Assembly (NCBI GenBank): GCA_964016885.1
Contig: OZ024741.1
Coordinates: 148,862,001-148,926,000, forward strand
Direction of reading: 5' to 3'
DNA length: 64,000 bases
DNA from: Eledone cirrhosa
Taxonomy: Eukaryota
Part shown: one piece after another, positions 1-64,000 of the stretch
Layout: every line of letters begins with the position of its first letter
How positions within the stretch are numbered: position 1 is the stretch's first letter
Notes under the pieces: generated by a model
What the model was told of the DNA's origin: nothing
Databases searched by the model: none
Seen by the model: the letters and a program-made list of their open reading frames with translations, nothing else
Program-made: the position numbers and the translations under genes

Positions 1-15300: not shown

Positions 15301-16348
15301 ATCCACATCTAATCTGGCATAGAACTGGTTCAAATTCTTTGAAGATTCTGCTGGTCATCGATTATTAATCAATCCATAACCAGCAAATTCGGACAAGGGA
15401 ACTTTCATCAGCCATATATGTTATATATCATCATCATCGTTTAACGTCTATCTTCCACGCTAGCATGTTTTAGACGGCATGTCTATGTATATATATATAT
15501 ATATATATACATGTTCTATCTTTCTTTCTCACTCATCTATTGAATCATACAAGTTATGATTGGTTTACACACGTGGTTGGTCAAAATATCTAGAATTCGA
15601 ATTCTAACCAATGCACTAATTCTATATTGCTGTCTAATTGCCTGTTGGCATTTAATGTACAGAAAGGCTTTAGGCACTACCATTGTTACCGTCACACTAA
15701 TTTTCGCCATGGTACTTGGAGACTGGAGCCGAATGCTACCGTTCTATTGTATAGTGATTAGAGACTGATTTTCTCTAATAACTGATATTTTTCATTCACT
15801 TGTTAATTTGTGTTTGTGATTTTATGGCTGCAGTAGAAGTATTTGAATTTCGACTCCTACCGTTACATATTTCCAAACTAGTAGCCAATTGGTTGACAGC
15901 ATTGTAATGACGTGTAGAGATTTCAGTTGCTAATGTACAACTGTGTTACTTGTCACATTTACTGTCATAGCCAACACGGACTTGAATCAAATTCTGTCGA
16001 TTGATTGGTTATTGATTAGATGAAACCCACTGATGAAGCCACAAGCGCCGATTATGCATTGTTGCATAATAAATGCAGACAGTGGATGTTATGTACTCTA
16101 CTGCTGCATTAATTGTGGCTGAAACTCGAATACAGGTATAGATTTAAGGTACCCATTTACGTGTGTAGTATTGAAGCAAATAACGTGTCTACTCTGGAAT
16201 TTTTACATAATATTACCTATTGAGTACACTTTGCTTAAACTTTAATCTGTTATTTTAATAAATATTTGCTCTACGGTTTAATATATATATTATCCATATC
16301 GAGCCCTCTTCGGATTTTAGTCTTCACATTTATTATTATTATTATTAT

Positions 16349-16386
<38 letters not shown>

Positions 16387-19300
16387 CTAGTACTACTATA
16401 TATTTGAAAAAAGAGAAGAATGATTTCACTGGTGGTTGGTGTTCTCTGATAATTCAAATCTTTACAGTGTCATTATTGATATAACAATAATGAATGTCAA
16501 CAAAATCTCCTTCCATCTACCGTGGTGTTGAATAGTAGTAGGAATTTTGTTTATCTTGTAATATCTATGCAGGTCATGACAAAAGATTAAAACGGTTGTT
16601 GTCAGAAAAGGCATCTGTTTGTTAAATGTTACTTCAAAGAGGACCATATAGTTAGCCTCCTATGAGATGAAACCCCATAGCAGACCAGCTAAAACTGTAT
16701 AGATGTGGCCTGTAAATTTCATTAAAACACATAAGGAGGCCAGCTAAAGCTGCATAGTTGTGAGTTGTAAATTTCATTTTTCATTCCTGTAATTTTACAA
16801 TGCTACATCTAGAAAATTTTACAGGACGATATCAGCTATATATACAGTTTATTATGGGGTGTGGGTTAAATTATTTGGTAAAAAGCAGTACTCTTTGACT
16901 TTATTTGCCAATTTATCTTTCTAACTGTTTGCTAAAGGTTGTTTATTGAATTGTCTTTGTAAATATTTCAGGCCCTACTAGTCACTGGCAACGACCAAGC
17001 ACTCAGAGCAGCACTACCTCGCCACATTATGACAACCATCTTCATTCATTAGTAAGTGGTTTACAATATTTTCTCCAGATATTCTATATTGAAATCTTCT
17101 AAACATTGCAGTTGGTCCAACTTGTTTGCAAGTGAATCTTATATATACTAGCAGAAAAACCACCCTCTGTGTGGTTTTCTGCTAGCATGTGTAGTGTGTA
17201 TATTGATATTATACGCAAGTATATGTATATATGCATGTAGATATGATAGATCAAATAACATTGTAATTGACAATATACACAGAAATTGAACGAGGACTGT
17301 GTTACACGCTCTTATGCAATCAGTAACGTAATCCATGATACATTAAAAAAGACGATATTATATAACTGCATTAGGAGAAAATTAGTGACGGAAATATATG
17401 AAGTTTATTTAAACGATTGCTAACCGGAAGTGTTGGCATTTGAAAATTTTAAAGAAGTGAATCTTTAAATAAACAATAAAATATATTTAATCAACAGCTA
17501 CGAAATTTAGTAGATAAATTATGTAATATTCATTCATTATTTATTCAAAGTAATCCAACTTATTTTACTATTGGGATAAAAAATTATAAAACATACGCAG
17601 TCCCGCACTCCTTACTTTATTATAGTTTAGATTGTTTTCTACAGTAATTCATTTGAACAAACAGCAAAGTCACTGAATCATTTGATTGTCAGATTAAATG
17701 TTTCAGCATTTATTCCAGCTCACCAAAGTCAACTTTGTCTTTTGCTTTTTATCCTTTCCTAGTCAATAAATAAATGGGTGGAGTATTGGTAAAATTGTTA
17801 AAGAGTTGAAGAGGATGCTTTGTGGTATCTGATCTGGCCCTGTGCATTCTAAGTTTAAATCCTGCCTATTTCTGCCAGAAGTTGCAACCAGTGGATAGAA
17901 TCACCATAGTTTCTCTGTTCTAATCTAATAATTGGGCTCTTTTCCTTTCATTTGTGCAAAGTTATTTTGACATTGCATGTATTAAAAAGTCCTAAATACT
18001 ACAAATGCCTTTATTATCTGGCTGATTTGGCGGTGGATTGGCAGTATCGGTAGAGAGTCGGACGCCATGCTTTCCAGCATAGTTACGTCCCTTTACGGTC
18101 TGAGTTCAAATCCCGCCGAGGTTTACTTTGCCTTTCATCCTTACGAGGTCGATAAAATAAAGTACCAGTAATGCACAGGGTAATTGCAGGCCTTGTGCCT
18201 AAAGTAGAAACAATTATCTGGCTGATTTCATTCCAACAGTGAAGCTGTTCACATGTAAAAGTACTTAATTTCTACTAATGGAAGGTTAAAACATTTTGAT
18301 ATGCACAGTATTACAGACTTTATGGTCCTCCACTTTGCTTTACCTAACTCAGGTTATCAGAGCCTATGGGCATTAAAAAGGCATCAACTTATACAAACAC
18401 TAGGTCAGAGAAAAAAACATGTATGTTCTTAATTTTCTACACTGATCCAATTTACATAGCATGCAACACATGCATAATAACTGTGTGTTGATGTATGAGA
18501 TATATTCTTCTATGTTTTTACTGGTTTCAGTCATTAGACTGTGGCCATGCTGGGGTATAGCCTTTATTTAGTCCATCATCCAATGCAGTTATTTTTTTCA
18601 ATCTGGTACATATGTTATCAATCTCTTTTTTATTGAAATGCTTAGTTATGGGAAATAAATACAAATGCAGGAGGACACACATACAGATTTAATTTGATAA
18701 GGAGTGAGACCTCTTAGAAACTTAAGATAAACTAACATACTTTGCTATGGGTTCTTTCACGGTACTGAAAAACATGAGACTCTCTTAAAAATTTTAATGT
18801 TCTTTTATAGTTGTTTTTGCTAATTTTAACATAAAACTTCCTTCGTTACTGTATTAAATTTTTGTTTGTTATCTTTCATTAAAGCTACGCTACAGCAGGG
18901 GAGAAAACAAGAACATTCAAAAGGTAAGTTACTGTTATGTTCATATTTGTTTCGGTTGCTGAATACAACCAGGGGTCGCTGCTTCTCCTGAAGGTCAATA
19001 GTTCTCTTCTAACTCGAGCGGGAGCGCCTTTCCATTGTCAATTTGCATTGATCATCTGCAGAACCACTACACCAGTCTTTCGATGTGTGCAGCTGGATCT
19101 ACTGCCACCGATTGATTTGGCTTGATCGCAACTCATTTCTACAGCTGAGTAAACTGGAGCAACGTGAAATAAAGTGTCTTGCTCAAGGACACAACACACC
19201 ACCCGGTCCGAGAATCACACTCACAACCTTTCGATTGCAAGCTCCATGTGCCTTCACTATAGTTGAGCAGTGTTTAAAGATCTCTTGAACTAGATTCTGT

Positions 19301-22006
19301 TATGGTATTTATCTTGTAACTTATAATTATTGTCAAAGTATGTGTCCTAAAAAGTATTTCTGAATAGTGCTATACTTGTTTGTAGTTCAAATAATTTATT
19401 ATTGTCATTGTCACAGGGAATGTTAGTGAGTGCTGTAGAAGCAAGCTCCTCAAAAGGCTAAGTCTATGATCAGATAACGGTTTAAAGTTATAGGCATTTG
19501 ACTGAATGAAATTTGTCAATACATTTACAAAAAAAATGAGGAAGTCAGAATTGCTGGCTTGTGTCTATGTTAGAAGTCTTTATAATTCCAGCTGGAAAAC
19601 TGGATTAAAAATAACAAAATACTTATTGTAACGTGCTGGAACTGGGGAACTGGACAAGATGCTTTTTGTTATTTGGTTTCATGTGAAGGTAGCGAATTAG
19701 AAGAGCTGGATTGTTGGGTTATATTCGCTGGTATTTGTTCCAGCTTTCTAGGCTCTGAATTCATATTTCACTAGGGTCAACTTTACCTTTCATCCTTTCA
19801 GGATTGATAAAGAAAGTACTAGTCCAAGAGTGAGGGAATTGGCAGAATTGTTAGTCAGATGGGATGCTTTGTAGTATCTGTTCTGTTTCTGTATGTTTTG
19901 AGTTCAAAAGCTGTCACCAGGAAAGTAATGGTGATTCTGCCAGGAGTTGCTACTACTAAATAGTATCAGGCTAGTTTCCTTGGTCTGATTTGACAATTGG
20001 CTCCTTTCTGTATTTTCTTAGTTTTAATTTCACAGGAGATTCTTTTACTTTGCATTCTTCCAGATCTTATAGAACAGTAGTACCGGTCATATTCTAGGAT
20101 CAACTCTTGTGTTTAAACATTAAAAAAAGAAGGAATTATCATCATTATTCTTATTGCTTTTATTCTTGTTGTTATGGCAGGTGGTGTGATTTTGTGGTAA
20201 GTTTTTGTCATTGCTGTTGTCATTGTACTCCTTTAAGCAATGCACACCACTACTCTTATTTGTCTAGCAGAAGTCTAGTTATATCTTCCATTACCTATTT
20301 GGCCTTAGCAAGCACACCCAAAACACATCCACTGAGAATCTTGTGCAAATTTCAGAATTTGTATACTTATCTAACTCTTGTATTATATAAGTATTTCTTT
20401 TTACAATATTGTCACTCCCACACACTTACCCACTATAGTATTTGTGATGCTTTGTAGTTAACTGGACAATCTCCAAACATTTACTGTAATGTCATATATA
20501 TTCTCACACACATTATTGTATTACTCATCATAAATTTGGAAGTATATGTTTGCCACCAAGAGTAGCAGTAGGTAAATATATAAAAAATGTATGAATAAGA
20601 ATAAATAAATAAATTCACTATGCCTGAATTTGACTAAAACAATTCATTCTATTGCCCACACTCAAACACTACAAATATAGTATTAAAGAAAGAAGTAATT
20701 TGGAAAAAAAAGTAAGGTATTTTCATATCATTTTTTTCTGTTCATCAGCAAAAAAAAAAAAAGGAGTAAAATGAAAATGCAATATTGTGTAACCATTATT
20801 AGTATTCAGTGTTCTCTCAGCAGATGACATTTTCTTGTATATGTATATGTGTGCCTACATGCTCACTTTCCAGTGTTAATTTGTCTCTCACTATTTACCT
20901 GCCACATCACAGACCACCGTATCTAAGTGGACTGGGAGGAGGGAATAAAATTTATAATTCAAACCTGTGCAGGTTTACTTAGCCTTATATAAAGTTCTAT
21001 CTTATAGGAGGTTACTCAGTTGTTTTAATGATAGGGTTACCCATTCCTATCATGAAATGAAGTATTGAGGTTACATTTTAGACTTCCCCACCCCACATAG
21101 GGCACCCTCTCCAGTGCTGGGGCCAGGATAGAATGCACCAAGTACAAGATGTCAAAAATGATATATACTAGCAATGCATGGAGTCTGCTGTCTTGCAATT
21201 CAGCTTATTGAGTTCATATCTATAAAGGCAGTAACTCTGAATAAGAATTGATAGAGTGAGTTCTTTAGTCTTCCTTTCATGGGACAAGCTATCTGGTACT
21301 GGTGGCATGAGTAATAAAAGTACATCCAGTCCATATTGTAAGACATATGCAACAGCAAAGTTGGCTGGTTTTCTCTGTTCAGAATACAAGACAATTTAGT
21401 TTGCAACAAATGACAATATTTATAACATATAATGCACACACAAACAAAACAGACCAAAAAAATATTATGGAGCAAAATATTGATTTCTAGAGCCAGAGTA
21501 TCAATAGCTTGTGCCTGTGTATTATTTATTTTTTTTTTTTTTTTAATATATATATATTGGTTTCACTCATTAGACTGCAACCATGTTGGGACACCATCTT
21601 GATTTAGTCAATCATATCAACCCAAGTACTTATTTTTTTCAAGTCTGACATATTTTATTCATCTCTTTTTTGTTGAGCCACTAAGTTATAGGACATACAT
21701 ATAAACACAAACATAAACATGAGCACACAAATATGTATTTTTATATAAATAAATGTCTCTCTCTCTATATATATATATATTACACAGTCCACACTGTAAT
21801 GTGGCCGTGTAGGTAACACGGTAAAAACCTCCCAGTCCACACTGTAAACGGGGTTGGTGTTAGGAAGGGCATCCAGCCGTAGAAAACCCGCCAGACAGTC
21901 CTATACGAGCAAGTCAACCAATCTTGCCTCAAGTGGGAAAACTCCCGTCCAAACCCATGCAAGCGTGGAAGATGGACGTTAAACGATGATGATGATGATG
22001 ATGATG

Positions 22007-22044
<38 letters not shown>

Positions 22045-25000
22045 TATATGTATATATATATATCATCATCATCATCATTTTACGTCTGCTTTTCCCTGCT
22101 TGCAAGGGTGGGACATGTATATATAATAGATATGTATATTAAATTTCATGTTTCGGGTTGATATTAGACATTTCCAATATAGATGCCTTTTTAATTCTGT
22201 CTTTTCTACACACATACAATTCCACTACCACCCTCTTTTCCTACCCACACTCCCCACTCATTGTGTTATTTTGTTATCTTCATAGCTTTTTGTAAGACAA
22301 CACTTCTGATTTCTGTGTTCTTCTGTGTTCTTCTGTGTTACAACAGCAATACCTGTTATTGTCATCAGTGGTAGTAAGGAAGAACATTTTTCTGGAGTTG
22401 CTTCAAACTACCACTACAAACCCTCCTCACCTACTGAGCTTCTCTCTCTCTCTAGAACATTTTCTTGAGTTGCTTCAAACTACCACACACCTCACCTACT
22501 GAGCCCCCCCCCACACACACACACACAATGACTCACTGTTTATATACCAGGCTAGACTTTAGAACATTTGCCTCCATGATCAGCTTATGTATTTAAAGTG
22601 TGTGCTGTTTTGTCAGACTGCCAAGAATATTAAACCTTTAGCTTGTTTCTAGTAGTGGCAACAGCAGCAGCAGTGATGTTTAACCCTTTTGTTATAATTT
22701 TTCTAATGAAATACACTGCATTTGTATAAATTAATGAAGAATTTAGAAGGTTTTACTAAAGTTAATGATTATTTCGTTATTGAGATGGTATTTGTAATGA
22801 AAGGTTCTTATATCAAATTATATTGGGAGATTTTAATTTAAATAGGATCCCTTTAAAATGAGAGTTTTATTTCATAGAACCAGAGGTGGTAAACTTATAG
22901 TTTATCTATAATCTCCACCTATAGTCTACCTGTAATCCTCACCTATAATCTACCTGTAATCCCCACCTATAATCTACCACCATCAGCTAATAATTAAACT
23001 CATCAACCTTCAAGATTTGTTCATATTCTGTATCTAAAACTCTTCAGTAGATATTTTCTTTATATAGCTATATAAATATATGTTCTCGTCAGGTAATGTT
23101 GTTATAGCTAACTTTTGTGGATTGTTCTATTACTAAAGGATTTCAATTAGAAGTGTCTGTTAATTGGTGGTGGTATTGTAGTGATGGTAATATTGGTGGT
23201 AGTGATGGCAGTTACAGCCGCCACAGCCATAATTGTGGGGAGCTGTTTCTTTGTTTGTTTTTTGTTTCTGTAAAATGTAAACTCTTCCTTCCTGGTTACA
23301 TTATTGTTGCTACAGCCATCATCATTATCAACATCACTAGCTTTTTCATTCAAGCCTCACTTAGGCAACATATTTGAAATACTTCTTACTGAATACTTTC
23401 TTCATCTCCACCTATAGCCTACCTGTAATCTCCACCTATAGTTTACCTAGAATTCACCAATCACATGTATTTATTCCTTTATATTTGTGTGTGTGTGTAT
23501 GTATATGTGCGCACACACACGCACATGCGTGTCCAAGCCATGCCAGCATAGAAAATGGTGATGCTCGTGGCAGTGATACAGCTAAGTTAGAATTTTGATA
23601 CAGAAATCTGTGACTTTCACCCCATTTCTACGCACTTATTAATGAATCCATATTTGATTGTCCACTTTTAATAATATCTAGTTATAAGGTAAATACTATA
23701 TATACTCATATATAATCAAAGAAATATGACAAAAAAGTCGATAGTAAAAATGGGGGGGGGGGGGGGGGGGGGCTTATATTCGATGTCAGTGTTTTGCTGA
23801 TTTTCACCAACTTCACCGTCTTATAAAGTGCTAAAATAAATGGGATGATTATTTTACAATGAAACACTGTTTTTCTACATTTACTACATCGTTATTGGTG
23901 TTATTTATTCATTCTCTTGAAAATATTTCCAACCATTTTTTATAATTTGAACTTTTTAATATATGAATATGCCGCACACATACATGCACACACATACACT
24001 TACATATTTTCCCTGTCTTATAATACTTTTTATTTCTATCTTATGTAAGATTGAAATCTTCCGGTTTGTATTTTCTTTTTCCCGTTCCCACCCTCTCCTT
24101 TTCTCGACTGCTGTTTCTCCATCCCTCTTCTATTCTATGAATCCCTATACAAAGTTCTCTTAGTTGATCTGCTTTCAAAATACTTCTAGCATGTGAGTGG
24201 CAAAGTAAACAAAAATTCAAGAAACTTGTTGAAATTTTTATAAAAACATGAAATGGTAAAAAATCATTATGAAATTGTGAAACAAAATCTATACTTTAAA
24301 TGACACTTGAAACATTTTAAACATCAAAATATTAAAACTTCTTAGATATTTTATACTCATGAGAATTTCAAAGCCACACCATCTAAACATGATTTGTTAA
24401 TTACCTGCCTCAGCATATAAATGGGGTTTGGATTTTTGCCCATTTCTCAGGCATAAAATAGGGTGCTCAGCTTATATTGGAATATATACAGTAAATCTAT
24501 ACACTGTTATTATTACGTTAATGACCAGGTTTAGACTGATGTATGTATTTGTATTGGCAAAGTTGTTAAAGCATCAGATTAAATGCTGGTTATTGTTAGA
24601 ACATCCTACGTTCAACTTGGTCCCAGCAATCTGAGTTCAAATTCTTCACATTGTCCAATCCATAGTTGGTCAACATGAACAAGTAGGCTTAAACCAGTAT
24701 AATTGCTGAGGTATTATTCTATAGTAGATCATGGATTAATATGGGGAATATTATTGTCATGTTGACTGAGTAAAAGTGCCATTTTCCTTGTTTGAAGAAA
24801 TCAATAATTATATTAAAAAATGTAAATTCTCATTTAACTGCTTTGATACCAAACTGCCTGAAACCACCCAAGTTTCTATGATACAAAGTTGTATGTTTTA
24901 AAGTGTTTATATTTATCTAAAAAAAAATTTCATTATGATTTTATGTGAAATCCATTCTTAAGTTATATTCCAAACACCACCTTAATTATGAGGTAGTTAG

Positions 25001-26549
25001 TTATATTACTAAATCTTCAAAATTTTGTTATTTGAAAATCATAGGGAGTGTCTTTCATTAGGTAATGAAAAGATTAAAAACATTCCATAATAATTATGTT
25101 AAACCATCCATTACTGCTTTCCAATTAATGGAGACACATAATTAGTCGCTGAGTTCAAATCCCACTGAGGTTAACTTTGTCTTTCATCCTTACAAGGTTG
25201 ATAAAATAAAGTACCAGTAATGTACTGTGTAATTGCTGGCCTTGTGCCAAAAGTAGAAACAATTATTACTATTACCATATAGGGTTGGGCACCATGCTTT
25301 CCAACATAGTTACATACCTTTATGGTCTGAGTTCAAATCCCGTTGAGGTTAACTTTACCTTTCATCCTTACGGGGTCGATAAAATAAAGTACCAGTAATG
25401 TACTGAGTAATTGGTGGCCTTGTGCCAAAAGTAGAAACAATTATTACTATTACCATTTTATGTCTATTTTCCATGAATGGTTTAGACAGGTTGTCTTGCT
25501 CATATGTTCCATTTTTTAGCTTGGTGTCTATGACTGGATGCTCTTCCTAATGCCAATCACTTTACAGCATGTACTGGGTGCATTTTTCATGACACTAGCA
25601 CTATCACCTACAGGATGAACTAAGAGCTTTCTCTCATATCACCAGCACAATCACTTTACACTGGACTTGGTGCTTTTTTGTCATGGTACTAGTACTGCCA
25701 CTTTACAGGGTAGACTCAAGTGCTTTTTATCATGGCACCAGCACTACTTCATTCTGCCATTTGGGTGTTTGTTATGTCCTTAGCTCGGCTGAAGAATAAT
25801 TGATGAGTAGGGAAAACTACATATTGCTTGCCAAGGGAGGGAGTCATCCTACAGTGGGAGAGCAAGTGCCATGTCATGGATTTGTGTCTAGCAGTATATT
25901 GTGAGGCATGCCCAGCTTTCCATGTAAGTATGAGTTTGACAGAAAAAATTAATATCACAAAAGGGTTAATTATGATGTAATTATTTCTTTTTCTTTCTTT
26001 CTCTTCTAGCAAAGTAGAATGGAAGAACGTTTAGATGATGCCATATTGGTTCTACGCAACCATGCCGAAGGTCAACCACCTCCCGGTATGATTCCAGGTT
26101 TGACAGGAGGTCCAAGCAGCATAATGCAACCACCGCCACATTCCAATGGGACATCAGCTGGAATACCAGGTGGGCCAAATGCCAATATGCCATCTTACCA
26201 AAGTCTCAGTATGGCTGTGGCAGCTGCTGCACACATGGATTCCCATATGGTGAGAAGATACACTTCGCTTTTCATCTTATAGAATAATAATAACAATAAT
26301 ATCATTCAACAGGGAAAAAATGTTGACTTTGCTGTTTATTAGCCAGTATTTAGATTATGAGTGTTGTTGTTATTATTATTTGATTTATTTTATTAATTTT
26401 GTTTGAACACGAATGGAGAACTTTGCCATTGAGATGTGGAATTAAAAACAATTTATATAGAATTAAAATTTACATTAATGATTTTTATTTTTTTTTATTT
26501 TTTTTTTTTAGATGAAATTTTATAGAAATACCCTCTGTGAACTTTTATT

Positions 26550-26597
<48 letters not shown>

Positions 26598-27020
26598 TGA
26601 AACCCAACAATAGCTTCATATCTTCATTAAAAGTAGATGGTCCCAAGATTTCTGGTCAAATTCATAATTTTGTCTCGTTTTTATATTAGTTAACAATTCT
26701 TTCTCTCCCCCTCCCGCTTGCTCTTTGTTAAAAGCAGTTATAACTTGTTACTCCTTTTTACTTTTCTTTTTTACATTTCCTTTTCCATATGGCTTTTATT
26801 AATACTTACCCAAGTTCTCACAGATGGTTTCAATGTTCTTTTAGTGAGGCTAGGTTTGTGAATGTTAGAACTTGCCACTATGAATGTTTATTTTGTAACT
26901 GGCACAGTTAGGAAAATAAATACGGTTCACCAATGGGAACCGTGAGGCAGCTAGGCATAACAAACAGGAAAAATGTCAGTGCTCGAGTAAGCTGGAAGAA
27001 AGCTATGGAAAAAAAAAAAC

Positions 27021-27055
<35 letters not shown>

Positions 27056-27320
27056 CATCACCAGCACTGTTTAACATCTATTTTCCATACTTGCACATAT
27101 GTGTGTATGTATACGTATCTATATATGTGTGTTATGTATGTATTAAGTTGATGACCACATGGCCTCAAGTTCTCTATATAGTATTAAATGATTACCAGAT
27201 GCTAAGGTTTTCTTCTTTTTTTCCCCGCCAGTCGGAAGAATCTTGAATTTTCAATGTGAAGTGTTATTCAATCTTTTTGATGTTTTTGACATTGAGTGTT
27301 TTATGCTTTCCATTAAGTAA

Positions 27321-27380
<60 letters not shown>

Positions 27381-28168
27381 TTGTGTGTGTGTATGCACTT
27401 AGGCATATGATTGTTCACTATTTTGTTTTACCTTTATGTAATTTTTCATTAGATTAGGTTAGGTGTTTAATAAGACTCTGTTTGTAACCCACTGCATTTT
27501 CTAGTAGTAAAGCTGTATCTGACTCTCATGCACAATATTAAGTTTCTGTTTGTATATATTAAACAAAGATAGAAATTCAATACTATGAAGACAAGATAGT
27601 GCAACTATTAAGTGCAGAAGACATGTATGTGTGTGTTTAAGGCACTGAAAATAAGACAAGGGAGTTAGGCAGATGATGAGGAAATATTTAAGAAATTAAA
27701 GCACACACACACCTAAAGTGACATTTGGTTTTTACAAAATAGCTAACATATTTTAATTATCTCAAAGACAATTTTTGGTGATGATATTTTTCATTATATT
27801 TATTCAACTAGGTGTTAAGTGGTTGATAACTACACACTACTTTCTTTCTCATCGGTAAATGGTCGGACGCCATGCTTTCCAGCATAGTTACGTCCCTTTA
27901 TGATCTGAGTTCAAATCCCGCCGAGGTTGACTTTGCCTTTCATCCTTACGGGGTCGATAAAATAAAGTACCAGTAAGGCACTGGGTAATTGCTGGCCTTG
28001 TGCCTAAAGTAGAAACAATTATTTCTGTTCATCTCATTCTCTCTAACTTGCTCTTATCTCTCTCACTTTCTGTCTTCACCTCTCTTCTATTTCCCCTCTT
28101 TATCTTGCATTCTAACCTCTCTCTCACTTCAAATTAGGTGTTTATAGTGAGCAAAGTCTCTCTCTCTC

Positions 28169-28203
<35 letters not shown>

Positions 28204-31200
28204 CTGCAAACTACCAATATGTAGTGTATAAATTGAAATAAAAGAAGGAAATTTCACAAGTTTCTGTGTGCGTATGTGCAATATCAAAGCATGGTGTTGT
28301 AAGAAAGTATTTAATCCTATTGACCAAATTCGATATTTTTAATAGTTTTCTCTTCCAATAAAGTATGTGTACCCAATTACACAGAGATCCATATATTTTT
28401 GAAATTTTATTTCAGGGAAGTCATTCTTCACTAGAAGGTAGACAAGGTGGTTTATCAGCTGTCCCAGAACAGAAGCCATTTGATGGTTTGTATCACAATC
28501 TAGACATTCGTTGTTTTCATGTCTTTTAACCCTTTTGATACCAAACTGCCTGAAACTACCCATTGTTCTACAATACAAAACCTTTTTTTAAGTGTTTATA
28601 TTTATCTAAAAACCTTTGATCATAATTTTATGTAGGAACCTTAGTTAAGTTATGTTTCAAACATCAACTTGATAGCAAGTAAAGTTAATTATATTACTAA
28701 ATCCCTAAAAATTCTTGAATATTTTTCAAATTTATTAGAAAAATGGTAACTAAATGGTTAACTTAGTTGTATTGACTTTTATAATGTTTATTCTGTAGGT
28801 GGTTTTTAAAGAAATATGTTCAGACCTGACCATGTTTAGGCAGTTTGCTTTGCAACTATGTTGTTTTCAGTTTAATCCCACTACATGGTACCTTGGGCAG
28901 ATGTCTTCTACTATAGCCTCAGGTTGACCAACACCTTAAGTGAAATTTGGTTAGCAGAATCTGTGCAGAAGCCTGTCATGTTTCTGTGTATGTATATGGT
29001 TGCTTAGTAGTTTGACAAAAACTGGTTGATAAGTACCAGGCTTGATTAAAAAAAATATATACTTGTGTTGTTATGAATGACTAAATCACTTCAAGAGAGT
29101 GTGCTAGCATGACTTCAATCTAATGATTGGGGCCAGTAAAAGGATAAAAGAATAAATGTTTGAATCATTGAGCATTATTTTAATTAAGCATCAAGACATG
29201 ACAGTAAAAGGATAAAAGAATAAATATTTTAATCAAGCAGCATAGTTTATATGAACCCTTGTGAGATATGTGATTATGATTGTTTTGGGAAAGCCAGTAC
29301 AATGTAAATTAGAAATAGAAAAACAAAACAAAAAAGGACAGTTTACACTTTTAGCTTGTATTTCATGGCATCTCACTGCTCGTTATCACCACCATACTCC
29401 ATTTCCTTTCTTTTGAAAAATATGTCTTAATTTCAAAATATGAAATATAAAAGTAAAAGTGTAAACTGTTGTTTTGTTTTTCTTACTTTAACTCTACTCT
29501 AGTTTTGACTCTTGTGTTTCTTATTTGGATTGTATCGGTTTTCCCAAAACAATCATAACTATTAGTTATAACTTATTTATCTATTAAAAACATTGTAAAT
29601 GGTATGGTCCCTATTAAAATCATCTTCACTCCACTATCATTTGACTGCATGTTCTGTTCTTTATTTTTAATTTTCTAGCATCATCTGGTAATCAGTCCTC
29701 AGAGGGGCCAACGATTAAAGTTGAAAAATCTGACAAAATGCAGTCCGACACAGAAGCTTCAAAAAGTGATAGCATTACATTGGAAAAAAATAACTCTCCT
29801 GGCAACTCAAATGCACCCCCTTCTAAACGAGCTAGGTAAGTTTAAGCGGACTAATTATCATTTTTTCAAATGTTAAATATTTTCTTTGAGACTCATCATC
29901 ATTTAATATCTGCTTTCCATGCTGACATGAGTTGGAAACCATATCTTGCTCATATATTCCATATTTTTGGCATGGTTTCTATGTGAGTGTATACTTATAC
30001 ACAGACACACACACACACATTGTAACATCAACCACTTTACAGAATGCATTGAGTGCATTTTATTGTGGCACCAGCACTAGAGAGGTTGTTATATACTAAA
30101 GAGTCCTCTCTATTCTATATTGCTTTCTGTTTCAATATTGTTTTTCAATTCTAAATTCAAGCAATGTATGTAAATGTCTTTTACATAATTTATTGAGAGA
30201 AAAAAAGCAGACATAGTTTTATGACTAAGGAGCAGTTGGCCAACCAATACCTTGTGAGTGAAATTGGTAGATGGAAACTAAAGAAGCCCACCATGAGAGT
30301 GTGTGTGTACATATGTGCATGCAAATCACAGAAAACATTATGTCAACACCATTTCTAAAATGCCAGTGATAATATTGTTTATGTCTCAAAAAATGCACCT
30401 GCAGCATATACCATGCTTAGAATGGCATGAGAAAGGGTACTGAGCTGTAGAAAACCTGCCAAAAATGATCTTAATCAACCCAAATAAGCATGGAAAAACA
30501 ATGATGGATATCTTATATAAGTTGTATAAAGAAAATTCTTTTTAAATGTCGATAATCACTGTTGTTTAATTAAATTGAATTAAAATCTATTTGTATATTT
30601 TCAGAAATAAACTGTTTCCAGAAACTACTGAAGGGTGGGTCCTCATTTCTACCGTATTTATCAAATTTCTTTTTTTCAATTCATCTATGGCTCTTTTAAA
30701 TGTACTTATGTGAAGTATTTTATAAAATATTTCTTACATTTAAAATTAATCTTGGATACAATAAATATTTGTTTTTAAATGGTTGATTTCTTTTGATTTT
30801 ATATTGAATTCTTCAAGCAATTAAAGTAATTGTATTTAATATTATTAAAGTGAAAGTTATGTGTATATCTAGATAGCAAAAGAAATAATAATTAGTGTGC
30901 TATGTATTCAATTATCTGACCTTGGTTTATTATTTATTTGTTTATAGCAGTGATGGGGATGAAGATGACTCACCAGAAGCTAAAGCTGAACGAGAAAGAT
31001 TGCGCAGACAAGCAAATAATGCACGTGAAAGGTATAGTTAACCTCTCATTATGAAATAAGCGAAGTTTATTTTATTTTGATATAAATTTTGTATTTATTG
31101 TTTCTTTAGTTTTGCTATAATTGGTGATATTCATTGAAATTTCCATTCTTTAAATTACCGTATATACTCGAATATAAGCCGAGGTAATTTGTGACCACAA

Positions 31201-34200
31201 AAGCAATGGTAAAATGGGGCTTGACATATTCCGGGTCGATATTTTGATGATTTTCACCAACTTCAAATTCTACATAAATAAGATGCTAAAATATCTGAAG
31301 TGATTATTTTACAACAAAACACTGTTTTTCTTGTGTTACTTCATCATTATTAGTGTTATTTATGCATTCTCTTGGAAATATTTCCAACAAATTTTTATAA
31401 TTTGAACTTTTTAACATAAATATCTCATACACATGCACACACACATACACGTTTTTCTCTGACATTACTTTTTCTTTCAATCTTACTTCTGATTTGTTTT
31501 TATTGCTTTTGCTCTCGCTTCTTCTTGCTCTGCCTCCCCTCACTCTCTTTATGAATCTTTATACAAAGTTCTCTTATTCAATCTTTTGTTTTCAACTACT
31601 CCTTGCTTATGAGTGGCCAGGAAAAAACAAAAATTCAAGAAACTGTTAAACACAAACTATACTAAACATCAAAATATTAAAACTGCATAAATATATTTTA
31701 TACTCATGATAATTTCAAAACCATGCCATCCTAACATAATGTGTTGAATAACTGCCTCAGCTTATAAATGGGATCCTGATTTTTGCCCATTTCTCAGGCA
31801 TAAATAGAAGAGTCAGCTTATATTTGGATCAGTTTATATTCAAGTATGTACGGTAAATCTGTTTTATGTTGTCAAATATAAAAATGTATAACTTTTTTTC
31901 CCCAAACAATTTTCTTCAAGATAATAGTGCGTCTTTACTCAAAAAAAACTTGTTAATCTGTTGCCTGGTAAAACACCACAACCTGGCCCTTGGATGCCTT
32001 TAGTGAAGTACTCATTGCTAGCATTCGAGTCAAATATCTTATTTGAGAATACCTCCCTTTCTCCCTCCCACCAGTCCCAGAGCTCCTGAAAAGGGTCATG
32101 GGTACTGCTCTTCCCTCCTTGACTAAATAGCAAAAAAAAAAAAAAATGATAAAAACCATGACAAGTTGTTCTCTCCACTTTACTGTTTTCTTTTGACTCA
32201 AGACAGCTGTTAACCCAGCCAACTGTTTCTAACAAACAGCTGTTTGTTAACCTGTCCAACTCTACTTACAAACAGCTGTTTCTTAACCAGTCCACCTCTT
32301 TTTACGAACAGCTGTTTAGGGACTCACCTTGCAGAGAAATTTGTCAGAAATCAAACCAAAAGAAGAATGTGTGAACTTTCACCATTTTTTTTTTTTTAGT
32401 TTTCTGTAAACAATAGTTTTCATATATTTATATATATATACATCTTATATTTTTCTACACGTTTCAGCAATGAGAAGCAATACATTGAGAATTTTGATTA
32501 CTTAATTACTTACACACATTGCCTCATCTGGAATAATAATAATAATAAAGTTAATATATACTCACAGGCATACACATTGCTGGCTGCTACAGGCTTACCC
32601 AGCATGCTTGTGATATTGCCTTTGTTTATTTGTTTGTACTTTAACCTTTTTCATAGCAAACTACTCTTGGTTCTATGATACAAAACTTTATTTTGTATCA
32701 TAGCAGTATGATTAGCAGTATCTTTCATTAGGAATGTGGTAACAAAACAGTTCAGTTGTAATGAAAAATTTCAACACAAAATCTTATTCTATTAATTAAC
32801 ATTACCTAATGGTTATGATGAGGATGGTGGTGATGAATCCAGTTTATACTGACATGTATTTCATTTCCCTGTTATCTGACTATATTGCATTACAAGATTA
32901 TTTTTTAAGATCCAAATGGTATAAATGTTTAGATTTATCTAAAACCTTCCTTCATAATTTTATTAAATTGTTCTAAACACCAGTTTACTAATGAGAAAGT
33001 TATCAAAATTATTTGAAAAATCATGTCTTTCATTGGAAATATGGTAATGAAAGTGTAGTTATTTAGCTAAAAGCCTTCCATCATTGTGTTATGTAAGAAC
33101 CATTGTAAGTTTTGTTTTAAACCTTTAGCATTTACATTATTCTATATATACTATTGTATTTTTGTGTTAAAGGTTTTATCTCACATAATTATCTCATATA
33201 ATATCAAATCTATGTTATTTATTTTGAGATCAATACCTTAACATCAGTATGAGTAGCTGGTTTGAACAGAAAGAGGTGAGAGAATTACGGCTGGTTTAAA
33301 TGCTAAAAGGTTAAACAATAGATAACTAATGAGAAAGTTAACTATGTTACTAAATTCAATTTTTTTATTTTCAAAATTATTTGAACATCTTAGTGCCTTT
33401 TATTAGAAAACCCATGCTAGCGTGGAAGATAGCTGTTAAACGATGATGATGAAAGTAAAAAAGAGTTTGAAAACAAAGAAGGAGTGAACAGTAGTGAAAA
33501 TTTTCTCACAAAATCTTACCCTATTAATTAACATTACCTAATGAGGATGATGAGGATGGTGATGATGAATCCAGTTTATACTGACATGTATTTCATCTCC
33601 CTGTTATCTGACTATATTGTATTACAACAAGATTATTTTTTTAAAGATCCAGATGGTATAAATGTTTAGATTTATCTAAAACCTTCCATCATAATTTTAT
33701 TAAGTTGTTCTAAACACCAGTTTATTAACAAGAAAGTTATATTACTAAATCGGTCAAAATTATTTGAAAATCATGTTTTCATTGGAAATATGGTAACGAA
33801 AGGGTTAAAGGGCAGCTATTTAGCTAAAAGCCTTTCATCTTAGTATTATGTAAGAATCTTTGTTAAGTTTTGTTTTAAACACTAGGTAATTGAGAAAGTT
33901 AGCTATGTTACTAAATTCAATTTTTTTTTTTTTTTTTTTTTCTAAAATTATTTGAACATTTTAGTGCCTTTTATTAGAAATAAAGTAAGAAAGGGTTTGG
34001 AAATAAAGAGGTAGTGAACAGTTGTAGTAAACATTTTCTCACAAAATCTTACTCTATTAATTAACATTACATAATGATCATGATGAGGATGGTGATGATG
34101 AATCCAGTTTCTACTGACATGTATTTCATCTCCCTGTTATCTGACTATATTGTATTACAACATTAATGGTGTCTTTCATTAGAAATAGGGTTGTGAAAGG

Positions 34201-37200
34201 GTTAAAACAAAGCTATAAACTTTTCAAGAAACATAACTGTTTAGTTAAATGCAATGCTGCCATTGAATTTTTAATATTTATTTCTTAATTCTGTATCTAT
34301 TAAAAACAATGGTTATTTTTACATTTGTATTTTGAAAATTATGTTTTGTTTCTTTTTTAACTGTGTCTGTGTCTGTTTGCACATGTCTGGCCATGTGCTT
34401 ATGTATCTGAGATACAGAGAAATACGAAGATAATTTTATGTCATTTGTTTTGCATCATTTATAGAATAATGTGTTTATCCTTCTTTTTGTTTAAAATATT
34501 TCTGATTTCTATGTTTTAAAATAATTTTCTTGAATTTCAGTTATTATATTTATAATTGAATTTTGTCTCATTATTTTCCATTCATTTTGCATATTGGTGC
34601 CTTCCATTCTGAATATCATGTAACTTGTAATTTATCTATTTCTATTTAATCTATGTCACCACTCTTGTGGCATTTTAAAAAAGGTTTTTTGTTCTTTGTG
34701 CAAAATATGTAACATACTTTTGTGTAAAGCTTTCACAATGTCAGCTTTTGACTGATTATTTAAATTTGATAATAAAAAAAAAAAGAAATTGAAGGAATTA
34801 TTTTCTTCATATCAAACAATCATTTTGCTTTTAAAGCAAACGAGTTCTTGGATGTTAAGTTTGTTGTTTGCGTTAAGTTTACTGAATTAAATTCACTTGA
34901 GTGCTGCTTTTGTCATCAGAATCAGAGTACGGGACATTAATGAAGGTTTCAAAGAGCTTGGGCAAATGATAACTTTACATTCAGGCAGCAACCAGCCACT
35001 GACGAAGGTGATGATTTTACAGCAAGCTGTCGATGTCATTATGTCTCTCGAACAACAAGTGAGAGGTTAGTTACTTGGAGCACACTGTACTGCTACAAAA
35101 TTGTCACCTTTTATCACCTGGCAACCTGTTTTTCTCTCTCGCTCTTTCTCTCTCTGTCTTTCTCTCTCTCTCCTTTTCTGTGAGTCCACAATAGATCTAT
35201 CTATCAGTTGCTTCTTAAGCAGCATGTGCAAGGGAGATTAGTTTATGATAAATCGAAATGTGAGGTTGTTAACTTCGGATAGCCACTAATGCATGGAACA
35301 TTCCTACCTTTACATATTCTAATACCCTCTATTTCAGCAGAGTTTTTTTTAATGATATATCACTGCATGTATCTCTTAACAAATAGATAGAATTTCTGGA
35401 TTCTTTACACTCTCTTACTTCTTTCACATCAAAATAGTTACTGTCATTTCTTATTCTACAAATCTCATAGTAAACATTTATAAAATATTCTTGTTGTTGT
35501 AATTTATTAGTATACTAGTGTCTTGTAATTTAGGAATTCAACAGGTGTAGTAATGTGCTTATTAATAACATAACTGTTTACAAGGTAGAAGGCAAACTAC
35601 TAGATGGTAATAATAAAGAAAAGTGTTCCAGCATTGCCTTCATCATCATCATCAATGATAGGAATATGTGATAATTACAGTATTATTTGGTAAATAAAAG
35701 TCATGCAAGTAATTTAAGTTTTTAGGTTTATTATATTTATTTTTGTAAGACATCCACTAAACATTGATGAAAGGACTAGAATTTATATCATTAAAACACC
35801 CAAGAAACCTGTAATAAGATTGCATAACCTAGCAGGCCAACTATACCTGTGAGCCATAACAATTAAAAATTTAATTATACTATATTTTTATATATACATA
35901 TAGAGAGTGTGCCCCCACCTCCTCCCACTGTAAAGTGGCCGTGTAGGTGTCACGGCAAAAAAGCACCTAATCCACACTGTAAAGTGGTCATGTAGGTGTC
36001 ATAATAAAAAAACACCCAGTCCACACTGTAAAGTGGTCATGTAGGCACCACAGTAAACAAGTACCCAGTACTCACTGTAAATGAAATTGGTGTTAGGAAG
36101 GGAATCCAGCTGTAGAAATCAAGCCAAAATCAGTTCTCTATGAGTAAGACATGGTCACCTGACCTGGCATTGCCCACGACAGGACAACTCGTCTAACCCA
36201 TGTTAGCATGGAAGAATGGTTTTCCAATGAGACCATGTATAGTGATAGTACTGGTACTACAGCAACAAAAAGCACCCATTCCACCCTGTTTGGTGGTAGT
36301 GGTGTAGCCACAAAAAAGGGTTTCAGTCAACCTTATTAGGTGGTAGTAGTGGTTCCACAACAACAAAGCCCCCAGTAATGTGGTTAGAATTAAAAAGGGC
36401 ATTCAGCTATAAAAACCCAGTCAAAACTAGATGTGTATGAGCAAGAAGTAGTTAGTTGACCCTGCTAGCCCAATAACATAACAGCCTGTCTAACCCATGC
36501 AAGCATAGAAAATAGATGTTAAATGATGATGATGATGATGATGCAATGCTGTTACTACAATCCAGCAAAGTGCCACAGGAAGCTATGTAGGTGTCACTAA
36601 AAATAGTCTTCAGCCATATCTTTTTCAGGGTGTAACTATCCTCCAAATATTCCTTTGTAAATTGAGTATAAATTTCTTTGAAGAAATAATTTATACCAGC
36701 AATAGCTAACCATCAATTCTATGATGGTGTTGCTCCTCTCAATCAGCTATAATAATGTGACAGCTCTTTTCCTTTTTCAAAAGTAGCTTTATGTTATTTG
36801 TTTTAGCAAGTTAAAATAATCTATTTCCTAGTCTATTATGTCTTTGATTGTTTTTTTTAGAAAATGTCATTTGTGTAATTTACTGTCTTTTGTATGATGT
36901 ATCTTAAGTATTATTACATTTATACACATACACACACAATGTGTATATATGCTATTACAGAAGTTGTATTGTCATTCATCCATATTTTTACAGAATAGTT
37001 TCAGAATATTCTTAAGTTATATTCACTAATAATTCCTTTTATTTTTTCTTCATTTTGAATTGTGCTCCAATATGTATTCAATTATTTCTTCTGACAAGTC
37101 TTACCAATTGCCTGGTCCATCAATCTCACTGATCTTACCATCCAAGCTGTTTTGCTTGTTTTGGAATTGGTGTAACTGTTGTCTACATTGCTTGCTGTGA

Positions 37201-40200
37201 ACACACTTAGATGGTATCAATACTATTTATTATTTCTTCCATCTCTTTCCCATTCAGTTCCATATACATTCGCACTTTCCTCTCTGTATTGTGCTCAATC
37301 TTGACTGACTGTTGTTAATCATAGAAAGTAATTTGGGTTGTTGTAATTTCTAGTTCATCTAGCGTTTACCTTGTTGGTTTACACACATATACACACTGCA
37401 CATAGACAAAATTCAGTAAGTTTGGAAAAGTAAAAAACAATATTTCCAAATGCAAGAAGTAATATAATGTACTAACAGAATCCTGGAAGGCCTACCACCA
37501 AAATGCAAATGTTGGGATGAAAAGTTAATTGTGGACGTTCTTTTATTTCTGGACGTGTTCATTCTCTTTTGTTGCACAGGGTTCGAGTACGAGATATTAA
37601 TGAAGCATTTAAGGAGCTGGGTCGCATGTGCTCCTTACACCTCTCAAACGACAAACAACAGACTAAATTACTGATCTTACAGCAGGCAGTCACCTTGATC
37701 ACAAGCTTAGAGCAGCAAGTACGAGGTAGGGATCGTTTTATTGTCCATATGGTTGTCCTCAGCTTTCACCATCATACGCAACTCACCATTTCACTAAAGC
37801 TACTACCGATTAATTAACATCTAATAATTCTCTACTTAGAAAGAGCAACATTTTTAAACATGCTAATCCCTAGCTTGATTCCACTGTTCACTAAATTCTC
37901 TGCTCCTTTCTGTGTATTGTCATTTAAAAGGAAACATTTACTAATATATAATTAATGTCTCAATTAAATCTTTAACCTCTATTAATACCAGGCTGCCTTA
38001 GACTACCCCTATTTCTAGGACATAACACTGGTGAATTTCAACTATTCAAATGTTCCATCATAATTTTATCTAAAAGCATTTTTGTTAAGTTATACTCCAA
38101 ACACCGGCTTAATAATGGAAAATTTGGTTAATTTACTAAATCCTTTCAAATCTTTGATTATTTTAAAAATTGAAACACATGGATTAGGGATACAGGTTAT
38201 TTCTACACAAATGAACACCCATATCTCTCTTTATATATATATATTTGAGAAGTTAATATTAATTGCAGTTATATGTTATCCATATCTGTGTGGTCCCTCA
38301 ATGTTATTTAATCAATTACACTAATTCTCAAAGATATGCAATTTAATCTTTTAATTGTTAGTGTCAGTGTAAATATAATTATAGTGAAAATTGCTTTATT
38401 AATGCAAAAAAAAAAGAAAAGAAAACAGGCAAACAGACAAAGGTATTGACCATTTTTCTTAAGTTCTATCTTTAAAAAAATTATCAAAAACAAGGAAAGG
38501 AAAAGAGCTGATTATGAGATTAGACCAAGCAAACTATGTTGCCTTTAGTCTTTCTATTGTTGATACTATCTGCCAGTTGCAACTCCTGGCAATGAAAGTG
38601 TTGGTATTGACAAAATCATAGGCCAATCTAAAATGTATCATTCTTGAGTGTTGTTTTCATTGATTTTTATCGATCTTTACTGATCTTCAACATAGATTAT
38701 GGAGCTCTGTAGATAGCAATTGGCAGCAATTATCTGCAGAAATAGGTTTTGAAGTTTCTTTTGGCTAATCTTTGAAACATGTTCATAAATCATTTTCCAG
38801 TAGATATTTTATATAGATTCTATGAAGAACGTACCATTAACCTTTTTGATAACAAACCATCTGAAATTGCCTCTACTTTTATGATGCTAAGCTGTTTATT
38901 TTAAAGTGTTTATATTATCTAAAACCTTCCATCATAATTTTATGTAAGAACATATTCCAAACGCCAGTTTAATAATGAGAAATTCTTGATTATTTTCAAA
39001 ATTGTTAAATACCTCCTGCCCACACTGTTTTAGTCATTGATGATATAACATTGAGATCCAACTAAATGTAAAGAAGCTGGTAAATTACAGATATAGTCTA
39101 GTTGCTGAATGGGGCAAAATGTTGAGTATGTTTGAGGAAATGTCCACATGGCCTACATAATTCTAAGTTAAAATCTCTTGGCTAAATTCTGGTAATTTCT
39201 GTTATCTTTCTACTAATATCCAGCTTGCCTGATAACTATGATTGTCATTAACCTGTTTGTTCATGTACATGTGTACTTCAGATCTTCATTTATTCCAGCT
39301 CTGCCTTACAAACTCTTATTGTACAGTTAACATGCCATGTCCAACTTATTCATTTCATGAACATCACAACACCACATTATTATAACACTTCTACAACTCT
39401 GCTCTAAATTTATTGCCCACAATCCTACTGAAATTGCAGCAATGTTTTGTCAAAACTCTTTTGTACCAACCAGTATATTTTTCTTGTCTTCAAAGTTATT
39501 CTAAACTATATCTCTAAACATCAAATTAGATGCAACAACACTGTTGCACTTTACATTGTAAAACATCAGAATAGTGTGCAGTGTAGACACAGATCAGACT
39601 GAACCATGGCATGTGTTGGTGTGATAAATTTATTGTTTGCTTCTATATGTGATGTGAATTATCTTTATGCTAATGATATTCTCAGTCAACAATTACAAGA
39701 ACGATCTAAGTTACAAATATACCAGCAGCAGTTGTGTTGAAATAAGGACATACTGCACAAATACTTATGGTAGTGTGGACTCACTCTTCCCTTGATTATA
39801 ATGTAAATGTTTTGTTCTTATTTCAGTATAATATTGTGCGTGTGTGTTTTTTTGTTGTTGCTTTTTTTTTTGCTTTTTTTCTTTTGTAAAGCTGCCAGTG
39901 ACATACCAATATCATATATATGACTGGCATTAGTAGAATACTTTCTGCAGCGGATCTGAATGGTCATTTTTCTGGGGGTTTCATATCACATCACTCATTA
40001 TTTTCACAACTATGTAGTTGATAGTAGGTTTTTTTTTTCCTCCCTCCAATAATTTAGGCCCAATATCTTAATTAGAAGACCAAATCAACCCATGTTTGTG
40101 TGAAGTGTTATATAGTGATTGAATGGAGATAATAGGGACTCTTTAGTTTTGCCATGTACATAACCTCTCTAATTCCATGATATAATGACCAGTGGTTTGC

Positions 40201-51100: not shown

Positions 51101-54042
51101 TGTTATCTAAATAGATTATGGGAAAACTAAAAAGTTTTGTATATTTAAATTGGTTGCTAACTGCTATTGTTACTGCCATCTTTCTATGATCAAAATTTCA
51201 TTTAAACTTCATATTTTGGATGAAACCTGAAGTGCAAGTTCAAATTTAGATTCTCGACACGTGTGTTTGTTGTCTCCGATATATGAGGTGTTGTTAGCAT
51301 AACAGCATGTGTGTGCATGCAGTGTCCAGTACATGAGGTGTTGTTAGCATAACAACACCTCTGTTTGTTTGTATGTGTGTATGTATGTATTATATACACA
51401 AACACAGATATATCTGTTGGTATTATACTGCTCACAATGATGCATTACAATTTAAAAGTTCATTTACTCTGTGTGTGTGTGATCAAATGAAATTATGCAT
51501 AAACATTTGGGCATAAGCCAAAACAAAATTATAACAATAGATGGAAGTGGGAACTAGCAACTTTTTTTGATTTTGACATTCTATGATCCACTGTTTATTT
51601 GTCTTGAGATCCATATGCTTATGTATGCTTTGATTTGAATGTATGTAAATATATAGTGTGCTGTGTATATGAGAATATGTTATGTGAGTGTGCTTGTCTG
51701 CAGTTTCGCACTATGTTGGTGTCTGTGTACGAGTGTTTGTCAACAATGCATCCCTATGTGTATGATGGTGTGAATGTATGCAAGTGTCTGTCTACAATGC
51801 AGTACTATGTGTATATTATTGTATGTATGTGTTGGTGTGTGTGAGTGAGTGAGTGACTGACTACAATGCAGTGCTATGTGTATATTGGTGTATGTGTATG
51901 TTGGAGTGTATGGATGAGTGATTGACTACAATGCAGCGCTATGTGAATCATTACTGACTTCTTTCAGTTGAGTCAGATGAAGATGGTTGACAACAGTGAA
52001 GTTTATCATCTACCACCATGACCTATCCCCCTGGCTGACAGCCCTCTGCTAGCTACCTTCCACACATCTCAATTCTACTAACTATACCTGTGTATGTATA
52101 TGTGTATGTGTGTGTGTATATATTCATATACAGACAAGACTGTTTCCTGGCTGATTCCTGTGGCTTCACAACACTAAATCTATATTTCCACCAATGCAGC
52201 TGATATGAACAGATTCAAAATCAGGGCACTGGGTGGTAGAAATAGCAGATTCAAGACAAAATGTATAGCAGTACTTAGCCACATCCTTTCATATTCCAGT
52301 TTCAAAACTTGTTGGGACTGGTTTAACCTTTCTCTCTCCTAGGAGTCAATAAGATATGTACCGGTTATATATTAGTATTAAATCGTATACTGATAAGGAA
52401 TCATTATTTGGTGGTGCAGTTGGGAGAAGCTAAACCTCTGGATATTCTCAGCTGAAATTGCACCAGACTTTTTTTTTTTTTTTTTTTTACTCCAGGTTCA
52501 GTTAAATCAACTATAAACTATCTTGTGGCTCTATGCCAAATTTGAAATCATCATCATCATTATTACTATTTAGATTGGTAGAACAGATTAAATATTTTGT
52601 GGTATGTAGTTACTTTTACATTTTAAGTTAAAATTTTGTCCGAAACTACTTTTGCTTTTTTTGTTTTGTCAGGTGTTGATAGAATAAAATACCTGTTAAG
52701 TATTCAAATCAATTTAAATCAACCATTGACTGCATCCTCCTTCCCATCATCCCCACTATGTGGCCTTCATCAGAAATCCTTATTAATAAGCTCTAGTGCA
52801 TCAAGTCCTTATCAATCTGCGTCGCTGGTTGCAAATTGGAACTACTTTGATACCATCTCTCAAGTAGGATGGAAGTCACATCTTCCCTCATTTTCTCCCA
52901 GTTAAGCAAATATAGTTTGAGGAGATCGTGCTTACCTAAAAATAAAAACCCTAAATCCCTGTTTTGGGGACAGGTATTATGGTGTAGCAGGGGTTTCTTT
53001 AACAGCTCAGATTCACTAAAAACTAAATGGACTTCCATTGGTGATGAGTATTTCAGTTAAATGATCAATGGGAGGGCCTACATGTTTTATTAACATGTAA
53101 GTGACTGAGTATTCTAAAAATACATATATTCTTAATGTAATTCTCAGGGAGATTCAGTGTGACAATGTGTAGCAAGGCTGGACTTACGAAATACAGGTAT
53201 TATCTTTTCTTGTAGTATATAATGTGACTGAGAATTTCACAGTATTCTCAGGGAAATGACTGGCTATTTGAATTAGAGGTACAGCCCATCTGTCAGGCTT
53301 CCAAACAATTATCATCTACCTAATTTCACTGAAAATGTGGATCAACCCAAGATGTGATCACTTTTTCTATAACTTTCCTTTAGAAATTACCATGGTTTGT
53401 TTAGCTCCTAACATCCTGTAATGAGTTAGCAGAAAATATCTAAAACAGATTTGTTCAAATGTTTACAGTATCTTTACAAATAGGTTGTTGCAAAAATATG
53501 CAATAAAATAGAAACTTATTTTTTAGTGTGATGCAGTCATGTCTTGCTAATGTGGTACAGAAGATTGAGGGTTAATGTAGTTGTGTGCAAGAGGTCATGA
53601 GATGAAGCCAGTGAAATGTGGTCAGTAATTGTTAGTGTTCCATCTAAAGAGGTAGAGGTCAGTTACCTGGCTGTCCCACTGGATCAGGTCATTCAAATAA
53701 TAAAAAAAAAAAAACCTTGGCCACTGCATCAATCAGAAGGGGAGGCTGCCTAAAGAATCCAAAAACAAAAATACAAAATCAGTTATTAGCCATTATTATT
53801 ATCATCATCATTACTATCATTATTATTATCATTATTATTATTACTACTACTATTATTATTATTACTATTTTTATTATTACTATTGTTTTCATTCTCATTT
53901 ATTCTGTACAAAGCTACAAAATTATGCAAAATAAAGTGATATTTATCCTTATATGCTGTAAACAACTTGCAGTTTTTATTTTGTAATGCATATATTAAAG
54001 CATATTCTTCAAAAAGGACATTGTTTTTGTTTACTTCAGTGA

Positions 54043-54099
<57 letters not shown>

Positions 54100-54292
54100 T
54101 AATGTTGGTTCAGTTTTAAATCTGGTTTCAGGCAGTGCCTATTTTTTCACATTAAGGTAATTTACTGGTACTTATATGAACCAAGAAGGGAGGGATCCTC
54201 TGCCAGTGGTTTCCAACTTAAGGACCTATAGGAAAGTTCATTTAAACAGACATCCATGGTAGTAAACATTGGAATTCACTTATATGTATAGC

Positions 54293-54453
54293 TGTTTCTA
54301 CTTTTGGCACAAGACCAGCAATTACCCCAGTGCATTACTGGTACTTTATTTTATCGAAAGGCAAAGTTAACCTCAGCAGGATGTGAACTCAGACCGTAAA
54401 TGGGCGTAACTCTATGGTGTCTGACCCTCTACCAACACTACCAATCCACCGCC
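54293..54453 (-). mobile_element. Family 1 SINE with internal deletions
   Basis: Reverse-complement similarity to 18029-18212. Confidence 0.8.
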
Positions 54454-57400
54454 CTTTAAATGTATAGTGTCAGTCAGTTTGTACCCTTTCTGTTCATTAC
54501 ATCAAGTACATACATCTTGATGAACTCTTTCTAACTATTATATAGTTTTATCTTGTGCCAATATAAGAGGCGTTAGATGTTGCATGCAAGAGAGAAAACT
54601 AATGCTTTTTTTTTTTTTTTATCCAACTCTCATCATCCATACACATTACATGTTTGTACCATCAAGTTGGTAGTGAAAGATGATCTCGGTGCTAAAACTT
54701 ACAAAATAATGCACAAGTGGCAAGACATTGTGTTTGGGGAGGACCTGTCCAGCCCATGCAAGCATGGAAAATTGATGATGGTGGTGAGGGTGACAGTTAA
54801 GAAATTATTATAGCAATGTATTTTCTGAATTGTTACTTCACTAAAGATTCTCTTTGGGTTTCCCTTCATTGTTCTTCACAGTAATTCTCAATTTCTGCAA
54901 ATTCCCTGAATTAGCAACAGTTATATTATGGCAGAAACTTTAGAGGTGCCAATGAAATAGCTTAGAGGTGTATATTCTTGCATTTGGAGATCAAATCCCA
55001 TTATTTTCAACTTTGCTTTTCATAAGTAAAGCCTATGGCATGAATTGGTGGAACTGCTATATTATTGGATGAAGTGGTATGTATTTTGACTCCTGATGTT
55101 CTGAGTTCAAATCCCATCATAGATTACTTGGACGGTAGACTTATGCCTGATTAAACGCCACCACCTGGCCCTTGAATGCTTTTTAGTGGAGTCCATTCTG
55201 TGCAAATATTGAGGCTACCTCCCTCCTAGTAGTCTTGAGGACACCTTTCTCCTCTCCACCAGTTTTAGGGGCCCTCCATCTTGAATAAGATTAAACTGAT
55301 AAGATTAGGACTTATCTAGTAAAATTAAATGGCCTCTTCTCTCTCCCGAAAACCTAAAAAAAATGAAAGAGTTGTCTTAACCTTTTCACTACCCTATTTT
55401 TAATAAAATACACTTGCTGAATTGTTTAAAGGAATTTACTAAAATCATTAAGTTTTCCATTAAGATATTTGTAACAATAAAAAAATTCTTATATCAAAGG
55501 ATGTTGAAAGGTTTCATTGTGCTTAGGAACTCTTTAAAATAAGTCGGTTTGTGTCAAAAGAGCTAACCATCTTGATATATATAACTTACCATTCTTCTAG
55601 TCAAGCAAACTTGCAAAGTATCTAAGAAATCTAATATGATTGACATGTCCATTGTTTTTACTAAGTTGGTACAAATACAATGCCCACTCCCTCTGCATTG
55701 TTTAAAAGTGTTCCAAAATATTTTGATCATCCCCCTAATTTTTCTTTCACTCACTATATTTAGAATGAGACTCTATAATGGAATACACTAGCCTAAGGTG
55801 CCACACACTGGGATTGGACTAGAAGTTATTTGTTGTGAAGTGAACTTCTTAATCACACTTCTCAATTATAATACACCATGTGTGTTTGTATATTTACTTA
55901 TACATAGATATATATGTAATTCTAAAATGTGCACGTAAACATATACACGATGCATTTCCTATGTCAGTCATGTTGCTACAATAAATTTCCTACAAATATA
56001 GGAAACTAAATAGTTATTTCTTCATTGTTACTCATACATTAATCCTGTATGTCCTTTGTACATATAGAAGACTAAACATTCATGTAATTATAACCAAGAA
56101 GTAAACTATTAAAATAATATTTTCATCTTTAATCATTTTTATGTAACATAAACTATAGTGTTTCTCTTATACAAACCATTGATTTATCAAAATGCAAATT
56201 TCCCAGTTTGTATGATTGTTCATATATCCAGGAATCCTGGCATGGGCATGCCGATCCTGGATTCAAAATCTTCATGCATTTGTGCGTTTAACACTTTAAG
56301 CACTCATATTTCAATATTTGCTTTCCAATCTTCTACCAATCACTGCATTATTGTTCCAATGTTTTATTTGATAAAGCATAAGAATAGTGCATGTTTATCT
56401 TTTATCGATGCATACTGCTGAAAGATATACGCATTAACACTTCTGACCCCAAAATATTAAACTGGTGCATTAAAGCAAAAGTCCCTTATAATATTTATTG
56501 CACCCTAATTACATGAACATTCCCTTATCACTCTACTTTTGGCATCGTAAATCAGTGGAAAGTTATAACAAACAACGTTACTGTTCATAATAAAGTGTGA
56601 AATAAAATAAAATAACTGCAAAACCTTTTCTTCACAGTAAGTAAACTAGAACATGACAGAGGTAGGCCTTGTGCCTAAATTAGAAACCATTATTATTAAC
56701 ATAACATGCTTTGTGGCATATAATTACGTCCCTTTGCATTGTTCTGAGTTCAAATCCCGTCAAGGTTAGCTTTGCTAACGAGGTCAATAAAATAAAGTAC
56801 CACTAATGCACTGGGTCCAATTTAATTAACTTGCCCACCAAAAAAATGTTGGCCTTATGCTTAAATCAGAAACCATCATTATAATTTGCGTTAAAGTGGA
56901 TATAATTATATGTTATTTACATAATGACATCCTAATGGATTTCCTTATTTAAAACTGCTGCAACAAGGCAGCAGAAAGTGTTTACACACAGAGAAGTGAG
57001 ATGGAGTGATTCAAGTTATTAGTTGAAGTATTTTCTATGACTTTCTATCTCAACCTTGTCTTCATTTATAATAATTCTTTAACATCAATGAATCATCATT
57101 TTATATTTGCTTTCCATGCCAGTATGGGTTGAACAGGTCCCCACTATTTGAGTTGGTTCATATTCTGCCCTCCTAGACAGTCCACATCTTGCTTTTATGT
57201 TCCATTTTTAATATAGTTTCAATGGTTAAATGTCCTTCCTAATGCCAACCACCTTATAGAGTGTAGTGTGTTAATATTTTATGTGGCACCACCACTAGAG
57301 GTTATGCACTCGATAAAACTAAAGGGTCTATTTATAGATATCTTCAGACGGGGAGAAGTGATTGTTATTTTGTGTACTCAACTATATTATTGTCAATCCT

Positions 57401-58280
57401 GTTGTATTTGATAATTCAGAAGAGCACTACCAACTTGTTTCATCACAATATGATGTTGACCTGCATCTTCTAGCGACAGAAAATCAATCTATACAAAGTT
57501 TATCATGGATCACACACATTAATCAGGTTCAAAGGCAACTACAGCTTGTGTTGTTGAAACAGTTTACAAGAATGATCTTCATGGTGTACTATCAGCAAAA
57601 TTGTTGCTATCTTGGCAACCATTCCTGCAACATTGTGTTTTACAGAGTACTCCTTCGAACAGCCTCAGACCAGTGAAGACATACAATGAGTCAATTGTAC
57701 CTAAACACTAGGCTATACAAGATATTGACTGAAAGTATGTCTGTTGGCAAAAAATATTGACCAACTGATTGGTATTTTTGCTGCTAAAATAGGTAGAAAA
57801 CAATATTTCTGTGAAGTTTGCATGAATCTAACTCTTGCTATCAGAGGAAAACAGACATTAAATAATAATGGTTTCTGATTTAGGCAAAGGGTCAACAATT
57901 TTAAGGGAGGGGAAAGTCGATCAGCTTGATCCCAGTACGTTGCTGGTACTTTATTTTATCAACACCATAAGCTAACCTTGGCGAATTTTTGAACTCAGAA
58001 TGTAAAGGGATGTAACCATATGCTGCAAAGTAAGTTGCCAACGTTCTACTCATACTCCCAATCCATTGTCCTTAATAATGGTTTCTGATTCAGGTACAAG
58101 ACAAAAGATTTGGGGGAAGAGGAAAGAAAGTTGATTAAATCAGTGCAGTACTGATACTTTATTTTATTGACCCTGAAAGGCAAAGCTAACCACGTTGGCT
58201 TATGAACTCAGCATGTAAAGGGACATAACTATATACTGTAAAACGACTGATACTGTCAATCCAGTACCTTTAATAATAAT

Positions 58281-58469
58281 TGTTTCTACGTTTGTCACAA
58301 GCCCAGCAATTACACAGTGTATTACTGGTACTTTATTTTATCGACCCCCGTAAGGATGAAAAGCAAAGTTAACCTCGGCGGGATTTGAAATCAGAATGGC
58401 AAGGGCCGTAACTCTATACATCAAAGCATGGCGTCCGACCCTCTACCAATACTACCAATCCACCGCCCT
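58281..58469 (-). mobile_element. Family 1 SINE with TSD tacctttaataataat; older related copies at 57865-58280
   Basis: TSD at 58265-58280 and 58470-58485. Confidence 0.88.
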
Positions 58470-59689
58470 TACCTTTAATAATAATAATGAGGAGTAGGAT
58501 GTGATATGTGCTGTTTATTTTTTTTTTAAATAGAAAATTTGTATTAATATTTCATATATGTAAAATTTGGGGCATTCTCTGAAAGGTGAACAGGTTTGAA
58601 TTAGACAACAATGTATATATAGAGAAAATAACTGAATGCAATGGTTGCAATTCCTCTGCACTTATTAGTGGTAGTGTATATTCCAACAGAGGTTTTCAAT
58701 GGTTTGGTCACATGAGAAAGGGCATTGTAATGATCCTTTTTAGAGTCTTGACTAGTTGGAGAAGAGGAAATTATCCTCAAGTGAGAGGGTTGGCTCCAAA
58801 TACTTGCAGCCATTTATGTGTTTCAATAAAATTGTAACTTCAATAAGCATTTATTCAATTGTATCAGACATGACAACCTCCCTAGATCTACATGTTAAAT
58901 GCACCCAATACACTTTGTAAAGTGGTTGGTTATAGGAAGGACATTCAGTCATAGAAAACCTGTCAAACAAAAGCTCAAAAGTCATGACAACTCTCTAGTG
59001 CTGGTGTCACAATAAAATGCATTCAGTAAAGTGTGAAAATATATGAAAGCAAGATGCAGGCCCCCAGCCAGTCTGAACAATTGGTAGAGTGTAGGAACAT
59101 ATGTGAGATGTAGGCCTTTGGCCTATCTGCTTGGGTACTGGCTCATTCTGTGACAATCCATCAAACCTTTGCTAGCAGGGAAAAGCAGGCATTAAATGAT
59201 GATGATGATGAATATTATAGAAAATCACCACAAAATGTAGTTAGTAAATGTTATTAAGTAAGTCTTATGTCCCAAATCATACCTTATTGTGCAACTCTCC
59301 TTTATAATGACTATAAGCACAGGAAAAGAAAACTAAAATATTGGTGATGATAATGACTTAACTCTGCATAATTAGTTTCAGCACTTTTTGCTAATTAAGC
59401 TAAGTTATTATCAAATTTCAAGGGTGTCTCTCCCTATAAATGAGCTAACCCAAATAAACATGTAATTGCTCCAATATATATAGTTCTCTGTTTATTTCTT
59501 TTCTCTAATTGTCTATATAATCTGGTAAAGTAGTTATCATCAAATTTCAGATTCCTTGTACAACCGGAAATGTAGGTGAGGCTTCATTATACCAAACAGT
59601 TGTATTCATAACAACAGTAATAACACCAAACAAACCACATCTACAACAAAAGAATACCACCAATAATAACTACATTTGCCAAAGTAATA

Positions 59690-59852
59690 ATGGTTTCTAC
59701 TTTTGGCACAAAGCCAGAAATTATCTCAGTGTATTACTGGTACTTTATTTTATTCGACCCCCCCCCCCCCCCCGTAAGGATGAAAGGCAAAGTTAACCTC
59801 GGCAGGATTTGAACTCAGACCGTAGAGGACTATGCTGCAAAGCATGGCGTCC
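59690..59852 (-). mobile_element. Family 1 SINE (5'-truncated)
   Basis: Reverse-complement similarity to 18029-18212. Confidence 0.8.
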
Positions 59853-60216
59853 GGTTTCTAATGTAACCCTTTTGAAATACACTGTATGTATATGTGTATG
59901 GATTAATTTGAAAAATGAATTTAAATAACTAATATTTTCATTATTAAGCTGATGTTTAGGGTGGTAGATTGGCGAAGTCATCTAAATATTTCTGGCTCTT
60001 TACGTTCTGAGTTCAAATCCTGTTGATGTCAACTATAGCTTTTAATCCTTATAGAGTTGATAAAATAAAGTATTAATCACATACTGGGATTGATATAATC
60101 AACTTTCTCCTCATCATTATTTCCCCACCATCATCATTAATTAAAAAAAAAGAAAATGAAAAAAAAAAAGAATGTTGGCCTTGTGCCAGCCAAAGCTAGA
60201 AATCATTATTTAGCTG

Positions 60217-60392
60217 GGCGGTGGATTGGCAGTATCGGTAGAGAGTCGGACGCCATGTTTTCCAGCATAGTTACGTCCCTTTACGATCTGAGTTCAAATC
60301 CCGCCGAGGTTGACTTTGCCTTACGTGGTCGATAAAATAAAGTACCAGTAATGCACTGGGTAATTGCTGGCCTTGTGCCTAAAGTAGAAACA
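60217..60392 (+). mobile_element. Family 1 SINE with TSD attatttagctg
   Basis: TSD at 60205-60216 and 60393-60404. Confidence 0.9.
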
Positions 60393-61199
60393 ATTATTTA
60401 GCTGATGTTTGAAACATTACTTAACAAAAATTTTCTTAAATAAAATGATGGTAGAAGGATTTAATTTTTTTTTTTTCAAAGATTTCAATATTATACTAAT
60501 GATGGTATAAATTATTTCTAAGGTATTTCATTAATTAAAATCACAATTCACATACAATTTGTCAAAATTATTCACAGTTATATAAATAACATTACAAATA
60601 AAAAAGAAGTTATACAATGATGGAAAGATAAAAACAAAATTAAGTAATGAGAAAAAGGGGAAGGGAAGATCTGGCTGTATGGGGAAGTAGAGGAAAGGAC
60701 TATAAATGCCATAAATGAGAGGAAAAAGGACTCTTGGACCACAGAAGAAAGGGGTGGAGAGGGGAGAAGGTGATGGGCTGCAGATGAAATATAAGTATGA
60801 ATATTTAAAACCTAGGGTGGTTTGGGGCAGGTTGGTTTTAAAAAGTACAAGGCCAGCAATTTGAGTGAAGGGAAAGTTGATTAAATCTCCCCCAGTATTT
60901 GACCATACTTTATTTAATCCAGACGTTCTCAAAGTGGGCGTTACCGCGTTGAGAAGGTCCAGGGGCAGGCAGTAGAGATGATATTAAATATCAAATGTTA
61001 CATATTATATATAAATATAGTCAAATAGAAAATATATAATATTTATTTATACATAGTATATACTAGCAGGATGGCTCGGGGTTTGCTCTTTGATATATAT
61101 TTATCCTTATCGAGCCTCGTGAAATAAATACATTTGTTTATATTTTGTTATTGTGTATGCAAAAATATCTGTACACGAATATATAATTATATATATATA

Positions 61200-61803
61200 T
61201 CTAAACTATAATAAAGTAAGAAGACTGTGTACGGTTTATAATTTTTTATCCTATTAGTAAAATAAGTTGGATTACTTTGAATAAATAATTGTTTCTACTT
61301 TTGGCACAAGGCCAGCAATTACCCAGTACATTACTGGTACTTTATTTTATCGACCCCGTAAGGATGAAAGGCAAAGTTAACCTCGGCGGGATTTGAACTC
61401 AGACCGTAAAAGGACGTAACTATGCTGGGATGAATATTACATAATTTATCTACTAAATTTCGTGGTTGTTGATTAAATATATTTTGTTTATTTAAAGATT
61501 CACTACTTTAAAATTTCTGAAATGTCAACACTTCCGGTTGGCGATCGCTGAAATAAACATACTAATTTTCTCCTAATGCAGTTAATATATAATATCGTCT
61601 TTTTTTTAATGTATCATGGATTACGTTACTGATTACATAAGACAGTGTAACGTAGTCTTCGTTCAATTTCTATGTATCATATATTGTCAATTACGATTTT
61701 ATTTGATGTATCATATCTACATGTATATATACTTGCGTATAATATCAATATACACACTAAACATGTTAGCAGAAAACCACCCAAAGGGTGTTTTTTCTGC
61801 TAT
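61200..61803 (+). mobile_element. Non-autonomous Helitron (same family as 17148-17631) with a family 1 SINE nested at ~61289-61428 (-)
   Basis: A|TCtaaactataataaagtaag start and 3' hairpin tagcagaaaaccaccc..gggtgttttttctgcta; the SINE splits a sequence that is contiguous in the 17.5 kb copy. Confidence 0.8.
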
Positions 61804-62187
61804 TATATATAACAGTACAGAGAAGTACGGAATACCTCGGCCTCGGGATGGTGTCTACATTTTATGCTTATAAGAAAAATTCGTCGTAGATTACCAGGTT
61901 TTTTTTTCTGGGCGAAGAAAATCAATACTTTATCGCGAAAAAATAAATTTGTTTATATTTTGTTATTGTATATGCAAAAATATCGGTACACGAATATATA
62001 ATTATATATATATATATATATATATTAAAATAACATTAATTTAAGCAAAGATTTGCTGCTTTCCCTCTTAACGGGATCTTCTGAAACTAAAAAAATCAAT
62101 CTGTGAACGCAGAAGTAAATATTTCCAAAAACGTTACACACACACACTATATATATATAGTGTGTGTAACGTTTTTCGAAATATTTA

Positions 62188-62239
<52 letters not shown>

Positions 62240-62305
62240 GCTACGTCATAATGTCGTAATGCAGACATACAGACATATTATAAGGGCGCAACGTTATATC
62301 TATGT

Positions 62306-62512
62306 ATCTATCTAAAAAGAGAATCGTCTAATACGGTCCGTAGGCATTGAAAATTTGCTCAAAACACTCACAGGACCATAAGTATTACATGTGTAAAGTT
62401 TGGAAACAGTCGGTTGGGTGGTTCTCGAGTTTTAGTGATCTGACAGACGGACATTTTCTGTTTTAGATATATAGACTAGCAGAAAACCACCCGGTGGGTG
62501 GTTTTCTGCTAG
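62306..62512. mobile_element. Short Helitron-like element ending in the perfect hairpin ctagcagaaaaccaccc-ggt-gggtggttttctgctag|t
   Basis: Same terminal hairpin as the other Helitron copies (62476-62512). Confidence 0.6.
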
Positions 62513-62696
62513 TCGATATATATTTAACACAAACACAGACACACACACACATACATATATATATATACACCCATGTTCATATTTTGAGATGCATTATTCT
62601 CAAATCAGATTATTATCTCTGACAGGAAGAACCAGTTTATAATTTTTAAGAAAAATTAAGCATACAGACATATTTTAGGAAACTTATGAATTCCTG

Positions 62697-63050
62697 TACA
62701 CACACACACAAACACTTACACAGATACACACGCACAGACAGACACACACGCATACAGACACATACGCTAACACACACATACCATACACACACTCATACAT
62801 ACGCACATATGCACACACGCTAACACACACATACACACGCACATACACACTTAAACCTATATATATGTATATATATAGAGAGACACACATAATATACATA
62901 TATAATATATATATATATTATATATACACACACACACACACACATATAACACACACACACATATATAACACACACACGCACACACATATAATACACACAC
63001 ACACACACGCATACACACACATATAACACACACACACATATATATATATA
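62697..63050. repeat. (CA)n/(TA)n microsatellite
   Basis: Direct inspection. Confidence 0.95.
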
Positions 63051-63368
63051 TGCTCAGCCCCAGTGAGATGGTTAAAACACCAAAAGTCAGTCTTAAAGTT
63101 GTCTGTAAATTCAAAGAATTCGGCTGTGTCTGGCTAGATCTCCATGGTAACTACTCCAAGGTCGCGCGTGCCATGGCTGGGAACGCAGGTGTCACGTGCT
63201 GGCCTAGAACGCTGGTTGTTGGAATCAGTGGTCGACGACATAACATATATATTATATGTGTGTGGAATAGTATAAATATTTCTTCGTATTTACTAACATA
63301 TATATATATATATTATATATTATATATACATACATTATATATATATTATTAATATATTACATACGTAC

Positions 63369-63414
<46 letters not shown>

Positions 63415-63486
63415 TAAAATAAAATATTAAAGTTTAAGCAAAGAATCGCTGCTTTCACCCTTAATGGGATCTTCTGAAACTAACCA

Positions 63487-63522
<36 letters not shown>

Positions 63523-63720
63523 CTGGTGATTTCTCAAGAATAAAACAGTTCTAGTCTATATATATATTACACACACAGAAATGTATATATATTTCTTAGA
63601 ACAAAATTATTATTGATGTTTTGCTGTTCATAACAATTGGAATTGAAAAATTACTTTTGAAATTATTAGTTATTTTACTAATGCTTAGATATGTAAAAAT
63701 GAAGCAATGTTTCTAATAAT

Positions 63721-63907
63721 TGTTTCTACTTTTGGCACAAGGCCAGCAATTACCCAGTACATTACTGGTACTTTATTTTATCGATCCCGTGAGGATGAAA
63801 GGCAAAGTTAACCTCGGCGGTATTTGAACTCAGACCGTAAAGGGACGTAACTCCATGCTATGAAGCATGGTGTCCGACTCTCTACAGATTCTGCCAATCC
63901 ACCGCCC
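63721..63907 (-). mobile_element. Family 1 SINE
   Basis: Reverse-complement similarity to 18029-18212. Confidence 0.88.
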
Positions 63908-64000
63908 TAATGTCTGTACTTAATGAGGGAGTGAGAGGGGAGAGAAAGAAAGGCAGAGGTGAAGTGACGAAGTGACTCTCACCTCCTCCTCCATCTCCCC

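Follow-up and report, generated by a model that had tools for sequence, protein, structure and literature searches.

Two tandem helix-loop-helix exons behind one basic-region exon of the single E-protein gene of octopods, most likely mutually exclusive in splicing

The single E-protein gene of octopods contains two tandem helix-loop-helix (HLH) exons, here called A and B, behind one basic-region exon, and a given transcript most likely includes one or the other. The two isoforms are predicted to read the same E-box and likely differ in loop-dependent regulation, and the duplication appears to be old. We assign this reading a probability of about 0.78. The analysis covered a stretch of 64,000 nucleotides of Eledone cirrhosa DNA, hereafter called the window.

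The window contains the 3' portion of the octopod E-protein (TCF3/4/12, daughterless) gene, the 5' start of which is located further upstream. The encoded protein was recognized as a class I bHLH E-protein by its HLH domain, its E-protein basic region and the conserved segment that follows. Exons A and B each scored above the Pfam cut-off for HLH, and TCF4 and E47 were the top matches among solved structures. In tblastn comparisons with the TCF12-like protein P0104 of Octopus bimaculoides, the exon matches were 76% to 100% identical, with 65% for exon A. The exons were placed as follows.

6115..6339, + strand: upstream coding exon, 96% identical to P0104 by tblastn, AG/GT borders
12298..12376, + strand: coding exon
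16965..17054, + strand: coding exon with approximate borders, 90% by tblastn
18885..18923, + strand: small coding exon at an approximate position, match of 13 amino acids
26010..26249, + strand: coding exon carrying the LDDAI motif, which we take to be activation domain 2
28416..28484, + strand: coding exon with approximate donor
29679..29835, + strand: coding exon ending in phase 2, also found as a piece of a presumed RNA contig
30605..30634, + strand: micro-exon of 30 nt, phase 2-2
30948..31031, + strand: shared exon S, with the acidic stretch and the basic region, NAGNAG acceptor at 30948/30951
34920..35065, + strand: exon A, HLH of the spiralian A type, loop GSNQPLT
37580..37725, + strand: exon B, canonical-type HLH, loop SNDKQQT, present in all annotated octopod isoforms seen
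43442..43558, + strand: downstream exon C, the end of the helix 2 region and the conserved segment after it
47503..47795, + strand: last coding exon, to the stop

Both NAGNAG acceptors of exon S, at 30948 and 30951, are used among the public octopus models. The exon ends after two bases of the Arg codon equivalent to TCF4 R578, and a phase-2 intron interrupts the basic region. A donor for exon C at 43563 was replaced by 43558 based on the joint in an RNA contig and on P0104. Profile and peptide scans of the window identified neither a further HLH copy beyond A and B nor another basic-region exon besides S.

Exons A and B agreed base for base with the original prediction: both were 146 nt long and of phase 2 to 1, with CAG acceptors and GT donors (GTTAGT and GTAGGG), and they were identical at 31 of 48 amino acids, as claimed, and at 89 of 146 nucleotides. 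They thus form a tandem pair of homologous exons within one gene, alike in length and phase, as is typical of mutually exclusive exons. A scan of positions 31032 to 43441 for open-frame segments of 146 nt between AG and GT returned these two exons and nothing else, and both of the candidates scored in a genome search were exons A and B. The reading frame was open throughout in S+A+C and in S+B+C. As had been predicted, double inclusion (S+A+B) leads to a TGA stop at 37672, and double skipping (S+C) yields R-K-K-S followed by TAA at 43452. Each stop precedes a later junction by more than 50 nt, and nonsense-mediated decay would be expected to clear the double-included and double-skipped products.

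The codons differed at 20 of the 31 residues that are identical between A and B, which indicates that the protein identity has been kept by selection; no residual similarity was detected between the introns flanking the two exons. Exclusivity would presumably be set by splicing regulators. Steric exclusion through a short intron was ruled out, since the intron between A and B measures 2514 nt. Exclusivity of the Dscam type depends on complementary docking and selector elements in the introns beside the alternative exons. No exact pairing of this kind was seen close to the exons: the longest exact complement among the six 300-nt flanks was 7 to 10 nt, the same as in shuffled sequences. Of 226 inverted repeats, the 25 longest were of low complexity or located after B, with no docking/selector pair among them.

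To place the exons phylogenetically, we inferred trees from 48 columns, with no outgroup from non-bilaterians or invertebrate deuterostomes. The A-type exons of molluscs, annelids, nemerteans, and flatworms formed one clade (36 rows, support 100/96), and an A clade was also obtained in a second tree (12 rows, 100/98), while the spiralian B exons formed no supported clade. A recent octopod duplication, in which A and B of the window are sisters, was rejected (p-AU 0.018); the corresponding grouping was not rejected for Lamellibrachia (p-AU 0.089). From these comparisons we infer that the duplication would predate the split of molluscs, annelids, nemerteans, and flatworms. Exon A was located upstream of B in all four gene models that contained both (Lamellibrachia, Macrostomum, Echinococcus, and Taenia), and separate A and B isoforms were found in Lineus (1 A, 7 B) and Owenia (4 A, 1 partial B). 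Conservation of exon A reached 83% in oyster and chiton. In the annotated proteins of other molluscs, all 178 modules (174 proteins, with up to three copies) were of the A type. Crustaceans contained an HLH-only exon pair of their own, and insects and several molluscs repeated the basic segment instead; the Popillia protein P0036, which contained the same HLH twice, is a probable model or assembly artefact. No published account of an HLH exon switch in spiralian or crustacean E-proteins was found in the literature searched, and the accessible parts of PMC8657788, PMC4244043, and PMC1828162 contained nothing on E-protein exons (the matches shown for PMC8657788 were all in its reference list).

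An alignment with TCF4 bore out the expectation that the DNA-contacting residues are kept: all nine contacts named in PMC6895265 fall in exon S or are invariant between A and B. Both isoforms are therefore predicted to read the same E-box. Among the dimer-packing residues, 17 of 21 were identical between A and B, including E568, H576, Q590, and E600, which make inter-monomer hydrogen bonds in E47 (PMC8283981). The A-specific changes were concentrated in two places, where helix 1 ends and in the loop, and the diagnostic A columns mapped onto E47 R571, K581, and Q583, which are involved in an E47-ID1 salt bridge and a hydrogen-bond network of the loop (PMC8283981).

The original prediction accepted the same splicing and proposed that the swap mainly alters the choice of class II partner through the dimer interface. 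This would fit the four packing positions that differ, G/A565, V/L586, V/L595, and M/T597 (E47 numbering), and position 587, which is Met in all A-type rows, a column used in defining that set. We consider it rather unlikely, however, given the 17 identical packing positions with their four bonding residues, and because the molluscs for which only the A type is annotated would have to pair it with all class II partners. We instead favor a difference in loop-dependent regulation. Exon B has retained the residues common to vertebrates and arthropods. In A, the Arg that closes helix 1 is gone, as are three loop residues, Asp/Glu, Lys, and Gln. The A isoform would then be an E-protein with a rebuilt, uncharged loop that keeps the DNA specificity and the core dimer geometry. 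As a functional guess, A and B may differ in stability and in their capture by Id/Emc-type inhibitors.

It had further been suggested that the pair arose independently of vertebrate E12/E47, or represents a rearranged ancestral switch. That the duplicated unit of vertebrate TCF3 also repeats the acidic and basic part was seen in read-through models, and the proposed sharing of the basic region with a swapped HLH was borne out by one basic segment in the window versus two in the TCF3 models; no duplicated unit with acidic stretch and basic region was present in the window. In the proposed exon tree, A was separate from the vertebrate exons: the vertebrate E12, E47, and lamprey rows grouped together (91/82), as did the arthropod rows (94/87), both outside the A clade. 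The AU test did not reject the grouping of A with E47 (p 0.18), E12 (p 0.185), crustacean exon X (p 0.177) or the arthropod canonical exon (p 0.099). An independent origin is thus favored by the exon unit and the best tree, although orthology to E12/E47 was not rejected.

Could A and B instead be what is left of a single old switch, dating from the bilaterian or protostome ancestor and homologous either to E12/E47 or to the crustacean pair, that was later remodelled by intron loss and exon homogenisation? The AU results are compatible with this, the crustacean pairs are likewise HLH-only with the divergent exon before the canonical one, and the 3' border is shared with the vertebrate read-through models. 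On the other hand, the best trees join the vertebrate exons with lamprey and the two arthropod exons with each other, the vertebrate unit includes the acidic and basic part, a single module was present in the TCF4 proteins seen from lamprey and shark, and crustacean exon X shows none of the A signatures and resembles the arthropod canonical exon in helix-2 residues. We regard a common ancestral switch as unlikely, and the A/B duplication as probably independent of both the vertebrate and the crustacean pair.

Evidence on splicing came mainly from contigs of two runs, X1 and X2, from one study of a different but related organism. Their RNA nature is presumed, as no run was recorded as RNA, and they were taken as spliced because one contig joins exon C to the last exon. 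In both runs, A and B were each represented by a contig of 203 nt in which the exon started at letter 31; a one-of-two splice bubble at k=31 is expected to give branches of 203 nt. The upstream contig extended 113 letters past 29833, which equals 2+30+81, and so stops at the end of exon S. The downstream contig, which also includes the last exon, began 3 letters before exon C, and these are the 3 letters common to the ends of A and B. The S-A and A-C junctions in the relative are deduced from these lengths and offsets. Together with the separate Lineus models, this geometry places A and B each between the same flanking exons, and spliced S-A-C proteins (P0008 and P0009) were obtained from oyster Logan contigs. 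No sign of double inclusion was seen in the two contig graphs, in which rare forms are dropped, and the joint and loose-end tables of X1 and X2, swamped by repeats, did not show S, A or B in any exon joint. The combined branch depths (34+48 and 32+38) exceeded the flanking contig means of about 53 to 59, and contig depth is no measure of inclusion. In run X8, weak and of uncertain library type, the share of 0.65 was close to the exon part of the query, with depths of 9.9 for A and 19.5 for B. The relative's exon A contained no stop in the 8 listed of 11 differences, and among the changed codons listed between the two cephalopods, 3 of 6 were replacements in A versus 1 of 3 in B.

The frame logic and the bubble thus make one-of-two splicing most likely, as originally proposed, and the branch of its own, the orthologues and the listed differences argue that exon A is alive rather than a dead duplicate. 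That A is a poison cassette or decaying duplicate beside a constitutive B, with inclusion of A before B leading to decay and tuning gene dose alone, is highly improbable: the premature TGA, the absence of exon A from all 16 annotated octopod proteins and the equal X8 depth on B and upstream (19.5 and 19.4) would agree with it, but with a cassette, B would be fused to C in a single contig and would lack 30 letters of upstream context belonging to it, whereas B formed a separate branch and the C contig started at the letters shared with A, and decay is contradicted by the conservation in oyster and chiton, by A being the sole annotated type in the 174 other-mollusc proteins and by the selection on protein identity.

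Class II bHLH factors, the proneural and myogenic ones among them, have E-proteins as their shared partner, and to our knowledge invertebrates have been regarded as having one generic E-protein. We tentatively suggest that the intron in the basic region made the single protostome E-protein gene a kit of two modules, each duplicated repeatedly, and that the uncharged-loop A type alters or escapes Id/Emc control and has replaced the canonical HLH in most molluscs. Under this scenario, duplication of the HLH module would have given rise to A/B in the spiralian ancestor and would have recurred in crustaceans, oysters, and clams. The basic segment would be the module repeated in insects, bivalves, chiton, abalone, Owenia, and another cephalopod-like transcript, and A and B would persist as a switch in cephalopods, annelids, nemerteans, and flatworms. 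If so, splicing in protostomes would fill the role of gene duplication and E12/E47 in vertebrates. A conserved HLH switch would also mean that two proteins are pooled whenever octopus, annelids, or flatworms are studied by knock-down, single-cell gene counts, or domain surveys, and that studies of snails and bivalves may deal with a non-canonical E-protein. The pair offers a natural experiment on the role of the HLH loop, for which isoform-specific probes are easily designed.

Mollusc surveys list one E12/E47 gene per mollusc, and splicing is not mentioned in the main text of Bao 2017 (PMC5381572). From class I E-proteins such as TCF4, TCF12, daughterless, and HLH-2, the Eledone cirrhosa gene differs by the phase-2 intron in the basic region. 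Exons A and B resemble tandem duplicated exon substitutions in their identical length and phase, conservative divergence, and age. Such substitutions have been described as arising convergently in orthologous genes (PMC9741552), and a transcription factor would now join the known cases of repeated exon duplication; the main text of that paper, on human, fly, and worm, contained no TCF or bHLH entry, and the spiralian/crustacean E-protein case was not found in it. An exon within the HLH motif is likewise duplicated in vertebrate COE/EBF, another family, but there it is the helix-2 exon and, according to the title of the paper, its inclusion is mandatory rather than exclusive (PMC2394523). The closest parallel is provided by exons 18a/18b of TCF3/E2A (E12/E47), which are tandem homologous bHLH exons with mutually exclusive splicing (PMC6795145). 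The two systems share the gene family, the tandem exons, and the 3' border after EQQVR, but TCF3 repeats the acidic stretch, basic region, and HLH, whereas the Eledone cirrhosa gene repeats the HLH alone. The E12/E47 isoforms differ in homodimer DNA binding, and the switch between them is controlled by hnRNP H/PTBP1. Unlike in TCF3, the acidic stretch, presumably the E12 inhibitory domain, is common to both Eledone cirrhosa isoforms, and the A-type loop is unlike that of any vertebrate row.

The switch between the helix-loop-helix (HLH) exons A and B is real and ancient, and very probably functional. All coordinates and counts in the original prediction for this part of the gene held on recheck:

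30948-31031, forward strand: exon S, shared, with the acidic stretch and basic region
34920-35065, forward strand: exon A, alternative HLH exon
37580-37725, forward strand: exon B, alternative HLH exon
43442-43558, forward strand: exon C, downstream of both

Translation of the window placed two bases of an Arg codon at the 3' end of S, and A and B are each 146 nt long (1 + 144 + 1). As had been claimed, the joined translations were open only for S-A-C or S-B-C, with a stop at 37672 when both exons are included and at 43452 when both are skipped. Each of these stops has a later junction more than 50 nt downstream, which makes decay of the double-inclusion and double-skip transcripts plausible. 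A scan of the S-C interval revealed no 146-nt open AG/GT segments besides A and B, and a comparison of the HLH peptide with the 3.0-Gb genome scored at least 2 candidates, both inside the window. Judged by its sequence, the gene is an octopod E-protein gene, because its remaining exons matched P0104, a TCF12-like protein of Octopus bimaculoides from our homologue searches, at 90% to 100% per exon; the value for exon A was 65%.

The exon borders showed some additional features. The acceptor of S is a NAGNAG site (30945-30950) that adds or drops one Ser, and public octopus models show both forms. A second possible GT is located 5 nt 3' of the used donor of C (43558-43563), and the oyster contig proteins P0008 and P0009 continue into the intron after this donor, giving a shorter C-terminus. 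The local direct repeats of 150 to 390 nt in the S-A intron (32758-34165) are ordinary interspersed repeats, with a high copy number genome-wide by read depth.

The use of exon A was examined in Logan contigs from 2 sequencing runs of one study on a related organism, in which the exons were about 92% to 95% alike. They were among 4 runs compared with the window out of 8 listed, none of which was recorded as RNA, but the material of these 2 was spliced, since a single contig in each connects exon C with the last exon. A and B were each contained in their own contig of 203 letters with the first base of the exon at letter 31, and 203 is also the branch length expected from a two-way bubble with a word length of 31 (Logan's k), 0 shared first bases, and 3 shared last bases. 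The upstream contig runs 113 letters beyond 29833, corresponding to 2 letters, a micro-exon of 30, and 81 of S, while the downstream contig begins 3 letters ahead of C. This geometry fits A and B as alternative branches, with the S-A and A-C joints deduced from lengths and offsets and not from junction letters; any rare co-inclusion of A and B would be dropped from such contigs. A model with A as an optional cassette ahead of B would fuse B to C in a contig, and no such fusion was present. The contig depths for A/B (34/48 and 32/38) do not sum to the mean depths of the flanking contigs and should not be read as inclusion levels.

Exon A of the relative differed from the window at 11 sites, and the 8 listed comprise 3 synonymous codons and 3 replacements, the latter at the end of helix 1 or in the loop, with no stop among them. 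As A-type exons are also widespread, the suspicion that A is a dead duplicate was not borne out. None of the 16 annotated proteins from Octopus and Argonauta contains exon A, and the A isoform is thus apparently absent from these public sets.

Homologue searches, a representative search, and cluster look-ups yielded at least 506 proteins, of which named ones of interest were labelled by species. A followed by B was present within one gene model in Lamellibrachia, Macrostomum, Echinococcus, and Taenia, and the two occurred as separate isoform models in Lineus (A in 1 of 8) and Owenia (A in 4 of 5, the B model being partial). With the annelid-mollusc split dated to more than 540 million years ago (PMC6317319), the pair has a minimum age of more than 540 million years. 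Among the matches listed, all 178 modules from non-cephalopod molluscs (174 proteins, 35 labels) were of A type, which would suggest a loss of B in these animals, within a set that draws on an A-type query and on at most 15 members per cluster, and with annotation that missed A in octopus. Three distinct A-type copies were identified in both Magallana and Ostrea, and 2 in Pinctada, Gigantopelta, and Ruditapes, the last with a further variant that differs by one residue. Tandem pairs of B-like HLH exons in contigs P0129, P0130, and P0132 suggest further lineage-specific duplication of B. A different HLH-only pair was found in the crustaceans Homarus, Cherax, Procambarus, Hyalella, Darwinula, and Cyprideis, both exons of which are represented among the spliced models for Cherax and Procambarus.

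A phylogeny was inferred from 110 modules (69 distinct rows, 48 columns) of named proteins. The majority of the vertebrate TCF3 models were set aside, with 4 retained, and modules that are truncated or fused were likewise excluded (the first of Echinococcus, Cichlidogyrus, the first of Macrostomum P0134, and Owenia P0287). The A clade, including A of the window, had 100/96 support, the vertebrate E12 and E47 rows clustered with lamprey and TCF4 rows (91/82), and the arthropod rows formed a cluster (94/87), except for the long Hyalella row; the spiralian B rows showed no resolved grouping. In AU tests on 28 rows, A and B of the window as sisters were rejected (p-AU 0.018), while Lamellibrachia A and B together (0.089) and A with crustacean X, the divergent exon of the crustacean pair (0.177), or with the arthropod canonical exon (0.099) were not. 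The residues that B has in common with vertebrates and arthropods would make B ancestral and A derived, in a tree without an outgroup. The separate clusters favour an independent origin from E12/E47, one of the two origins that had been put forward, but the AU test also did not reject A with E47 (0.18) or E12 (0.185); for this reason, and given the unrooted tree, independence is likely and not proven.

The claim that most of the basic region is shared was upheld, as the first 6 DNA contacts of TCF4 (R569, R570, N573, N574, R576, and E577; PMC6895265) are encoded in S. The R578 codon is interrupted by the intron, and the remaining contacts, R580 and K607, are identical in A and B, as are 17 of the 21 E47 packing residues in PMC8283981 (its "Ile563" taken as Ile562). 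Codon 9 of exon A (34945-34947) encodes Gly at packing position E47 565. Ala is nearly invariant there: 33 of the 36 A rows have it, and so do all 33 others. The 2 types differed at TCF4 positions 593 (Arg in 33/33 non-A and 0/36 A rows), 602 (Asp/Glu in 33/33 and 0/36), 603 (Lys/Arg in 33/33 non-A, Gln in 36/36 A rows), and 605 (Gln in 32/33 non-A, Leu/Met/Ile in A rows), although 605, like 609, contributed to defining the A set. These correspond to E47 R571, D580, K581, and Q583; R571 takes part in a salt bridge of the E47-ID1 complex, and K581 and Q583 belong to a hydrogen-bond network linking the loop with the helices (PMC8283981). Based on these roles, the isoforms are predicted to differ in function: they would recognize the same E-box and retain the same core, with altered loop, stability, and inhibitor handling.

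Steric exclusion was rejected as a means of enforcing the choice, the A-B intron of 2514 nt being too long, and complementary flanks beyond chance level were not found. By likeness to TCF3, in which exon choice is governed by RNA-binding proteins with decay as a back-up (PMC6795145), the default would be that RNA-binding proteins also set the A/B choice, backed up by decay.

Other segments of the gene are repeated as well. Many insects, several bivalves, a chiton, and abalones have two or three basic segments upstream of a single HLH, and from borders at the same Arg we infer that these are probably separate exons. Tandem acidic/basic segments were seen in P0436-P0506 (insect daughterless models), P0054, P0055, P0069, P0073, P0083, P0090, and P0092; in some second copies the residue ahead of Arg-Glu, adjoining the DNA-reading residues, is altered (Asp, Asn, Val). 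Compared with P0102, the cephalopod-like Logan transcripts P0274 and P0275 contained a short alternative basic segment in place of the S type, followed by a B-type HLH; no counterpart of this segment was found in the window. Oyster and pearl oyster proteins (P0012, P0013, P0001, P0004) carried an LDDAI-motif segment in tandem, with isoforms containing one or both copies; in the window this segment is present once, at 26010.

In the literature covered, most subscription journals lying outside this coverage, we found no account of an invertebrate E-protein with alternative HLH exons. Surveys of E-proteins in pearl oyster, insects, and sea urchin may mention isoforms. Bao 2017 counted one gene per mollusc; "splic" is absent from the main text, and 4 supplement passages on E12/E47 are tree labels. 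Simionato 2007 does not mention exons. Both isoforms are already in public annotation for some species, and thus constitute open but seemingly undescribed data. Neither convergent exon duplication nor the mutually exclusive use of bHLH exons is new in kind; what stands out here is the wide distribution of the pair among spiralians, its apparent replacement by A alone in most molluscs, and the fact that modules of this one gene have been duplicated repeatedly. Compared with E12/E47, the A/B pair is a structural variant of that kind of switch, not a member of it.
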